Assembly (NCBI GenBank): GCA_965249725.1
Contig: CBDFMQ010000002.1
Span: 736,001 to 800,000 of the forward strand
DNA: 64,000 nucleotides
Direction: 5' to 3'
DNA from: Longimicrobiales bacterium
GTDB lineage: Bacteria; Gemmatimonadota; Gemmatimonadetes; Longimicrobiales; Gaopeijiaceae
Under the pieces are notes generated by a model. The model did not search any database. It was not told where the DNA came from and saw only the letters and a program-made list of their open reading frames with translations. Each line of letters opens with the position of its first letter. Position 1 is the stretch's first letter. The position numbers and the translations under genes are program-made. Positions 1 to 64,000 of this stretch are shown here, one piece after another.

Positions 1-230
1 ATTTCGCGTTGCCCTTGGCCGCCCTCCGGCTGAAGCAGGGGTTCGGTCGCCTGGTGCGCTCCCATGACGATCGCGGCAGCGTCGTGATCCTGGACGATCG
101 TATTCTGCGTAAACGGTATGGGGTCTACCTCCGAGACTCTCTTCCGCCGGCCCCTCTCGCCAAGGGGACGTGGGACGAGGTGGCGCGTATCCTCGCTCTG
201 TTTCACGGAGAGGATGAGGGGCTCGAATAG
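1..230 (+). CDS. DinG/YoaA-family helicase, C-terminal end (partial, runs off window start)
   Basis: LKQGFGRLVRSHDDRGSVVILDDR is helicase motif VI and the downstream segment typical of DinG family. Confidence 0.85.
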   Translation, partial: FALPLAALRLKQGFGRLVRSHDDRGSVVILDDRILRKRYGVYLRDSLPPAPLAKGTWDEVARILALFHGEDEGLE

Positions 231-350
231 CCGCCATTGGGGACCTTGTGGGAGGCGCGGGCCGCGGTAGATTCTGCTGTCGCCCGGGCACTCCCGGCTG
301 AGAGGCACTCCTTCGGAGGGCCTCCGGATCAACACAAAGGTGGATACGCA

Positions 351-551
351 ATGACTCGCGTTCTCGGCATGCTCGCTGGTGTCGGCATTCTCGTGATGGC
401 CGGCTTCACCCTCCAGGACTCAGCCGCCGGTTGGGCGGACGGTCACTCCGATATCGGATTTTGGTGGGCGGTCATCACCGTGTTGCTTACCATCGCCGGC
501 TTCGGCGCCATCATCGGAACCTGGCTCCACACCCAACCGACCGAGGACTGA
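351..551 (+). CDS. Small two-TM membrane protein
   Basis: ATG 351 after AAAGGTGGA; two hydrophobic segments. Confidence 0.7.
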   Translation: MTRVLGMLAGVGILVMAGFTLQDSAAGWADGHSDIGFWWAVITVLLTIAGFGAIIGTWLHTQPTED

Positions 552-555
552 CGTC

Positions 556-1203
556 ATCGACACGTCAGCGTTCCCCTCGAGGCCATCCAAGATCGTTTGC
601 ATCGGGCGCAACTATCACGCCCACGCCGCGGAGCTGGGCAACACGGTCCCCGACGAGCCCCTCATCTTCCTCAAGCCGCCCTCCAGCGTGATCGCGGCCG
701 GAGAACCCATCGTCGTGCCCACCGGAGTGGGTAGGGTGGACTACGAGGGAGAGATCGGGATTCTGATCGGAACCACCGCCCGACATATGTCCGAGGCGGA
801 TGCATGGAGCGTCGTGGCAGGGATTCTGCCCTTGAACGACGTGACCGCGAGGGATCTCCAGCGAAAGGACAGCCAGTGGTCCAGGGCCAAGGGGTTCGAC
901 ACGTTCTGCGCCATCGGGGACGTGGCTCCCTGTGACCCCTCAGGGTTCCTGGATCTGGTGATCGTCACCCGGGTCAACGGGGTCGAGCGTCAGAGGGCTC
1001 CGGCCTCTCAGATGGTGTTCGACGTGCCTTCGTTGATCGCCTACATCTCCCGGATCATGACGCTGGAGCCGGGCGATGTCATCGCCACCGGGACGCCCGA
1101 GGGCATCGGTGGGTTGGAGCCGGGCGACGAAGTCGAGATCGAGATCGAGGGTGTGGGAGTGCTCCGCAACCCGGTGGTAGGGGAAGAGGACGGTGGCGCC
1201 TAA
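556..1203 (+). CDS. Fumarylacetoacetate hydrolase family protein (start uncertain, probably non-canonical)
   Basis: KIVCIGRNYHAHAAELGN..EPLIFLKP is in frame upstream of GTG 688; DYEGE, NDVTARDLQ, KGFDTF, GDVIATGTP motifs. Confidence 0.9.
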   Translation: MDTSAFPSRPSKIVCIGRNYHAHAAELGNTVPDEPLIFLKPPSSVIAAGEPIVVPTGVGRVDYEGEIGILIGTTARHMSEADAWSVVAGILPLNDVTARDLQRKDSQWSRAKGFDTFCAIGDVAPCDPSGFLDLVIVTRVNGVERQRAPASQMVFDVPSLIAYISRIMTLEPGDVIATGTPEGIGGLEPGDEVEIEIEGVGVLRNPVVGEEDGGA

Positions 1204-2362
1204 GAGGAGTCGCGCGTTCTTGAGCCTTCCCGGGTATCCCCTGGCCGGTATTCCCGAGAAACGTCGACGCTTGGCGGCTGAAGGGGTCGATGTCATCGAC
1301 CTGGGAGCGGGCGACGCTGATCTGGACCCGCCCCCTGCCGCCGTGGCCGGACTCGCCGAAGCAGGCGGGCAGCGTGAGATGTCTCGCTATCCATTCCAGC
1401 TCGGACTTCCCGCCTTTCGTGAGTCGGTGGCCGCCTGGATGGAGAAGCGCTTCGGCGTCCAGTTGGATCCGCTCAAAGAGCTCCTGCCCCTACTGGGCTC
1501 TAAAGAGGGAATCGCCAATCTTCCGCTGGCCTTTCTCGACCCCGGGGACGTGGCCGTGATTCCGGATCCGGGCTACCAGGCCTACCGGGGTGGCGTGATC
1601 CTGGCCGGAGGGGAGCCCCATCTGGTGCCGCTTCGCCCGGAGAACGATTTCTTGATTCCATTGGACGGGTTCTCCGAGGACGTGCGGTCCCGGATTCGCA
1701 TGCTCTATCTGAACTACCCGAACAACCCCACGGCCGGCTCGGCACCCCTCGAGTATCTGCACGACGCGGTCGAGTTCTGTCGCGAAAACGATGTCGTGTT
1801 GGTCTATGACCACGCCTACAGCGAGATCGCGTTTAACGGCTATCGGCCGCCGGGCATCTTGGAACTCGAGGGCGCACGGGACGTGGCTCTGGAGTTCCAC
1901 TCTTTCTCGAAGACCTACAACATGACGGGGTGGCGCCTCGGTTGGGTCGCGGGGGGAGCCGAACTCATCGAGTCTCTGTCGAAGGTGAAGACCTTCGTCG
2001 ATACGGGGGTCTTCAAGGCCGTTCAGGCGGCCGGAGTCGCGGCGCTCGATGCCTACGACGAGTGGGTGCCCGGCAACGTGGCTCGCTTCGAGCGTCGAAG
2101 AGACGTGGCCGTGGAGAGCCTGCGGGCGGCGGGCTTCGAGGTGACGGTGCCCAAGGCCACCATGTATCTGTGGGTTCCAGTGCCGGGAGGCGAGCCCTCG
2201 TTGGAGTTCGCGGAGCGAGCCCTGGAAGAGCAGGGGGTGGTGGTCATGCCCGGGCAGGCGCTCGGGGCAGGAGGTGAGGGGTTCTTTAGAGTGGCCCTCA
2301 CGGTCGACGAAGAACGAATCAGAGAGGCGGCGGGTCGGCTGGGAAGGCTCATTCAGGCCTGA
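1193..2362 (+). CDS. PLP-dependent class I/II aminotransferase (LL-diaminopimelate aminotransferase-like)
   Basis: GSKEG, NYPNNPT, DHAY, SFSKTYNMTGWRLG. Confidence 0.9.
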   Translation: MAPKRSRAFLSLPGYPLAGIPEKRRRLAAEGVDVIDLGAGDADLDPPPAAVAGLAEAGGQREMSRYPFQLGLPAFRESVAAWMEKRFGVQLDPLKELLPLLGSKEGIANLPLAFLDPGDVAVIPDPGYQAYRGGVILAGGEPHLVPLRPENDFLIPLDGFSEDVRSRIRMLYLNYPNNPTAGSAPLEYLHDAVEFCRENDVVLVYDHAYSEIAFNGYRPPGILELEGARDVALEFHSFSKTYNMTGWRLGWVAGGAELIESLSKVKTFVDTGVFKAVQAAGVAALDAYDEWVPGNVARFERRRDVAVESLRAAGFEVTVPKATMYLWVPVPGGEPSLEFAERALEEQGVVVMPGQALGAGGEGFFRVALTVDEERIREAAGRLGRLIQA

Positions 2363-2416
2363 ATAGAGCGAGGGCTCCCGGAGGAACCGCCATTCCCAGG
2401 GGGTTTACTAGACCCG

Positions 2417-3289
2417 ATGACAGAGCAGCAGCCCCAGGATCAGCCGTCCAGGCACGGGTTGGTCGACAACCCCCGCGCCTCCCAGCGTCGTGCCATGGCG
2501 CTCGGATTCGGGCTGTCCATCATTCTCCATCTGTTCGTCATCATCCTGTATTCCTTGGGCCCCAGCGAGTGGGGTCCGACCGCGAACACTCTCGGGGTGG
2601 AGTCCGACTCTCGACCGTTCACGGGCATGCGTGTGGTGCAGGTGGTGGAGATCTCTCCGGAAGAAGAAGAGTCTAGCGAGGAAGAGCCGGACGCCGTCCT
2701 CGAGATCATCCCTGCGCGGGAGGTGCCCGTACAGGGACCGGAGCGGGCTGACGGGCCCTCGGATGAAGGCCCGGCCGAAGCAAGGGATGCCGGCGTCGGA
2801 GTAAGGGCCGCCGAGGTGATGAGAGTTCGGAGCTCCGACCACCGGCTGTGGCGCGCAGCCCTGCCCGAGCTCTTCGAGCTGACGGAGGCGGAGAGGCTTC
2901 AGCTGGAGCTGGCAGGGCTCCTGGAGGCCTGGCACGACTCCGTGGCGATAGCGCTCGCGTCCGAGTCGGCCCTTACCGACTGGACCATGACGGATGGCGA
3001 CGGAAACCGTTGGGGCATCTCGCAGGGCAAACTCCATCTCGGAAGCCTCACCCTGCCTCTTCCGGTGTACTTCGGCGGCAACTCGTGGCAACGGGAACGC
3101 GCTACCAGACGGGCCTGGGAGGATGCCGACATCCTCAACAATCTGAATTCACAAGCCGCGCGCGCGAGTTGGGGCGAGAGGGCCAAGGCCATCAGGGAAC
3201 GCAAGGAGAGGCAGCGCCGAGAGGCCGAGCAGCAGCCCGACTTGTTGCCCGACACTTCGCGCACCTCCGGGGGCCGACCTCCGCGTTAA
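2417..3289 (+). CDS. Hypothetical single-TM protein
   Basis: SIILHL TM anchor (TonB-like N-terminus), acidic linker, Trp-rich C-domain. Confidence 0.7.
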   Translation: MTEQQPQDQPSRHGLVDNPRASQRRAMALGFGLSIILHLFVIILYSLGPSEWGPTANTLGVESDSRPFTGMRVVQVVEISPEEEESSEEEPDAVLEIIPAREVPVQGPERADGPSDEGPAEARDAGVGVRAAEVMRVRSSDHRLWRAALPELFELTEAERLQLELAGLLEAWHDSVAIALASESALTDWTMTDGDGNRWGISQGKLHLGSLTLPLPVYFGGNSWQRERATRRAWEDADILNNLNSQAARASWGERAKAIRERKERQRREAEQQPDLLPDTSRTSGGRPPR

Positions 3290-3413
3290 GTCCGTTCATC
3301 CCAACACATAACCCTTTTCCTCCAGGGAACGGGCCGCAATATTCAAATGTTTCCCTAGGCCCGTCGTGTTTTCGCTCTTCCGGGTCCGGGGCTCATTGCA
3401 GAGACGGGCATTC

Positions 3414-4739
3414 GTGGACGAATCGCGCTCAGATCCGGGTCGGGGCATATACGTGGGTCTCTTGGAGGCCCTCGTGCAGGTCATGGGTATGGCCAAAGGC
3501 TACCTGTCCGGTCACGGCCCCCAGGTCGCAATGCTCGCGACGCGCTTGGCCGATCACCTGCAGGTGCCGGTCCGCGAGCGGTCGGAGATCCTGTTCGCCG
3601 CGATCCTCTCGGACATTGGGATGATCGGTCTCGTAGAAGAAGCGTGGGAAAACCCCGTGCTTGTTCTGCCCCCGGCCGCCCGGGCGCGGGTCCTGGAGCA
3701 TCCGGAGCGAAGCGAGCGCAGCATCAGGCAGATCGCGCACCTCAGTTCTCTGGCGCCCCTGGTACGGCACCATCACGAGTGGTGGGACGGCACGGGCTAT
3801 CCCGACGGACTACAGGGTGAACAGATCCCGCTGGGAGCGCAGATCCTGCGCCTGGCGGACACCGCAGTGGCCCTCAGCGCGGCTCGTCCTCAGCGCGGTC
3901 CCCTGGCACAGCACGAAATCGTGGCCGCGGTCGAGGCGGGGGTCAGCGAAGAGTTCGGGCCTATGGTGGTCGAAGCGTATCTCGATCTGGCGCGAAACGG
4001 TCGGTTGCCCGACTTCCACGATACCGTGTTCCACCACGCTTGCATGGACGCGGCTTACGAGTTGATTCCCGAAGAGGTGTCGCCGCTGTCGACCGAGGAG
4101 TTCCTAGACATCGTCGCGACGCTGATCGACGCCAAGGACCCTTACACGGCCGGTCATTCGCGGCGTGTGGCGAATTTGGCGGCGGTGTTGGCCGACCGCA
4201 TGGGCATGCGTTCTCAGATTCGCACGACCACGTGGGAGGCAGGCTACCTTCACGACCTCGGTAAGGTGAGCGTACCCCTCCGAGTGCTTACGAAGGACGG
4301 CCCGCTCGACGACGAGGAAAGAGACAGCATCCAGGGCCATGCGGCCGCCGGTGCAGAGATCTTGGGAGGGATTCCAGGCCTCAGGCACCTCTCACCCGGG
4401 CTTCGCTACCATCACGAGCGCTGGGACGGTAAGGGCTATCCCGAGGGATTGTCCGGCGATCGGATTCCCATGGTCGCCCAGATCCTGGGCGTCTGTGACA
4501 CGTACGACGCGATGACGTCGGGGCGAGTGTACCGATCTGCGTGTTCACACGGCGAGACGGTCGACGAGATCTCGAAGTCGGCGGGCACGCAATTCGGCCC
4601 CAAGGTGGCGGAGCACTTCGTCAAGCTCCCGTCTCACGTCTTCGAGGATCTCTGGAGCCCCGACAAGACGCTGGAGGGGTGGCTGCAACGGACGCTCGGC
4701 AGCCGCCGCAGGTCCGTGGGGCGTTCCACCGCCAGCTGA
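3414..4739 (+). CDS. Tandem HD-GYP domain phosphodiesterase
   Basis: Two HHExWDGxGYP motifs; DAKDPYTAGHS and HDLGK in domain 2. Confidence 0.9.
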   Translation: MDESRSDPGRGIYVGLLEALVQVMGMAKGYLSGHGPQVAMLATRLADHLQVPVRERSEILFAAILSDIGMIGLVEEAWENPVLVLPPAARARVLEHPERSERSIRQIAHLSSLAPLVRHHHEWWDGTGYPDGLQGEQIPLGAQILRLADTAVALSAARPQRGPLAQHEIVAAVEAGVSEEFGPMVVEAYLDLARNGRLPDFHDTVFHHACMDAAYELIPEEVSPLSTEEFLDIVATLIDAKDPYTAGHSRRVANLAAVLADRMGMRSQIRTTTWEAGYLHDLGKVSVPLRVLTKDGPLDDEERDSIQGHAAAGAEILGGIPGLRHLSPGLRYHHERWDGKGYPEGLSGDRIPMVAQILGVCDTYDAMTSGRVYRSACSHGETVDEISKSAGTQFGPKVAEHFVKLPSHVFEDLWSPDKTLEGWLQRTLGSRRRSVGRSTAS

Positions 4740-4913
4740 GCCACGGAGCCTAGCGGGGAGCCCCACCGTTGAGGCCCAGCGGCGGTCTTGGCGTGGGCCG
4801 GTACTAACCCTAAGCTAGAGTCCCGGAATCAGCGCAATCGGTCCGCTCGATTTGTACCGAACTCCTGACTCTGACACTAGCTCGACTCTCCAGACTTCCT
4901 GACAGGAGCGACC

Positions 4914-7670
4914 GTGGCCGACGCGTTGCCACCTCGCCTAGATCCGAAGACCATTGAAGGCCCGCTCTACAAACAGTGGAGTGAGCGTGGGTACTTCCAC
5001 ACCCGCCCCGCGGATGTCACCGAAGAGGGGCGGGACCCCTACGTCATCGTGATACCACCCCCGAACGTCACGGCCGTGCTGCACATGGGACATGGCCTGA
5101 ATGCTACGATCCAGGATGTGATGACGCGCTGGAGGCGCATGCAGGGTCGCGCCGCTCTCTGGGTTCCGGGCACGGATCACGCGGGCATCGCCACTCAGAA
5201 TGTCGTCGAGCGGCAGCTCGCGGCGGAGGGGACGTCCAGGCACGACTTAGGCAGGGAGGCGTTCGCCGAGCGTGTCTGGAGCTACGTAAAGGACACCGGC
5301 GGGACCATCCTCGAGCAGCTCAAAGTCCTCGGCTCGAGCTGCGATTGGGAGCGCACGCGTTTCACCTTGGACGACGGGCTCAGCGAGGCCGTTCGAGAGG
5401 TCTTCGTGCGCCTCTACGAGAAGGACCTGATCTACCGCGGTGAGTACATCATCAATTGGTGTCCCCGCTGTCTCACGGCTCTTTCTAATGAAGAGGCCGA
5501 GGGGGAGGAGATGGAGGGCCGGCTGTATCATCTCCGGTATCCGTTCGGCGAGAGTGCCGGCGGGGCGGCCCAGGCCGCCCGAGAGGCGGGGGCGGAGGCG
5601 ATCGGGCAGCTTGCAGACGGCCGGTGGTACCTCACCGTCTCGACCACCCGTCCGGAGACCATGCTCGGTGACACCGCCGTAGCCGTGAGTCCTAAGGATG
5701 AGCGTTATGCGGGATTGGTCGGTGCCGAGGTGGAGCTGCCCCTGACGTCACGCACCATCCCGATCATCTCGGATGAACACGTCGATCCCGAATTCGGGTC
5801 CGGCATGGTGAAGGTCACACCCGCTCACGACCCCAACGACTTCGAGATGGCTCAGCGCTCGGGGATTCCGCTGCTCGACATCATGACCCCCGACGCCCAG
5901 ATGAACGAGAACGCCCCGGAGGCCTATCGCGGTCTGGATCGGTTCGACGCCCGGAAGAAGGTGCTCGCGGACCTCGATGCGCCGGGGCTCGCCGGAGGCG
6001 AGGATCCGTATCCCCATACCGTTCCGCATTGCTACCGCTGCCACACGGTGGTGGAACCGCGCCTGAGCCTGCAGTGGTTCGTACGGATGAAGCCCCTTGC
6101 CGAGCCCGCGCTTCAGGCTTCTCGCGACGGCACCGTCACGTTCACCCCGACGCACTGGAAGAAGGTCTACGAGAACTGGATGGAGAACATCCGGGACTGG
6201 TGCATCTCCCGACAGCTCTGGTGGGGTCACCGGATTCCGGTGTGGTACTGTGGTGACTGTGAGGCAACGACTGTCGCCCGGCAGGACCCCGACCAGTGCG
6301 GGAGTTGCGGCGGAACGGACCTGACCCAGGACCCGGACGTGCTGGACACGTGGTTTTCGTCCTGGCTGTGGCCCTTTTCGGTCTTCGGTTGGCCCGAGGA
6401 GACCGACGACCTGAAGGCGTTCTATCCCACGCACGACATGACCACGGCACCCGAGATCCTCTTCTTCTGGGTGGCCCGCATGATCATGGCCGGGTACGAG
6501 TTCATGGGAGAGACACCCTTCACCCGGGTGTACCTGCACGGGACGGTGCGAGACAAGCAGGGTCGGAAGATGTCGAAGTCCTTGGGCAACGGCATCGATC
6601 CCCTCGAGGTGGCTGATCTGTTCGGTGCGGACGCGCTGCGTTTCACGCTGCTCTCGTCCGCGGGGATCGGGACCGACATCTATCTGGATCCGGAGGACCT
6701 GGAGGCGTCGTTCTCTCCCGGTCGCAATTTTGCCAACAAACTCTGGAATGCCGGGCGGTTCGCACTCATGAGCCTCGGAGAGGATCCCGTGCCGGCGCTG
6801 TCGTCGGTAGAGGCCGCCCTGGAACTCGAGGACCGCTGGATTCTCTCCCGTCTCCAACGGGCGGGCGGCGACGTGACCGAGGACCTGGACCGCTTCCGAC
6901 TCCACGAAGTGTCGGACCGGCTCTACCACTTCGTGTGGGGGGACTTCGCAGACTGGTACCTGGAGTTGATCAAACCGCGCATGCAGGGCGCGTCGGGAGA
7001 CGAGAGCCTGCAGGCTGCCCGCGCCACGCTCGTTGCGGTGCTGGACGGCATTTGTCGACTGCTTCATCCCCTCACGCCCTTCGTGACGTCCGCGCTCTGG
7101 GATCGACTTCCGTCGCCGGAAGGGGCCGAGCGTGCCGAGGCCCTCATGGTTGCCCAATGGCCCGAAGTGGACGAGGCGTTCCTCAATGCGGAAGCAGAGA
7201 CGCGAATCGGAGAGCTTCAAGAGCTGATCACGCAGGTGCGGAGTCTCCGCAAAGAGTACGGTGTGGCGGAGGGAACCCAGGTCACCGTGAAGCTGACCGG
7301 TCTAAGGGACGGATTCCGCACGATGGTCGAAGAACAGGGAACCGCTCTGAAGCGGTTGGCCCGGGTGGGTGTTTGCGAGGTGGACAGCCCCGCCGAGGGC
7401 GTCGGAGCCCACGCGGTTCTGAAGAACGGCGGGGAGGTGTTCGTGCCTCTCGACGGAGTCATTGACATTGAGCGAGAGCGGCAGCGGCTCCAGGCAGAGA
7501 TCCAGCGTCTCGGGGGGCAACTGGACGGATCGCGGAAGAGGATGGCCAACGAGAAGTTCGTTCAGCAAGCCCCCGAAGAGGTCGTCGAGCGTGAGCGCGA
7601 GAAGGCCCGCAGCTTCGAGGAGCAGCTCGACAAGCTCACGAGCAAGCTCGCGACCCTCGCCGACGGCTGA
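4914..7670 (+). CDS. valS: Valine--tRNA ligase
   Basis: PPPNVT..HMGH, DWCISRQLWWGH, KMSKS, C-terminal coiled coil. Confidence 0.98.
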   Translation: MADALPPRLDPKTIEGPLYKQWSERGYFHTRPADVTEEGRDPYVIVIPPPNVTAVLHMGHGLNATIQDVMTRWRRMQGRAALWVPGTDHAGIATQNVVERQLAAEGTSRHDLGREAFAERVWSYVKDTGGTILEQLKVLGSSCDWERTRFTLDDGLSEAVREVFVRLYEKDLIYRGEYIINWCPRCLTALSNEEAEGEEMEGRLYHLRYPFGESAGGAAQAAREAGAEAIGQLADGRWYLTVSTTRPETMLGDTAVAVSPKDERYAGLVGAEVELPLTSRTIPIISDEHVDPEFGSGMVKVTPAHDPNDFEMAQRSGIPLLDIMTPDAQMNENAPEAYRGLDRFDARKKVLADLDAPGLAGGEDPYPHTVPHCYRCHTVVEPRLSLQWFVRMKPLAEPALQASRDGTVTFTPTHWKKVYENWMENIRDWCISRQLWWGHRIPVWYCGDCEATTVARQDPDQCGSCGGTDLTQDPDVLDTWFSSWLWPFSVFGWPEETDDLKAFYPTHDMTTAPEILFFWVARMIMAGYEFMGETPFTRVYLHGTVRDKQGRKMSKSLGNGIDPLEVADLFGADALRFTLLSSAGIGTDIYLDPEDLEASFSPGRNFANKLWNAGRFALMSLGEDPVPALSSVEAALELEDRWILSRLQRAGGDVTEDLDRFRLHEVSDRLYHFVWGDFADWYLELIKPRMQGASGDESLQAARATLVAVLDGICRLLHPLTPFVTSALWDRLPSPEGAERAEALMVAQWPEVDEAFLNAEAETRIGELQELITQVRSLRKEYGVAEGTQVTVKLTGLRDGFRTMVEEQGTALKRLARVGVCEVDSPAEGVGAHAVLKNGGEVFVPLDGVIDIERERQRLQAEIQRLGGQLDGSRKRMANEKFVQQAPEEVVEREREKARSFEEQLDKLTSKLATLADG

Positions 7671-7687
7671 GCGACCGACCGGCGTCC

Positions 7688-9238
7688 GTGCCCATGCATA
7701 GGTCCGACCGAGTGCTGACCGGCTACGCCGCACGGCTCCTCGCGGTCTGCCTCGTCGCTGCGTGTGCCAGAGCGCAGGCGCCCCGCGGTGGGCCGCGGGA
7801 TCTTTCGGGGCCGCAGGTCGTCAGCACGTGGCCCGAACCGTTCGCGCAGGTCGAGGCATTCGACGACGCGATCCGAATCACGTACAACGAGCGGATCAGC
7901 GAACGGGGTGCGTCGGGTTCGCTGGACCAGGCGGTGCAGATCTCGCCCGAGTCCGGCGAGGTCGAAGTGCGCCACAAGAAGGACGGACTCGAGATCAAGA
8001 TGGAAGGTGGATTTCTGCCCGACATCGTGTATCGGGTCACGGTGCTGCCCACGGTCCAGGATCTCTTTCGAAACGCCATGCCGCAGCCCTTCGAGTTCGT
8101 GTTCTCTACCGGAGCCGAAATGCTGCCGAACGTCATCGCCGGCATGGTGTTCGATCGGCTCACATCCGAGGCGATGGACGGCGTGCGCGTCACCGCGCGA
8201 CATCAGCCTCTCGTCGTGGGCGGGTTGGGAGAGACCCAGGGACCGACCCACGTGGCGATCTCGGACAGCAGCGGTGTCTTCGCGTTTCGCTACCTGCCGC
8301 CGTTGGGCCGATATGTCCTCGAGGCGTTCGAGGATGCGAACCGGAACAAGGAGGCGGACTTCTTCGAGCCGGCCGGCAGCGGCTTTCAGGCCATCAGCGG
8401 ACCGGACACCGTATTTGCCGACCTGACCCTCCTGCGTCCCGATACCATCGCTGCCGTGATCAGCGACGCCGAGGCCGACGACTCCGTGACGGTGGCGGTC
8501 CAGTTCGACGACTACCTCGATCCCGATACGCCCTTGGACGGTGTGACGGCCGCGCTCTCACGCGACTCGGTTCCGGATCGGATCACCGTCTGGCAGCTCC
8601 TCCACGAACGGGAGTACCAGACGCGCGTCGAGGCCATCGAGGACTCTCTGTGGACGGCGGACTCCGTCTTGATCGTCGAGTCGGTGCGGGTGGTCGATTC
8701 GCTCCTGGCGGCCGGTGATACGGCCGCAGCCGATGAGGCACTCGCTGCGCGGCCGACCGTGGTGCCCGCACCTGCGGAGGGCCGAGGCGAGGACCCAGAC
8801 CGAGACCTGCCGAAGCGAACCATCTTCTTGCTCTTGAGTGATACGCTGATCTCCGATGAGACCTACGAGGTCACGGTGTCGGGCGTCATGAATATCAACG
8901 CGATCGCGGGTGGGGGCGGGACGGAGGAGTTCATGCGGGCCTCCCCGCCGGTGGATTCGGTAGCGATTGCGGACTCGATCGCTGCGGCCGACTCCCTGTC
9001 CGTGGCAGATTCTCTTCCTGCGGGGGACTCCCTAACCGCGGCTGACTCCGCCGCGGTGCCCGACTCGATACCGCCGGAGGTCGTGCAGCCGGACACGATC
9101 CGACCCGATACCGCGAGCGGCAATACGGCCGCGCGCGACCCCGTGCCGCCGGATCCACCCGGGTTCCTTCTCATCGGGGCGACGCTGCTCTGGGGGCGTC
9201 CGGACCCTGGCGGATCTGCAGGGGTGGAGGTGACATGA
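7688..9238 (+). CDS. Ig-like (Big_5-type) domain lipoprotein with acidic DS-rich tail
   Basis: Lipobox VAAC followed by PRGGPRD..GP; beta-rich; ADS repeats. Confidence 0.75.
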   Translation: MPMHRSDRVLTGYAARLLAVCLVAACARAQAPRGGPRDLSGPQVVSTWPEPFAQVEAFDDAIRITYNERISERGASGSLDQAVQISPESGEVEVRHKKDGLEIKMEGGFLPDIVYRVTVLPTVQDLFRNAMPQPFEFVFSTGAEMLPNVIAGMVFDRLTSEAMDGVRVTARHQPLVVGGLGETQGPTHVAISDSSGVFAFRYLPPLGRYVLEAFEDANRNKEADFFEPAGSGFQAISGPDTVFADLTLLRPDTIAAVISDAEADDSVTVAVQFDDYLDPDTPLDGVTAALSRDSVPDRITVWQLLHEREYQTRVEAIEDSLWTADSVLIVESVRVVDSLLAAGDTAAADEALAARPTVVPAPAEGRGEDPDRDLPKRTIFLLLSDTLISDETYEVTVSGVMNINAIAGGGGTEEFMRASPPVDSVAIADSIAAADSLSVADSLPAGDSLTAADSAAVPDSIPPEVVQPDTIRPDTASGNTAARDPVPPDPPGFLLIGATLLWGRPDPGGSAGVEVT

Positions 9239-10620
9239 GCGACGCCCGGCGTCTCATTCCCGCGGTCGAGCAGATTCTCGAGTCACCCGAGTTCGAGGAT
9301 ATCTTGGCGACGCATCCCAGGGGACTCGTCGTGAGCCAACTCCGGGCGGAGGTCGAACGCGTCAGGCGAGATATCGGGGCGGGGAGGACCCCGGAGGACG
9401 TGGAGGTCGTTAGCCGCTTTGCCGAGGCCGTGCTCCGTCGTTTGGACCGAGCCATGACGCCTTCGCTCCGGCCCGTGATCAACGGCACGGGTGTGGTGCT
9501 CCACACCAACCTCGGCCGGGCGCCCTTGGCCCGGGCGGCGATCGAGGCGGTGGAGGGTGCTCTGGGCTACTCGAATCTCGAATACGATTTGGAGGCAGGC
9601 GCGAGGGGGTCTCGCTATGACCACTGTACCGCCCTCCTTCGGGAACTGACGGGGGCCGAGGACGCCGTCGTCGTCAACAACGGGGCCGCCGCCCTGGTTC
9701 TCGCCCTGAGCACGGTCGCCCACGGACGACGTGTGCTGGTATCCAGAGGTGAGCTCGTGGAGATCGGCGGCGGCTTCAGGATTCCAGAGATCATGGAGAG
9801 TTCTGGCGCCATTCTCAGTGAGGTCGGCAGCACCAATCGGACGCGCCTCGAGGACTACCGGGACGCCTTGTCCGAATCAGGGGCCGCGGCACTGATCCTC
9901 AAGGTGCATCGCTCCAATTTCCGCATCACCGGCTTCACCGAGGAGGCGACGCTCGAGGGCCTGGCCGAGCTCGGGAACGAGAAGGGGATCGCAGTGGTCC
10001 ACGATCTCGGTTCGGGGCTCATGATCGATGCGGCAAGCCTCGGCCTGCCGGACGAGCCTCGGCCCACCGAGAGCCTGGCGGCGGGAGTGGATGTGGTCGC
10101 CTTCTCCGGAGACAAGCTGCTGGGTGGTCCGCAGGCGGGGATCCTGATCGGCAAGCGAGACTGGATCGAGCGGATGCGGAAGAACCCGCTTTGCCGAGCA
10201 CTGCGTGTCGACAAGACCACGCTGCTGGCGCTCGAGGCTACGCTCCGGCTGTATCGAGAGCCCGAGCGGGCCATGCAGGAGATCCCGACTCTCGCCATGC
10301 TCTCGGCCGATCCCGAGGTGCTGAAGGCTCGAGCCGAGGCCCTCCGTGAGGGACTATCCGCCGGGGGTGTCGAGGCCGAGGTGGTGAAGATGGCCTCGGT
10401 GGTCGGAGGCGGGACGTTTCCGGGCGTCGAGTTGGCCAGCTACGGGGTCCGTATTCCATCGGGAGCGGTAGGGGCCGACACGATGGCCGGTACCCTCCGC
10501 TCCGCCGTCCCCCCGCTGGTCGGTCGGGTCGAGGACGAGGCACTCTGGATCGATCTGCGGACCGTACTCGATTGGCAAGACGCTTCAGTGCTCAGAATCC
10601 TCTCCGAACACATAGGCTGA
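9235..10620 (+). CDS. selA: L-seryl-tRNA(Sec) selenium transferase
   Basis: VINGTGVVLHTNLGRA, SRGELVEIGGGFRIP, FSGDKLLGGPQAG. Confidence 0.96.
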   Translation: MSDARRLIPAVEQILESPEFEDILATHPRGLVVSQLRAEVERVRRDIGAGRTPEDVEVVSRFAEAVLRRLDRAMTPSLRPVINGTGVVLHTNLGRAPLARAAIEAVEGALGYSNLEYDLEAGARGSRYDHCTALLRELTGAEDAVVVNNGAAALVLALSTVAHGRRVLVSRGELVEIGGGFRIPEIMESSGAILSEVGSTNRTRLEDYRDALSESGAAALILKVHRSNFRITGFTEEATLEGLAELGNEKGIAVVHDLGSGLMIDAASLGLPDEPRPTESLAAGVDVVAFSGDKLLGGPQAGILIGKRDWIERMRKNPLCRALRVDKTTLLALEATLRLYREPERAMQEIPTLAMLSADPEVLKARAEALREGLSAGGVEAEVVKMASVVGGGTFPGVELASYGVRIPSGAVGADTMAGTLRSAVPPLVGRVEDEALWIDLRTVLDWQDASVLRILSEHIG

Positions 10621-11177
10621 TGAGCGACGAGGCACGTCCCGCGGTTTTCCTCGACCGAGACGGCACGCTCATCGAAGAGAGGGTCTACCTGGCGGATCCG
10701 GACGGCGTCGCGGTGTTGTCTCAAACCACAGAGGCACTCCGGGCGCTCCGCGAGGCAGGGTACGCCCTCGTGGTCGTGACCAACCAGTCAGGGATCGCAC
10801 GCGGGCTGTACGGTGAGGGTGAGTATCGGGCCGTCGCCGCCCGGCTCGACTCGCTCCTGGCCGAGGCCGGGGCCGCCGTGGACCTGACCCTACACTGTCC
10901 CCACCACCCCGATTTCGGGGAACCTTGCCCCTGCCGCAAGCCAGGCACCGGGATGCACCGGGACGCCGCGGTGGCACTGGGACTCAGCCTGGCGGATTCC
11001 TACTACGTGGGTGACAAGGTAGCCGACGTGCTGCCCGCTGGAGAGCTCGGAGGACAGGGCGTGCTCGTCCGTACCGGGTACGGAGACGATGAAGCGTCGC
11101 GGGTGCCGGAGGGCGTCGTCGTCGTAGACGACATATTTGCGGTAGCGCGGTTCATTCTCGGGACGGAGGGGCGTTGA
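10620..11177 (+). CDS. gmhB: D-glycero-D-manno-heptose 1,7-bisphosphate phosphatase (HAD-IIIA)
   Basis: FLDRDGT, TNQSGIARG, CPHHP..CPCRKP, VGDK; ATG overlaps selA stop. Confidence 0.9.
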   Translation: MSDEARPAVFLDRDGTLIEERVYLADPDGVAVLSQTTEALRALREAGYALVVVTNQSGIARGLYGEGEYRAVAARLDSLLAEAGAAVDLTLHCPHHPDFGEPCPCRKPGTGMHRDAAVALGLSLADSYYVGDKVADVLPAGELGGQGVLVRTGYGDDEASRVPEGVVVVDDIFAVARFILGTEGR

Positions 11178-11201
11178 CCCCCCCTTGGGCTCCCGGTAGC
11201 T
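11174..11201 (+). promoter_or_regulatory. Putative sigma70 promoter of erpA
   Basis: TTGACC-N16-TAGCTT. Confidence 0.45.
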
Positions 11202-11288
11202 TTTTGGCGTTTCAAGGAAGGCAATTCGCCGGCGATGAGAACGATCCGTGGGCGGTAGGGGTAAGAGATCCCCAGGAGAAGAAATCTT

Positions 11289-11633
11289 ATGGAAGGCATT
11301 GAAACACTGTTGAGCCTCACGCCGGATGCGGTGAGCAAGGTCCAGTCGTTCATTGAAGAGCAGGGAGCCTCGGGAGAGGCCGGTCTGCGCGTCGCGGTTC
11401 TTCCCGGCGGGTGCTCGGGTTTTCAGTACGGCCTGAACATCGAGGACGCCCCGGAGAGCGACGACGAGATCTTCGACCTTTCCGGTGTGAAGATCTTCGT
11501 GGATCCGTTCAGTGTTCAGTACCTGAGCGGTGTCGAGATCGACTATGTAACCAGCATGATGGGATCGGGCTTCACGTTCACGAACCCGAATGCCTCCGGT
11601 GGATGCGGCTGCGGAAGTTCATTCACCGCCTAG
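11289..11633 (+). CDS. erpA: A-type Fe-S carrier (ErpA/IscA/HesB family)
   Basis: GGCSGFQY, NPNA..GCGCGSSF. Confidence 0.9.
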   Translation: MEGIETLLSLTPDAVSKVQSFIEEQGASGEAGLRVAVLPGGCSGFQYGLNIEDAPESDDEIFDLSGVKIFVDPFSVQYLSGVEIDYVTSMMGSGFTFTNPNASGGCGCGSSFTA

Positions 11634-11660
11634 AGTTCCGAGCACGGATTCGGATGTACC

Positions 11661-11696
11661 GGCTCGTAGGTGAGATTCCTACGGGCCACTCTTTTT
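11661..11696 (+). terminator. Rho-independent terminator
   Basis: GGCTCGTAGG..CCTACGGGCC hairpin followed by a T run. Confidence 0.7.
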
Positions 11697-11715
11697 GGGG
11701 TCATGCCTGAATACG

Positions 11716-12366
11716 ATGCGCTTTCAAGCCTTCACAGCCGGGAACTTCGCCGAGAACGGGTACGTCGCGTGGTGTGAGACCACCGGCGAGTGCGTCGTCG
11801 TGGACCCCGGCGCCTGCGCCTCCCAGATGGTCGCCGCGATCGAGGCCGAGGGCAGTGACCTGGTCGCGGTCCTGTTGACGCACGCCCATCTCGATCACGT
11901 AGAGGGTCTGGGCGTCATTCGGGATTTCGCGGACGTACCTACGTACCTGCACCCCGCCGACCGACCCCTCTTCGACGGCGTGCCGGCTCAAGCGGCCATG
12001 TTCGGCCTCCAGGCGCCGGCGTTGGATCCGCCCGAGGAGGAGTTCCAGGACGGGGACACCTACCGCTTCGGTGCATCGGCTTTTCAGGTCATTCACACAC
12101 CCGGGCATTCGCCGGGCCACGTCATCCTCGTGGCCGCCGATGACGACCTGGCGATCGTCGGGGACCTCGTCTTTGCGGGCTCGGTCGGGAGAACCGATCT
12201 TCCGGGTGGTGACTACCACGCTCTCTTCAACAGCATTCGCCGGCACGTCCTGACCATGTCCGATGACACCCGACTCCTGACCGGCCATGGACCCCCGACC
12301 ACCGTTGGGCACGAGCGTGTGGGCAACCCCTTTCTGACCCCGCACTACGGAGGGGAGCTGGCGTGA
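11716..12366 (+). CDS. MBL-fold metallohydrolase (glyoxalase II/GloC-like)
   Basis: THAHLDH, TPGHSPG, GD, GRTDLPGG, GHG. Confidence 0.9.
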   Translation: MRFQAFTAGNFAENGYVAWCETTGECVVVDPGACASQMVAAIEAEGSDLVAVLLTHAHLDHVEGLGVIRDFADVPTYLHPADRPLFDGVPAQAAMFGLQAPALDPPEEEFQDGDTYRFGASAFQVIHTPGHSPGHVILVAADDDLAIVGDLVFAGSVGRTDLPGGDYHALFNSIRRHVLTMSDDTRLLTGHGPPTTVGHERVGNPFLTPHYGGELA

Positions 12367-13037
12367 CGCTTCCTGTTCCCGTGGCCGTGTTTGCGTCGGG
12401 CGGGGGAACGAATCTCCAGGCACTTCTGGATCACGAGGCGGGGAACGAGGCTTACCGGGTCGTGGCAGTCATCGCGGATCGCCCGGATGCCGGGGCGCTC
12501 GATCGGGCCAGGGAAGCCGGCCGGGACGCATCGGTGATCAACCCGAAGGATCGCTCCCAGGAAGAGATCGGGGACGAGATTCTCCGTCACCTCCGGGATC
12601 GCGACGTGCGGGTCATCGCACTGGCCGGGTATCTCAGACTGATCCCGGCGGCCGTTGTGGCGGCCTATCCCAGACGCATCCTCAACATCCATCCCGCGCT
12701 GCTTCCGGCGTTCGGTGGGAAGGGCATGTACGGGGCGCGGGTCCATCAGGCGGTTGTGGCCGAGGGGGCCAAGGTGACCGGAGCGACCGTCCATTATGTC
12801 GATGAGAAGTACGACACCGGAGCCATGGTAGCCCAGTGGCCCGTCCCGGTGCTCCCGGAAGACGATGCCGATGCCGTCGCCGCACGCGTGCTCGAGGTCG
12901 AGCATCTTCTGTATCCCGCCGTGCTCGAACACGTGTGTCGAGCCGTAGCGGAGGGCAGGGATCCCGAGCCGTTCGCCCTGGCCTCCATCGATTCCCATAT
13001 GCATGTCAGGACTGACAACGCAAGAGCAAGCGAATAG
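12363..13037 (+). CDS. purN: Phosphoribosylglycinamide formyltransferase
   Basis: SGGGTNLQA, LNIHPALLP, GATVHYV..YDTG. Confidence 0.96.
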   Translation: MTLPVPVAVFASGGGTNLQALLDHEAGNEAYRVVAVIADRPDAGALDRAREAGRDASVINPKDRSQEEIGDEILRHLRDRDVRVIALAGYLRLIPAAVVAAYPRRILNIHPALLPAFGGKGMYGARVHQAVVAEGAKVTGATVHYVDEKYDTGAMVAQWPVPVLPEDDADAVAARVLEVEHLLYPAVLEHVCRAVAEGRDPEPFALASIDSHMHVRTDNARASE

Positions 13038-13054
13038 AGGAGAGCGAGCTAGAC

Positions 13055-14764
13055 ATGAAGCGACGAGCGCTGCTTAGCGTGTCCGATAAATCCGGTATCG
13101 AATCTCTGGCCAGATCACTGGTCGATGCCGGGTGGGAGATCCTGTCGACCGGCGGCACCGCCGGTGCGGTGCGGGACGCCGGTCTGCCCGTGACCGAGGT
13201 AGCTGAGGTGACCGGTCATCCGGAGATGATGGAGGGGCGCGTGAAGACGCTGCATCCCGCCGTTCACGCTGGCCTGCTGGCCCGTCGCGATCGGCCGGAT
13301 GACATGGCCGCCCTCGAGGAACAGGGATACGCACCCATCGACTTGGTGGCCGTGAACCTCTACCCGTTCCGGGAGACCGTGGCTCATGGTGACGTGCCGG
13401 TGGGCGAAGCCATGTCCAAGGTGGACATCGGCGGACCCACCATGATCCGCGCGGCCGCCAAGAGCCATGCAGACGTGCTCGTGATGGTGGATCCCTCGGA
13501 CTACGACCGGGTGCTGAATGCTCTGGCGGAGGGCGACGCCGTGGACGGTGCCCTACGTCGAGAGCTCGCCGCCAAGGTCTTCCGGCACATCAGTGAGTAT
13601 GACGCCACCGTGGCGACCTACCTGGAGGCGGGATCCGACGGAGCCGACGCCGGGACGGATGCCCGAGCGGAGGCCGGGCTGGAGGCCAAGGAGTCCGACG
13701 CCGGCCTACCCGATGCTCTGTCCCTGGATTTCGAGCTGGTGCAAGGCCTGCGGTACGGTGAGAACCCCGGCCAGGATGCCGCCTTCTACCGGAAGCTTGG
13801 TGGGCAGGATGGCCTGGCTGGGCTCGAGCAACTCCACGGCAAGGATCTCTCCTACAACAACCTGCTGGATCTCGACGGCGCACTACTGTCTCTGGCTCCC
13901 TTCGCGTACTCTCCGCGGCCCGCCGTATGCATCGTCAAGCACACGACGCCGTGTGGGCTGGCCGTAGCGGGAACCGTGGTCGAGGCGTACGAACGTGCCC
14001 TGCGAACGGACGGCGTCAGCGCCTTCGGGTCGGTCATCGCGGTAAACCGGCGAATCGACACGGAAACGGCCCAAGCCATGTCAGGGTTGTTCATCGAATG
14101 CGTCGTGGCGCCGGCCTACGACGACGAGGCCATCGAAGTGCTGACGCAGAAGAAGAACGTACGGTTGCTGGTCTGCGGCGGAATCGGCGAGACGATCGAG
14201 GGCGAACCACCCGAGGACTGGTGGGGCAGGGCGCCCGAAGAGGTACGTCGAACCGGTCGCTTCCTAGCGGAGCACGGACGCCGACCTGAAGCTCTCGCCC
14301 TACGAAGCGTATACGGTGGAATGCTGACGCAGACACCACCACCACCACCGTTCTACGGGCTGAGCAACGTGGATTGGTCCGTCGCCACCGACAGGAGTCC
14401 GGACGAGGCCGAATGGGACGATCTCCGGTTCGCCTGGGCCGCCGTGTTCGGCGTGAAGTCCAACGCGATCTTGTTTGCCAGCGGAGGAGCCACGTTGGGG
14501 ATCGGCGCCGGTCAGATGAGCCGAGTGGATTCCTCGCGCATAGCCGTCCAGAAGGCGGCGGATGCCGGCCTGGACCTGACCGGTGCCGTGCTGGCATCCG
14601 ACGCGTTCTTCCCGTTCCGGGACGGTGTGGACGCTGCTGCGGAAGCCGGCGTGCGGGCCATCGTGCAGCCCGGGGGATCGATGCGGGACGATGAGGTCAT
14701 CGAGGCCGCGAACGAACACGGTATGGCGATGGTGTTTACCGGGCAGCGGCTCTTCCGACATTAA
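13055..14764 (+). CDS. purH: Bifunctional AICAR transformylase/IMP cyclohydrolase
   Basis: [41 protein letters not shown]. Confidence 0.97.
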
Positions 14765-14845
14765 TCAAGCCCTCGGTCGGATCACGCGCAGCCTCTTTAC
14801 ACGACGCGTGTGAATCCCTGAGGTTCTTCAAGCCAGAAGCTACCT

Positions 14846-14929
14846 GGAGGGGTGGCAGAGCGGTTCAATGCACCAGTCTTGAAAACTGGCGGGCGCAAGC
14901 CTACGCGGGTTCGAATCCCGCCCCCTCCG
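14846..14929 (+). tRNA. tRNA-Ser (TGA), CCA not encoded
   Basis: GGAGGGG/CCCCTCC acceptor, CCAGT-CTTGAAA-ACTGG anticodon arm, long variable arm, GGTTCGAATCC, G discriminator. Confidence 0.97.
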
Positions 14930-15267
14930 CTACATAGATTTGTTCGCATTCGAACCCGCGCGCTCTTCAAAGAAGAGCGCCAGCGGGCTCGAGCCGAGCG
15001 GTCAGCCAAGCAGACCGCGCATGCGGCCCTGCCGGTCTCCCGTGAGACGACGTCGAGAAGCGACGTCAATCCCGTCGCCTCCGCTACATAGATTTGTTCG
15101 CATTCGAGCCCGCGACACTCAACTCATCTGGCCTCCGATGAACCCGGGGCGGTTCAAAGAGCGCCAGCGGGCTCGAGTCGAGCGGTCAGCCAAGCAGACC
15201 GCGCATGCGACCCTGCCGGTCTCCCGCGAGACGACGTCGCAAAGCGACGTCAATCCCGTCCCCTCCG
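14914..15267 (+). repeat. Two tandem structured repeats (154 and 184 bp), each ending in a copy of the tRNA-Ser 3' end (RtT-like)
   Basis: AATCCCG(C/T)C(C/G)CCTCCG at 14914, 15068 and 15252; intervening units are near-identical and multi-hairpin. Confidence 0.9.
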
Positions 15268-15487
15268 GCTCAGAGTACCGTCCGAACGCAGTCAAACTAA
15301 GTTGAACAGCGCAGTTTAAGACAATATTGGAGCGGCAGGATTACGGATCGGGGAATCTCAGACGTGAAGATTGTCGGGGTATCTGTTGCGTCCGAGGTGG
15401 GATCGTGCCGATGATGGGGCGGTTGGTGAAGTACAACTTGACGAGCAACGTTCACCAAGGGCTGCGGACCGGACCCAGGTGGAGAGG

Positions 15488-15987
15488 TCAGCCCCCGTCT
15501 CCGAGCAGCTCTCGCGCTTCATCTTCGGAAAGCCCCACCTCGGCCACGTCCTCACTGGTCTCGAGCAATTCTCGGTCCTCTGCCCTTCTGGCTAGGGCCA
15601 GCGAACCAGCAGCAGAGCCCGCGCCGGCCACCGCGAAGATGGGGCCCAGGCCCACCAGGTTCCATAAGAAAGCGGGGTCCTCTGCAAGGGCCACGGCCAA
15701 GACGCGGACAGCAGGAACCCCCCAGCGGCCCCCCACCCCGCAAAGCGTGGAAGGGACATCTGATCGAACCGGCGACGACCCTCAACAAGACCCAGGACCC
15801 CTGAGAAGGTGACGCCGGCAACAAAGCCGAAGGCACCAAACAAGAGGGGATAGGGGACGTCGGCGCCGGTACTACCAGTTACCAGCAGAAGCCCCAGCAG
15901 CATGATCATGCCCGCGCCGAACCATGCTGCTGCCCAGGTCAGGCCCGTCCCGATGGCGCCGCGGACGCGTCTCAGCCACTTCTTCAT
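15488..15987 (-). pseudogene. Membrane protein gene with a frameshift near 15705
   Basis: MKKWLRRVRGAIGTGLTWA...GFLLSA in one frame continues as VLAVALA...ALARRAEDRELL in another. Confidence 0.7.
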
Positions 15988-16164
15988 TACCACCCCCCTC
16001 TGTACTTGGACCTGCTGCAAGCGATGCCGCCGCCGATTCAGCTACAAGTACTTTACGTTACAAAGTAGGCGCCAGGGAAGCGGGGGCCAAGAGGGCGGAC
16101 CGACCAGGTCCGACGATGCCCTAGGTGCCCAGGACGAGAAGGCACCTCTACCGCTGCGGCGTGA

Positions 16165-16833
16165 ACAGCGCACGCACAGCACGGGCGAGGCGGCGAGCGG
16201 TAGCGACCCGAGCGACCTGCCACCCGAGTCGCTGCCTGATCAGTTCGTAGGACTGCGATAGCCAGCTGTCGGGCGCGTACGTGACGTGGCTCACGACGGT
16301 CCGGACGAAGGTGCCCCTCAGCCAACGGTTCGCTCCGGCGGGGATCGATCCGTGACGAATGGGCCGGAGACCCGACTGTGAGGAGCGTGGAGCGAGACCG
16401 GCGTAGCTGACCAGGTGGCCCGGCGTGCGAAATCGCTTGATAGGCAATGTCTCGGTGGCGATGAGCAGTGCCCGGTAGGGACCGATGCCCGGGACGGTCT
16501 CGAGCAATGCTACGGCCGGGATCTCTCGGCCCACGTGCTCGACCCTACGATCGAGGGTTTTGATCATCGGTACGATTTGGTCGATGAGAGCTCCAGGGGC
16601 TGATACTGCTGGAGCAGATCATCGAGTCGATCCTCTTGCGTGTTCTTGATCCGGATGGGTCCGGCCACCAGCTGACCCGTATTGCTCACGATGGCGATCA
16701 CCGAATACGTTGCGTGAGCATCGATTCCTGCGACAAACATGGCTGGCCTCCTTGGGTTGAGTGCCGCAGGCCTTTGAGCAAAGTTCAGCGTAACGCTCCG
16801 CTCGAGTGAGGTCAGCCCTTCGCCTTATAAGAT
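16165..16833 (-). mobile_element. Deleted IS110/IS1111-family remnant (left end intact, transposase internally deleted, right end lost)
   Basis: Homologous to 18450-19914: same CCTTCGCCTTATA IR (16817-16829), MFVAGIDAHATYS start at 16740, jump from QPLE to LIDQIVP, truncated after ARAVRAL. Confidence 0.93.
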
Positions 16834-16854
16834 CAGAATCGCAATCCGTTAGGC
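16834..16854 (+). other. attC right arm (L'-R'), left behind after IS insertion
   Basis: CAGAATCGCAATCC-GTTAGGC (GTTRRRY core) immediately before a cassette ORF. Confidence 0.75.
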
Positions 16855-16886
16855 TGCACAAAACGTTCAAGCGCATCGGAGACAAG

Positions 16887-17411
16887 ATGAGGCCAAGGGG
16901 AAGAGTCCCATGCATGACCGCCCTCTTGGGTGGAGTTATCGTGCTGCTAGGTGCTTGCCAAGTCGCACCCCCAGAAAGTACGACGGACCCGCATGTGGAG
17001 GGTGGGACGGATGTGGAGCGGGGTCGATACGTGACCATCATCGGCGGCTGTAACGACCGTCATACGGATGGTTATCTCCAAGCGGAGGGGAATATCCCAG
17101 AGGATCAGTGGCTCCTCGGGTCACCCCTGGGGTGGCGCGGTCCTTGGGGCACTACCTATCCACCGAACCTCCGACTCTCGGTGCAGGGAATGGACGAGAA
17201 TCAGTGGGTCGGAATGCTCCACACACGAACCGCTCTGCCACCGATGCCCTGGATGAACACAAGCCAAATGGCCGAGCCGGACGCACGTGCTCTTTTCCGG
17301 TACATCGTTTCACTCGGGCCTGGAGGAGAGGCGATGCCTCCTGCTCTTCCCCCCGATGTCGAGCCGACGACACCGTATCTATCGTTGCTGCCCATCGTCC
17401 CAGGGAACTGA
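16887..17411 (+). CDS. Cytochrome c-like lipoprotein cassette (haem motif mutated to CNDRH)
   Basis: Lipobox LGAC, VERGRY, GGCNDRHT, GPWGTTYPPNL, PPMPW. Confidence 0.8.
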   Translation: MRPRGRVPCMTALLGGVIVLLGACQVAPPESTTDPHVEGGTDVERGRYVTIIGGCNDRHTDGYLQAEGNIPEDQWLLGSPLGWRGPWGTTYPPNLRLSVQGMDENQWVGMLHTRTALPPMPWMNTSQMAEPDARALFRYIVSLGPGGEAMPPALPPDVEPTTPYLSLLPIVPGN

Positions 17412-17413
17412 TA

Positions 17414-17433
17414 AGAATCGCAATCCGTTAGGC
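17414..17433 (+). other. attC right arm only (left arm deleted)
   Basis: AGAATCGCAATCCGTTAGGC, identical to 16835-16854, 2 nt after the stop codon. Confidence 0.75.
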
Positions 17434-17482
17434 ACCGTTATCGTACGCGTGCTGCTCTGGAATCCTCACAAAAGGACCCAAT

Positions 17483-17839
17483 ATGTCATCTGCCGTATCC
17501 TGGAACCTTCGGGTGTCGATCAACGAGGGTCGCTTAGAAGACTTTCGCGCTCTGATGCAAGAAATGGTCGCCTCCACCGAGGGTGAGGCTGGGGCCTTGG
17601 GCTACGAGTGGTTCCTTAGCGAGGACGGAGCTTCCTGTCACATCAACGAGCGCTACACCGATTCAGACGCCGTGATGGCGCATCTGGGCAATTTCGGCGC
17701 GAACTTCGCCGAGCGCTTTCTTGGATGCGTCGCACCGACTTCAATCGATGTCTACGGTGACCCGTCAGATGAGGTCCGAGAGGCTCTCGCCGGCTTCGGC
17801 GCAGTGCATCACGGCCCGTTTGGAGGATTTAGTCGGTAG
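17483..17839 (+). CDS. ABM/putative quinol monooxygenase family cassette
   Basis: EAGALGYEWF, ERYTDSDAVMAHL. Confidence 0.85.
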   Translation: MSSAVSWNLRVSINEGRLEDFRALMQEMVASTEGEAGALGYEWFLSEDGASCHINERYTDSDAVMAHLGNFGANFAERFLGCVAPTSIDVYGDPSDEVREALAGFGAVHHGPFGGFSR

Positions 17840-17861
17840 GGTCCGCTTGTCGGGCGTAGGT

Positions 17862-17926
17862 GCTTAACAAGCGATTGCTGCAGTCGCGGTAGGCATCCTA
17901 ACCGCCGCCGCTTCGCGTCCCGCGAC
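17862..17926 (+). other. attC left arm (R''-L''), right arm missing
   Basis: GCTTAAC (RYYTAAC) AAGCGATTGCTGCAGTCGCGG, complementary to the right-arm copies. Confidence 0.7.
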
Positions 17927-17933
17927 CGGGTGG

Positions 17934-18284
17934 CTACTTCCCCGGTCGGGACCCGGCTGCCAGTTCGTACGACTCCTCTAGCCAGTTCTCCCAGACGGCT
18001 TCGGAGAGCGGCTCCTCCGCTGTGAAACGAGTCGTAACCCATCCCGTGGATCCGACTTCAAAGCGGTCCGGATGTGTGGTCGCGAGTTCCCTCGCCTTTG
18101 GCATGGATTGATCGAGCTTGAACATGGCCTTGAAGCCGCGGCCCTTGACGCCCGGTCCGATGTAGAGGAAGGCGCGCTTGCCGACCTTGAAAGCGCTCTG
18201 GTTGCAGGAGGTTCCCGGGGCGACAGCTGGAAACGCGGCAGCCTTGGTCCGAATCGTGTCGGTGGGATCAGAGTCTACAGACAT
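17934..18284 (-). CDS. MmcQ/YjbR-like protein (reverse-oriented cassette gene)
   Basis: AFKVGKRAFLY, GWVT, WLEESYEL. Confidence 0.75.
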   Translation of the reverse strand: MSVDSDPTDTIRTKAAAFPAVAPGTSCNQSAFKVGKRAFLYIGPGVKGRGFKAMFKLDQSMPKARELATTHPDRFEVGSTGWVTTRFTAEEPLSEAVWENWLEESYELAAGSRPGK

Positions 18285-18469
18285 GGATACGTTGCCTCCG
18301 AGTTGGGATAGGTCACGATTCCCGGGTAGGCGAGACGGGGCCTCTCTCACCGAGGGTACGCGCGGCGGGGTCCCCATAACAAGGAACTGCTGCTGTCGCG
18401 GTAGTCATCTGGCTCGCGCTCTCCGCCTGCGGTCACCATCTTTGCCGCGATCATCTATAAGGCGAAGGA

Positions 18470-18785
18470 AGTCAATAGGGCGTAGCCCTCCCTTACCCGT
18501 CCGGGGTCCCGGAGGGGTGGCTCGGTCCACTGGGCTGTAGCTCAAGGCCTGCGTGATCATCTTCTAGTTTTCAAGTTCAGTACCGACGTCGCGTCCGATC
18601 TTGGGCGAGTCTCCTCTCACGAGGGCTCAGGCATCTATTCAGGTTTCGTCCCAGACGTGGGGACGTCCGAAGATCTGCTATGCGAGTGGGGGGCTCAGTC
18701 AGCAGAAGCGGGTCGTCTACTTCGAGCGACATGCGCGGCTTGGAGCTCACCCCCGTCGTGGTACGGTGCATCATGGTGTGTGATC
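18470..18785 (-). ncRNA. Putative bridge/seek RNA of the IS1111 element (exact ends unknown)
   Basis: Non-coding 3' end with stem-flanked segments matching the target and the circle junction. Confidence 0.75.
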
Positions 18786-19823
18786 TCAGTTTAGTTGTGT
18801 CACAGGCTCATCGTGCCAGACCTCACCGGTACGCAGCATCGCGTGCACGGCGCGAGCGAGACGACGAGCGGTGGCGACCCGGGCGACTTGCCAGCCGAGA
18901 CGCCCTTTGATCTGTTCGTAGGACCGCGATAGCCAGCTGTCGGGCGCGTGCGTGACGTGGCTCACGACGGCCCGAACGAAGGTGCCCCTCAGCCAGCGGT
19001 TCGCACCGGCGGGGATCGATCCGTGGCGAATGGGCCGGAGCCCTGACTGTGAAGAGCGTGGAGCGAGACCGGCGTAGCTGACCAGGTGGCCCGGAGTCCG
19101 GAATCGTGTGATGGGCAGTGTCTCTGTCGCGATGAGCAATGCCCGGTAGGGACCGATGCCGGGCACCGTCTCGAGCAGCGCCACGGCCGGGATCTTTTGG
19201 CCCATGTGCCCGACCCTGCGATCGAGCGTTCGGATCATCGGTACGATCTGGTCAATGAGGGCCCACTGCATGTCGATGAACAGACGCCGCTCGGCTCCGA
19301 GCAGGGGCCACGCCACGTCGCGCACCCACTGGCGTCCGTTCTGGGTGAGCAAGCGCCCACGCTCCAGATGAAGCCCGACGTTGTGGATCTGGGCGTGGAT
19401 GCGGTTCACCATCCGGGTACGTTCCCTCACGAGTCTTGCCCGGTTGCGCAGAAGCACCGCTTGCTCCCGCTGCTCGATGCACTTCGGATGGACCTCGGGG
19501 ATGAGGCCTGCCAGCCGCATACGCGCCAACAACTCGGCGTCGATGTCGTCACTCTTGTAGTTGGACTCGGCGATGACGCGGAGCCGCTTGGCGTGGGCGA
19601 GCACGAAGCGGATTCCATTGCCCTGGAGTTGATCGAAGAGCCACGGCCAGGCCGGACTCGTCTCGACGACCACCTCGAGGGGGCGATACTGCTCGAACAG
19701 TTCATCGAGTCGATCCGCTTCCTTGTTATTGATGCGAGCGGGTCCGTGCACGAGCTGACCTTTGTTGCTTACGATAGCGATCACTGAATACGTTGCGTGA
19801 GCATCAATCCCTGCGACAAACAT
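18786..19823 (-). CDS. IS110-family DEDD recombinase/transposase
   Basis: GID, VVET, KSDDIDA (DEDD), VPGIG, YAGLAPRSSQSG (catalytic Ser), ARRLAR. Confidence 0.97.
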   Translation of the reverse strand: MFVAGIDAHATYSVIAIVSNKGQLVHGPARINNKEADRLDELFEQYRPLEVVVETSPAWPWLFDQLQGNGIRFVLAHAKRLRVIAESNYKSDDIDAELLARMRLAGLIPEVHPKCIEQREQAVLLRNRARLVRERTRMVNRIHAQIHNVGLHLERGRLLTQNGRQWVRDVAWPLLGAERRLFIDMQWALIDQIVPMIRTLDRRVGHMGQKIPAVALLETVPGIGPYRALLIATETLPITRFRTPGHLVSYAGLAPRSSQSGLRPIRHGSIPAGANRWLRGTFVRAVVSHVTHAPDSWLSRSYEQIKGRLGWQVARVATARRLARAVHAMLRTGEVWHDEPVTQLN

Positions 19824-20004
19824 GGCTGGCCTCCTTGGGTTGGGTGCCGCAGGCCTTTGAGCAAGTTCAGCGTAACGCCCCGCTCGAGTGAGGTCAGCCT
19901 TCGCCTTATAAGATCAGCAGCATCGCAGTCCGTTAGGCGGAACTGAAGCCACCTGCGGATCATCGATGATGAGTGTCCTCTTCTCTAAGATCGGTTGAGT
20001 TTCG

Positions 20005-20337
20005 ATGCATGTAGTTAAGGCGAGCGAGCTGCCCTTCAAGGGCGTCTCGCGACAATTCGTTGGGGAGGAGAACGGGGATGTCGGAATCTCCATCTACCTC
20101 GTAGACGCACCAAAGGACGCCGGCCCCGGGCTTCACACACATCCCTATGATGAGGTCATCCTCGTACGCCGAGGAGCGGCTCTCTACACTGTGGATGGTG
20201 TCGAGTATGAGGCCGAAGCCGGTGACATCATTGTTGTGAAGGCTGGCGAGGTGCATGGTTTCCGCAGCATCGGGGACGAGCCGCTGGTCCAAGTCGATAT
20301 CCACTTAGGGTCTCGCTTCGGGCAGCACGATCTCTAG
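20005..20337 (+). CDS. Cupin domain protein (cassette after attC)
   Basis: GPGLHTHPYDE, GDIIVVKAGEVHGF. Confidence 0.9.
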   Translation: MHVVKASELPFKGVSRQFVGEENGDVGISIYLVDAPKDAGPGLHTHPYDEVILVRRGAALYTVDGVEYEAEAGDIIVVKAGEVHGFRSIGDEPLVQVDIHLGSRFGQHDL

Positions 20338-20404
20338 CGGGAGCTGCTCGCTGAAGTTCTATTCCCTGACAGGCTCTCTTGCAGCGGTGTGAAGAGGAAG
20401 AACG

Positions 20405-21367
20405 ATGATATCTCGACGTGATTGGCTTCGAATCAGCGCCGGCGCCGGCGCGGCGCTTGGTCTGAATCCGCGGATGCTGGAGGCGCTTCAGACAGGAGCG
20501 GTCCTGACCCGCGCGATCCCGTCTACCGGTGAGCAGCTTCCTGTGATCGGGCTGGGCGGCCGATGGATTTCGATGAACTCGAGTGCAGAGGAGCTCGCCG
20601 GCCACCGCGCGGTGCTTCACGCCCTGGCGGAAGGCGCCGAGGGCGTGGGGCGGGTCTTCGATAGCGCAGCTGGCTACGGTGGAGGCGGCTCGGAAACCTA
20701 TGCGGGTCAGTGGGCCCAAGAGGACGGATTCGCCGACGACATCTTCTGGGCCACGAAGGTGAATGTAGCCGGTCGAGGGGGCGGCTCGGCCGACCCTGGG
20801 AGCGTCCGGGCGCAGATCGAGCGGTCGTTTGAACGTCTCGGTGTTCCGGTGATCGATCTGAACCAGGTTCACAACATGGGCGATCCGCCCACCCAGCTGG
20901 GGATTCTTCAGGAATACAAGGAATCCGGTCGGATCCGCCACATCGGAATCACCACCACCAGCGAGACACAATACGGAGCGCTCGCCGGGGTCATGCGCGA
21001 GTACCCCATCGACTTCATCGGCATCGATTACGCCATCGACAACCGGGTGGCTGAAGATCAGATTTTCCCGTTGGCGCAGGACGAGGGGATCGCCGTCATG
21101 GTGTATCTGCCGTTCGGGCGCAGTCGGATGTGGAGTCGGATCGGTGACAGGCCACTCCCCGAGTGGGCGGCGGAGTTCGACGCGCACAGCTGGGCGCAGT
21201 TCATGCTGAAGTTCGTGGTCGCGCAACCCGCGGTCACCGTCGCGGTGCCCGGGACCGGTGACCCACAGCACATGGTGGACAATCTCGGTGGAGGCCGGGG
21301 ACGCCTACCCACGCCGGACCACCTCAAGCGAATGCTCGAACTCGTAGAGAGTCTTCCGGGCGCCTAG
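20405..21367 (+). CDS. Aldo/keto reductase with Tat signal
   Basis: SRRDWL; IGLG, FDSA..Y, ATK, QVHN. Confidence 0.9.
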   Translation: MISRRDWLRISAGAGAALGLNPRMLEALQTGAVLTRAIPSTGEQLPVIGLGGRWISMNSSAEELAGHRAVLHALAEGAEGVGRVFDSAAGYGGGGSETYAGQWAQEDGFADDIFWATKVNVAGRGGGSADPGSVRAQIERSFERLGVPVIDLNQVHNMGDPPTQLGILQEYKESGRIRHIGITTTSETQYGALAGVMREYPIDFIGIDYAIDNRVAEDQIFPLAQDEGIAVMVYLPFGRSRMWSRIGDRPLPEWAAEFDAHSWAQFMLKFVVAQPAVTVAVPGTGDPQHMVDNLGGGRGRLPTPDHLKRMLELVESLPGA

Positions 21368-21387
21368 GCTCCGCACGCGAGGACTTG

Positions 21388-21855
21388 ATGAGTTCTTCAG
21401 CGACGGTTCGACCATCTCTTCCGCCACGAGTGGCGTGGCTGCTTCCGATCGTGCTGCTGTTGCACCAGGCAGAAGAGTGGTTCGGCGGGTTTCCGGAGTG
21501 GACGAGCTTGGCCCTGGGCCGCGGAGTTGAGCCCGAGTCGTTCCTGCTCATCAACGCAGTGGGATTCCTTCTAATTACGTTCTGGACGGTGGTGGCCTTC
21601 CGGGATCGGCGGGGCGCCTGGATCGTTGTGTCGTTCGCCGCCCTCATGGGCCTCAATGCCGTCCTGCACGCGCTTGCCACGGTACTCGTCGGTCGCTATT
21701 CGCCGGGGACCGCGACGGGCCTGTTGCTGTCTCTTCCCCTGAGCATCGCGGTACTGCGATCGTCGGCTGATGGATTGCCCAGACGTCACTTCGTCGTCGC
21801 CGCGATGGCCGGCGTCCTGCTGCACGCCATAGTGACGTTCGTAGCTCTGGGCTAG
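21388..21855 (+). CDS. HXXEE-domain membrane protein
   Basis: LHQAEE, NAVLH, YSPG. Confidence 0.88.
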   Translation: MSSSATVRPSLPPRVAWLLPIVLLLHQAEEWFGGFPEWTSLALGRGVEPESFLLINAVGFLLITFWTVVAFRDRRGAWIVVSFAALMGLNAVLHALATVLVGRYSPGTATGLLLSLPLSIAVLRSSADGLPRRHFVVAAMAGVLLHAIVTFVALG

Positions 21856-21866
21856 AGGCGGTGCCC

Positions 21867-21915
21867 GCTCGCGCGCTTCACTTTCAGTCCACATCTTGAT
21901 CGCGTAGCAGAGCCG
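21867..21915 (+). other. Eroded attC copy (no R boxes)
   Basis: Aligns without gaps (about 70% by hand count) to the reconstituted attC centre GCTCGCGC...CATCTT..CGCG.AGCAGA. Confidence 0.6.
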
Positions 21916-22011
21916 AGTCGCCGAACTGATTTGGGAGATCGGTTTGCTCTACGCCGAGACCACCGGACGCAGTGAGGTGAATCGCATGTCCGTAATGCGG
22001 GGTGGACCAAT

Positions 22012-23115
22012 ATGAAGACCTCAAGACGACATTTCCTCCAACTTGTCGCAGGCGGCGCTGCCGGAGTGGCCATGCCCGGCATCTTGGGCGCCCAACGCGC
22101 AGACCTGACCTGGCATGACGTGCGCGAGTGGGGTGTCGAAGGCAAAGGCTGGTCCGATACCAAGCGCTACTTTGATCGGTTGCCGGGCAAGGCTGAGGGT
22201 CTTGTTCGGACACCCGTCTGGGACCTCTCCCGGCACTCCGCTGGCATGACGGTGCGTTTTACAACCGATGCGCCTGCCATCCACGTCCGCTACACCCTTC
22301 TTTCCGATCGCCTGGCGATGCCGATCATGCCCGCCACGGGTGTAAGCGGGTTGGATCTCTACGCTACAGACGCACAGGGGGTAGAACGGTGGGCCGGTGT
22401 TGTGCGGCCCACAGCGCAGTCGATCGAGACCGCGATCGCCACCGATCTCCGCGCGGGGGAGCGCCGCTATACGATCTACCTGCCGCTCTACAACGGAGTC
22501 GACTCGTTGGAGATTGGCACAGAGGCCGGCACCGTGTTCGAACCGATCGTCCCGCGCCCGGAACGGCCCATGCTGTTCTATGGCACCTCGATCATGCACG
22601 GCGCCTCCGCCTCAAGGCCCGGCATGGCGATCCCGGCGCTGCTCGGTCGCAGTTTGAACCGCCCGACCATCAACCTCGGCTTCTCCGGTAACGGGCGGAT
22701 GGAGCCCGAAGTCGGCGCTCTGCTCGCCGAGTTGGATCCTTGCGTCTTCGCCATCGATTGCTTGCCCAACATGCAGGAGGCGATGGTCGAGGAACGAGCT
22801 GCGCCGCTCGTACGACAGATCCGCGAGGCGCGTCCGGACACGCCGATCCTACTTGTTGAAGACCGGTCGTTTACCAATACGCGGTTCTTTCCAGCCCGAG
22901 AGGAGCGCCATCGCACAAACCGGGAGGCCTTGCGCCGTGCTTACCGACGGCTGCAGGACGAGGGGGTGGACCATCTGTTCTATCTGCAGGGCGAACAACT
23001 GCTAGGCGATGATGGCGAAGCCGCCACTGATGGCTCCCACCCGAGCGACCTGGGGATGGTTCGGTATGCCGATGCCTATGAGCCGGCGTTGCGCGCGTTG
23101 TTGCAGCAGTACTGA
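22012..23115 (+). CDS. SGNH/GDSL hydrolase with Tat signal
   Basis: SRRHFL; YGTSI, NLGFSGNG, DGSHP. Confidence 0.9.
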   Translation: MKTSRRHFLQLVAGGAAGVAMPGILGAQRADLTWHDVREWGVEGKGWSDTKRYFDRLPGKAEGLVRTPVWDLSRHSAGMTVRFTTDAPAIHVRYTLLSDRLAMPIMPATGVSGLDLYATDAQGVERWAGVVRPTAQSIETAIATDLRAGERRYTIYLPLYNGVDSLEIGTEAGTVFEPIVPRPERPMLFYGTSIMHGASASRPGMAIPALLGRSLNRPTINLGFSGNGRMEPEVGALLAELDPCVFAIDCLPNMQEAMVEERAAPLVRQIREARPDTPILLVEDRSFTNTRFFPAREERHRTNREALRRAYRRLQDEGVDHLFYLQGEQLLGDDGEAATDGSHPSDLGMVRYADAYEPALRALLQQY

Positions 23116-23123
23116 CTATCATC

Positions 23124-24104
23124 TTGGCATCCAGGCGTGATTGGCTCGGGATGACCGCGGGCGCGGTTGCCGCGCTCGGACTGAATCCCCGGCTCCTGGA
23201 GGCCCTTCAAGGGCTCCAGAGTCGGCCGCTCATCCAACGCGCGATTCCCAAGACGGGTGAGTTGCTCCCCGTCATCGGCTTGGGAAGTGCCAACACCTTC
23301 TCGGATATGGCCCTCAGGGAGTCCCGTAGCGAAGAGTACGACACGATTGGCGCGGTCCTTCGTGCTCTTGTCGAAGGGGGCGGCACCGTGTTCGACACGG
23401 CCTACGGATACGGCGCGAGCGAGCAGGTCTCAGGTCAGGTGGCGCAGGAACTCGGTTTCGCCGACCGCGTCTGGTGGGCGACCAAGGTCAACGCCGCACG
23501 CGTGAGTGGCGGGGCCAGTGGTGCGGCCGACCCGGCAGCGACGCGCTATCAGATCCAACGCTCCTTCCTTCGCCTGCGCCTGCGGCAGATCGACCTCCTC
23601 CAGGTCCACAACATGGGCGATCCGCCGACGCAGCTCGCCATCCTGAAGCAGTTGAAGGCCGAGGGGTTCGTCCGCTACATCGGCATCACGACCACCTTCG
23701 AGGGCCAGTACTCGGCGCTCGTCGACGTCATGCGGAGCGAGCCGATCGACTTCATCGGCATCGACTATGCGGTCGACAACCGCGCGGCCGAAGAGGTCAT
23801 CTTTCCCCTCGCGCTCGAACGCGAGATCGGCGTATTGGCCTACCTCCCGTTCGGCAGGGACAGAATGTGGGCACGGATCGGCGACCGTCCGCTCCCGGCT
23901 TGGGCGGCCGACTTCGACGCGCACACTTGGGCGCAGCTCATGCTCAAGTTCGTGATCGCACACCCGGCGGTCACTGTGGCCTGTCCGGGGACGAGCGACC
24001 CCGAGCACATGGCCGACAACCTCGGCGCGGGGCGTGGGCGGACTCCGCACCGTGATCAGCTGGACCGGATGATTCGCCTCGTGGAGGGCCTACCCGCGGG
24101 CTGA
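23124..24104 (+). CDS. Aldo/keto reductase with Tat signal (paralogue of 20405)
   Basis: SRRDWL; FDTAYGY, ATK, QVHN; TTG start. Confidence 0.9.
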   Translation: MASRRDWLGMTAGAVAALGLNPRLLEALQGLQSRPLIQRAIPKTGELLPVIGLGSANTFSDMALRESRSEEYDTIGAVLRALVEGGGTVFDTAYGYGASEQVSGQVAQELGFADRVWWATKVNAARVSGGASGAADPAATRYQIQRSFLRLRLRQIDLLQVHNMGDPPTQLAILKQLKAEGFVRYIGITTTFEGQYSALVDVMRSEPIDFIGIDYAVDNRAAEEVIFPLALEREIGVLAYLPFGRDRMWARIGDRPLPAWAADFDAHTWAQLMLKFVIAHPAVTVACPGTSDPEHMADNLGAGRGRTPHRDQLDRMIRLVEGLPAG

Positions 24105-24108
24105 GAGT

Positions 24109-24169
24109 CGATTGCTGCAATCGCGGCAGACGTGTGTTCGCGCACTCCGCGCGCGGTCACCATCTTGGC
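24109..24169 (+). other. Eroded attC copy (no R boxes)
   Basis: CGATTGCTGC..TCGCGG...GCGGTCACCATCTT; the last 14 bp are identical to 18429-18442. Confidence 0.7.
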
Positions 24170-24229
24170 AGTGCATACACGATGTCAACCCAACACGGGG
24201 ACCTCAATTATGAATCCGATCGCTGCCTC

Positions 24230-24389
24230 CAAGGGGACCAATACGGGAGAGGGCGGCCCCGGTGCTCCGACCGGAAACAAGGTCGAGACCGACTACGTCT
24301 ACGTGATGGAGTTCGACGGTGATCGAATCCGCCATATGACGAAGATCTGGAACGACGGCTTCGCCATGCGCCAACTGGACTGGGGTTAG
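24230..24389 (+). pseudogene. C-terminal fragment of a SnoaL/ester-cyclase-like gene
   Basis: GTNTGEGGP..PTGNKVETDYVYVMEFDGDRIRHMTKIWND, with no N-terminal half. Confidence 0.65.
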
Positions 24390-24454
24390 TCGGGCACGTG
24401 ACATCGTGAGTGCCCAGGTAGGCGGAGGGGCGTAGTAGGCGAGGCGAGCGCTCC

Positions 24455-24874
24455 CTAGTCTCGACGGGAGGAGATCATCCGAACGGCCCGGACTTCCTCA
24501 CCCCACGGCGCGATGTTGGTCATTTGTAGGACCAACTCGCCTGTCGGCGTCCGCAGACTCAATCCCGTGCGCCAACCCCAGTCAGACTCGGGGCCGTACA
24601 GGCCCTGCACCTGGAACATCCCTGAGGCGTCCCCGAGCGAACGACAGGTCATGGGCTCCGGCTGATGCCAACTGTCTTTGAACTCGGCACCTTCGTCGCT
24701 CAACGTGATGCTGCCCAGGTGGGCTTCCCCCTCGTAGCTCCAGGTGTAGCGAACGACGTGGCCGTCGATGGAAATCGTGCAATCGCTGCGCACGACGTCA
24801 TCGCCGAGTGGGTCGAGCCAGAGCTCCGCCGTACCGGCCCAATGCGTTCCATCGATGTCTGAGAGTGGGTTCAT
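24455..24874 (-). CDS. Hypothetical beta-rich protein (DUF1579-like)
   Basis: WAGTAELW, YTWSYEG, DSWH, WGWR. Confidence 0.7.
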   Translation of the reverse strand: MNPLSDIDGTHWAGTAELWLDPLGDDVVRSDCTISIDGHVVRYTWSYEGEAHLGSITLSDEGAEFKDSWHQPEPMTCRSLGDASGMFQVQGLYGPESDWGWRTGLSLRTPTGELVLQMTNIAPWGEEVRAVRMISSRRD

Positions 24875-25057
24875 GCCCCGATAGTAGTTCTCGCCCACAT
24901 CGGTCGCTACCGTCCGCTAGGCCTCCTGCTCGCGCACGAACACGCTGTTCACTATCTCGAGATCGTAACGAGATTCCCGGGCACGGGAAGATCGCTATCT
25001 ACATCCATGGTGGAGTGGAGCAGGGGCTGTGGCAGGTCCCATGAGCCGTCGGGTTGA

Positions 25058-25768
25058 CTACGACCCCGCTGGCTCATCGACGTCCGAGCGGGCTCCCAGT
25101 TGCTGGAGCGCTGCGGCCCAATCCAACAAGTCTCGCTCTCCCTGTGGCGAAAGCACGTAGTGGCCCTTCTTCACGCGATCGAACCACCCGTAGTGATTGT
25201 CGAGCAGTATCCGCCCGGCCCGCGTTACGCCGGTACGTTCCACTAGCACGCTCACTTTGAGGATGCCCTCATCCGCGAGTTGCCGGGCGCAGCGTAGGGC
25301 GTCCTGGCGGTAGGCGGTCAGCCGCTGTCGAGACGATGAGCCGCCATCCTCAGGATCCCCGACCCGCTCTGCGAACTCCCTGAGCAGGCGCTCGCGGCGG
25401 GCCGCTTGTGTTCTGGGCCGATACGGTGCGGGGTCCAGCACCGGTACGACGTTGCCGCGCGCCGAGACCGTGAGGAGGCCTACACCCAGTCGGCGAAGGA
25501 GGCGGGTGACCTGCTTCTTCCGGGTGCGCCATGAGGCACTGTGGCCCTTCCCGATTCGAAACGCCACGTAGACCGTGTCGGCGAAGGCGAGCCGGTCGAC
25601 CGCCTGTAATATGAGTGCCAGGCTCAGGCGCTCCTTCAACTCCACGACAACCGGCCCTTCATCGCCTCGTACGGCCATGACGTCGCAGGCTCCGATCTCT
25701 CCCTTCACCACGTAGCCCTGTGCCTCCAAGAACAGCTTGATTGGGCCGTAGAGATCGGCTTCAGCCAT
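25058..25768 (-). CDS. DUF2161 putative PD-(D/E)XK-type protein
   Basis: EADLYGP, GYVVKGE..CDV, VVELK, TAYRQDAL, NHYGWF. Confidence 0.85.
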   Translation of the reverse strand: MAEADLYGPIKLFLEAQGYVVKGEIGACDVMAVRGDEGPVVVELKERLSLALILQAVDRLAFADTVYVAFRIGKGHSASWRTRKKQVTRLLRRLGVGLLTVSARGNVVPVLDPAPYRPRTQAARRERLLREFAERVGDPEDGGSSSRQRLTAYRQDALRCARQLADEGILKVSVLVERTGVTRAGRILLDNHYGWFDRVKKGHYVLSPQGERDLLDWAAALQQLGARSDVDEPAGS

Positions 25769-26020
25769 ACGCGTCCATCCTGGGGATCCCTCCTCCAGCG
25801 CTCGTTGCAGGTTCTCGAGTGCACGGATGGCCCGTGCGACCGATGCGTGATTCTACCGGGACACGGAACGTGCAGTCCAGGTTGGCCATGTGCCGACCAC
25901 TGCGAAGCTCCCTGACGAGGGGCCGCTCGAATCGCCCGGGGGACACCCGTCTCGCGCGCTTCGGTCGTGGCCCGCATGTTGGTCGCGGGTGGACGCCACC
26001 GGCTAGCTATGGCCGGGGTA

Positions 26021-26470
26021 CTAGGCCAGCACGCCCCGCTCGACCATCGCCCGTGCATAGAGCCAAAGCCCCAGCGCGAAGACGAAGATCAGCATTGAGA
26101 AAACCAGGCCGAAACCTCCCAGGACCTCGAGTCCGTTGGAGAGAATGAAGTTGTGGATTGAGGTGACGACCATGGACAAGAATGAAACCAGAAGGACGCC
26201 TGCAGCGAGGCGCTTTCGTAGTAGCAGCAGGACTACTCCTAGGACCCCTCCCCAAACGGCCAGGGCCCAGAACGCCACGACCCACGTCGGGAAGCCATAG
26301 AAGAACTCGAGCTGTTCAGGAGTGAACTGGCTCATATAGGACTCGTTCTGGGTCTGTGTCGCGAGATAGTCGAACGCCCCGACGGAGTTCCAGAGGGCCC
26401 CCAGGATCCCGACGACCCAGAGATGCCATGGCCTGTCTGCTTGGTTGGTGGCAACGGTCTCTTCAGACAT
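26021..26470 (-). CDS. Four-TM hypothetical membrane protein
   Basis: PWHLWVVGIL.LWN, FPTW..AFWALAVWGG. Confidence 0.8.
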   Translation of the reverse strand: MSEETVATNQADRPWHLWVVGILGALWNSVGAFDYLATQTQNESYMSQFTPEQLEFFYGFPTWVVAFWALAVWGGVLGVVLLLLRKRLAAGVLLVSFLSMVVTSIHNFILSNGLEVLGGFGLVFSMLIFVFALGLWLYARAMVERGVLA

Positions 26471-26612
26471 CCGGTCCTCCTCGTGAGTGGTAGCGAGCGG
26501 GATAGAGGTGCCCTCCGACTTCCCGGCCCCGTTGTTCGGGGAATCCAGGTCAATCGGGGCAGGGGACCGGTCTCTTGTCAAGAATTGGGCGACCGACGAA
26601 CATGCCTGACCC

Positions 26613-27158
26613 ATGTCTATTCCGACACTTCAGATCCGACGGTTGACCCTGCGTCCCTTCGAGGTAGAGGACGCCCCGGCCGTTCAAGCCCTCGCCGGGG
26701 TCCCCGAGGTCGCCCTCACGACCCAGAACATCCCGTATCCTTATGAGGACGGGATGGCGGAGGCGTGGATCGCCACGCATTCGCCCAACTGGGATTCCCG
26801 CAAGTTCCTCGCGGTCGCCATCTCGTCGGAGTCCGATGGCCTGGTGGGGGCCGTGAGCCTCCACCTCGAGGCTGAGCACCGCAGAGGTGAGTTAGGCTAC
26901 TGGGTCGCCGTGCCCTTCTGGAATCGAGGGTACGCGACCGAGGCTGCGGGTGCGTTGATCGAATACGGCTTCACCGAACTGGACCTGAACCGGATCCAGG
27001 CACGTCACATGACGCGAAACCCGTCTTCGGGCCGGGTGATGGAGAAGCTCGGCATGAAGCTCGAAGGCATCCACAGGCAGCACGTTGTGGCGCATGGGGA
27101 GGTGGAGGACGTGGCCATGTACGCCATCCTCAGGTCGAATTATGACACGACTCGTTGA
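26613..27158 (+). CDS. RimJ/RimL GNAT acetyltransferase
   Basis: ELGYW..FWNRGYATEA, NPSSGRVMEKLGM. Confidence 0.93.
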   Translation: MSIPTLQIRRLTLRPFEVEDAPAVQALAGVPEVALTTQNIPYPYEDGMAEAWIATHSPNWDSRKFLAVAISSESDGLVGAVSLHLEAEHRRGELGYWVAVPFWNRGYATEAAGALIEYGFTELDLNRIQARHMTRNPSSGRVMEKLGMKLEGIHRQHVVAHGEVEDVAMYAILRSNYDTTR

Positions 27159-27250
27159 CGTTGCCTTTCGAAGTGGCACCGCGCCGGGACATCATCGGAT
27201 TCCACCGCTAACATCCCAATCGGACCCCAACTGACGAGCGAGTCACCAGC

Positions 27251-27769
27251 ATGTCATCTCCTCTCTCTGCCGACATCGCGCGGTTCCTGCTGCGTGAGCT
27301 GGATGCCCTCCGACGTGAACTCGCAGCGTACCCGGATGAGGAGTTGATCTGGAGTGTGCCTCCGGGCGCCCCCAATTCTGCGGGAACGTTGGCCCTGCAT
27401 ATGGCGGGGAATCTGCAGCACTACATCGGTGCCCTCCTAGGTGACTCGGACTACGTCAGGGATCGAGACGCCGAGTTCGCGACCCGCGACCTCTCCCGGC
27501 AAACCCTGCTGGATCAAGTGGCCGCGGCCGAGGATACCATGGCTGCAGTCCTTCCGGCCCTCGCCGAGTCGAGACTGGAAGAGCCGTTCCCGGAAGCGAT
27601 GCGCGGCGAGACGCTCTCTACGCGGGAGGCCCTACTGCAGTTGGCGCTGCATCTCGCCTATCATCTCGGCCAGGTGGACTACCATCGCCGGCTTCTCACG
27701 GGGGATGGTGCGAGCATCGACGCCCTTTCACCTGTGGCGCTCAGAGCCCCGGACTCGGATGACGTTTAG
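27251..27769 (+). CDS. DinB/DUF1572 family protein
   Basis: NSAGTLALHMAGNL, RDRDAEF, HLAYHLGQ. Confidence 0.9.
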   Translation: MSSPLSADIARFLLRELDALRRELAAYPDEELIWSVPPGAPNSAGTLALHMAGNLQHYIGALLGDSDYVRDRDAEFATRDLSRQTLLDQVAAAEDTMAAVLPALAESRLEEPFPEAMRGETLSTREALLQLALHLAYHLGQVDYHRRLLTGDGASIDALSPVALRAPDSDDV

Positions 27770-28707
27770 GCGCGATTGCGCTTGAAGAGGTCCAACCGCC
27801 GGGCCCACGACATGAACAGGGTCGCCACAATCGCCGTCAAGGCCGCCGCGGCGTCGAAGCCGACGTCGAGCAGATCGTAGACCCGGTTCGGCAGGAACGC
27901 CTGGATCCCCTCGTCCAGCCAGCCGAGAAGAGTGGTGGCCACCACCGCGATCACCGCAGGAACTGGGATCTCACGTCCGTTCTGGCGTCGCTCGGTGAGT
28001 GCCTGATAGATGAGAATGGCCAGAAGGCCGTACTCGAACATGTGGCTGCGCGCTTCGGGGACGGGCATCCGGATCAAGGTCGCCAGATACACGGTGGTGA
28101 CCCCGATCGCCGCCCCGATTTCGAACCGGCCCGGGCGGTTCTTCACCCAGGGCACCGCGAAGAACGCCACGACAAGCAGCAGCACCGCGGTGCTGGAGAC
28201 TCGCAGCAGATTGCGCTCGCGCAGCGCTGCAGCTAGCTCGGCCATCGGCCCCAGGGTAGAGTAGATCGCTATCAAGACGGCCAGAGTCCAAAGCCATAGA
28301 CGGCGCTCGCGGTCGGAAGTGAACCGTGAACCGGGACGTGCGGTGGCGGTGTCTCGCTCAGCGGGCCGAGAGCCTCCGTCCGAGGCGGACCGCGCCATGA
28401 GCCAAGGTACGACCAGCATGACGATGAGGAAGGCGTAGAAGATGACCTGCCCGGCCGCTCCGTCGAGAGGGGGCGTGTCCTCTTCGTCGTCACTCTCCTG
28501 GGCTTGGTCGGCTTCCTGAACCACCGCTTCCTGAACCACTGGGGCCTGAACCACTGGGGCCTGAACCACCGCTGCCTGGCTCACCCACCGGTTCCCCCAG
28601 CGCGTTCCCCACGCGGAGCCCTCGAGATTCGACGCGGGGGCGGCGGGTCCCGGGGCCACCGAACCGAGAAGGGCTAGTACCGCAAAGCACTGGAGTATCA
28701 TCCTCAT
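27766..28707 (-). CDS. VanZ-like membrane protein with N-terminal signal and repeat extension
   Basis: HMFEYGLL, DEGIQAFLPNR..DLLD. Confidence 0.8.
   Translation of the reverse strand: MRMILQCFAVLALLGSVAPGPAAPASNLEGSAWGTRWGNRWVSQAAVVQAPVVQAPVVQEAVVQEADQAQESDDEEDTPPLDGAAGQVIFYAFLIVMLVVPWLMARSASDGGSRPAERDTATARPGSRFTSDRERRLWLWTLAVLIAIYSTLGPMAELAAALRERNLLRVSSTAVLLLVVAFFAVPWVKNRPGRFEIGAAIGVTTVYLATLIRMPVPEARSHMFEYGLLAILIYQALTERRQNGREIPVPAVIAVVATTLLGWLDEGIQAFLPNRVYDLLDVGFDAAAALTAIVATLFMSWARRLDLFKRNRA
28511..28570. repeat. 4 x 15-bp coding tandem repeat (VVQAP/VVQEA)
   Basis: G(C/G)(T/G)(T/G)CCTGAACCAC(C/T) x4. Confidence 0.9.
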
Positions 28708-28854
28708 CCTCCGCAGTCTCCGTCACGGCACCACCCGCAGGACACCTGCCAGGTCGACAGGCGCCGCTCGATTCGCGATTGTCTCAGGAGCCATACGGAT
28801 TAGCCCAATCTTCGAGCCAGAGCAACCGATGCATCACCTTCCTCACGACGTTGG

Positions 28855-29166
28855 ATGGCTGCCATGAGACCTGCTTTGATTCAACTCTCTGTTCTTGGGT
28901 TGATCCTCCTCGTTCCTGCATCGGTCGACGCGCAGACGGTCGCCGAGCTCGACGCGTACTGGGCCGAGGTGACCAGGACGGTCGAGGAAGGGGACTTCGA
29001 GGGCTACAGCGGACTCTATCATCCCGATGCGGTGCTCGAGGTGGGCGGGACCGTCCATTTCGACGCGCTGCTCGTGCGCAAGGATGGCGCTTGGTTGATG
29101 ATGATGGAGTACCAAAAACAGCCTGCCACGGGCGCCGAGTGGGATGCCGTGGGAGGTACCCGGTAG
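28855..29166 (+). pseudogene. Secreted NTF2/SnoaL-like protein, probably internally deleted
   Basis: Signal peptide + ELDAYWAEV..GDFEGY..YHPDAVL joined almost directly to HFDALLVRKDGAW; central strands appear absent. Confidence 0.55.
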
Positions 29167-29178
29167 GCCCCGAGGAGG

Positions 29179-29577
29179 ATGATCGTCGTGGTGGAGGGTG
29201 TGAGTGCCGCCGGTAAGTCGTCCTGGGCGACTTCACACGGTTTGGCGGGCCTTGTGGACGAGGCGGATCCGCTGGATCCCGCCCTGATCGAAGCGGCGGG
29301 AGAATCGGTCGAGGCCCATCGAGCCGCGTTCGCGACATCATCGCTGGGGATAGCCGACGCGGTCGTCTTCCTCGATCCTCCGGAGGAGGAGGTGCGACAA
29401 CGCCAACGGCACCATGCGGTCAACACCGGTGCTCGTGCTATCCCAGAGAACATCTCTGCGGCCCTCAACGACGTGCCGTTTCGTGGCGGACCACCCACGT
29501 CGCTATGGCTACGGACTCCCATTCAGCTCGTCTTCGTGGCCGCCGTTTGGTGGTCCGCAGTCAGAGAGAACGCCTGA
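29179..29577 (+). pseudogene. Chimeric ORF: P-loop kinase N-terminus plus DoxX-like C-terminus
   Basis: VVEGVSAAGKS Walker A; ends in PENISAA..LWLRTPIQLVFVAAVWW. Confidence 0.5.
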
Positions 29578-29714
29578 TCCAGTGAGCGGTGGCTGCTCCA
29601 ATGCAGGGAGTGCTTGTGACATGTGAACCGGCCACCGCATAATCACCAACGGTGATTGGACTGCTGAAGGCGGCCGCGTGCTTCGAAGCGCCGGGTGACT
29701 CCTCAAGGGAGAGC

Positions 29715-31001
29715 ATGATGATCGACAGGAACCAGGTCCTTCCGCTTCCGACCGCGCTGTTCGCGTTGGCCTTGTTCACCCAACCGGTCGCGGCTCAGAC
29801 CGTATTTCCCACGGGCACGACCATCTACGATCCCGACGAGGCCTACAGCAGCTATATCCTGATCTCCGACCACAGTGCGGTCAGCAACCATCCCAGCGCG
29901 GCTTTCCGCGCCCGGGCCGGTGGCGGAAGCCCCAGCGACGTTCGCCTCGTCGATATGAACGGCAATGTCGTGCACACCTGGGAGGTGGCCGCCAATTTCA
30001 ACAAGCGTAGCCGACTGCAGCCGAACGGGAATCTGGTCTACGTCGGCCCCGGCAAGACAATCTACGAGTACGATTGGGACGGAAACGAAATCTGGAAGCA
30101 CGAAGGCATCGGTTCGGTCAACGACATGCGCGTACTGCCGAACAACAACCGTCTCTTGATCGCACACGAGCCGATCCCGAAGGAGCTCCAGCGGCAGGTG
30201 AAGGACGTTGAAATCGCGCCGTGGTGGGGACCGCGACTCCGAGGTAATGGCGAGACTCAGTTGGGCGCCGATCTATACGAAATCAACCTAGACGGAGAGG
30301 TCGTCTGGGAGTGGCACGCGCACAACCACATCGATCTGAATCTGTTCTCGCCAGCCACGCCCGAAGGGGATTGGCTGCACGTCAACTCGATCGCCCCTCT
30401 GCCCGAGAACAAGTGGTATGACGCGGGTGATGAGCGGTTCCGGCCCGGCAACATCATGCTCAATGCCAGGAACATCAACATGGTCTACATCATCGACAAG
30501 CAGACCAAGGAGATCGTCTGGGAGGGGACGCATGACTACAAGGGTGGGATGGCCCATGCCCACGAGGCCGAGATGATCGAGAAGGGCCTTCCCGGTGCCG
30601 GCAACGTCATTCTCTTCGACAACGGGCTCTTCACTCGCCATAGGACCCACACCGGCCAGACCTTCATTGTCGAGATGGACCCGACGACCCAGGAAATCGT
30701 GTGGATCTACGAGACGGAGGGATACGCCAACCTGAAGTTCTTCAGCAAGAGCATGGGGACGCAGAAGCGGCTGCCCAACGGCAACACGTATATCGCCGAG
30801 GACAACACGGGACGGCTCTTTCAGGTGAGGCCCGACGGGGAGATCGTGTGGGAATACATGAACCGAGGAGGTACGACACGCCCCTCGGTGGTTCCGTACG
30901 ACTTCACCCCTCAATTGAGAGCGATGCCGAGGCCGGAGGAGCTCACCGTGACGCCGCCGAACAACCTGGAATGGCACATCGCGCCGGATATCCGGAGATA
31001 G
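29715..31001 (+). CDS. Arylsulfotransferase (ASST)-family secreted beta-propeller
   Basis: TVFPTGTTIYDP, DWLHVNS, LFDNG, QKRLPNGNT. Confidence 0.85.
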   Translation: MMIDRNQVLPLPTALFALALFTQPVAAQTVFPTGTTIYDPDEAYSSYILISDHSAVSNHPSAAFRARAGGGSPSDVRLVDMNGNVVHTWEVAANFNKRSRLQPNGNLVYVGPGKTIYEYDWDGNEIWKHEGIGSVNDMRVLPNNNRLLIAHEPIPKELQRQVKDVEIAPWWGPRLRGNGETQLGADLYEINLDGEVVWEWHAHNHIDLNLFSPATPEGDWLHVNSIAPLPENKWYDAGDERFRPGNIMLNARNINMVYIIDKQTKEIVWEGTHDYKGGMAHAHEAEMIEKGLPGAGNVILFDNGLFTRHRTHTGQTFIVEMDPTTQEIVWIYETEGYANLKFFSKSMGTQKRLPNGNTYIAEDNTGRLFQVRPDGEIVWEYMNRGGTTRPSVVPYDFTPQLRAMPRPEELTVTPPNNLEWHIAPDIRR

Positions 31002-31038
31002 ACCGGTGTCCCATCGAGCCGGCGGACGCGTCCGGTAG

Positions 31039-31833
31039 ATGAGGCTACCACGTTCCCTGAGGACGGCCGGTGCCCGGCTGCTCCGTGGAATCCCCTCCCG
31101 AATCGTCTCCGGCCCGAACCAGGGCCTCAAGTGGAGCCTGGCTAGCTCGGGTAGGGGATACCGTTCGGGCCGGTTCGAAGTCAGCCGGCTCGAGGCCCTC
31201 GAGGCCCTCGTGAATCCCGGGGACCACGTGTGGGACATCGGTGCTCATAAGGGATACGTGTCCATGGCGCTTGCTCGGCGAGTCGGCTCTGCTGGGTCGA
31301 TCGTGGCATTCGAGCCGTCCGGTGCCAATCTCTGGTTCCTCCGCAGGCACGTGGACTGGAACGGGCTCTCGAACGTGCGGATTCTCCCGGTGGCCGTGAG
31401 CGACCGTGAGGGTCAGGAACTGTTCGGTGGTCGGGGCTCGTCCATCACGTTCCGGTTGGGGCAGGGGAGTGAGCGGGTGCGCGTTACCACGCTGCACGTC
31501 ATGCAGGCGGAAGAGGCCCTGCACTCTCCCGACATGATCAAGATCGATGTCGAGGGAACCGAGGGCGCCGTCCTACGCGGTGCCGCGGACCTTCTCACGG
31601 AGGAGCTGCTGCTCTTCATCTCGATCCATAACCGCTCGTGCTACGACGAATGCCGGGCCGTGCTATGGGAACGTGGGTTCCGGCTCTATCCCTCCGTCGC
31701 GTTGGCGAACCGGCTTGCCCACCCGGCGCGCGATTGGGGTGCCGACCACGAACTCCTGGCTGTGGGGCCGAACAGCCACTTGAGGGCGGATGTCATACGG
31801 AACCTCGCCCTGTTCGCCACCCAGCCGGACTAG
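31039..31833 (+). CDS. FkbM-family methyltransferase
   Basis: WDIGAHKG, AFEP, IKIDVEG. Confidence 0.92.
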   Translation: MRLPRSLRTAGARLLRGIPSRIVSGPNQGLKWSLASSGRGYRSGRFEVSRLEALEALVNPGDHVWDIGAHKGYVSMALARRVGSAGSIVAFEPSGANLWFLRRHVDWNGLSNVRILPVAVSDREGQELFGGRGSSITFRLGQGSERVRVTTLHVMQAEEALHSPDMIKIDVEGTEGAVLRGAADLLTEELLLFISIHNRSCYDECRAVLWERGFRLYPSVALANRLAHPARDWGADHELLAVGPNSHLRADVIRNLALFATQPD

Positions 31834-32678
31834 ATGTCGAAGAACTCCTCGCTGGCGCACCCCGGAGGGCCGTTCGCAAACCCCACCCGGAACGCCGCAA
31901 GCCTCTGCTCGGGCGTTCCGTACCGCGACGCGTCGAACCAGGTGCCCGGGGCTTCGTCGATCTGAACCACCTGCCACACGTCCGCATCAGGGTCCTCCAC
32001 GTTCAGCCAGCCGCGGGCAACGGCGTCCCCGGCCCAAGCACCACCCCAGCAGTCCGCTTGGAGCCGGAGCGTCTTTGGTGTGAGCCAGATCGACCACTCG
32101 AGTAGCCAGGATATGTGACCGCCCAATGCGTGCGAGAGGATGAAGGCCGGGCCCATGTCTCCGACGAGATCCAGAGAGGTCTGGAGCATGTTCAGATCGT
32201 AGTAGATGCCCTCGCCTCTGGAGCAATACTCGACGTTCTGTGAATAGACGACGCCACACCCTGTCGTGACCGCATTGGAGAACGCCGAGAAGATGTCGAT
32301 AGGCCGATAGACCTCTCCGTAGGCGGGAAAGGCCGATTCCCAGTACTGCTCTAAATCGACACGGATCGACTCGTAAAACTCCTCCGTCGTGTCCGGACAC
32401 CCGTCGCCATCCATGATCCGGTTAACGGTTTCAGGCTCACTGGGACACGCATCGACCTGGTTGAGAACCCCGTCGTGGTCCGAGTCGAACCCCGGATCGT
32501 CGAGCCCTAGCAGATCCCCACTTCCACACCCCACCAAGAGGAAGGCGCACAAGCAAAGGGCTGTCGCGGTCAGGGACCGGCGCACTGGCAACGCTCCCGG
32601 AGGATTGCAGGACGGATCTAGGTCAGATACGTCCGGAGCGTCCTGTTGTGACAAGTGTCGGCTCGGCAATGTCGCCAT
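31830..32678 (-). CDS. YpfJ/neutral zinc metallopeptidase-like lipoprotein with TSP3-like repeat (degenerate active site); start uncertain
   Basis: LVGC lipobox, DSDHDGV..DACP..DGDGCPD, YC..IYYD, LQADC, GTPEQR..F..GF. Confidence 0.8.
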   Translation of the reverse strand: MATLPSRHLSQQDAPDVSDLDPSCNPPGALPVRRSLTATALCLCAFLLVGCGSGDLLGLDDPGFDSDHDGVLNQVDACPSEPETVNRIMDGDGCPDTTEEFYESIRVDLEQYWESAFPAYGEVYRPIDIFSAFSNAVTTGCGVVYSQNVEYCSRGEGIYYDLNMLQTSLDLVGDMGPAFILSHALGGHISWLLEWSIWLTPKTLRLQADCWGGAWAGDAVARGWLNVEDPDADVWQVVQIDEAPGTWFDASRYGTPEQRLAAFRVGFANGPPGCASEEFFDI

Positions 32679-32809
32679 CGTGGGTGTCCCTACCCTGCGT
32701 ACCGCTGGTAGCTGCCGGCTGGCGAATCACGTATTAGGTTGCCCCTGCGGCCGTGGTCCGGCTCCAGTACCTTAGATCAATCTCAGTCCCCAGGCGAGAG
32801 ATTCCTTTC

Positions 32810-33091
32810 ATGGCCATGCACCTGTATCCAGATCATGCCCACCCCGTCGGCATCAGTGGGAGACCCTGGTTCAGGGTAAAGGACGACAAGTTGTTCCCCG
32901 ATGTCGGTCACCCCAAGCGGATCGACTTCAAGCCTTGGTTCGTCATCAAAGACGCCAAGGTCTACCCGACGCCGGGGCACCCCAGTGGTAGGAGTTCTCG
33001 CGCGTGGTTCAGGGTGGAGAACGGCAAGCTGTTTCCCGACGTCGGGCATCCTGACGGACACGGCGTCCGGGCGTGGTACCAGATTCGGTAG
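32810..33091 (+). CDS. Small protein of four 23-aa repeats
   Basis: [LV][YF]Pxx[AG]HP-x6-[PA]W[FY]x[VI] x4. Confidence 0.8.
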   Translation: MAMHLYPDHAHPVGISGRPWFRVKDDKLFPDVGHPKRIDFKPWFVIKDAKVYPTPGHPSGRSSRAWFRVENGKLFPDVGHPDGHGVRAWYQIR

Positions 33092-33105
33092 TCCGGCAGC
33101 GCGCC

Positions 33106-33321
33106 CTAGTCTTCCGCCGGTGCGGCCAACGTACCCTCGAATCCGTTGGTCTTGTGGCTTCCATCACAGAAGGGCTTCCGACTCGAGCCGCCGCAGCGAC
33201 ATAGCGAGTAGGGCTTGCCCTCGGCGGTGGGAATGGCATTCCCCTCGCTGTCGACCATGGGAATCTCCCCATCGATTTTGAGCGATCCATTCTCGCGGAT
33301 TGTGATCAGCGGGTCCGACAA
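33106..33321 (-). CDS. CDGSH iron-sulfur domain protein
   Basis: LCRCGGS..KPFCDGSH. Confidence 0.93.
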   Translation of the reverse strand: MSDPLITIRENGSLKIDGEIPMVDSEGNAIPTAEGKPYSLCRCGGSSRKPFCDGSHKTNGFEGTLAAPAED

Positions 33322-33464
33322 GTCTTCCTCCTGAGATCATGTGACGTAGGAACCCCGGGATACCCCACCTCCGGCTCCGGTTCCAACGCCGGGTGGCCGT
33401 CGTCTTGGAGCCTCTTAGGCCGGGGGGTAGATTCCCGGTGTCCAATCCACCCTTGCAGTGCGGT

Positions 33465-34703
33465 ATGCGTGTGAGCTGTTGGAATCGTAGGGAATCCGTC
33501 GAGGTCGATGTCGGAGGCGTGCGAGTCGGGGGAATGAACCCGGTTGTGGTGCAGTCGATGACCAACACCGATACGGCCGACGTCGAGGCGACCACGACCC
33601 AGGTCCGAGAGCTGGCCGAGGCCGGTAGTGAACTCGTTCGAGTTACGGTCAACAACGACGCGGCGGCCGCGGCCGTTCCCAAGATCTCCGCGCGTCTGCG
33701 GGCCGAGGGGATCGACGTTCCGATCGTCGGAGACTTCCACTACAACGGGCACCTGCTCCTCGCGGCCCATCCGCAATGTGCCGAGGCCTTGGCCAAGTAC
33801 CGGATCAACCCCGGGAACGTGGGCACGAAACACCGCGACGCGAATTTTCAGAAGATCATCGAGGTCGCGATCGCCAACGACACCCCGGTTCGCATCGGCG
33901 TGAACTGGGGATCACTGGATCAGAGACTCCTGACCGAGTTGATGGACGAGAACGCCGCCCTGGCCGACCCAAAGGACGGACGTGAGGTCCTGATCGACGC
34001 CATGGTCGAGAGTGGCATGCGTTCCGCCGCGTTGGCGGAGGAGATCGGGTTGGCGCACGACATGATCATCCTCAGCGCCAAGGTCTCCGAGGTGCCGGAT
34101 CTGATCGAGGTGTACCGTCTGTTGGCGGACCGAAGTGACTATCCGCTCCATCTGGGCCTGACCGAGGCGGGAATGGGGACGAAGGGCGTGGTCGCCACCG
34201 CCGTCGGCATCGGGCCGCTCCTCATCGACGGAATCGGAGACACGATTCGGGTCTCGCTGACTCCCGAGCCCGGCGGGGACCGGGCCGAAGAGGTTCGGGT
34301 GGCCCGGCAGATCCTGCAATCACTACAGATCCGCAGCTTCGAGCCTCAAGTCACGGCATGCCCCGGTTGTGGCCGCACGACGAGCACGTTCTTTCAGGAG
34401 ATGGCGCAGGACATCCACACTCACATTCAGGACCAGATGCCCCGGTGGCAGGAGGCATACCCCGGGGTCGAGGAGATGACGGTTGCCGTCATGGGCTGCG
34501 TTGTGAACGGGCCTGGGGAGTCGAAGCACGCCAACCTGGGCATTTCGTTGCCGGGTACGTCCGAGGAGCCGAAGGCCCCCGTCTATGTGGACGGGGAACA
34601 CCACTCGACGCTTCACGGCGACGGTCTGGTAGACGAATTCAAGGCGATCCTGGACGATTACGTGCTGACCCACTACGGCGAAGGCACGGCCGCCAGAGGC
34701 TGA
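33465..34703 (+). CDS. ispG: HMBPP synthase
   Basis: [37 protein letters not shown]. Confidence 0.97.
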
Positions 34704-36865
34704 GGAGAAGCTCCATCTGAGGTGCGGCTGGCGAAGAGGAACGCCAAGAGATACGCGGCGATCGCCACCAATGTCATCGCGCGGAACCCCAACGCCATCG
34801 AAAAGAACTCGGTCAATCCGCCGACTACGGCCCCCAGCAAGTTCCAACCGAACGCCAGATCTGCGGCGGGCCGCGCTTTGAAGCGGGCCGCGAAACAAAG
34901 CGACGCGAAGATGACTGGGGCCGCTACGTAGAGGACGGACAACGCGAGTCGTGTGGGTGGATCGGTGCGGAGCAATGCTTCAATTGGGATGGCATAGGTG
35001 ACGAGTAGGGCCATGACCAGCCCCACACCCGCCAGGGTCCACGGCACGGGCTTCAGCTCCATGAGGACCGTTCCGACGAGAATGGTCAACAGAATAGCTC
35101 CGAAGACCACGGCCGAGGTTAGCCACGTAGCACCCCACAACAGGTTCATCGCAGTGACGAACTTCGTCTCGATCAAGAGGAAGGCGAATCCGTACAGAAA
35201 CATCTCGACGTCCACTCCGCTCCGTCGCACCAATCCCGATCTCATGCCTCTCGATGTACCGAAAATCGCGAGAACACTGAGGAGGACCAGGATACCGATC
35301 ATGCTGAGATAAAAGGAATTCACCCCAGGTGTGGGGAGGTATAGATACGGCCAGTCATCGTTGGGGAGGCCCACAAGTGCCCCCTCCTGCAAATACCAGG
35401 CGCCGGGATCGATGGGGGCGGCGAAGTTCTCGAAGGCCGGGCCGGCCATGAAGATGACGTTGAACATGTTGTAGAATGCCCGGTGAATAACGGGCATCCG
35501 CCCGAAGGTGGTGGCGAGAAGCGCGGTGAGGTGCTCGAAGATGTAGTCGTCGCCCACCGAGAAGAACATCACCATTCCCCCGTCGGGCGTGAGCCGGTCA
35601 CGCGCAGCCGCCAGGGCCTCTTGAGTGTACACGAAGTTGTCGAGGCGCACGTTGGAGAGCGCGGAGAGGCGGGTCATGGAGTCCAGGGTGCCGAAGACGA
35701 TCAGATCGAACTGCTCTGTGGTCTCGTTCAAGAACGAACGCGCGTCTACCTGGTGGACCGTGACCCGGGGATCCGCGTAGGGGAGGTTCGGGTGCACCTC
35801 TCTCCCCAAGCTCAGGATGACCGGATCGATCTCCACCGCGTGGACTTCGGCGGCCCCCTCTGCCAGAAGGACCGCCACATCGTTTCCGGTACCGGCTCCG
35901 AGCACCAGAGCCTTTCTTATGGGCCGCCCTAGGCGCCGGTAGGGGAGACGGTACCCTACCAGGGTTGTTTGGCGATCCTCGAAGCCCAGGTATTCACCGG
36001 AAAAATCGATGGCGATCTGATGAAGAGACCCGTTTGCCAGGATGTTGTGGTCGGGGCTGTTTTCGACGGGGACGTCGGTCACGGCGTAGTAGGGGCTGTA
36101 CTGCTCCGGACCGGTCATGCGGATTATGACGAGAAGGATCACCACCGCTGCCACCGCGAAGAAGATCCGTAGACGGGGCCGCCTGAACACCAAAAACAGC
36201 CCACCGAGAAGGGCGGGCAGGAACCACCAGACCGGCCGAAGCCCGGAAAAGGACACCGCGGTGAAGCACACCACGCCTAGCAAAGAGCCTGCCAGGTCCA
36301 AAGAGTAGCCCCAAAGGGCCGAGCTGTTCATCCGGAAGGACTCGAGGCGGACCCCGACGTATTGGCCGAGAGGTACGAACGTGATCGCGCTGAGTGAAAA
36401 AAGTGTGATCAGGGGAACACGAATCCCCTCGATGACAGGTGCATTCTCGGGTAGGTCCACATAGAGAAGCCAAAGGTGTTCTGTGACCGCGTTGGCCGTG
36501 AACGCCACGCGTCCCATAGCCCACGCACTGGCCACGAGCACTAGGAGCCCGGTGGGCCATATCCACATCAGTGATTTTGCCCGGGCTTGAAGCGCCCCAA
36601 TTCCCAAGCCCAGGAACGCGCTCAGGAGTATCAGATTCGGGAAGTACGCCACGACCCGCACCTCGACCGGGAGCCACCGAATCAACGCCAGTTCCTGAAA
36701 GAGCACGACGAAAGACGCAGCCACGAGCTCCGCACCGTGCCGTCTCGTTGAAAAGTCCTGAGTCTCGATCGCAAGCCTCCAGTCGAAGAGCCGGTGCTTT
36801 GAGTGGGGCCGCGGCCCCGATGCGCCGATGGGGCGAAGACTAGGGAACAGGGTCCCTGAAGGCAA
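34673..36865 (-). CDS. Multi-TM spermidine synthase-like/SAM-binding membrane protein (start uncertain)
   Basis: [29 protein letters not shown], flanked by TM bundles. Confidence 0.85.
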
Positions 36866-37048
36866 AAGAGAGTGATGTACCGGTCTTTACAGGGCTGGGG
36901 CCCTGGTCTATCTCTGTAGCCTGCGGCGGAGCGCCGTCAACACCGGACGACGACTCGAGGTTCAATTGCCGTCGTTCAGCGCCTTCGCCGCGGTGGGACC
37001 ACGATCTATAAATAACCTTATTGCACACTAGCTAACTCGCTGTAACAT

Positions 37049-38515
37049 ATGACGATACGCGTACGGTTTCCTCCCTCTCCAACTGGATATCTCCACGTCG
37101 GTGGGGCGCGCACAGCCTTGTTCAACTGGCTGTTTGCGCGGCGACAGGCAGGGGTCCTGGTGCTCCGCATCGAGGACACCGATAGAGATCGGTCCAAGCC
37201 CGAGCACACCGAGGCAATCCTACATGCGCTCCGGTGGCTCGGGTTGGACTGGGATGAAGGTCCGTACTACCAGAGCGACGGAGTCGAGCGGCACCGGCAG
37301 GATGCGCTCGCTTTGCTGGCATCCGGGAAGGCGTACCGAGACTTCACGACCCCGGAGGAGCTGGCTCGAGAGAGAGAGGCGGCCAAGGGCGGGGCCTCGG
37401 ACCGGCGCGGGCCCCGAAGGCGTGCGGAGGCGTTGAGTTCCAGTGACGCCGATGAGCTTGCTGCCACGGGGGCTCCCCATGCGGTGCGCTTTCGTGTGCC
37501 GGACGGAGTGACCGTGTGGGAGGACATGGTGCACGGTGAAATGTCCTTTCAGAACAGGGATATCGACGATCTGGTCATCCTGCGCAGCGACGGGAGCCCC
37601 ACGTACAATCTCGCCGTGGCCTCGGACGATGCAGACCAGCGGATCAGCCACGTCATCCGGGGCGATGACCACCTCTCGAACACGCCGAAACAGATTCTGA
37701 CCTATGAGGCGATGGGCTGGCCCGTGCCGATTTTCGGCCATGTTCCCATGATTCTGGGCTCCGACGGCAAGAGGCTCTCGAAACGCCATGGGGCTACAGC
37801 AGTGGGGGAGTACGAGCAGGAAGGCTTCCTTGCCAAGTCCATCGTCAACTTCCTGGCGCTGTTGGGTTGGAATCCCGGGGACGAACAGGAGGTGATGACC
37901 GTAGTGGAGCTCATCGCTCGCTTCTCGATGGACCGGGTCCTCAAGAAGAGCGCTGTTTTCGACCCAAAGAAGCTGGACTGGCTCTCCGGACAGCACTTCA
38001 ACGCCAGCACGGCCGTTGAGCTGGAACCCTATCTCACCGAGGGGTTGGAGGCCGCGGGCCTGGCCACTCGAGCCGAACTCGAGGAACGCTGGGACTGGTA
38101 CCTGCGCCTCATCGATCTCCTGAAAACGCGGGCGCGCCGCGTCTCGGATCTCGTCGGCCTGGCACGTCCGTTCCTATCGGAAAAGGTAGAACTGGACCCT
38201 GACGCGGTCCGAAAACACTGGCTCAAGTCACCTGAGGAGGCCTCGGAGCGCCTGAGGAGCCTACGACAGCGGTTGTCGGACACGTCGTGGGAACTCGAGG
38301 CCATGGAAAAGGCCGTAAGGGGTTATGCAGAAGAGACTTCCGTCGGTGCAGGTAAGGTGATTCACCCGCTTCGAGTGGCCGTTACGGGTCGCGCGGCGAG
38401 CCCCGGGATCTTCGAAGTTCTCGATTTCTTAGGCAGGGAGCGGGTTCTGGCCCGCTTGGATGAAGCGATCGAGCGTCTGGAAGCCCCGGAGACGCTGCCG
38501 TCGGGCCCGGAATAG
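37049..38515 (+). CDS. gltX: Glutamate--tRNA ligase
   Basis: RFPPSPTGYLHVGG, LRIEDTD, RLSKRH. Confidence 0.97.
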   Translation: MTIRVRFPPSPTGYLHVGGARTALFNWLFARRQAGVLVLRIEDTDRDRSKPEHTEAILHALRWLGLDWDEGPYYQSDGVERHRQDALALLASGKAYRDFTTPEELAREREAAKGGASDRRGPRRRAEALSSSDADELAATGAPHAVRFRVPDGVTVWEDMVHGEMSFQNRDIDDLVILRSDGSPTYNLAVASDDADQRISHVIRGDDHLSNTPKQILTYEAMGWPVPIFGHVPMILGSDGKRLSKRHGATAVGEYEQEGFLAKSIVNFLALLGWNPGDEQEVMTVVELIARFSMDRVLKKSAVFDPKKLDWLSGQHFNASTAVELEPYLTEGLEAAGLATRAELEERWDWYLRLIDLLKTRARRVSDLVGLARPFLSEKVELDPDAVRKHWLKSPEEASERLRSLRQRLSDTSWELEAMEKAVRGYAEETSVGAGKVIHPLRVAVTGRAASPGIFEVLDFLGRERVLARLDEAIERLEAPETLPSGPE

Positions 38516-38593
38516 TATCATTCCTTGACTAGTCGGAATGCGGCGCATTAGGATGTCGTCACCCCGGCCCCGACAAGACCCTTTCGGTGGCGG

Positions 38594-38605
38594 GAACAGG
38601 TGTTT
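38594..38605. promoter_or_regulatory. Candidate LexA-type operator GAAC-N4-GTTT
   Basis: GAACAGGTGTTT about 55 nt upstream of the lexA-like ATG, abutting TATTCT. Confidence 0.4.
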
Positions 38606-38659
38606 ATTCTCTACGTAGGCGTCCGCCAAGGACGGTATCCAAGAATATCGGAGTACGGG

Positions 38660-39313
38660 ATGGAGCAGAGCATCACAGAGATCGAGCGCAAGATCCTCGA
38701 CTTCATGGTGCACTATCTCCGTACCAACACCTACCAGCCCTCCATCCGGGAGATCGGCGAACGGTTCGGTATCAAGAGCACCAAGACCGTCTCCGAACAT
38801 CTTCAGGCCCTCGCCGACAAGGGGTTCCTCGAGCGGGATCCCTCCCGGTCACGCGGCGTGAAGATTCTGGGTGTGGATCTCAGCGCTCAGACGGTTTCTG
38901 TTCCGTGCTATCACGAACTCCCGCAAGATCGGGTGGGCCTGAGGACCGAACAGGCCGAGATGCACCTCACCATGGACCGGCGTCTCGCCGGGGCGAAGGG
39001 ATCATTCTTCGTACGTGCCCAGGGAGAGGAATTCGCATCGCTCGGGATCCTCGAGGGTGACTATCTGCTCGTGGAGCCGGTCGCGGTCGAAGAGCTCGCG
39101 GACGACGCCATCGTGGTCGCGCGGGTCGAGGGTGGACCGTCGTTCTACGAGTTCTCGAGGAATGGGCGCGGTGTCTTCCTCACGCCGGTGCGCGGAGGGG
39201 AGCCGGCGACTGCGGTGGAGGATCCCTCCCGGCTCCAGCTGATTGGACGCGTCGTGGCCCTTTACCGGCGCCTGGACGACGCCACCATCCTGGTCAGCAC
39301 CACGGCCCACTAG
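38660..39313 (+). CDS. LexA-like repressor with degenerate peptidase domain
   Basis: wHTH PSIREIG..FGIKS..HLQAL..KGFLER..SRG; S24-like GILEGD but no AG site, Ser or Lys. Confidence 0.88.
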   Translation: MEQSITEIERKILDFMVHYLRTNTYQPSIREIGERFGIKSTKTVSEHLQALADKGFLERDPSRSRGVKILGVDLSAQTVSVPCYHELPQDRVGLRTEQAEMHLTMDRRLAGAKGSFFVRAQGEEFASLGILEGDYLLVEPVAVEELADDAIVVARVEGGPSFYEFSRNGRGVFLTPVRGGEPATAVEDPSRLQLIGRVVALYRRLDDATILVSTTAH

Positions 39314-39390
39314 AGGATGTGTCCTCCGGGGGTTCTCCCTGGACATCACCTTCCGGTAGTCTAGCATTGAGCGCCTTCACGTCTTCCTCC

Positions 39391-39864
39391 GTGGTCAACT
39401 GGACCCCGCCGGAGTCCTCCGATTCCATGTGGATGGCCCGGGCCTTGGAGATGGCCAAAGTGGCCGGCGCGCAGGAAGAGGTCCCGGTGGGCGCCGTGCT
39501 CACCTGGCAGGGGCGCCTCTTGGCCGAGGGGCACAACCTGACCGTTACCGCGAAGGACCCTACGGGGCATGCCGAGGTCGTGGTGCTCCGCGAAGCCGCG
39601 CGACGCCTCGGTGACTGGAGGCTCCTCGAGTGCACTCTCTACGTGACGTTGGAGCCGTGTGCCATGTGTGCGGGCGCCCTGGTCTTGTCGCGCCTTCCAC
39701 GGCTGGTATACGGAGCTTCGGACCCGAAGGCCGGCATGGTGGGGAGCCTCGAGAATCTGGTCCAAGACGAGCGACTGAATCACGCGATGACGGTCACGGG
39801 TGGGGTCCTGGCCGATGCGTGTGGGATGTTGTTGAAGGACTTTTTCCGTGCCCGCCGCGGATAG
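39391..39864 (+). CDS. tadA: tRNA adenosine(34) deaminase (start uncertain)
   Basis: EVPVGAV, HAE, TLEPCAMC, FF..RR. Confidence 0.95.
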   Translation: MVNWTPPESSDSMWMARALEMAKVAGAQEEVPVGAVLTWQGRLLAEGHNLTVTAKDPTGHAEVVVLREAARRLGDWRLLECTLYVTLEPCAMCAGALVLSRLPRLVYGASDPKAGMVGSLENLVQDERLNHAMTVTGGVLADACGMLLKDFFRARRG

Positions 39865-39871
39865 CGGTCGC

Positions 39872-41185
39872 ATGAGGGGGCTCCGAACGATTGGAGCCTT
39901 GGCCGTAGCCATCCTACTGGGCGGTGGCTGCCAAACGGTAGGATCGACGGGGGGCAGGGCAGACCCACCCGGTCCCCGTGGGGCTCCGGCCCGTCGGGAT
40001 GAGGCCCCGGCGAGGCCTCCGTTGTCGTCGAACGCCGTGCCGGCGAAGCGAGGCCTCTGGGTCGTGAGGACTACTTTGGGACACCCCGACTCGGTGCGAA
40101 CCATGGTGAGCCGCGCGGCCGATGCCGGCTTCAACACGCTGCTCGTCCAGGTGAGGGGCAGGGGGGACAGCTACTACTCGGGTGGAATCGAACCGCGAGC
40201 CGACGCTCTGCGCCGCCAGCCCGAGTTCGATCCTCTGGCGTTGACCCTCGAGGAGGCGCACCGCAGGGGGCTCGAGGTGCACGCGTGGATGAACGTCCAT
40301 CTGGTCTCGAACGCGTCGCGCCTGCCCACCGACCGCGAGCACCTGGTACACGCCAGGCCCGACCTTCTGGCCGTGCCGCGGGACCTTGCGGGCGAGTTGC
40401 ACTCCATGGCCCCGGAGCGATCGGAGTACCTCGAGCGTTTGCGGCGGCATGCGGATGAGAACCGGAACCGAGTGGAAGGGCTCTATTCGAGCCCGTCCCA
40501 TCCCGTGGTCAAGGAACGGGTCTATTCGGTCGCAATGGACCTGGTGGACCGCTATGACGTCGACGGGATTCACCTGGACTACGTACGCTACCCCAGCGAC
40601 GACTACGACTATTCCCGGGCGGCGCTCACGCGTTTCGATTCATGGGTCGGAGAGAGGGTATCGCCCGCCCGTCGCGTACAGCTGGATGAGGCATTGGCGA
40701 CCGACCCTCTGGCCTATGCCGACGCCCTTCCCGGGCCGTGGTCCGAGTTTCGGCGGACGCATATCACGGATCTGGTCGCTCGTATCTACACCGGGGTGAA
40801 ACGGCGGCGACCCGGGGTGGTGGTATCGGCAGCGGTCTTTCCCGATGCCCGGGATTCGTTCACGCAACGACATCAGGACTGGGAGGGCTGGCTGCGCGCG
40901 GGCATCATCGACGCGGTGGCTCCCATGGCCTATACGGCTGACGACGCACGATACGAGGAGCTCATCGAGCACGTCGTGAGCGTGGGCGGAGCGGAGCGTG
41001 TGTGGGCCGGTATCGGAACTCACGTGGCCACGTACGAGGGCACCGTAGACATGATCGGCACAGCCCGTCGGATGGGGGTACGAGGCGTCATGCTCTTCTC
41101 ATACGATTGGGCCGTGTCTTCCGGGGAAGACTCCGGGGACGTGCCGTTCCTACACCGTGTCGGCGAGGCCGGCTTCGGGCGCTAG
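39872..41185 (+). CDS. GHL10/YddW(DigH)-like glycoside hydrolase lipoprotein
   Basis: LGGGC lipobox, QVRGRGD, EVHAW, DGIHLDYVRY, QDW..W, PMAY. Confidence 0.88.
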   Translation: MRGLRTIGALAVAILLGGGCQTVGSTGGRADPPGPRGAPARRDEAPARPPLSSNAVPAKRGLWVVRTTLGHPDSVRTMVSRAADAGFNTLLVQVRGRGDSYYSGGIEPRADALRRQPEFDPLALTLEEAHRRGLEVHAWMNVHLVSNASRLPTDREHLVHARPDLLAVPRDLAGELHSMAPERSEYLERLRRHADENRNRVEGLYSSPSHPVVKERVYSVAMDLVDRYDVDGIHLDYVRYPSDDYDYSRAALTRFDSWVGERVSPARRVQLDEALATDPLAYADALPGPWSEFRRTHITDLVARIYTGVKRRRPGVVVSAAVFPDARDSFTQRHQDWEGWLRAGIIDAVAPMAYTADDARYEELIEHVVSVGGAERVWAGIGTHVATYEGTVDMIGTARRMGVRGVMLFSYDWAVSSGEDSGDVPFLHRVGEAGFGR

Positions 41186-43131
41186 GCCGCCCCCAGGTCT
41201 TCCCGGCTCACTGAGGTGCCCAATAGCCTCAAGATGGTGACCATCACGATTACGCCCAGGAGGAGCGCCACCCACACGGGTAGTCCAAGGGCCGTGCCAA
41301 GATCGCCAAGCACCATCCCTAGGCCGGCGACCATGAACGCGTAGGGCAGCTGGGTCCTCACGTGGTCGACGTGGTCACACGCGGCGGCCGTCGAACTCAG
41401 CACCGTAGTGTCGGAAATCGGAGAGCAGTGGTCCCCGAAAATGGCGCCCGCCAGCACCGAGCTGATGGCACCGAGCAGGATCGAATACTCCCCGGCTACC
41501 ATGAAGCCCTCGCCCCCACCAAGGCTTACCGTGAGTGGAATCACGAGAGGAATCAGGATGGCCATCGTGGCCCATGACGTGCCGGTGGCGAACGCCATGG
41601 CTGCGGCCGTGAGGAACACGAGGGCCGGCACGACCTCGATCGGGAGCGCGTCGCTCAGAATCTGGGCCAGGTACTGTGCGGTCCCGAGGTCGTTCGTCAC
41701 CTGACCGAGCGACCAGGCCATGACGAGGATGATCATCGCGATCAGCATGGCCTTCATCCCTCCGAGCCAAGCGTCCAGTGATTCCTTGACGGACAGGATG
41801 CGCTGAACGACCGAAAGACAGATGGCCATCAAACATCCCGCGAAGGAGCCCCACAGCAGGGTCGCAAACGGATCTGCTGCTCCGAAGATGTCCATGAGTG
41901 AAGCGTCCGCTCCGACTGAGGCGCGGCCCGTGGTATAGAGCCCGATCAGTACGACGAAGATCACGGTCAGCACGGGGATCGCGGCATTGTACCAACGGGG
42001 CACCGCACCCTCGGCTGGTGCCAGGAGCGTGTCGGAGGTGTCCAGAGTCAGCTGGGCACCAGGGCGGTGCAGGCCCTCCCCTCGGGCCGCCCGACCCTCC
42101 GCTGCGGCCATCGGCCCGAAGTCACGATCCATGACTGACGTGATGAACACGAAGGCGAGTGCCAGGAGGGGATAAAAGAGGTACGGGATGGTGGCGACGA
42201 AGACCGCGAAGGGGCTTACGGACGAGAGAGTCTCAACCAGAGCCGGATCTGTACCGGGCTGCGCCGCGGCGATCCTCATTCCGTCGGCGATGAGGGAAAT
42301 CTCGTAACCCACCCAGGTCGAAATGGGGACCAACGCCGCGACGGGTGCGGCCGTGGAGTCGACGATGTAGGCGAGCTTCTCCCTGGAGATGCTCAGGCGG
42401 TCCGTGATGGGCCGCATGGTGTTCCCGACGATGAGCGTGTTGGCGTAGTCGTCGAAGAAGATGGCCAGCCCCGCGAGCCACGTGGCGATCTTCCCGCGCC
42501 GGCTCGTGCTGGCGAACGGGCTGACGGCATCCACGATTCCCTGCGTGCCCCCGTTTCGTGCAACGATTCCGACGAGTCCTCCCAAGAGGAGCGAGAAGAC
42601 CACGATCTGGGTGTGGCCACCGTCACTGTCGGCGAGGGCGGGGACGGCGTAGGTGTCGATCGTCCGCCAAAGGGCCGAGAGGGGGTTGTACCCGGCCACG
42701 GCCAACGCTCCGAGCCAGATTCCCGCGAAGAGGGCCGTAATCACCTCTTTGAAAATCAGGGCCAGCAGGATGGCGACTATGGGCGGCACCAGCGAGAACC
42801 ATCCCGGCGCGAAGGGTGGACGCACCTCGTGCGTGGTATCGCCGATGAGGACCATGAGGGGGAGCGCGTCTCTTCCCGGAACGATCAGATCGGGCACCGT
42901 CGCGGTTTCTCCACGGGCGACGGTTCCGGAGCCCAACAGCGTGTTGGCCGAATTCCGTACCTCGTACCAGAGGGAGGCATCGTCTCCGCCGGTGACGTCC
43001 AGTGTGAACGGGACTCCGCCCAGGACCACCTTGGGGGCGCTGCTCACTTCCTGAGCGATGACGGCTCGCGGCGCGAGCACGGCGAAGGCAATCGCCAGGA
43101 GGAAGAAGCGGGAGATGAAGCTCAGACGCAT
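41182..43131 (-). CDS. NhaC-family Na+/H+ antiporter
   Basis: FFDDYAN, DSTAAP, FATGTSW, GDHCSPISDTT, HVRTQLPY. Confidence 0.93.
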   Translation of the reverse strand: MRLSFISRFFLLAIAFAVLAPRAVIAQEVSSAPKVVLGGVPFTLDVTGGDDASLWYEVRNSANTLLGSGTVARGETATVPDLIVPGRDALPLMVLIGDTTHEVRPPFAPGWFSLVPPIVAILLALIFKEVITALFAGIWLGALAVAGYNPLSALWRTIDTYAVPALADSDGGHTQIVVFSLLLGGLVGIVARNGGTQGIVDAVSPFASTSRRGKIATWLAGLAIFFDDYANTLIVGNTMRPITDRLSISREKLAYIVDSTAAPVAALVPISTWVGYEISLIADGMRIAAAQPGTDPALVETLSSVSPFAVFVATIPYLFYPLLALAFVFITSVMDRDFGPMAAAEGRAARGEGLHRPGAQLTLDTSDTLLAPAEGAVPRWYNAAIPVLTVIFVVLIGLYTTGRASVGADASLMDIFGAADPFATLLWGSFAGCLMAICLSVVQRILSVKESLDAWLGGMKAMLIAMIILVMAWSLGQVTNDLGTAQYLAQILSDALPIEVVPALVFLTAAAMAFATGTSWATMAILIPLVIPLTVSLGGGEGFMVAGEYSILLGAISSVLAGAIFGDHCSPISDTTVLSSTAAACDHVDHVRTQLPYAFMVAGLGMVLGDLGTALGLPVWVALLLGVIVMVTILRLLGTSVSREDLGAA

Positions 43132-43345
43132 GGGGGCCCTTTCTGCGGGTGCCGGGTTCGGTCAAACGGGGTTCATGATGCCGGGCCGCCGTTCCCTTGT
43201 AAAGCAATGAGACCTTGTCTACCTTCTGGCGCCCTGGACGTGCATTACGAACCCCGGGGGCCGGCTCCACCGGGGATCGGCCTTCGGGGTTTGCTGCAAA
43301 CAGGATTCGGGTCTACGACAGGAGTAAGCACTGCACGTCTCGATC

Positions 43346-43879
43346 ATGGACGAACAGGCGTTTCGACGGGCCGTAGCACGGATGGCACGCGAGCTCGTCG
43401 AGCAAAATGAGGGGCCCAGTGACCTTGCTCTACTGGGAATCCAGCGCCGTGGTGTCCAGATCGCCCACCTCATCCAGACGGAAGTCGAGCGAGCCGAGGG
43501 TGTCGCGCTCCCGGTCGGCACCCTGGACATCACGCTCTACCGTGATGACCTGATGGCCATCGGACCGCGACCGGTGGTGGGTGAGTCGGTGCTTCCTCCC
43601 GGGGGTGTCGACGAACGAGCGGTCGTGCTCGTGGACGACGTGTTGTTCACGGGGCGTACCATCCGGGCGGCGCTGAACGAACTCATGGACTGGGGGCGGC
43701 CCTCGAGAGTGTTCCTCTGTGTGCTGATCGATCGAGGGGGACGCGAAATCCCGATTCAGCCGGATGTGGTGGGACGCGCGCTGACGGTGCTCCCGAACCA
43801 GAAGGTAGACGTGAGCGTGCCCGAACTGGACGGTAAGCTCGCGGTGGAGATCTCGACCGTTGAGTCGGAGGCGACATGA
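43346..43879 (+). CDS. pyrR: PyrR regulator/uracil phosphoribosyltransferase
   Basis: [20 protein letters not shown]. Confidence 0.96.
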
Positions 43880-44847
43880 GTCGACCGGCCTCTTCCATCG
43901 GCAAGGACCTGGTCGGTCTCGAACACCTCACGGCTGAACAAATTCTCACCATTCTCGACGCCTCCGAGCCATTCAAGGAAATCTCGGAACGACGCATCAA
44001 GAAGGTCCCCGTCCTTCGCGGCAAGACGATCGTCAACCTCTTCTTCGAGCCCTCTACCCGCACCCGGGTGTCGTTCGAGTTCGCAGAAAAGCGCCTGAGC
44101 GCCGACACCGTGAACATCTCGTCGAGTGGCTCGTCGGTGGTGAAGGGTGAGACCCTGGTGGATTCGGCTCGGAATCTCGAGGCCATGCGGATCGACATGG
44201 TGGTCATGCGGCACGGCTCTTCCGGAGCGGCCAAGTTCCTGGCAGAGCGGATTCCCTCGATGGTCATCAACGCCGGCGACGGAAGCCACGAGCATCCCAC
44301 CCAGGCCCTGCTCGACATGTTGACCATTCGGGATCACCTCGGACGCATCGAGGGTCTCAAGGTCTGTATCGTCGGTGATATCCGGCACTCGAGGGTGGCT
44401 CGTTCCAACATCTACGGACTGATCAAGCTCGGTGCCGAGGTTGCCGTATGCGGCCCGCAGACATTGCTGCCGATGGGAATCGCGGATCTCGGTGTGACGG
44501 TCTTCCAGCGTATCGAAGAGGCCATCGAGTGGGCCGACGTGCTCAACGTGCTTCGGCTTCAGCTCGAACGCATGGAGGGTGGATTCATACCGAGCCTGCG
44601 CGAATACAATCAGGTCTGGGGGGTCACGAGTGCCCGGCTCGAGCGGGCGCCCAAGGAAGTCCTCATCATGCACCCTGGCCCCATGAACCGCGGCGTGGAA
44701 ATCGATAGCGACGTGGCCGATGGTCCCCACTCGGTCATTCTGGAGCAAGTGACGAATGGAGTCGCCGTTCGCATGGCCGTGCTCTATTTGCTGGCCGGCG
44801 GGGAACCCGACACGGCCGAGGCCGCCAAGGAGAGTGACGAGGTATGA
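43876..44847 (+). CDS. pyrB: Aspartate carbamoyltransferase
   Basis: [20 protein letters not shown]. Confidence 0.97.
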
Positions 44848-46136
44848 GTGCATCGCTTCTGATTCAGGGCGGTCGGGTGGTAGACCCGAGCCAGGACCTG
44901 GATGGCACCAGAGACGTGCTCATCGTCGACGGGCGGATTGCCGCGGTCGGCGAAGGGCTCGCCGCTCCAGAGGGTGCGCAGACGATCGACGCCTCGGGGC
45001 TGCTCGTCACTCCGGGGCTCATCGATGTTCACGTGCATCTCCGGGAGCCCGGCGGTGAGCACAAGGAGACAATCGCGACGGGTGCCAAGGCCGCCGCGGC
45101 CGGTGGGTTCACGGCCATCTGCGCCATGCCCAACACCGATCCGGTGGTGGACGACCCCGCCGGGGTCGGCTTCGTCCTGGCGCAGGGGTTGGCGGCGCGG
45201 GCTTCGCGGGTCTATCCGGTCGGGGCCATTTCGCACGGACAGGAGGGTCGCCAGCTGGCGGCCATCGGCGAGATGGTAGAGGCCGGGGCGGTGGGCATTA
45301 CCGACGACGGGAATCCGGTCATGGACTCCGGACTCATGAGGCGAGCGCTGGAGTACGCGCAGGCTTTCGGCGTGCCGGTTGCCGACCATCCGGAGGACCT
45401 GGGACTCTCGGGACAGGGGGCCATGAACGAAGGTCTGGTGTCCACACGGTTGGGCCTGAGGGGAAAGCTCAACGCTTCCGAAGACGTCCACATTGTTCGC
45501 GACCTGATGTTGGCCGAACTCACCGGCGGCCACATCCACCTGCAGCACGTGTCGACTGCCGGCGGTGTGGACGCGATCCGGCAGGCCAAGGCCCGGGGCG
45601 TCCGGGTGACGGCCGAGGCATCTCCGCATCACCTGATGCTTACGGACGAGGCGGTGGAAGGGTACGACACCGATGCCAAGATGAACCCGCCCCTCCGCTC
45701 GGCCGTCGACCGAGAGGCGGTGCGGCAGGGGTTGGCCGACGGGACACTCTGTGTTCTAGCCACCGATCATGCCCCTCACCACTACGACGAGAAGGAACAG
45801 GCCTTCGACGATGCGCCCAACGGCATCGTCGGTCTGGAGACGTCCTTGGGGCTCGCCCTCACGCATGTCGTGGGCGAGGGCGTCATCGATCTGCCCAGGC
45901 TGATCGACCGTATGAGCTGCAGTCCCGCCCGCGCCTTCGGTCTCGAAGGAGGCACGTTGTCCGACGGGTCGCTCGGCGATGTCACCATCATCGATCTCGA
46001 AGAGGCGTGGACGGTGGATCGAGCGGCATTCCAGTCGAAGAGCGGCAACACGCCCTTCCACGGGTGGGATCTCAAGGGACGTGCTCGCTACACGATCGTA
46101 GACGGACAGGTGGTCTGGGGGGCTGGGGAGCTTTAG
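44844..46136 (+). CDS. pyrC: Dihydroorotase
   Basis: [24 protein letters not shown]. Confidence 0.96.
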
Positions 46137-46143
46137 TGAAGCC

Positions 46144-47085
46144 CTAGAGGGGGATTCGAAGCCCCTCGGTCGCCACTTCGAATCCACGGCGCTGAATCTC
46201 CCGCTCCTGCGGACCCCCGCGGTCCAACGCCGGATTCGTGTTGTTCAGGTGGATGAAGACCACCCGACTCTGGCTCTGCGCAACGTCCTCCAGCAGATCC
46301 ATACTGTGCGGCACCAGGGGATGGGGAATGTCCTCGATATTGCGCCCCGGTATTTCGTCGCCCGAATAGAAGCTCCCGTCGATGAGCGCGACGTCCACAC
46401 CGGCCACGACCTCTGCTACCGGTCGGTCCCACTCCTCCCACGAGTCGATGTCCGGTATGTAGAGGATTGTCTGGCGGGAACCGCGAAACATGTACCCGAC
46501 CGTATCCGAGAACTCGGGCCGATGAGGTACCGGTACCATCTGCACATCGAAGACGCCGTCGACATTGGTCCAGCGGTTTATCCCAATACGCGGAAACTCC
46601 AGGCGTCCCTCGTCGACCAGCAGGCTCCATGGGGCGTTGTCCGTGAGCATACGCTCCATGGCGGGCGAACAGTAGCAGGGCGTGGGGGCGATGCCGACGC
46701 CCTCCCTACCCAGAAGGGCGAGCCCGAGGTAGTGCCCCATGTGGCCGTGCGTCAGGAAGATGCCGTCGAACGGGTCACGGCGGTTCGCTCGTTCCCGGAA
46801 GGCCGGTTCGTCGATCAGGTCCATCTGAGGGACGAGGTTCGGTGAAGCGTCCACCAGGTAGAAACGCTCGGCCCCTGGGTCTACGATGGCCAGTGAGGCG
46901 ACGTACCGAGGGGGCTGGGTTCGTGCCTGATCACATCGTTCGCTGTAGCACCCCGCCTGAGGTAGCCCGCCGTCTTGCACGACCCCCAACACGAGCACAT
47001 AGGGCTCTGTCTGCAGGAAGAGGTCCTTCGGCGCGCCGGCCGCCACGAGAGCGGACCCCAGGAACGCCCGGCGCGACAGGTTCAT
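46144..47085 (-). CDS. PqqB-like MBL-fold hydrolase with Tat signal
   Basis: SRRAFL; VLG..QDGGLPQ..C, THGHMGH, VPHR, HLNNTN. Confidence 0.85.
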   Translation of the reverse strand: MNLSRRAFLGSALVAAGAPKDLFLQTEPYVLVLGVVQDGGLPQAGCYSERCDQARTQPPRYVASLAIVDPGAERFYLVDASPNLVPQMDLIDEPAFRERANRRDPFDGIFLTHGHMGHYLGLALLGREGVGIAPTPCYCSPAMERMLTDNAPWSLLVDEGRLEFPRIGINRWTNVDGVFDVQMVPVPHRPEFSDTVGYMFRGSRQTILYIPDIDSWEEWDRPVAEVVAGVDVALIDGSFYSGDEIPGRNIEDIPHPLVPHSMDLLEDVAQSQSRVVFIHLNNTNPALDRGGPQEREIQRRGFEVATEGLRIPL

Positions 47086-47282
47086 CGTCGGAGGGATCTA
47101 GGTCGCCGGATCATAGACCCGGTCCACCGTGAAGTTCTGCTCCATGCGTGAGTTGGAGAGCCTGGTCTACGTCCACTTCATCCCTGACCTCCTTTGGGAA
47201 TGACCATAAGGCAGACAGAACTCTCCTTCACACTAAGGTATCGTTCGCGTGTCGCAAGTGGGTGGATCCGGTCTAGGGGCAC

Positions 47283-47313
47283 AAAAAAACTCGGTCGGCG
47301 TGAGCCGACCGAG
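47283..47313 (-). terminator. Rho-independent terminator of rpsT
   Basis: CTCGGTCGGC/GCCGACCGAG stem followed by T7 on the minus strand. Confidence 0.85.
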
Positions 47314-47347
47314 CCCCGGTGCGGTGCGGACCGGTAGGCGGAATGAC

Positions 47348-47602
47348 CTAGGCCATCCCGTTTACCCTGCGTGCCAAGTTGCTCTTCATGCGGGCCACCG
47401 CGTTCGGGTGAATCAAACGACTCGTGGCGGCGCGATCGAGGAGTACTTGAACGCTCTTGTATGCGGTCTGGGCCTCTGTGGCGTCCGTCGCGTGCTGGAC
47501 TCTCTTGATCGCTGTCCGCAGGCGCGCGCGCTGGCCCCGGTTACGCTCATTGGCGACGCGGCTCAAGCCCATCCGCTTCTTGGCACTCTTAATGTTCGGC
47601 AT
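47348..47602 (-). CDS. rpsT: 30S ribosomal protein S20
   Basis: MPNIKSAKKR, IHPNAVARMKS. Confidence 0.97.
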   Translation of the reverse strand: MPNIKSAKKRMGLSRVANERNRGQRARLRTAIKRVQHATDATEAQTAYKSVQVLLDRAATSRLIHPNAVARMKSNLARRVNGMA

Positions 47603-47824
47603 GCGAATCCCTAAACCTTGGTTCTACCTTCCAAATCAGCGTGAGAGTATATCCGAAAGCGGAGGGCCGATCAAGAACCGGTCGCTGTCGGAGGCATCTC
47701 GTGCGGGACCGCTGGGACGAAGGTGGTCCTGGGTTCGGAACGGCCGGCCGAGACGCTCGGAACGGCCTCCGACGTGCGCTTCGGAGGGGTAGCCTCCATC
47801 AGGCATCGCGGGTACCTTCTCGCG

Positions 47825-48478
47825 ATGGATTTCCTGTCCCTTCTTCCCGTGCTCATTTTCTCGATCGTGGTGCACGAGGTGGCCCACGCATGGGTGGCCC
47901 TCAGGGAGGGTGACGACACCGCCCACAAGCTGGGACGCATCACACTCAATCCCGTTTCCCACATGGACCTGATGGGATCGTTTCTGGTCCCCGTTGCACT
48001 GTTTTTCATGTCGAACGGTTTGATTTTCGGGTGGGCGAAGCCGGTACCGATCGATCCGCGAAAGTTCAGGAACTACAAGAGCGGCGACATCAAGGTGTCG
48101 CTTGCCGGAATCGTCTCCAACCTGATCCTGGCGGTGCTCTTCACGCTCTTGGCGATGATCCTGGTGAAGGTCCAGGTCGTGTCGGGTGGGGACGGAGTCG
48201 TTCTCGGATTCCTGATTCGGATGGCCCGCTTCGGGATCTTCATCAACCTGATCCTCGCGGTCTTCAACCTGATTCCGATTCCGCCGCTCGATGGGTCGCA
48301 CGTGATGTACCACATGCTGCCGGCACAGTGGGGAGGGACGTACCGCCAGGCCGGGCGCTACGGCATGCTGGTGCTCATGGGGCTCGTCTTCTTCTATCCT
48401 CCTTTCTTCAGCTTCGTGCTCTGGCCCGTGCTGGCTCTGATGGGTCTGGCAGACTCGCTGATCGAACTGTGGATCTGA
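47825..48478 (+). CDS. Site-2 protease (M50)
   Basis: HEVAH, NLIPIPPLDG. Confidence 0.95.
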   Translation: MDFLSLLPVLIFSIVVHEVAHAWVALREGDDTAHKLGRITLNPVSHMDLMGSFLVPVALFFMSNGLIFGWAKPVPIDPRKFRNYKSGDIKVSLAGIVSNLILAVLFTLLAMILVKVQVVSGGDGVVLGFLIRMARFGIFINLILAVFNLIPIPPLDGSHVMYHMLPAQWGGTYRQAGRYGMLVLMGLVFFYPPFFSFVLWPVLALMGLADSLIELWI

Positions 48479-49308
48479 CGCCCACCGCCAGTCCTCTCGC
48501 CGATGAGGACTTCCTGGTCATCGACATCGAGCGATTCCAGGGTCCACTGGATCTGCTGCTTCATCTGATCCGGCAGCAGGACATCGACATCTTCGAGATT
48601 CCGATCGCCCGGATCACTCGTCAATTCCTGAGTGCCGTCGTCGATATTCAGGCCAAGGATCTCGACAATGCCGGCGAATTCCTGGAAATGGCGGCCAGCC
48701 TCATCCGGATCAAGGCGCAGTTGCTGCTGCCTCGGCACGGCGACGCTGAAGACGAGGATCCCCGGGCAGAATTGGTGCGCCGCCTCCTCGAGTACGAGCA
48801 GATTCGAGAAATCAGCGAGCGATTGGCCACTTCGGAGGCCGAGCGTGGTCGGCGGTTCGGGAAGGGCTACCTGGAGCCTCGGATACGCCCTCCCATGGAG
48901 GAGACGGAGTTGGAGACGACCTGGGAAGAGGTGTTCCAGGCCGCCCTCGAGGTGACCCCTCCAGACCCCGGGATCCGGGCCCATCTCGTGACCACCCGTC
49001 CTGTTGCGATGGATGACAAGATGAACTTGATTCTCGGCACGCTCGGTCGTGTTCGACGGATCGAGTTCAGTAGGCTCGTGCGGCCGTTCAAGAATCGTAT
49101 GCACGGCGTGATGACATTCCTCGCCGGACTCGAGCTTACACGGAGGAGGCGCGTGAAGCTTCGGCAAGTGAAGCCGTTCACGGAATTGTGGGTCTATCGC
49201 GGTCTTGGCACCGCCGAAGAATCAGATGAAGGCATCGAGGCTTGGGGAGACGAGAACCCCGAGGTCGATGCTCCTGACGGCCCCGAGGGCCGAGGAGAAG
49301 CATCGTGA
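48469..49308 (+). CDS. scpA: Segregation and condensation protein A
   Basis: FQGPLDLLLHLI, EDPRAELV..LLEY, FLAGLEL; GTG overlaps the upstream stop. Confidence 0.93.
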   Translation: MDLTPTASPLADEDFLVIDIERFQGPLDLLLHLIRQQDIDIFEIPIARITRQFLSAVVDIQAKDLDNAGEFLEMAASLIRIKAQLLLPRHGDAEDEDPRAELVRRLLEYEQIREISERLATSEAERGRRFGKGYLEPRIRPPMEETELETTWEEVFQAALEVTPPDPGIRAHLVTTRPVAMDDKMNLILGTLGRVRRIEFSRLVRPFKNRMHGVMTFLAGLELTRRRRVKLRQVKPFTELWVYRGLGTAEESDEGIEAWGDENPEVDAPDGPEGRGEAS

Positions 49309-50033
49309 ATCCGGCTCAGGTCGTAGAGGCCGTTCTGTTCGCTTCGGACGCTCCGCTGAAGGCGGAGGAGATCGCGCGTGCGGATGAGTCCCTCGACGAA
49401 GACCTCATCGAGGATGCAATCGGAGAGTTGAACGCGGCCTACTCCGAGTCGGAGCGGGCGTTCGAAATCCGAGAACTCGGAGAAGGATTCCAGCTGCTGA
49501 CTCGATCCGAGTTCGCTCCCTATCTCGAGCGTTTCGACACGGTGCCGCGCCCCTCGCGCGTGTCGGGCCCCGCATTGGAGACGCTCGCGATCATCGCCTA
49601 TCGTCAGCCGATCGGACGCATCGAGGTCGAGTATATTCGCGGCGTCAGTTCGGCCGGTGTCATACGCACGCTGACGGATCGGGGGCTCGTCGACGTGGTA
49701 GCCCGGGGCGAGGGACTCGGCCGGCCTCTTCTGTACGGCACGACCAGTCGATTCCTCGAGCACTTCGGCTTCCGCTCGCTCGATGACCTTCCGCGTCCGG
49801 AGGCACTGCCGGTCATCCTTCGCGACCGTGTTCCGGTGGAGGATATGCTCCCACAGGACGAGGAAGTCGTGGAGGAGCCCTCGGTCGCCGCTCCGGAGCT
49901 CGGAGTCGAGGACGTGCTGGCCGGTGACGCGTCGATGGCCCTCGAAGCCGGGGAAGACGTAGAGGCCGAGGGCGTTCTCGATGCGGAGGATCTCGGCGAT
50001 ACCGAGGCCGCCGAGGATACCGACTCCGACTGA
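49305..50033 (+). CDS. scpB: Segregation and condensation protein B
   Basis: EAVLF, ALETLAIIAY.QP, GRPLLYGTT..FL..FG. Confidence 0.96.
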   Translation: MNPAQVVEAVLFASDAPLKAEEIARADESLDEDLIEDAIGELNAAYSESERAFEIRELGEGFQLLTRSEFAPYLERFDTVPRPSRVSGPALETLAIIAYRQPIGRIEVEYIRGVSSAGVIRTLTDRGLVDVVARGEGLGRPLLYGTTSRFLEHFGFRSLDDLPRPEALPVILRDRVPVEDMLPQDEEVVEEPSVAAPELGVEDVLAGDASMALEAGEDVEAEGVLDAEDLGDTEAAEDTDSD

Positions 50034-50046
50034 GGGCCACGGTCCG

Positions 50047-50772
50047 ATGCGGATCCAGAAGTTCCTATCCAGGGCCGGGGTGGCCTCTCGACGAAAGGCG
50101 GAGAAGCTCGTCGAGGAGGGCCGCGTCACGGTGAACGGGGTGGTCACCACCGAACTCGGAATCAGCGTCGATCCGGACCGCGATTTCGTAACCGTTGACG
50201 GGGAGACGGCAGCCCTTCCGGTACGGCGTTGGGTCCGTTTTCACAAACCCGCCGGGGTGCTGACCACGGTGGAGGATACCCACGGTCGGCCCACCATCTA
50301 CGACCGCCTGCCCCCCGAATTCAGCCCCCTCAAATATGTCGGCCGTCTAGACATGCCGACCGAAGGGCTGCTCCTGCTCACCAACGACGGCGACCTGGCG
50401 AACCGGCTTCAGCATCCGAGTTCTCAGGTGGAGCGAGAGTACGAGGCGCGGGTAAAAGGGATACCGACCGAGAAGACCCTCCAACGCCTGAGGGAGGGTG
50501 TAGATTTAGAGGACGGCTTCGCCCGCCCGACCCGAGTCGATCCCGGCCGACCCGACGGGAGGTACGGCACCTTGACCCTGGTGTTGACGGAAGGCCGTAA
50601 GCGTGAGGTGCGCAGGCTCCTCGAAGCGGTGGGCCACCCGGTGGCCGCTTTGAGGCGGGTCCGGTTCGGACCGATTCGTCTGGGATACTTACCGGTCGGC
50701 GAATGGGAAGAGCTGAGCGACGAAGATATCCAGGCCCTCGAAGGATGTGTCGAGGACCCCGACCGAGAATAG
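50047..50772 (+). CDS. rluB: RluB/RsuA-family pseudouridine synthase
   Basis: S4 domain SRRKAE, VGRLD, EGRKREVRR. Confidence 0.9.
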   Translation: MRIQKFLSRAGVASRRKAEKLVEEGRVTVNGVVTTELGISVDPDRDFVTVDGETAALPVRRWVRFHKPAGVLTTVEDTHGRPTIYDRLPPEFSPLKYVGRLDMPTEGLLLLTNDGDLANRLQHPSSQVEREYEARVKGIPTEKTLQRLREGVDLEDGFARPTRVDPGRPDGRYGTLTLVLTEGRKREVRRLLEAVGHPVAALRRVRFGPIRLGYLPVGEWEELSDEDIQALEGCVEDPDRE

Positions 50773-50784
50773 AAGGTGACCTAG

Positions 50785-52440
50785 ATGGAACTCACGGATA
50801 GAACGGTGCTCGTCCTGGGAGGGGCGGGGCTCGTGGGGTTCGCAGTCTCCCGGCGGATGATCGAGTACTCACCGAAACGGCTCATCATCACATCACTTCG
50901 CCGCACCGAGGCGGAGGATAGGGTGCGCGAGCTCGAGGCCGAATCCACCGGCACCTCAACTTCGATCGAGGCGGCGTGGGGCGACCTCTTCGTTCAGGAA
51001 GACGTCCGTGAGCGACCCCGCGAAGACATTCTCGGAGATGCCGACGCGCGCGGACGAATGGTGGACGACCTCTTCGGTCCTCTCACCCAAGAGGTGCTGG
51101 ACCGGTCGGCCCTCGGCAGCCTGCTCGCTCGAGCTCGTCCCGACGTGATCGTGGACTGCATCAACACGGCCGGAGCTCTGGCTTATCAGGACACGTTCCA
51201 CTCGGCTGCCGAACTCCGCGCCGGGGCGGAGGAGGGGGTGGTGGACGGTGAGGCCGTGGAGCGTCACCTCTCGACCATGTACCTGCCGCAGCTCATCCGG
51301 CACGTGCAGATCGCCTTGGAAGGGATGATCCAGGCCGGAACGGGCATCTACGTGAAGGTGGGGACTGTGGGAACCGGGGGTATGGGGTTGAACATTCCGT
51401 TCACCCATTCGGAGGAGCGGCCCTCGCGCGTGCTCCTGGCCAAGTCGGGCTTGGCGGGGGCTCATACGCTTCTGCTCTATCTCATGGCACGAACCCCCGA
51501 TGCGCCGGCGGTGAAGGAAGTCAAACCGACTGCAGCCATTTCGTGGAGATCGATCTCCTTCGGCGCCATCACGAAGGGTGGATCTCCGTTGACCCTTTCG
51601 GACTCCACGGGCCCGGTGCCGGTGGCCGAAGCGTTCGTCAACGGAGCGGGGGGTTTCAAGATCCTCGATGAGCCCCTGGCAGGCGTCTACATCGACGCGG
51701 GAGAGAATGGACTCTTCTCGTTGCCCGAGTTCGAGGCCCTGACGTCTCTCGGTCTCATGGAGTTCGTGACCCCCGAGGAGATCGCCGAGAACGTGGTCCG
51801 GGAAATCCAGGGCCACCCCACGGGACGGGACGTCGTGGCGGCACTCGATGCCGCCACGATGGGACCGACCTATCGTGCCGGGGTGCTGCGGAGTGAGGCC
51901 TTGGGGGCGATGGAGCGACTCGAAGCTGAACACGGGATCGAGTCGGTGGCGTACGAGATGTTGGGACCGCCGCGATTGTCGAAGCTCCTGTTCGAAGCCG
52001 CGATCCTCGAAAGGCTCTACGGCGTGATGGAGGCAGCTGCGGGGCTGGATCCGGAAGATGCCGCGCGTCGGAGTCAGGAGCTCATCCAGACCGATGATGA
52101 ACTCCGCCAACGCATCCTTACGATCGGACTTCCGATTCTGCTCCCCGACGGAGAGGCTGTCCTGAGGGGCGTCAACGTAAAGGTCCCACCGGAGGCCGGC
52201 TTGGAACCCACCGACGACAAGATCGTCAATGCGGGTTGGGTCGACCTGCGGTCGAGCAACTGGAGTCTCTGGCGGGACCGCATCACCGGGGTCGCCGTCG
52301 AGATCCGCAACCGCCCCGGAGTGATGGAAGGGTCTCAGGGTGATCAGGAATTCGGAGACGCGGAGGGCCGGATTCGTCCGGGGCGCATGGCCGCGTGGAT
52401 CTTCCGCTACGAGGACAAGGGCGAGCGCATCAAGCGGTAG
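50785..52440 (+). CDS. Uncharacterised Rossmann-fold (SDR-like) protein
   Basis: VLVLGGAGLVG N-terminal dinucleotide-binding motif; GTGGMGLNIPFTHSEE. Confidence 0.8.
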   Translation: MELTDRTVLVLGGAGLVGFAVSRRMIEYSPKRLIITSLRRTEAEDRVRELEAESTGTSTSIEAAWGDLFVQEDVRERPREDILGDADARGRMVDDLFGPLTQEVLDRSALGSLLARARPDVIVDCINTAGALAYQDTFHSAAELRAGAEEGVVDGEAVERHLSTMYLPQLIRHVQIALEGMIQAGTGIYVKVGTVGTGGMGLNIPFTHSEERPSRVLLAKSGLAGAHTLLLYLMARTPDAPAVKEVKPTAAISWRSISFGAITKGGSPLTLSDSTGPVPVAEAFVNGAGGFKILDEPLAGVYIDAGENGLFSLPEFEALTSLGLMEFVTPEEIAENVVREIQGHPTGRDVVAALDAATMGPTYRAGVLRSEALGAMERLEAEHGIESVAYEMLGPPRLSKLLFEAAILERLYGVMEAAAGLDPEDAARRSQELIQTDDELRQRILTIGLPILLPDGEAVLRGVNVKVPPEAGLEPTDDKIVNAGWVDLRSSNWSLWRDRITGVAVEIRNRPGVMEGSQGDQEFGDAEGRIRPGRMAAWIFRYEDKGERIKR

Positions 52441-53106
52441 CTACAGGTCGTAGTCCGAATCGCCGGGCCATCCCTCGGACCCCACCAAGGGGACGAACGA
52501 GCAGTTCAGCAGGCGTTCGCTGACGTATTCGTTCCCCTGATGCGTGTAGCGGAGGAGGGACTGCTGCGTTCGCGGCCCGACGGGGATTACCAGGCGGCCA
52601 CCCTCTTCGGACAACTGTTCCTTGAGTGCGGGTGGTACTGATGGGGCGCCGGCGGTGACGATGATTGCGTCGAAGGGTGCCTTCTCTCGCCAGCCGAGGG
52701 ATCCGTCACCGATGCGCAGGTGCACGTTGGAAATCCCGAGCGCCGAAAGACGCTCCTCAGCGGCGCACTGGAGCGCGCGAAGGCGCTCCATGGAGAACAC
52801 TTCCGAGGCGATGGTGCTGAGCACGGCGGTTTGATATCCACTCCCCGTGCCCACCTCCAGGACACGGTCCTCGGGCCCGAGTCGCAGCGCTTGGGTCATC
52901 GCGGCCACCATGTACGGTTGGCTTACCGTCTGGCCGAGGCCCAATGGGACGGCTCTGTCGCGGTAGGCCCAAGCACGGCGATCGTCCGGGAGAAAATTCT
53001 CCCGCGGGACCCAGGCCATCGCCTCGAGGACTCGGGGATCGACGATGCCGCGAGCCTTGAGTTGGCTCTCGACCATGGCCATGCGATCGTTCGTCGTATC
53101 GGGCAT
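52441..53106 (-). CDS. pcm: Protein-L-isoaspartate O-methyltransferase
   Basis: GQTVSQPY, LEVGTGSGYQ, APFDAI, FVPLVG. Confidence 0.96.
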   Translation of the reverse strand: MPDTTNDRMAMVESQLKARGIVDPRVLEAMAWVPRENFLPDDRRAWAYRDRAVPLGLGQTVSQPYMVAAMTQALRLGPEDRVLEVGTGSGYQTAVLSTIASEVFSMERLRALQCAAEERLSALGISNVHLRIGDGSLGWREKAPFDAIIVTAGAPSVPPALKEQLSEEGGRLVIPVGPRTQQSLLRYTHQGNEYVSERLLNCSFVPLVGSEGWPGDSDYDL

Positions 53107-53251
53107 GTACCGTCTCCCGGGAGAGCGGCTCCCACTGCCTTGGCCGGTGAGTCCTCTTCTCGTCCTCAACCACTATTCTAGCGGGAACGGGACTCCACTT
53201 CACGCTCGGATGGATGGATCGAGGGCGTGTGCTTACCTTGGTCGTGAACAC

Positions 53252-53325
<74 letters not shown>

Positions 53326-53326
53326 T

Positions 53327-53390
53327 TGGTAGTCGTAATGACTGGTAGTCGTAATGACTGGCAGTCGTACCGACCGCTAGTCGTACCGAG
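53327..53390. repeat. 4 x 16-bp tandem repeat directly after tRNA
   Basis: TGGTAGTCGTAATGAC x2, TGGCAGTCGTACCGAC, CGCTAGTCGTACCGAG. Confidence 0.9.
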
Positions 53391-53417
53391 GGATCAACTC
53401 CGCAGCGAGGGACCGCT

Positions 53418-54881
53418 ATGCGCCACACATCGCAGAGACGTCTTTGGAGGGTTGTCAGCGGTTCCAGCCACAGGTTAGGCCTCACGACCGGCACGATTGC
53501 AGCGCTGGTCACGATGGGAGTCATCGCCCCCAGCGCCGTGGCCCAGGTCGTCTGCTTCGGCGACCCGACCTGCGTGCAGCCGATCACCGGCTACGCCATC
53601 GGCCAGCCCGGCACGCCGAACGTCGACGTGGTCTCGCACCTGCCCCTCCCGGGTGTCCCTTTCAGCCACACCGACATCGAGATCGAACAGGACATGGATC
53701 GCCCGTTCGTGTACATCGCGCAGCGGTTCGGGGCGTCGGGCTTCTACGCGATCAGCATCGAGGACCCGGAGAAGCCCCGCGTGCTGTACCGTTGGACGAT
53801 CGGTGACCCCGATCTGCACCTCGGGGCAGGCTGCGTCGATATCAAGTATGCCAAGGCCGAGGGACGCTACTACGTGATCCTGTCGTGCCAGTTCGGCCAG
53901 GGCGGGCCCGACGCCGATCTGGGTGCGATGCTCTTCGACGTCACGGATCTGCCCGACGCGTCGACGGTGCGGCTGGTCGCCGAGCTGCGACTCCCTGATA
54001 TGCCCGGCGGCTTTCACAACGTGTTCGCATACAGGCATACGAACGGGCGCTCGCTGCTGGTGGCGACCACGCAGTCCGAGGATGCCTTCATCTACGACAT
54101 CGCGCAGGTCGCGAGGGGTGTGACGGACCCAGTCTCGGAGATCGCCGTGCCCCAACCGTCGTCCGCGCGCAGTCGCCAGTGGCACGACATGTACATCGGC
54201 TACCTGCCGGAGGCGGAACAGGACCGCTTCTATGGAGCGGGGACCGGCGGCTTTCATGTGTTCGACATGACCGACGTCGAGAATCCGAGGTTGCTGACGT
54301 CCGTCACGGGGATTCCCGGGGTGGAGAACGGGCATACGTTCACCCCGACGCCGGACGGTCGCTACGCGCTGGGCATGCCGGAGCCCACCTATCAGCATTC
54401 GCCGGTGCGCTTCTTCGATCTTCAGCCTCCGGGGTCGGAAGGCCAAACGCCGAACGTGGTCCGAGGCTCGGGCGTGGGTGCATGGATTCCCAAATTCGGT
54501 GGAGCCACTCACAATCACGAGATCCGCTGGCCGTACGTCTTCATTTCCGCCCAGGACGACGGTTTGCAGATCGTGAACATGGCCGACCCCACGCGACCGT
54601 TCACCGTCGGGTACTACCACACCCGACAGAACCCGATGCTGCATGACCCGTTGGGCCGCAATCCGTCACAGGCCACGACCGGCAACATCTACAACGGGGC
54701 CTGGGGCGTGGACATCCGGAACGAGGACGGCCTCATCGTGGTGAGTGACGAGAATTCCGGCTTCTGGGCGTTCCGCCTCGAGGGCTTCCAGGGGTGGAAC
54801 GGCAACGACTGGGCGATGCCGAACATCTCTAGCGCCCAGTACTGGGACGAAGGTCCGGTGAGGCCCGAACAGATCCGGTAG
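53418..54881 (+). CDS. Secreted LVIVD-repeat-like beta-propeller protein
   Basis: Signal peptide; repeated (V/I)xD(V/M)xDPxxP strands; several His motifs; GAWGVD. Confidence 0.8.
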   Translation: MRHTSQRRLWRVVSGSSHRLGLTTGTIAALVTMGVIAPSAVAQVVCFGDPTCVQPITGYAIGQPGTPNVDVVSHLPLPGVPFSHTDIEIEQDMDRPFVYIAQRFGASGFYAISIEDPEKPRVLYRWTIGDPDLHLGAGCVDIKYAKAEGRYYVILSCQFGQGGPDADLGAMLFDVTDLPDASTVRLVAELRLPDMPGGFHNVFAYRHTNGRSLLVATTQSEDAFIYDIAQVARGVTDPVSEIAVPQPSSARSRQWHDMYIGYLPEAEQDRFYGAGTGGFHVFDMTDVENPRLLTSVTGIPGVENGHTFTPTPDGRYALGMPEPTYQHSPVRFFDLQPPGSEGQTPNVVRGSGVGAWIPKFGGATHNHEIRWPYVFISAQDDGLQIVNMADPTRPFTVGYYHTRQNPMLHDPLGRNPSQATTGNIYNGAWGVDIRNEDGLIVVSDENSGFWAFRLEGFQGWNGNDWAMPNISSAQYWDEGPVRPEQIR

Positions 54882-54973
54882 AACGGGCGCGCCGCCCCAC
54901 TCGCGAACGAGAACGACAGGCCCTGCGGCCCGGCTCAGCCGAACCGCAGGGCTTGTTGGTTGTGAGCCCCTGG

Positions 54974-57479
54974 TCAGGGTGCTCCTGGGACGACAGCACA
55001 CCCTCTTCCCGGTACCGGCGGGGCCTTCGAGGGAGGTGCGTTCGACCACGGTCGCACGCGTGGACCGCGGATCGAGGCTTGGGAGGGAGGCTGCATGGTC
55101 CCGGACAATCCGTAGGTGATGGGGTAGCCTCCGGGCAATCCGAACGCGGCTCCCATGATGTACTCGAAGAAGAACGAGCCGTCGCAACTCAAGAGCCCGG
55201 ACAACGTCACGTAGATGCCGGGGAAGCCCGCCACGATGCCGACTCCGTCGGCCCAGACGTTGCCCTCGGAGTCCCGGGTCCCGGTTACGTCTACGAAGGG
55301 GCTCGTTGATGACGTGAGGAAGCTGGAGCTGCCATCGGAAATGAAGTCGGCCAGGCTCAGGTACAGCTGCGTCATGGCCAGCAGTTGGATGAACGGGTTG
55401 TGTCCGCCAGAATCCTCGAGCACGCTCACGATCAGGTTGAAGAAACCGGTATGACAGTTGGTACCGTCCTTGCCGTCCTTGAAGTTGTTGCCTGAGTCGA
55501 TCTTGGGACCTCGAGGCTCCAAGGCGTCGCCGGCGCCCCACCCTCCGATCCCGGGCAACCACTCCCCGTCGAGCCCATCGCCCCCGATGCCTGTGAGATC
55601 GATTACCTCGACGCCACCAGGCATGCCGTCGGCTTTTCCGGTCCCTCCAGGGCCGTCGTTGCCCTCGAACGTCCCGCCCAAACCGCCATTTCCCCCGTTG
55701 GTGACCGGAAAGACGCTGCACCCGTCGAAGCCGAAGCCTCCGTGACCACCCGTGACGGCCAGGGCTCCCCCCATGCCGCCGTTGCCGACGAGTGCACCAC
55801 CGGCGTCGGTGACCTCCGCCTTGCCACCGTCACCGCCGTTGGATTCAGCTGCAACCAACGCTGCACGCCGCAGTCCACTGAGGACCATCCGAGGCGGGGC
55901 CGGGCCGGCCGGTGCCTCAGGCTTGTACGAGTTGCCTCCGGCAGCCCCGTCGATGAAGTCGACGTCTCCGTCGCCGCCGTCACCCGGATCCATGTTGGAG
56001 TCGCCTCCATCGCCTCCGTTGCCCCCGGTGATCGTCACGTTTGCCGTGCTGGCGGAGCCAGTGGCCCTGAATTGCAGGGGCGGGGAAGTGCCGCCGAAGC
56101 CACCCAACGCGTAGGCATGTCCTCCTGCTTGCGCGGGTTTGTCCGGCCTCTGTGACGAGTTCATGCCGTGGGCTCCGAGGGCCGTCGCATCTGCCCCGGA
56201 ACCGGCATCTCCCACTTGGATGGTCAGCACGCCGGACTCGGCAAGCGGCGTGATCCCTACCAGCGAGCGCACTTCTACCAGGCCCGCCGCACCGCCGGGC
56301 CCACCCTCGGATATTGCGGCCGCCGCAGGGTCGATATCGGGGTTCTCTTTTCCTTCCGCCATCGAGAAGCCGCCGATTCCACCGTCTCCTGCAATGAGTT
56401 CATTCCCGGAGCCCGTGAAGGTCCAGCTTCCGGTGGCCAAGAGTCGCACCTTGCCACCGTCACCGCCTTTGCCGCCGGAGGCGTCGGCTTCCGTAATGCT
56501 CTCGTGCATCCCCCGGCCGCCCCCGCCTCCATTCTGTCCGAAGACCCGCACGCCCCCGTGGAGGAACGCGTTGCCACTGCAGAACAAAGTCCACGTCCGG
56601 CCGTCCTCACCGTCTTCACCGTGCTGTCCGTCGGCGCCATTCGCTGCCTGTGTCGGGTTGGCGAGGAAGGTGTAGTTGCTGATCCGACAGGTGCCGGACA
56701 CAGGCCTGGCCGACGCGGACCCAGAAAGAGCCTGGCCCTCTTCGGGGAAGTCTGCGTCGGAGATCGTCGGATCGTTCTTGATGACGATGTCGCCGCCGCT
56801 CTCGATGGTTCCTTCGTCCAGCTCGAGGTCGCCGTTGCCCACGATCGTCACCGAGGCGGTCTCCGATGGCGCAACCGTGCACGCGTTGTTGATCGAGCCG
56901 TTGATCGTGACGGCGGCCTGACCGTTGATGGTGATGTCCACGCATTCACCGCTCAGTGTGCCGTCGATGCTGACTGCTCCGGTCACGTCCATCGTGAGAT
57001 CGTCGGTAACCGTGACGGTGACCCCCTCCGGGATTATCACTTGATCGTAGGTCTTGGTGCCGGAGAGGTTCGTGTCACCAGTAGGTTCGAAGGTGGGCGT
57101 CGTGACCGTAACGGCGGCGCTCGCGCTCTGACCCTCCGAGGTGGCCGTGACGGTGGCCGATCCGGCGCCCACGCCGGTCACTAGCCCGCCAACGACCGAG
57201 GCGACCTGCGCGTCGGTCGTGGACCAGAGAATCGCGCGGTTGCTGAGCGCAGTCCCTGCAGCGTCGAAGGTCGCCGCGGCCAACTGGGCCGTCTCTCCGA
57301 CGAGGAGGTCAGCGTCCGCAGGCGTCGCCGTCACCGTAGCTACAGGCGCGGGCGGTGGTGGCGGCGGCGGGGGGGGGCTGAACGGGCGTACCGTTATCGC
57401 CGCCACCGCACGACCCGACGAGAAGAGCAAACGCGACTACGGCGGGGCCAGTGATCCACTTTGAATCGACACGGGACAT
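54974..57479 (-). pseudogene. Gly-rich surface lipoprotein with Ig-like (Big_2) domain, frameshifted at a G9 tract
   Basis: Lipobox LVGSC in the frame starting at 57479; Pro linker, Big_2 (WSTTDAQVASV) and GGxGG repeats in the next frame. Confidence 0.8.
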
Positions 57480-57646
57480 GAGTGGAGTGAGCGGGGAAAT
57501 TATCGATCTTAGATCACTCGAACCAGAGGGGGAATCCCCCGTCGTGAGGGGAGGTTCGGGCTCGGCATTGGGCCCTTGACCCCCGGTGTTCCGGGTGGTC
57601 TCATCAGAGAACAACCGATACCCGACCCGCTCCCAAAGGGGGATTC

Positions 57647-59272
57647 ATGATACATCAGGTCAGCCATATCCGACTCACGATCCTAGCGGCCTTCACCGTC
57701 TCGTTGATCGCGGTCACCGTTCCCGCCGCCGGGCAGGATCCGTCCAAGACTCGCTTCGAAGTCGTCGTGCCCGAAACGATCAACGCAAATGCACTCACCG
57801 GCCGTGCCTACGTCATGATCGCACGGACCGACTCCCGCGAACCTCGGCTCCAGATCGGGCGGACGGGAGAGCCGTTCTTCGGTCGCGATTTCGAAGGGCT
57901 ACCGGGCGGAGCGGCGACCATCATCGACGGCACGGATCTGGGCTGGCCCGTGGAGAGGCTCGCAGACCTGCCCGACGGCGAGTACTACGTGCAGGGGTTC
58001 GTGAACGTCTATTCAGAGTTCAACCGGGCCGACGGCTTCACGGTCTGGATGCACGATGACCAGTGGGAGGGGCAGCACTTCAATCGTTCTCCCGGGAACC
58101 TCTACAGTGACGTGCAACGGATAAGACTGGACGCCTCAGAGGGTTATTCAATCCGCCTCGTTGCCGACAACGTCATTCCTGCCGTGGAGATTCCTGCGAA
58201 CACCGAGTGGGTGGAGCGGTTTCGCTTCGAGAGTCCCACGCTCACCGCGTTCTGGGGCCGACCGATCTACCTGGGTGCCACGGTCCTGCTCCCGAAGGAG
58301 TATCACGACGAGACCATCGAGTACCCCGTGCTCTACCGGCAGGGCCACTTCTCGCTCGCCGAACCCCTCGGGGGCCAGGTGCGGGAGGCGTGGGTGGAGG
58401 ATGATTTCCCTCGATTGCTCGTCGTGACGTTTCAGCATCCAACCCCCTATTTCGACGATTCCTACGCGGTGAACTCCGTAAACGTCGGTCCTTACGGCGA
58501 CGCCATCCTGGAGGAGTTGATCCCCGAAATCGAACGGCGCTACCGCATCATCAAGCAGCCGTGGGCCCGGTTGCTCGACGGGGGCTCGACCGGGGGATGG
58601 GAGTCGCTGGCGCTTCAGGTCTACCATCCGGACTTCTTCGGCGGGACTTGGTCCTACTGCCCGGATCCGGTCACGTTCACGAATGTCGAGGGTGTGAACG
58701 TCTACGAGGACGAGAACGCCTTCTACAAGAATCGTGGGTGGTTCAACGTGCCGACCATCAACACGCGCGAGGTGAACGGTGACGTGCGCCTCACCTCGGC
58801 CCAACGGAACCGCTTCGAACTCGTGAGTGGCACCCGCGGTCGCTCAGGGCAGCAGCTCGACATCTGGGCCGCCGTGTACGGTCCTGTGGGCGAGGACGGT
58901 TTCTTCGCACCGCTCTACGACAAGCGCACCGGTGTCATCCACAAAGAGGTGGCCGAGTACTGGCGGGAGAACTACGACCTGCTCCACTACATGAAGACGA
59001 ATTGGAGCTCGCTGGGTCCGAAGCTGGTGGGGAAGATCCGCATCTATACCGGCGACATGGACAACTTCTATCTCAATAATGCGGTGCTGGAGATGGAGGC
59101 CTGGATGAAGACTACGGAGAATCCGCACTATCCGGGCTATTTTTCCTACGGTCGTGGCGAGGGGCACTGCTATTCAGGGCCCGTCTCCATGGACGTGCGG
59201 CTGAAGGAGATGGCGCAGCATGTCATGCAAAATCAGCCCGACCTGTTGGACACGCCTTGGTGGAAATACTAG
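57647..59272 (+). CDS. Secreted alpha/beta-hydrolase (putative esterase)
   Basis: Signal peptide; GGSTGG nucleophile elbow; GDMD; GH. Confidence 0.85.
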   Translation: MIHQVSHIRLTILAAFTVSLIAVTVPAAGQDPSKTRFEVVVPETINANALTGRAYVMIARTDSREPRLQIGRTGEPFFGRDFEGLPGGAATIIDGTDLGWPVERLADLPDGEYYVQGFVNVYSEFNRADGFTVWMHDDQWEGQHFNRSPGNLYSDVQRIRLDASEGYSIRLVADNVIPAVEIPANTEWVERFRFESPTLTAFWGRPIYLGATVLLPKEYHDETIEYPVLYRQGHFSLAEPLGGQVREAWVEDDFPRLLVVTFQHPTPYFDDSYAVNSVNVGPYGDAILEELIPEIERRYRIIKQPWARLLDGGSTGGWESLALQVYHPDFFGGTWSYCPDPVTFTNVEGVNVYEDENAFYKNRGWFNVPTINTREVNGDVRLTSAQRNRFELVSGTRGRSGQQLDIWAAVYGPVGEDGFFAPLYDKRTGVIHKEVAEYWRENYDLLHYMKTNWSSLGPKLVGKIRIYTGDMDNFYLNNAVLEMEAWMKTTENPHYPGYFSYGRGEGHCYSGPVSMDVRLKEMAQHVMQNQPDLLDTPWWKY

Positions 59273-59324
59273 AACTCTCGAGCGGGCATCGGGCTCGCCG
59301 ATCAACTCCGAAGAAGGGCCAAGC

Positions 59325-60824
59325 ATGAGCCACCCCTCAGCCAAGCGGGGCACCGTTGGTGCGATCGCGACGATCGCTGCCTATTCCGGACTCGTTCTCG
59401 GAGTCGAAGATGTGACAGCCCAGGAGCGTCCCTTCGAGTACGACTACACTGAAGAGGCCGCTCTCGCGCAGCAGTTCGATCTGGACAATCCTGATCCGGA
59501 GATGCTTCGCACGACCTTCGCCAAGCGACGCGAGCGAGTTCTGAGCTCCATTCCAGATGGGGCGATGCTGGTCCACTCGGTCGAGTGGGTGCAGCCCCGC
59601 AGGCTCGAGTTTCAAGTGCCCCATAGCGACAACCACGACTTTATTTTCCTGACCGGACTCGAGGGGCTCCAGAGCGTTGGGTCGGCTCTTCTGCTCGTGC
59701 CCACGCCCGAGAAGGCTTGGGTCGTGTTGTTCACGTCGGCGGATCCGGACTTCGTACGACAGGTCACCGGGATCGAGGACGTCAGGCCTTACGTGGAACT
59801 GGAGGAAGAGCTGTCGGTTGCCATGACCGATTTCCGTGACTGGCGCATCACACAGATCAGACGGTGGCCGCTCGCTGCTGCGTTGTCGCATGCGTGGGGC
59901 CGGGACCAGAAGACGCTTTATCTGAACTACCCGCGCTTCTTCCGGCTCGGGATGCCGGAGCCTCCGCGGCTCGAATTGTTCAAGCGCTTCGAGCGGTTCT
60001 CACCCGAGATGGAGCTCCTCGACGCCGCCGATCTCCTCGATCCCGTGCGCATGCTGCACGACGGGTACGGCCTCGCCAACCTCCGGCGGGCGGTGGATAT
60101 CACGGGTGAAGGGATCATCGAGGCCCTGAGCGGCGCCGAGGTGGGGATGACGGAAAGGGAGGTCATGGAGGCCATGGACTTCGTGTATCGATATCGCGGA
60201 GCGGACCTCGGCTTCCCGACGTCGGTGGCGCGGAGCCCGATCAATGGGCGGCAGTCGAGGGGCCCTCGGATACCCGAGGGGTTCATCCAGTACGTACCGC
60301 GTTTGGGAGGCGATGTCTTCCAGAGCGACGACATCGTTCACACCGACACCGGCGCCGAGTTCAATCACTACTCCGCGGATCTCCAGCGAAACGTCCCGAT
60401 CAGCGGCCGCTTGAACGACAAGCAGCGTCGGCTGTACGAGATCGCTCTCGACGTGCAGAAGACCGTCATATCCCGGATTCGGCCCGGCGTGACGTGGCGG
60501 GAGCTTCACGATCTGGCAGTTCAGATGCTTCGGGACGCTGGGGGGTATGATCAGTACTACGGGTACGGTATCGGTCACTTCATCGGGATGGAGGTCCACG
60601 ACGAGGGTGATTACGAAGCCCCGCTCCAGCCTGGCATGGCACTGTCCATCGAGCAGGGTGTGGCCCCTCCGGACGGGCCCCGCATCGCATTCGAGGACGA
60701 TGTCATCGTCACCGAAGACGGTCATGATTGGATCAGCGAGTGGATTCCGATCGAGATCGATGATGTCGAGGCGCTCGCCATGAAGGAGAGCAGCCTCGCG
60801 GATTTCTTGAACAAGCGCCCGTGA
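59325..60824 (+). CDS. Xaa-Pro peptidase (M24B)
   Basis: D..YSAD, GHFIGMEVHD, IEQG, FEDD. Confidence 0.9.
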   Translation: MSHPSAKRGTVGAIATIAAYSGLVLGVEDVTAQERPFEYDYTEEAALAQQFDLDNPDPEMLRTTFAKRRERVLSSIPDGAMLVHSVEWVQPRRLEFQVPHSDNHDFIFLTGLEGLQSVGSALLLVPTPEKAWVVLFTSADPDFVRQVTGIEDVRPYVELEEELSVAMTDFRDWRITQIRRWPLAAALSHAWGRDQKTLYLNYPRFFRLGMPEPPRLELFKRFERFSPEMELLDAADLLDPVRMLHDGYGLANLRRAVDITGEGIIEALSGAEVGMTEREVMEAMDFVYRYRGADLGFPTSVARSPINGRQSRGPRIPEGFIQYVPRLGGDVFQSDDIVHTDTGAEFNHYSADLQRNVPISGRLNDKQRRLYEIALDVQKTVISRIRPGVTWRELHDLAVQMLRDAGGYDQYYGYGIGHFIGMEVHDEGDYEAPLQPGMALSIEQGVAPPDGPRIAFEDDVIVTEDGHDWISEWIPIEIDDVEALAMKESSLADFLNKRP

Positions 60825-60901
60825 GGGGTCGCTTGCACCTCCCGCCCGGCCCGTCCACTTTGGGCCGTTCCCTTTGAAGCTGGTCTGACGGAGAGTTCAT
60901 T

Positions 60902-62353
60902 ATGAGAGTGCGCAGCGGTTTCGGGGCGTTGCTCGTTCTATTGGTCGCCGGTCCCCTGCAGGCTCAGGGTCCGCTTTTTACGAATGCCTTCCCGCCCGAG
61001 GAGTTTTCGGGTCGTCGGGCCACCGTCCTCGACCAGATCGGCGACGCCGTCGTGGTGATGCAGGGTGCCACGGAGTACCCCGGGTACATCAAGTTCCGCC
61101 AGAACGCTCAGTTCTTCTATATGACCGGAGTGGAGGTCCCCAGAGCGATCCTGCTTTTGGACGGCCGCACGGGAACTTCGACGCTCTATCTACAGCCGCG
61201 AAATGAGCGTGCGGAGCGTTCCGAAGGGCCGGTGTTGGTGCCCGGAGACGAGGCACGGCGACTGACCGGCATCGATTCGGTCGTGGATCGGGAGTTGTTC
61301 ACCGCGGACCTGGAGAGAGTGATCGGAGAAGGGCGCACCCTCTACACGCCCTTCCGGGCCGAGGCTCTCCACGCGGCCACGCCCGGATACAGCAACAACC
61401 ACTCGGCGGCATCCACGAACGACCCGTGGGACGGACGACTCTCCCGGGAGGCCGCGTTCATCCAGCGGATTCGCGAGGTGGCCCCCGGCGGGGAGATCAT
61501 GGACCTGGATCCCATCCTCGACGGCATGAGGCTCATCAAGAGTCCGCGGGAGATCGAGCTCATTCGGCAAGCGAGCCGCATTTCGGGCGAGGCCATGATC
61601 GAAGGGATACGGTCCGCTGCCGTGGGAATGTACGAGTATGAGCTCGAAGCCGTGGGCGACTATGTGTTCAAGCGGCACAACTCGCAGGGGTACGGCTACT
61701 TCTCCCTCATCGCCACGGGCGACAACGCTAGCTACCCGCACTATCACGCCTCACAGAGCCGCCTCGAATCAGGGGACATGGTTCTCTGGGACTGGGCGCC
61801 CGACTACAAGTACTACACGTCCGATGTCACCCGCATGTTTCCGGCCAACGGGACGTTCGACCCGGATCAGCGCGAGATGTACGACATCTACCTGCGCCTC
61901 TATCAAGCGTTGATGACGTCGATCAAGCCGTACGAGACGCCCGCTGCGATTCGGGCTGTGGCTTTGGCCAAGATGGAGGCGATTTTCGACGACTACGAGT
62001 TCACCAACTCCAAGATCCGGGATGCATCAGTGACGTTTATCGATCGCTATCGCGGGCCGTCGCGGGGCTTGGGGCACATGGTGGGCATGGAGGTACACGA
62101 CGTCCGCGCCCCTTACGAGGTGATGCAGCCCGGGATGGTGTTCACCATCGAGCCCGCGCTTCGGATCCCGGAGGACAAGGTCTATATTCGGCTCGAAGAT
62201 GCGATCTTGATCACCGAGACAGGCTACGAGAACCTCTCCGGTTTCGTGCCGGCCGGGATCGAAGACATCGAGAGGCTGATGGCCGAAGAGGGGTGGGCGG
62301 AGAGGTTGTGGAAGAGGCGGCAGACGACCACGTTGGAGGACTCCAGTCTGTGA
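60902..62353 (+). CDS. Secreted Xaa-Pro aminopeptidase (M24B)
   Basis: Signal peptide; YTSDVTR, GHMVGMEVHD, TIEP, RLED. Confidence 0.92.
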   Translation: MRVRSGFGALLVLLVAGPLQAQGPLFTNAFPPEEFSGRRATVLDQIGDAVVVMQGATEYPGYIKFRQNAQFFYMTGVEVPRAILLLDGRTGTSTLYLQPRNERAERSEGPVLVPGDEARRLTGIDSVVDRELFTADLERVIGEGRTLYTPFRAEALHAATPGYSNNHSAASTNDPWDGRLSREAAFIQRIREVAPGGEIMDLDPILDGMRLIKSPREIELIRQASRISGEAMIEGIRSAAVGMYEYELEAVGDYVFKRHNSQGYGYFSLIATGDNASYPHYHASQSRLESGDMVLWDWAPDYKYYTSDVTRMFPANGTFDPDQREMYDIYLRLYQALMTSIKPYETPAAIRAVALAKMEAIFDDYEFTNSKIRDASVTFIDRYRGPSRGLGHMVGMEVHDVRAPYEVMQPGMVFTIEPALRIPEDKVYIRLEDAILITETGYENLSGFVPAGIEDIERLMAEEGWAERLWKRRQTTTLEDSSL

Positions 62354-63957
62354 CCGGAGTTTCTGACTCGAGCGTACGCGGGCCGGAACGGTCGGCACTT
62401 ACCGGTACTCTCAAGCGTATTGACCGGCGGGTCAGGCTCAACGGGGTGTTGGATCACCTCTCGATCGCCGTCTGCCTCGTTCTCGGCGTCTTGCTCCTGT
62501 TCCAGGTCGGCAAGATGCTGCTTCCGGTCGCTCCTCCTCCCGGGTTCTGGATCGTCGGCGCTTCGACCGTGTTGTTCACGGTTTTTCTCGCTTGGACGGA
62601 GCGAGGCGGGAGCCGGCTTGCCCGTGCCGCCGTAGTCGCCGACACGCAGGGCGATCTTCACGATGAGCTCAAGACCGCTTACTGGTTCATGGATCGGAGC
62701 GGTGACTCTCCGTGGATCGACCTTCAATTGACCCGGGCGGCTGCTACGGCGAGGCGACTCGACGTGCGGAAACTCGTGCCGACCAGCGTTCCCCGCCGTT
62801 TCATGACAGCGCTCGGCCTTTTCGTCGCACTCCAGGTGCTCGCCCTGATCCCGCTCGAAGGGCCGCTGCTCACCTTCGCCACGGCGGCTGACTCGGCGGC
62901 CCTCGCCGAGGCCCGGGCGCAGCAGCTCGAGGACATCCGAGACTTGGTGGAGGACGCTGCCGCGCTGGAGGGCGAAGAGGATTCGGAGGTGCTGGCCCAG
63001 CTAGAGGAGACCCTTCGCGAGATCGAGGCCGATCAGTTGAGCATGGAAGAGCTCCTGCGTGATCTACGCGAGGCGCAGAACATGCTCGAAGAGGGAAATC
63101 TGGAGATGAGCGCTCTTGAAGAGGCTCTGTCCGACCTCGCGAGTGAGTTCCAGGACTCGGAGGAGTTGGGTGACCTGGCGGAGGCCATTCAGGACGACGA
63201 TTTGGATTTGGCGTCTGAACTCATGCGTGAGCTGTCGGAGAACCTCTCGAATCTGACAGAGGACGAAACGGCGGAGCTCATGGCCCAACTCCGGGAGGCG
63301 GCGATGTCCGACCTGCCGGGGCTGGAGGAGCTTCTCGAGTCTCTGCAGGAAGCGGCGGACGCACTCGAAAACCAGGAAATGGGAGACGCCCAGGAGGCAT
63401 TGGAAGAGGCGGCCGACCGCATGGAGGAGATGGCAGACCGCCAGGAGGCACAGGAGGGTAGAAACGAAGCCTCGGAGCAAATGCAGGCGATGGGGGAGTC
63501 GGCCACCGAACAGCAGTCGGGCATGGAGCAGCTGTTCGGTATGCAGCAGGGCGAGGGGGGCGAGGACGCAGCAGAGGCCGGGATGGCCATGCCCTCCGAT
63601 GAGGTAAAGCAATCGGCAGGGAGCAGCGAGGCCCAAGACCCGAGTGGTCCACCGGGCCACGCCACGAGCGAGGCGATGGGAGGTGAACAGGAATTCGGCG
63701 CCGCGACGACCCTAGAAGTCCAGCTCTCCATGGAGCTGCTGGACGAGCCCGAGCCCGGTCCCGAGTCAGAGCCCGATCCGGATGATGTCTTCAAGGAAGC
63801 GAGCCGGCAGGAAAGCTCGACACTGCAGTACCGCGACGTGCGCGGCCCCTCGAGCTACGCGGAGGGATCGGCGCTGGCCGTCGATCGGGTCCCGTGGCGC
63901 TATCGGAGCCTCGTGAAAAAATACTTCTTGGCCATACGGCCCCGTGGGAACAAATGA
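62350..63957 (+). CDS. Membrane-anchored acidic coiled-coil protein
   Basis: 3 TMs, E/Q-rich heptads, C-terminal VPWRYRSLVKKYF typical of MoxR/vWA-operon partners. Confidence 0.8.
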   Translation: MTGVSDSSVRGPERSALTGTLKRIDRRVRLNGVLDHLSIAVCLVLGVLLLFQVGKMLLPVAPPPGFWIVGASTVLFTVFLAWTERGGSRLARAAVVADTQGDLHDELKTAYWFMDRSGDSPWIDLQLTRAAATARRLDVRKLVPTSVPRRFMTALGLFVALQVLALIPLEGPLLTFATAADSAALAEARAQQLEDIRDLVEDAAALEGEEDSEVLAQLEETLREIEADQLSMEELLRDLREAQNMLEEGNLEMSALEEALSDLASEFQDSEELGDLAEAIQDDDLDLASELMRELSENLSNLTEDETAELMAQLREAAMSDLPGLEELLESLQEAADALENQEMGDAQEALEEAADRMEEMADRQEAQEGRNEASEQMQAMGESATEQQSGMEQLFGMQQGEGGEDAAEAGMAMPSDEVKQSAGSSEAQDPSGPPGHATSEAMGGEQEFGAATTLEVQLSMELLDEPEPGPESEPDPDDVFKEASRQESSTLQYRDVRGPSSYAEGSALAVDRVPWRYRSLVKKYFLAIRPRGNK

Positions 63958-64000
63958 CGACCGAAATCGCCAGTCAGATCGAGCAGTTCACCGAGCAGTT
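63954..64000 (+). CDS. Start of next gene (possibly a MoxR AAA+ ATPase), partial
   Basis: ATGA overlap, MTTEIASQIEQFTEQ; identity inferred from context only. Confidence 0.35.
   Translation, partial: MTTEIASQIEQFTEQ

What the first reader, a model, noticed from the sequence alone, without database searches (positions are those of the whole stretch)
18374..19938. RNA-guided IS1111 recombinase whose guide can be read as targeting integron attC sites
Seen: on the transposase strand the 3' non-coding RNA contains GCCGCGCA (18739-18732) and TTCTGCTG (18707-18700) on either side of an inner hairpin (GTCG..CGAC), closed by an outer stem. The first equals the left target flank plus CA. The second is the reverse complement of CAGCAGAA. 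Together they spell a 14-nt target, GCCGCG-CA-GCAGAA. This fits the right junction (CAGCAGCA), the attC right-arm copies (..AGAATCGC) and the relic at 21901 (CGCGTAGCAGA). The left junction carries two extra bases (GCCGCG-AT-CA). The DEDD and Ser residues are intact. Known: IS110 bridge RNAs and IS1111 seekRNAs use paired guides overlapping at a 2-nt core, and IS1111-attC elements are described in Proteobacteria. Inference: a candidate new programmable recombinase with a CA core, from a different lineage.
Basis: partly seen in the sequence, partly recalled or inferred. Interest (0 to 1): 0.88.

Follow-up and report, generated by a model that had tools for sequence, protein, structure and literature searches.

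The report
RNA-guided insertion sequence in integron attC
This is a 1.5-kb jumping gene of the IS1111 type, sitting in an integron recombination site of a Gemmatimonadota genome, that chooses its landing site with a small guide RNA; the mechanism is already known from other bacteria, so it is a new lineage of a known kind.

Summary
GCCGCGCA (18739-18732) and TTCTGCTG (18707-18700) lie on the transposase strand, either side of a GUCG/CGAC hairpin and inside an outer stem. The element is a 1465-bp IS1111-type insertion sequence, window 18450-19914, minus strand. Contigs from three other metagenome studies join 18449 directly to 19915, which gives the empty site GCCGCG^CAGCAG in a true integron attC site. 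The genome has 37 attC-like sites and an IntI above its cut-off.

The guide reading is strongly supported. Across 13 target classes in Gemmatimonadota relatives, both guide segments change with the flanks: 76 of 104 and 64 of 96 positions match, and 0 of 100,000 shuffles reach either value. Sister elements at 81-91% protein identity carry other guides and sit 3 nt away in the same attC arm. A metagenome contig with the window's guides has clean TG/TG junctions at the predicted site.

seekRNA-guided attC targeting has already been shown for ISKpn4 and ISPst6 (PMC11187229), so this is a new, distant lineage (34% identity or less to plasmid homologues), not a new mechanism. Both resident copies have irregular junctions, which I could not explain.

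The parts
18450..19914 (-). Whole inserted element, 1465 bp (IS1111-type insertion sequence).
   Evidence: Contigs of runs X4, X5 and X6 (three studies) join 18449 to 19915 with no ambiguity and no other letters in the flanks. A second copy at 99% identity lies at C3:2273724-2275225.
18786..19823 (-). Transposase gene, 345 aa, DEDD/RuvC-like N-terminal domain plus IS116/IS110/IS902 C-terminal domain.
   Evidence: ORF. Pfam PF01548 4.2e-15 and PF02371 3.5e-16. NCBIfam NF033542 196 bits against a cut-off of 140. Motifs GID7AH, VVVE54T, KSD92DID95A and GLAPRSSQS260G261 are conserved in the homologues aligned; two rows were uninformative because of frame offset at the start.
19898..19910 (-). Left subterminal inverted repeat TATAAGGCGAAGG. 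It is preceded on the transposase strand by ATCT (19914-19911) and the target-side TG (19916-19915).
   Evidence: Read directly. It is a perfect 13-bp reverse complement of 18456-18468.
18456..18468 (-). Right subterminal inverted repeat CCTTCGCCTTATA. It is followed by GA (18455-54), core TG (18453-52) and the irregular extra AT (18451-50).
   Evidence: Read directly and from the junction comparison.
18732..18741 (-). Guide 1 (5' arm of loop 1), AAGCCGCGCA. It is the reverse complement of core plus right target, TG-CGCGGCTT, so it pairs with the top strand of the right flank.
   Evidence: The same position in 23 aligned homologues varies with the right flank. Contig L058, which has the same guide, has the right flank TGCGCGGCTAAT.
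18700..18709 (-). Guide 2 (3' arm of loop 1), GCTTCTGCTG. It is identical to left target plus core, so it pairs with the bottom strand of the left flank.
   Evidence: It varies with the left flank. Left flanks of contigs with the same guide are GATTCTGCTG, GATTCTACTG and GATTCTGCTG.
18688..18753 (-). RNA module 1 (target-binding loop): outer stem of 4+4 bp with a 3-nt bulge, inner hairpin GUCG/CGAC, and both guides unpaired.
   Evidence: RNAalifold on 23 sequences gives 12 pairs. 98.9% of cells are paired, against 41-53% when the partners are slid. One pair is compensatory, U-A to C-G in 3 sequences.
18626..18686 (-). RNA module 2 (putative donor-binding loop): outer stem CUC-GCAU/AUGC-GAG, internal loop with arms AGCAGAUCUUC and AAACCUGAAUAG, and an inner hairpin. 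ATAGATG (18638-18632) is identical to the right end plus core.
   Evidence: RNAalifold on 19 sequences gives 14 pairs, 8 of them with compensatory changes. The 3' arm follows variants of the right end (AGATG, AGGTG, GGC-G, AGC-G), but weakly: 52 of 81 positions against a shuffled mean of 47.1, and 889 of 100,000 shuffles reach it.
18375..18449 (+). attC site, larger part (R''-L'' arm and central region), ending at the insertion point GCCGCG.
   Evidence: nhmmer hit with E 1.4e-16, one of 37 attC-like hits in the genome. Aligned with uninterrupted copies.
19915..19940 (+). attC site, remainder (CA core, L' arm GCAGCATCGCAG, R' core GTTAGGC).
   Evidence: Read directly. It is contiguous with 18449 in the empty-site contigs.

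Best explanation
Window 18450-19914 (minus strand) is an IS1111-family insertion sequence of a clade found in Gemmatimonadota.

Shown by computation:
- Its boundaries, from empty-site contigs.
- A DEDD plus Ser-Gly type transposase.
- 13-bp subterminal inverted repeats.
- A 331-nt non-coding region 3' of the gene.
- In that region, a conserved two-loop RNA scaffold whose first internal loop carries two roughly 10-nt segments that vary in step with the DNA flanking each element.

Inferred from the published IS1111 seekRNA and IS110 bridge RNA mechanism:
- The region is transcribed and the RNA binds the transposase.
- The 5' guide (AAGCCGCGCA) pairs with the top strand of core plus right target (TG-CGCGGCTT).
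- The 3' guide (GCTTCTGCTG) pairs with the bottom strand of left target plus core (..TTCTGC-TG).
- A circular copy of the IS is then recombined at the TG core (CA on the window's + strand) without target duplication.
- The second loop probably holds the IS ends. Its 3' arm equals the right end plus core.

The specified 14-nt site lies at the inner edge of one arm of the host's integron attC sites, so the element is a parasite of gene-cassette arrays.

The window copy differs from its closest relatives by a concerted change of both guides. This moves the insertion point 3 nt, from GATTC-TG-CTGCGCG to TTCTGC-TG-CGCGGC.
For: **Element and mobility**
- The empty site is seen in contigs of 3 runs from 3 studies: 18449 joined to 19915, skipping 1465 bases.
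- There are two copies at 99% identity in the genome, and the ORF is intact.

**Family**
- Pfam PF01548 and PF02371 both match.
- NCBIfam NF033542 scores 196 bits against a cut-off of 140.
- The GL-P----SG motif and the D/E/D/D motif positions are conserved.
- The subterminal repeats are a perfect 13 bp, and the long non-coding region is downstream of the gene.

**Target is an attC site**
- The genome has 37 attC-like hits in arrays.
- They carry RYYYAAC...GTTRRRY cores and complementary arms.
- An IntI scores 335 bits against a cut-off of 265, next to an array of the same attC family.
- Of 18 genomic sites within 1 mismatch of the 14-mer target, 16 lie in attC hits.

**Guides covary with flanks**
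- The reverse complement of guide 1 matches the right flank at 5 or more of 8 non-core positions in 25 of 29 junctions.
- Guide 2 matches the left flank likewise in 26 of 30 junctions.
- With one representative per target class, guide 1 gives 76 of 104 matches against a shuffled mean of 36.0. Guide 2 gives 64 of 96 against 35.2. No shuffle of 100,000 reaches either value.
- Single-base examples: L015 guide GCGTGCAGCA with flank CTGCAC, and L016 guide CACATTCTG with flank TCATTCTG. L030 guide 1 matches its flank at 10 of 10 positions.

**Independent insertions with the window's own guides**
- L058, whose IS is 91.6% identical, reads GCGATTCTGC TG|IS|TG CGCGGCTAAT.

**RNA structure**

**Order of the guides**
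- The top-strand complement lies 5' of the bottom-strand complement. PMC11187229 states this as the IS1111 order (sections 4 and 9).
Against: There is no direct evidence of the RNA or of activity.
- The only RNA data are metatranscriptome contigs of relatives, 92-99% alike, covering 18477-18987. These may derive from DNA and show no ends.
- No promoter-like or terminator-like site was found.
- The single-sequence fold is no better than shuffles (z -0.64) and differs from the consensus.
- The module 1 stems are nearly invariant, so only 1 of 12 pairs is compensatory.

Both resident copies depart from the simple model.
- Copy 1 has two extra bases (TG-AT-CGCGGC) at the right junction. As read, its guide 1 matches that flank at only 2 of 8 positions, or 6 of 8 if AT is skipped.
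- Copy 2 has GCG in place of TG on the left and a shorter right flank, with 3 of 8 matches on each side.

L037 is a true exception: its guide 1 matches at 0 of 8 positions.

The 5' arm of loop 2 does not follow variants of the left end.
Confidence: 0.85

Rival explanations
1. The family is RNA-guided, but the two copies resident in this genome are trapped. Changes directly at a junction core (extra AT in copy 1; GCG for TG and a shortened right flank in copy 2) prevent the guide RNA from recognising the flanks. The copies therefore can no longer excise. They persist for that reason, while clean insertions come and go.
For: - The junction irregularities are seen.
- The empty site for copy 1 shows that AT belongs to the inserted DNA.
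- Relatives and L058, which has the same guides, have clean TG/TG junctions.
- In ISEc11, replacing the target bases that flank the donor on either side abolished circle formation (PMC11187229, section 7 passage).
- Sixteen near-perfect attC targets in the genome are unoccupied.
Against: - Most relatives in other genomes have clean junctions and still persist, so irregular junctions are not needed for persistence.
- The empty and filled forms of the copy 1 site coexist in nature. This could equally mean recent insertion or excision.
- The pre-insertion sequence of copy 2 is not known exactly. The uninterrupted orthologous site in the same-genus genome G002 has diverged.
Confidence: 0.4
2. Target choice is made by the protein, which recognises the folded attC hairpin or a DNA motif. 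The matches between the non-coding region and the target are fragments of attC picked up by recombination, with no guiding role.
For: - attC sites are structured, and other elements recognise them by shape.
- The stems of module 1 show little covariation.
Against: - The matching segments change with the flanks in 13 target classes. These include targets that do not look like attC sites by eye: L022, L025, L026, L031/32 and L035.
- The two segments match opposite strands and overlap at the core. They sit in a fixed register in a conserved scaffold, which captured attC fragments would not explain.
- Both 8-mers in the right order and spacing occurred in 2 of 200,000 shuffles.
Confidence: 0.04
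3. The element is an inactive fossil, and the family-wide pattern only reflects past activity of ancestors.
For: - Only two full copies and one decayed relative are present.
- Both full copies have irregular junctions.
- No promoter-like site was found.
Against: - The 345-aa ORF is intact with conserved catalytic motifs.
- The two copies are 99% identical.
- The copy 1 site is polymorphic, filled or empty, across samples.
Confidence: 0.1

Closest known systems
IS1111-family elements with seekRNA that target attC sites: ISKpn4, ISPst6, and ISPa25 (predicted) (Siddiquee et al. 2024, PMC11187229)
   Same: - DEDD transposase with the GL-P----SG motif.
- Subterminal inverted repeats.
- A long non-coding region 3' of the gene that encodes the RNA.
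[quoted passage not shown]
- Insertion into one end of integron attC sites in one orientation, without duplication.
   Different: - The host is Gemmatimonadota, not Proteobacteria.
- No plasmid-borne homologue exceeds 34% identity.
- The attC family is different.
- The clade shows many natural retargetings, including a 3-nt register shift within one attC arm.
- I could not compare the insertion position within attC: the target logos are pictures, and Tetu & Holmes 2008 is not held.
- The ISKpn4 and ISPa25 proteins printed in supplement file 6 share only the catalytic motifs with this protein by eye. No identity was computed.
IS110 bridge RNA systems (IS621; Durrant et al. 2024, PMC11208160)
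   Same: - Two internal loops in one RNA.
- Each loop has a pair of guides for opposite strands on either side of a 2-nt core.
- Recombination of a circular donor with the target.
   Different: - The RNA lies 3' of the gene, not 5'.
- The order of the guides is reversed.
- The subterminal repeats are long (13 bp).
- The core is TG (CA on the window's + strand).
- Donor-loop pairing is only partly supported here: the 3' arm follows the right end, the 5' arm does not follow the left end.
ISHvo10-like elements of haloarchaea (the best plasmid hits)
   Same: Best protein matches, at 30-32% identity over 96-98% of the length. The passages of PMC11187229 that I read describe ISHvo10 as a diverged IS with long non-coding regions on both sides.
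   Different: This element has a short 5' non-coding region (91 nt) and a long 3' one (331 nt). The identity is too low to place the two together.

Membership tests
IS110/IS1111 superfamily (DEDD transposases) | N-terminal DEDD (RuvC-like) domain and C-terminal IS116/IS110/IS902 domain | tested here: met
   PF01548 at 4.2e-15 over residues 4-146, and PF02371 at 3.5e-16 over residues 215-296. NF033542 scores 196 bits against a cut-off of 140.
IS110/IS1111 superfamily (DEDD transposases) | Catalytic D, E, D, D and the Ser of the G--P----SG motif are present | tested here: met
   D7, E54, D92, D95 and GLAPRSSQS260G261 are conserved in the aligned homologues. The catalytic roles are assigned by motif, following the text of PMC11187229 section 6, not by a structural alignment. 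The only PDB match is the ISCro4 transposase (9t56) C-terminal domain, E 0.0047.
IS1111 family (as against IS110 proper) | Subterminal inverted repeats of about 11-13 bp | tested here: met
   TATAAGGCGAAGG (19910-19898) and CCTTCGCCTTATA (18468-18456) are a perfect 13-bp pair.
IS1111 family (as against IS110 proper) | The longer non-coding region lies downstream of tnp | tested here: met
   331 nt downstream (18455-18785) against 91 nt upstream (19824-19914).
IS1111 family (as against IS110 proper) | Asymmetric terminal extensions beyond the repeats (7 bp left, 3 bp right) and no target duplication | tested here: inconclusive
   If the repeat is taken as 12 bp and the TG is assigned to the left end, relatives and L058 give TGATCTT (7) and AGA (3). 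This matches the rule quoted in the introduction of PMC11187229. The window copy has two further bases (AT) at the right end.
IS1111 family (as against IS110 proper) | The RNA segment complementary to the top strand lies 5' of the segment complementary to the bottom strand | tested here: met
   Guide 1 is the reverse complement of the right flank. Guide 2 is identical to the left flank.
IS1111 family (as against IS110 proper) | The RNA co-purifies with the transposase and is essential; a circular intermediate forms | not testable with these tools
   Only contigs were available. They cannot show RNA ends or circles.
IS1111-attC group (Tetu & Holmes 2008; Post & Hall 2009) | Insertion at a fixed position and orientation in attC sites of gene cassettes | tested here: met
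   The window copy, the relic at 16166-16854, L058, and by eye most close relatives lie in attC-like sites with the same orientation relative to the CTAAC core.
IS1111-attC group (Tetu & Holmes 2008; Post & Hall 2009) | The transposase belongs to the clade of ISPst6, ISKpn4, ISPa21 and ISPa25 | not tested
   No stored sequence of these was available. Indirectly, the best identity to any of 72,556 plasmid records is 34%, whereas members of that group are 46-86% identical to each other (PMC11187229 section 9). It is probably not a member of that clade.
Integron attC site (the target) | RYYYAAC...GTTRRRY cores with imperfectly complementary arms, in arrays spaced like cassettes, in a genome with an integron integrase | tested here: met
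   The consensus is (G/T)CTAAC-AAGCGATTGCTGC...GCAGCAGAATCGC-AATCC-GTTAGGC. There are 37 hits, spaced 0.6-2.4 kb apart within arrays. TIGR02249 scores 335 bits against a cut-off of 265 at C3:1028977-1029906, beside the array at 1022193-1027330.
Rfam RNA families | A match to a curated covariance model | tested here: not met
   No family matched 17500-20500 at E of 1 or less, apart from a chance sub-threshold snoRNA hit outside the element.

The most novel reading that the evidence does not exclude
attC targeting arose independently in a Gemmatimonadota clade of IS1111-like elements. In this clade one conserved two-loop RNA scaffold has been naturally reprogrammed at least a dozen times. The retargetings follow different attC families of different hosts at the same structural position, and in sister lineages they shift register by 3 nt within one arm. 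The core-adjacent scars of the two resident copies (+AT; GCG for TG) would then record either aberrant strand exchange or a way in which copies become fixed.
Probability: 0.45. Interest if true: 0.5.

Novelty: new member of a known kind. Interest (0 to 1): 0.4.

Why it matters
It extends RNA-guided IS1111 elements that parasitise integrons from clinical and environmental Proteobacteria to the chromosomal integrons of Gemmatimonadota.

It also offers a natural series of guide-target pairs on one compact scaffold: 13 classes, including a 3-nt retargeting between elements about 90% identical. That is ready material for testing the rules of guide design in IS1111-type recombinases.

For integron biology, it shows that cassette arrays outside Proteobacteria are also interrupted by elements aimed at attC.

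It does not reveal a new mechanism.

Tried and rejected
- **Rfam**: no family matched.
- **Single-sequence fold of the non-coding region**: not better than shuffles, and the minimum-energy structure differs from the consensus. I rely on the alignment folds instead.
- **Promoter and terminator scan**: nothing found. The consensus may not suit this phylum.
- **Empty site for copy 1 in 40 relatives' genomes**: not found in those searched. It was then found in metagenome contigs.
- **RNA run X15**: contigs of relatives cover the non-coding region and the gene. They cannot show transcription ends, and the library may hold DNA, so this does not count as evidence of expression.
- **Explaining the extra AT**: I tried a 4-nt core, a mismatched donor/target core resolved by replication, and a shifted crossover. 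None reproduces both junctions together with the empty site.
- **Explaining copy 2 from the same-genus uninterrupted site**: the flanks have diverged too far.
- **Finding ISKpn4 among plasmid hits**: the Klebsiella hit I inspected is not in an integron.
- **Tetu & Holmes 2008**: not held.
- **Supplementary Fig. 7 of PMC11187229**: the targets are pictures.
- **Earlier notes of this scan**: none for this place.
- **Not used**: complex prediction, structure prediction and the large protein searches. The family assignment was already clear.
Full report
**What is there**

On the minus strand, window 18786-19823 encodes a 345-aa protein. It carries Pfam PF01548 (DEDD transposase, 4.2e-15) and PF02371 (3.5e-16). 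It also matches NCBIfam NF033542, 'IS110 family RNA-guided transposase', at 196 bits against a cut-off of 140.

The gene is bracketed by a perfect 13-bp subterminal inverted repeat, TATAAGGCGAAGG at 19910-19898 and CCTTCGCCTTATA at 18468-18456. There are 91 nt of non-coding DNA upstream and 331 nt downstream.

The motif positions D7, E54, D92, D95 and S260-G261 (in GLAPRSSQSG) are conserved in the homologues aligned. The only solved relative by sequence is the C-terminal domain of the ISCro4 transposase (9t56, E 0.0047).

**Boundaries and mobility**

The genome holds a second copy at 99% identity (C3:2273724-2275225) and a decayed 87% relative at window 16166-16854.

I laid the contigs of four public runs on the region. 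Contigs from three runs of three different studies (X4, X5, X6) carry both flanks without other letters. They join 18449 directly to 19915, skipping 1465 bases, with no ambiguity in the joint. The element is therefore 18450-19914. The empty site reads ...TTTGCCGCG^CAGCAGCATCGCAGTCCGTTAGG on the + strand. Filled and empty forms of this site both exist in nature.

**The target is an integron attC site**

The 75 bases left of the element belong to a repeat of about 105 nt. A profile built from nine copies finds 37 places in the genome, grouped in arrays with spacings of 0.6-2.4 kb. The repeat has the attC plan: (G/T)CTAAC, then AAGCGATTGCTGC, a central part, then GCAGCAGAATCGC, AATCC and GTTAGGC.

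An integron integrase scores 335 bits on TIGR02249 (cut-off 265) at C3:1028977-1029906, beside an array of the same repeat.

In the genome, the 14-mer GCCGCGCAGCAGAA has no exact copy. It has 18 sites with at most one mismatch, and 16 of these lie in the attC hits.

Both 8-mers occurred in the right order and spacing in 2 of 200,000 shuffles of the non-coding region.

**Do the guides covary with the targets?**

A scan of one genome per species returned 35 related loci. 34 are titled as Gemmatimonadota lineages and one as a deltaproteobacterial MAG.

All loci with the region present share a scaffold: GGGG(U)GAGCUC(C), a segment of about 10 nt ending in CA, UGUCGC..GACGACC, a segment of about 10 nt ending in UG, then ACUGAGCCCCCC. 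The two variable segments track the flanks:

- The reverse complement of the first matches the right flank at 5 or more of 8 non-core positions in 25 of 29 junctions.
- The second matches the left flank likewise in 26 of 30 junctions.
- I took one representative for each of 13 target classes. The window itself was left out of this set; its class is represented by L030.
- For those representatives, guide 1 gives 76 of 104 matches against a shuffled mean of 36.0.
- Guide 2 gives 64 of 96 (12 classes) against 35.2.
- In 100,000 shuffles, none reached either value.

The misses are L037 (0 of 8 for guide 1), L039 (4 of 8), and both copies in the window's genome (see below). On the left side, L023, L025 and L036 reach 4 of 8.

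**Retargeting**

The relatives at 81-91% protein identity (L011-L018, L021, L022, L034, L038) carry GCGCGCAGCA and CAGATTCTG. Their junctions are GATTC-TG|IS|TG-CTGCGCGG, 3 nt to the left of the window's site in the same attC arm.

The window element (89.5% nucleotide identity to L011) has both guides changed in concert. Three of its six most divergent 10-nt windows against L011 fall in the guide module. Contigs of relatives in the metagenomes stop matching the window exactly at the two guides (loose ends at 18702 and 18742).

Elements at only 65% protein identity (L029, L030, L042) use the window's position. L030's guide 1 matches its flank at 10 of 10 positions.

The relic at 16166-16854 has the relatives' junction (GCGATTC TG ATCTTATAAGG), so both guide types have visited this cassette array.

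**Independent insertions with the window's own guides**

The exact 23-mer around guide 1 occurs in four metagenome contigs. L058 holds a whole IS, 91.6% identical to the window's. It has clean junctions, GCGATTCTGC TG|IS|TG CGCGGCTAAT. L056 and L057 give two more left junctions of the same kind.

**RNA structure**

RNAalifold on 23 sequences puts both guides in an internal loop, closed by a 4+4-bp outer stem and a 4-bp inner hairpin. 98.9% of cells pair, against 41-53% when partners are slid. The stems are nearly invariant, however, and only one pair shows a compensatory change (U-A to C-G in 3 sequences).

A second module (18686-18626) folds into another internal loop. It has 14 pairs, 8 of them with compensatory changes. 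Its 3' side (ATAGATG) equals the right end of the IS plus the core, and it follows right-end variants weakly: 52 of 81 against a shuffled mean of 47.1, with 889 of 100,000 shuffles reaching it. One extraction in that call (L035) was wrong. Its 5' side (CAGAUCU) is complementary to only 5 of 7 bases of the core plus left end, and it does not follow left-end variants.

The single-sequence fold is not significant. Rfam has no family for the region.

**What remains odd**

The standard form, seen in relatives and in L058, is LT-TG-IS-TG-RT.

- The window copy reads ...GCTGC-TG-IS-TG-AT-CGCGGC. The empty site shows that the extra AT came in with the element, or arose afterwards.
- Copy 2 reads ...CTCTGC-GCG-IS-TG-CGC-TAAG. 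The same-genus genome G002 has the uninterrupted orthologous site, but it has diverged too far to give the exact pre-insertion sequence.

I found no exchange scheme that explains either. One possibility is that such scars immobilise copies, because circle formation of ISEc11 needed intact flanks on both sides (PMC11187229, section 7 passage).

**Comparison with what is known**

The features match the IS1111 family as described in PMC11187229 (abstract; sections 4, 6, 7, 8, 9 and 13 read or searched):

- subterminal repeats of 11-13 bp;
- a downstream non-coding region;
- the GL-P----SG motif;
- no target duplication;
- a seekRNA with the top-strand complement first.

That paper shows seekRNAs for the attC-targeting ISKpn4 and ISPst6 and predicts one for ISPa25. 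PMC11208160 (passages read) predicts bridge RNAs in 93.0% of IS1111 elements, in the right end. So both the mechanism and the attC habit are in print.

What differs is the lineage. It is from Gemmatimonadota, and no hit among 72,556 plasmid records exceeds 34% identity. There were 493 records at E 1e-5 and 969 at 1e-3, all under 60% identity. The breadth of natural retargeting is also notable.

I did not compute identity to ISKpn4 or ISPa25, and I could not compare the position within attC. Membership of the proteobacterial IS1111-attC clade is therefore untested, and I judge it unlikely.

**Verdict**

It is a new member of a known kind, of moderate interest.

Noticed in passing
window 16166-16854 (minus strand); twin at G000:C3:4956-5644: A decayed relative of the IS, 87% identical, with an internal deletion in the transposase gene. 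Its 3' part, including the guide RNA region, is missing. Its left junction is of the relatives' type (GCGATTC TG ATCTTATAAGG), in another attC site of the same array.
   Followed up: partly
window 11065-17855 and G000:C3:1-8215: About 6.8 kb of the window is repeated at the very start of contig C3 at 99.4-100% identity. There is an extra ~1.5 kb in the contig-start copy and a ~100-bp difference near 14960-15068. This is either a real segmental duplication or an assembly overlap.
   Followed up: no
window ~21907-21985; also C3:2595283, 2596570, 2601819, 970544 and the site of IS copy 2: At least six attC-like sites carry the same ~70-nt insert (GCCGAGGCGCCGTACTGATTTCG...CAGTGAGGTG) in the L' arm, between GCAGA and ATCGC, a few bases from the IS target. 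It may be a miniature element that also homes to attC.
   Followed up: no
G000:C3:1022193-1029906: An integron integrase (382-aa open frame) lies on the same strand label as the adjacent four attC hits. The other 33 attC-like hits form clusters without an integrase elsewhere in the genome, including the window.
   Followed up: no
L022 (OZ250165.1), locus positions ~2849-3110: The IS there has two right ends 248 bp apart. The first is followed by a repeat of the RNA region starting at ACTGAGCC, so the 3' part is partly duplicated in tandem. Its target (GGTTC TG CTGCAC) does not look like an attC site.
   Followed up: no
L037 (JADFIT010000007.1): In this 51%-identical relative, guide 1 does not match the right flank (0 of 8). 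Its reverse complement resembles the tandem TTCCGTG motif of the left flank. Loop 2 contains GGTGGCCATT, identical to the right junction.
   Followed up: no
L026, L031, L032: The dinucleotide at the right junction is CG (L026) or AG (L031, L032) while the left one is TG. Guide 1 ends in CG in these elements. So the core is not always the same on both sides.
   Followed up: no
window 19962-19998 (+): A sub-threshold Rfam hit to the archaeal C/D-box snoRNA sR55 (20.8 bits, gathering score 35) just outside the element. I take it as chance.
   Followed up: no
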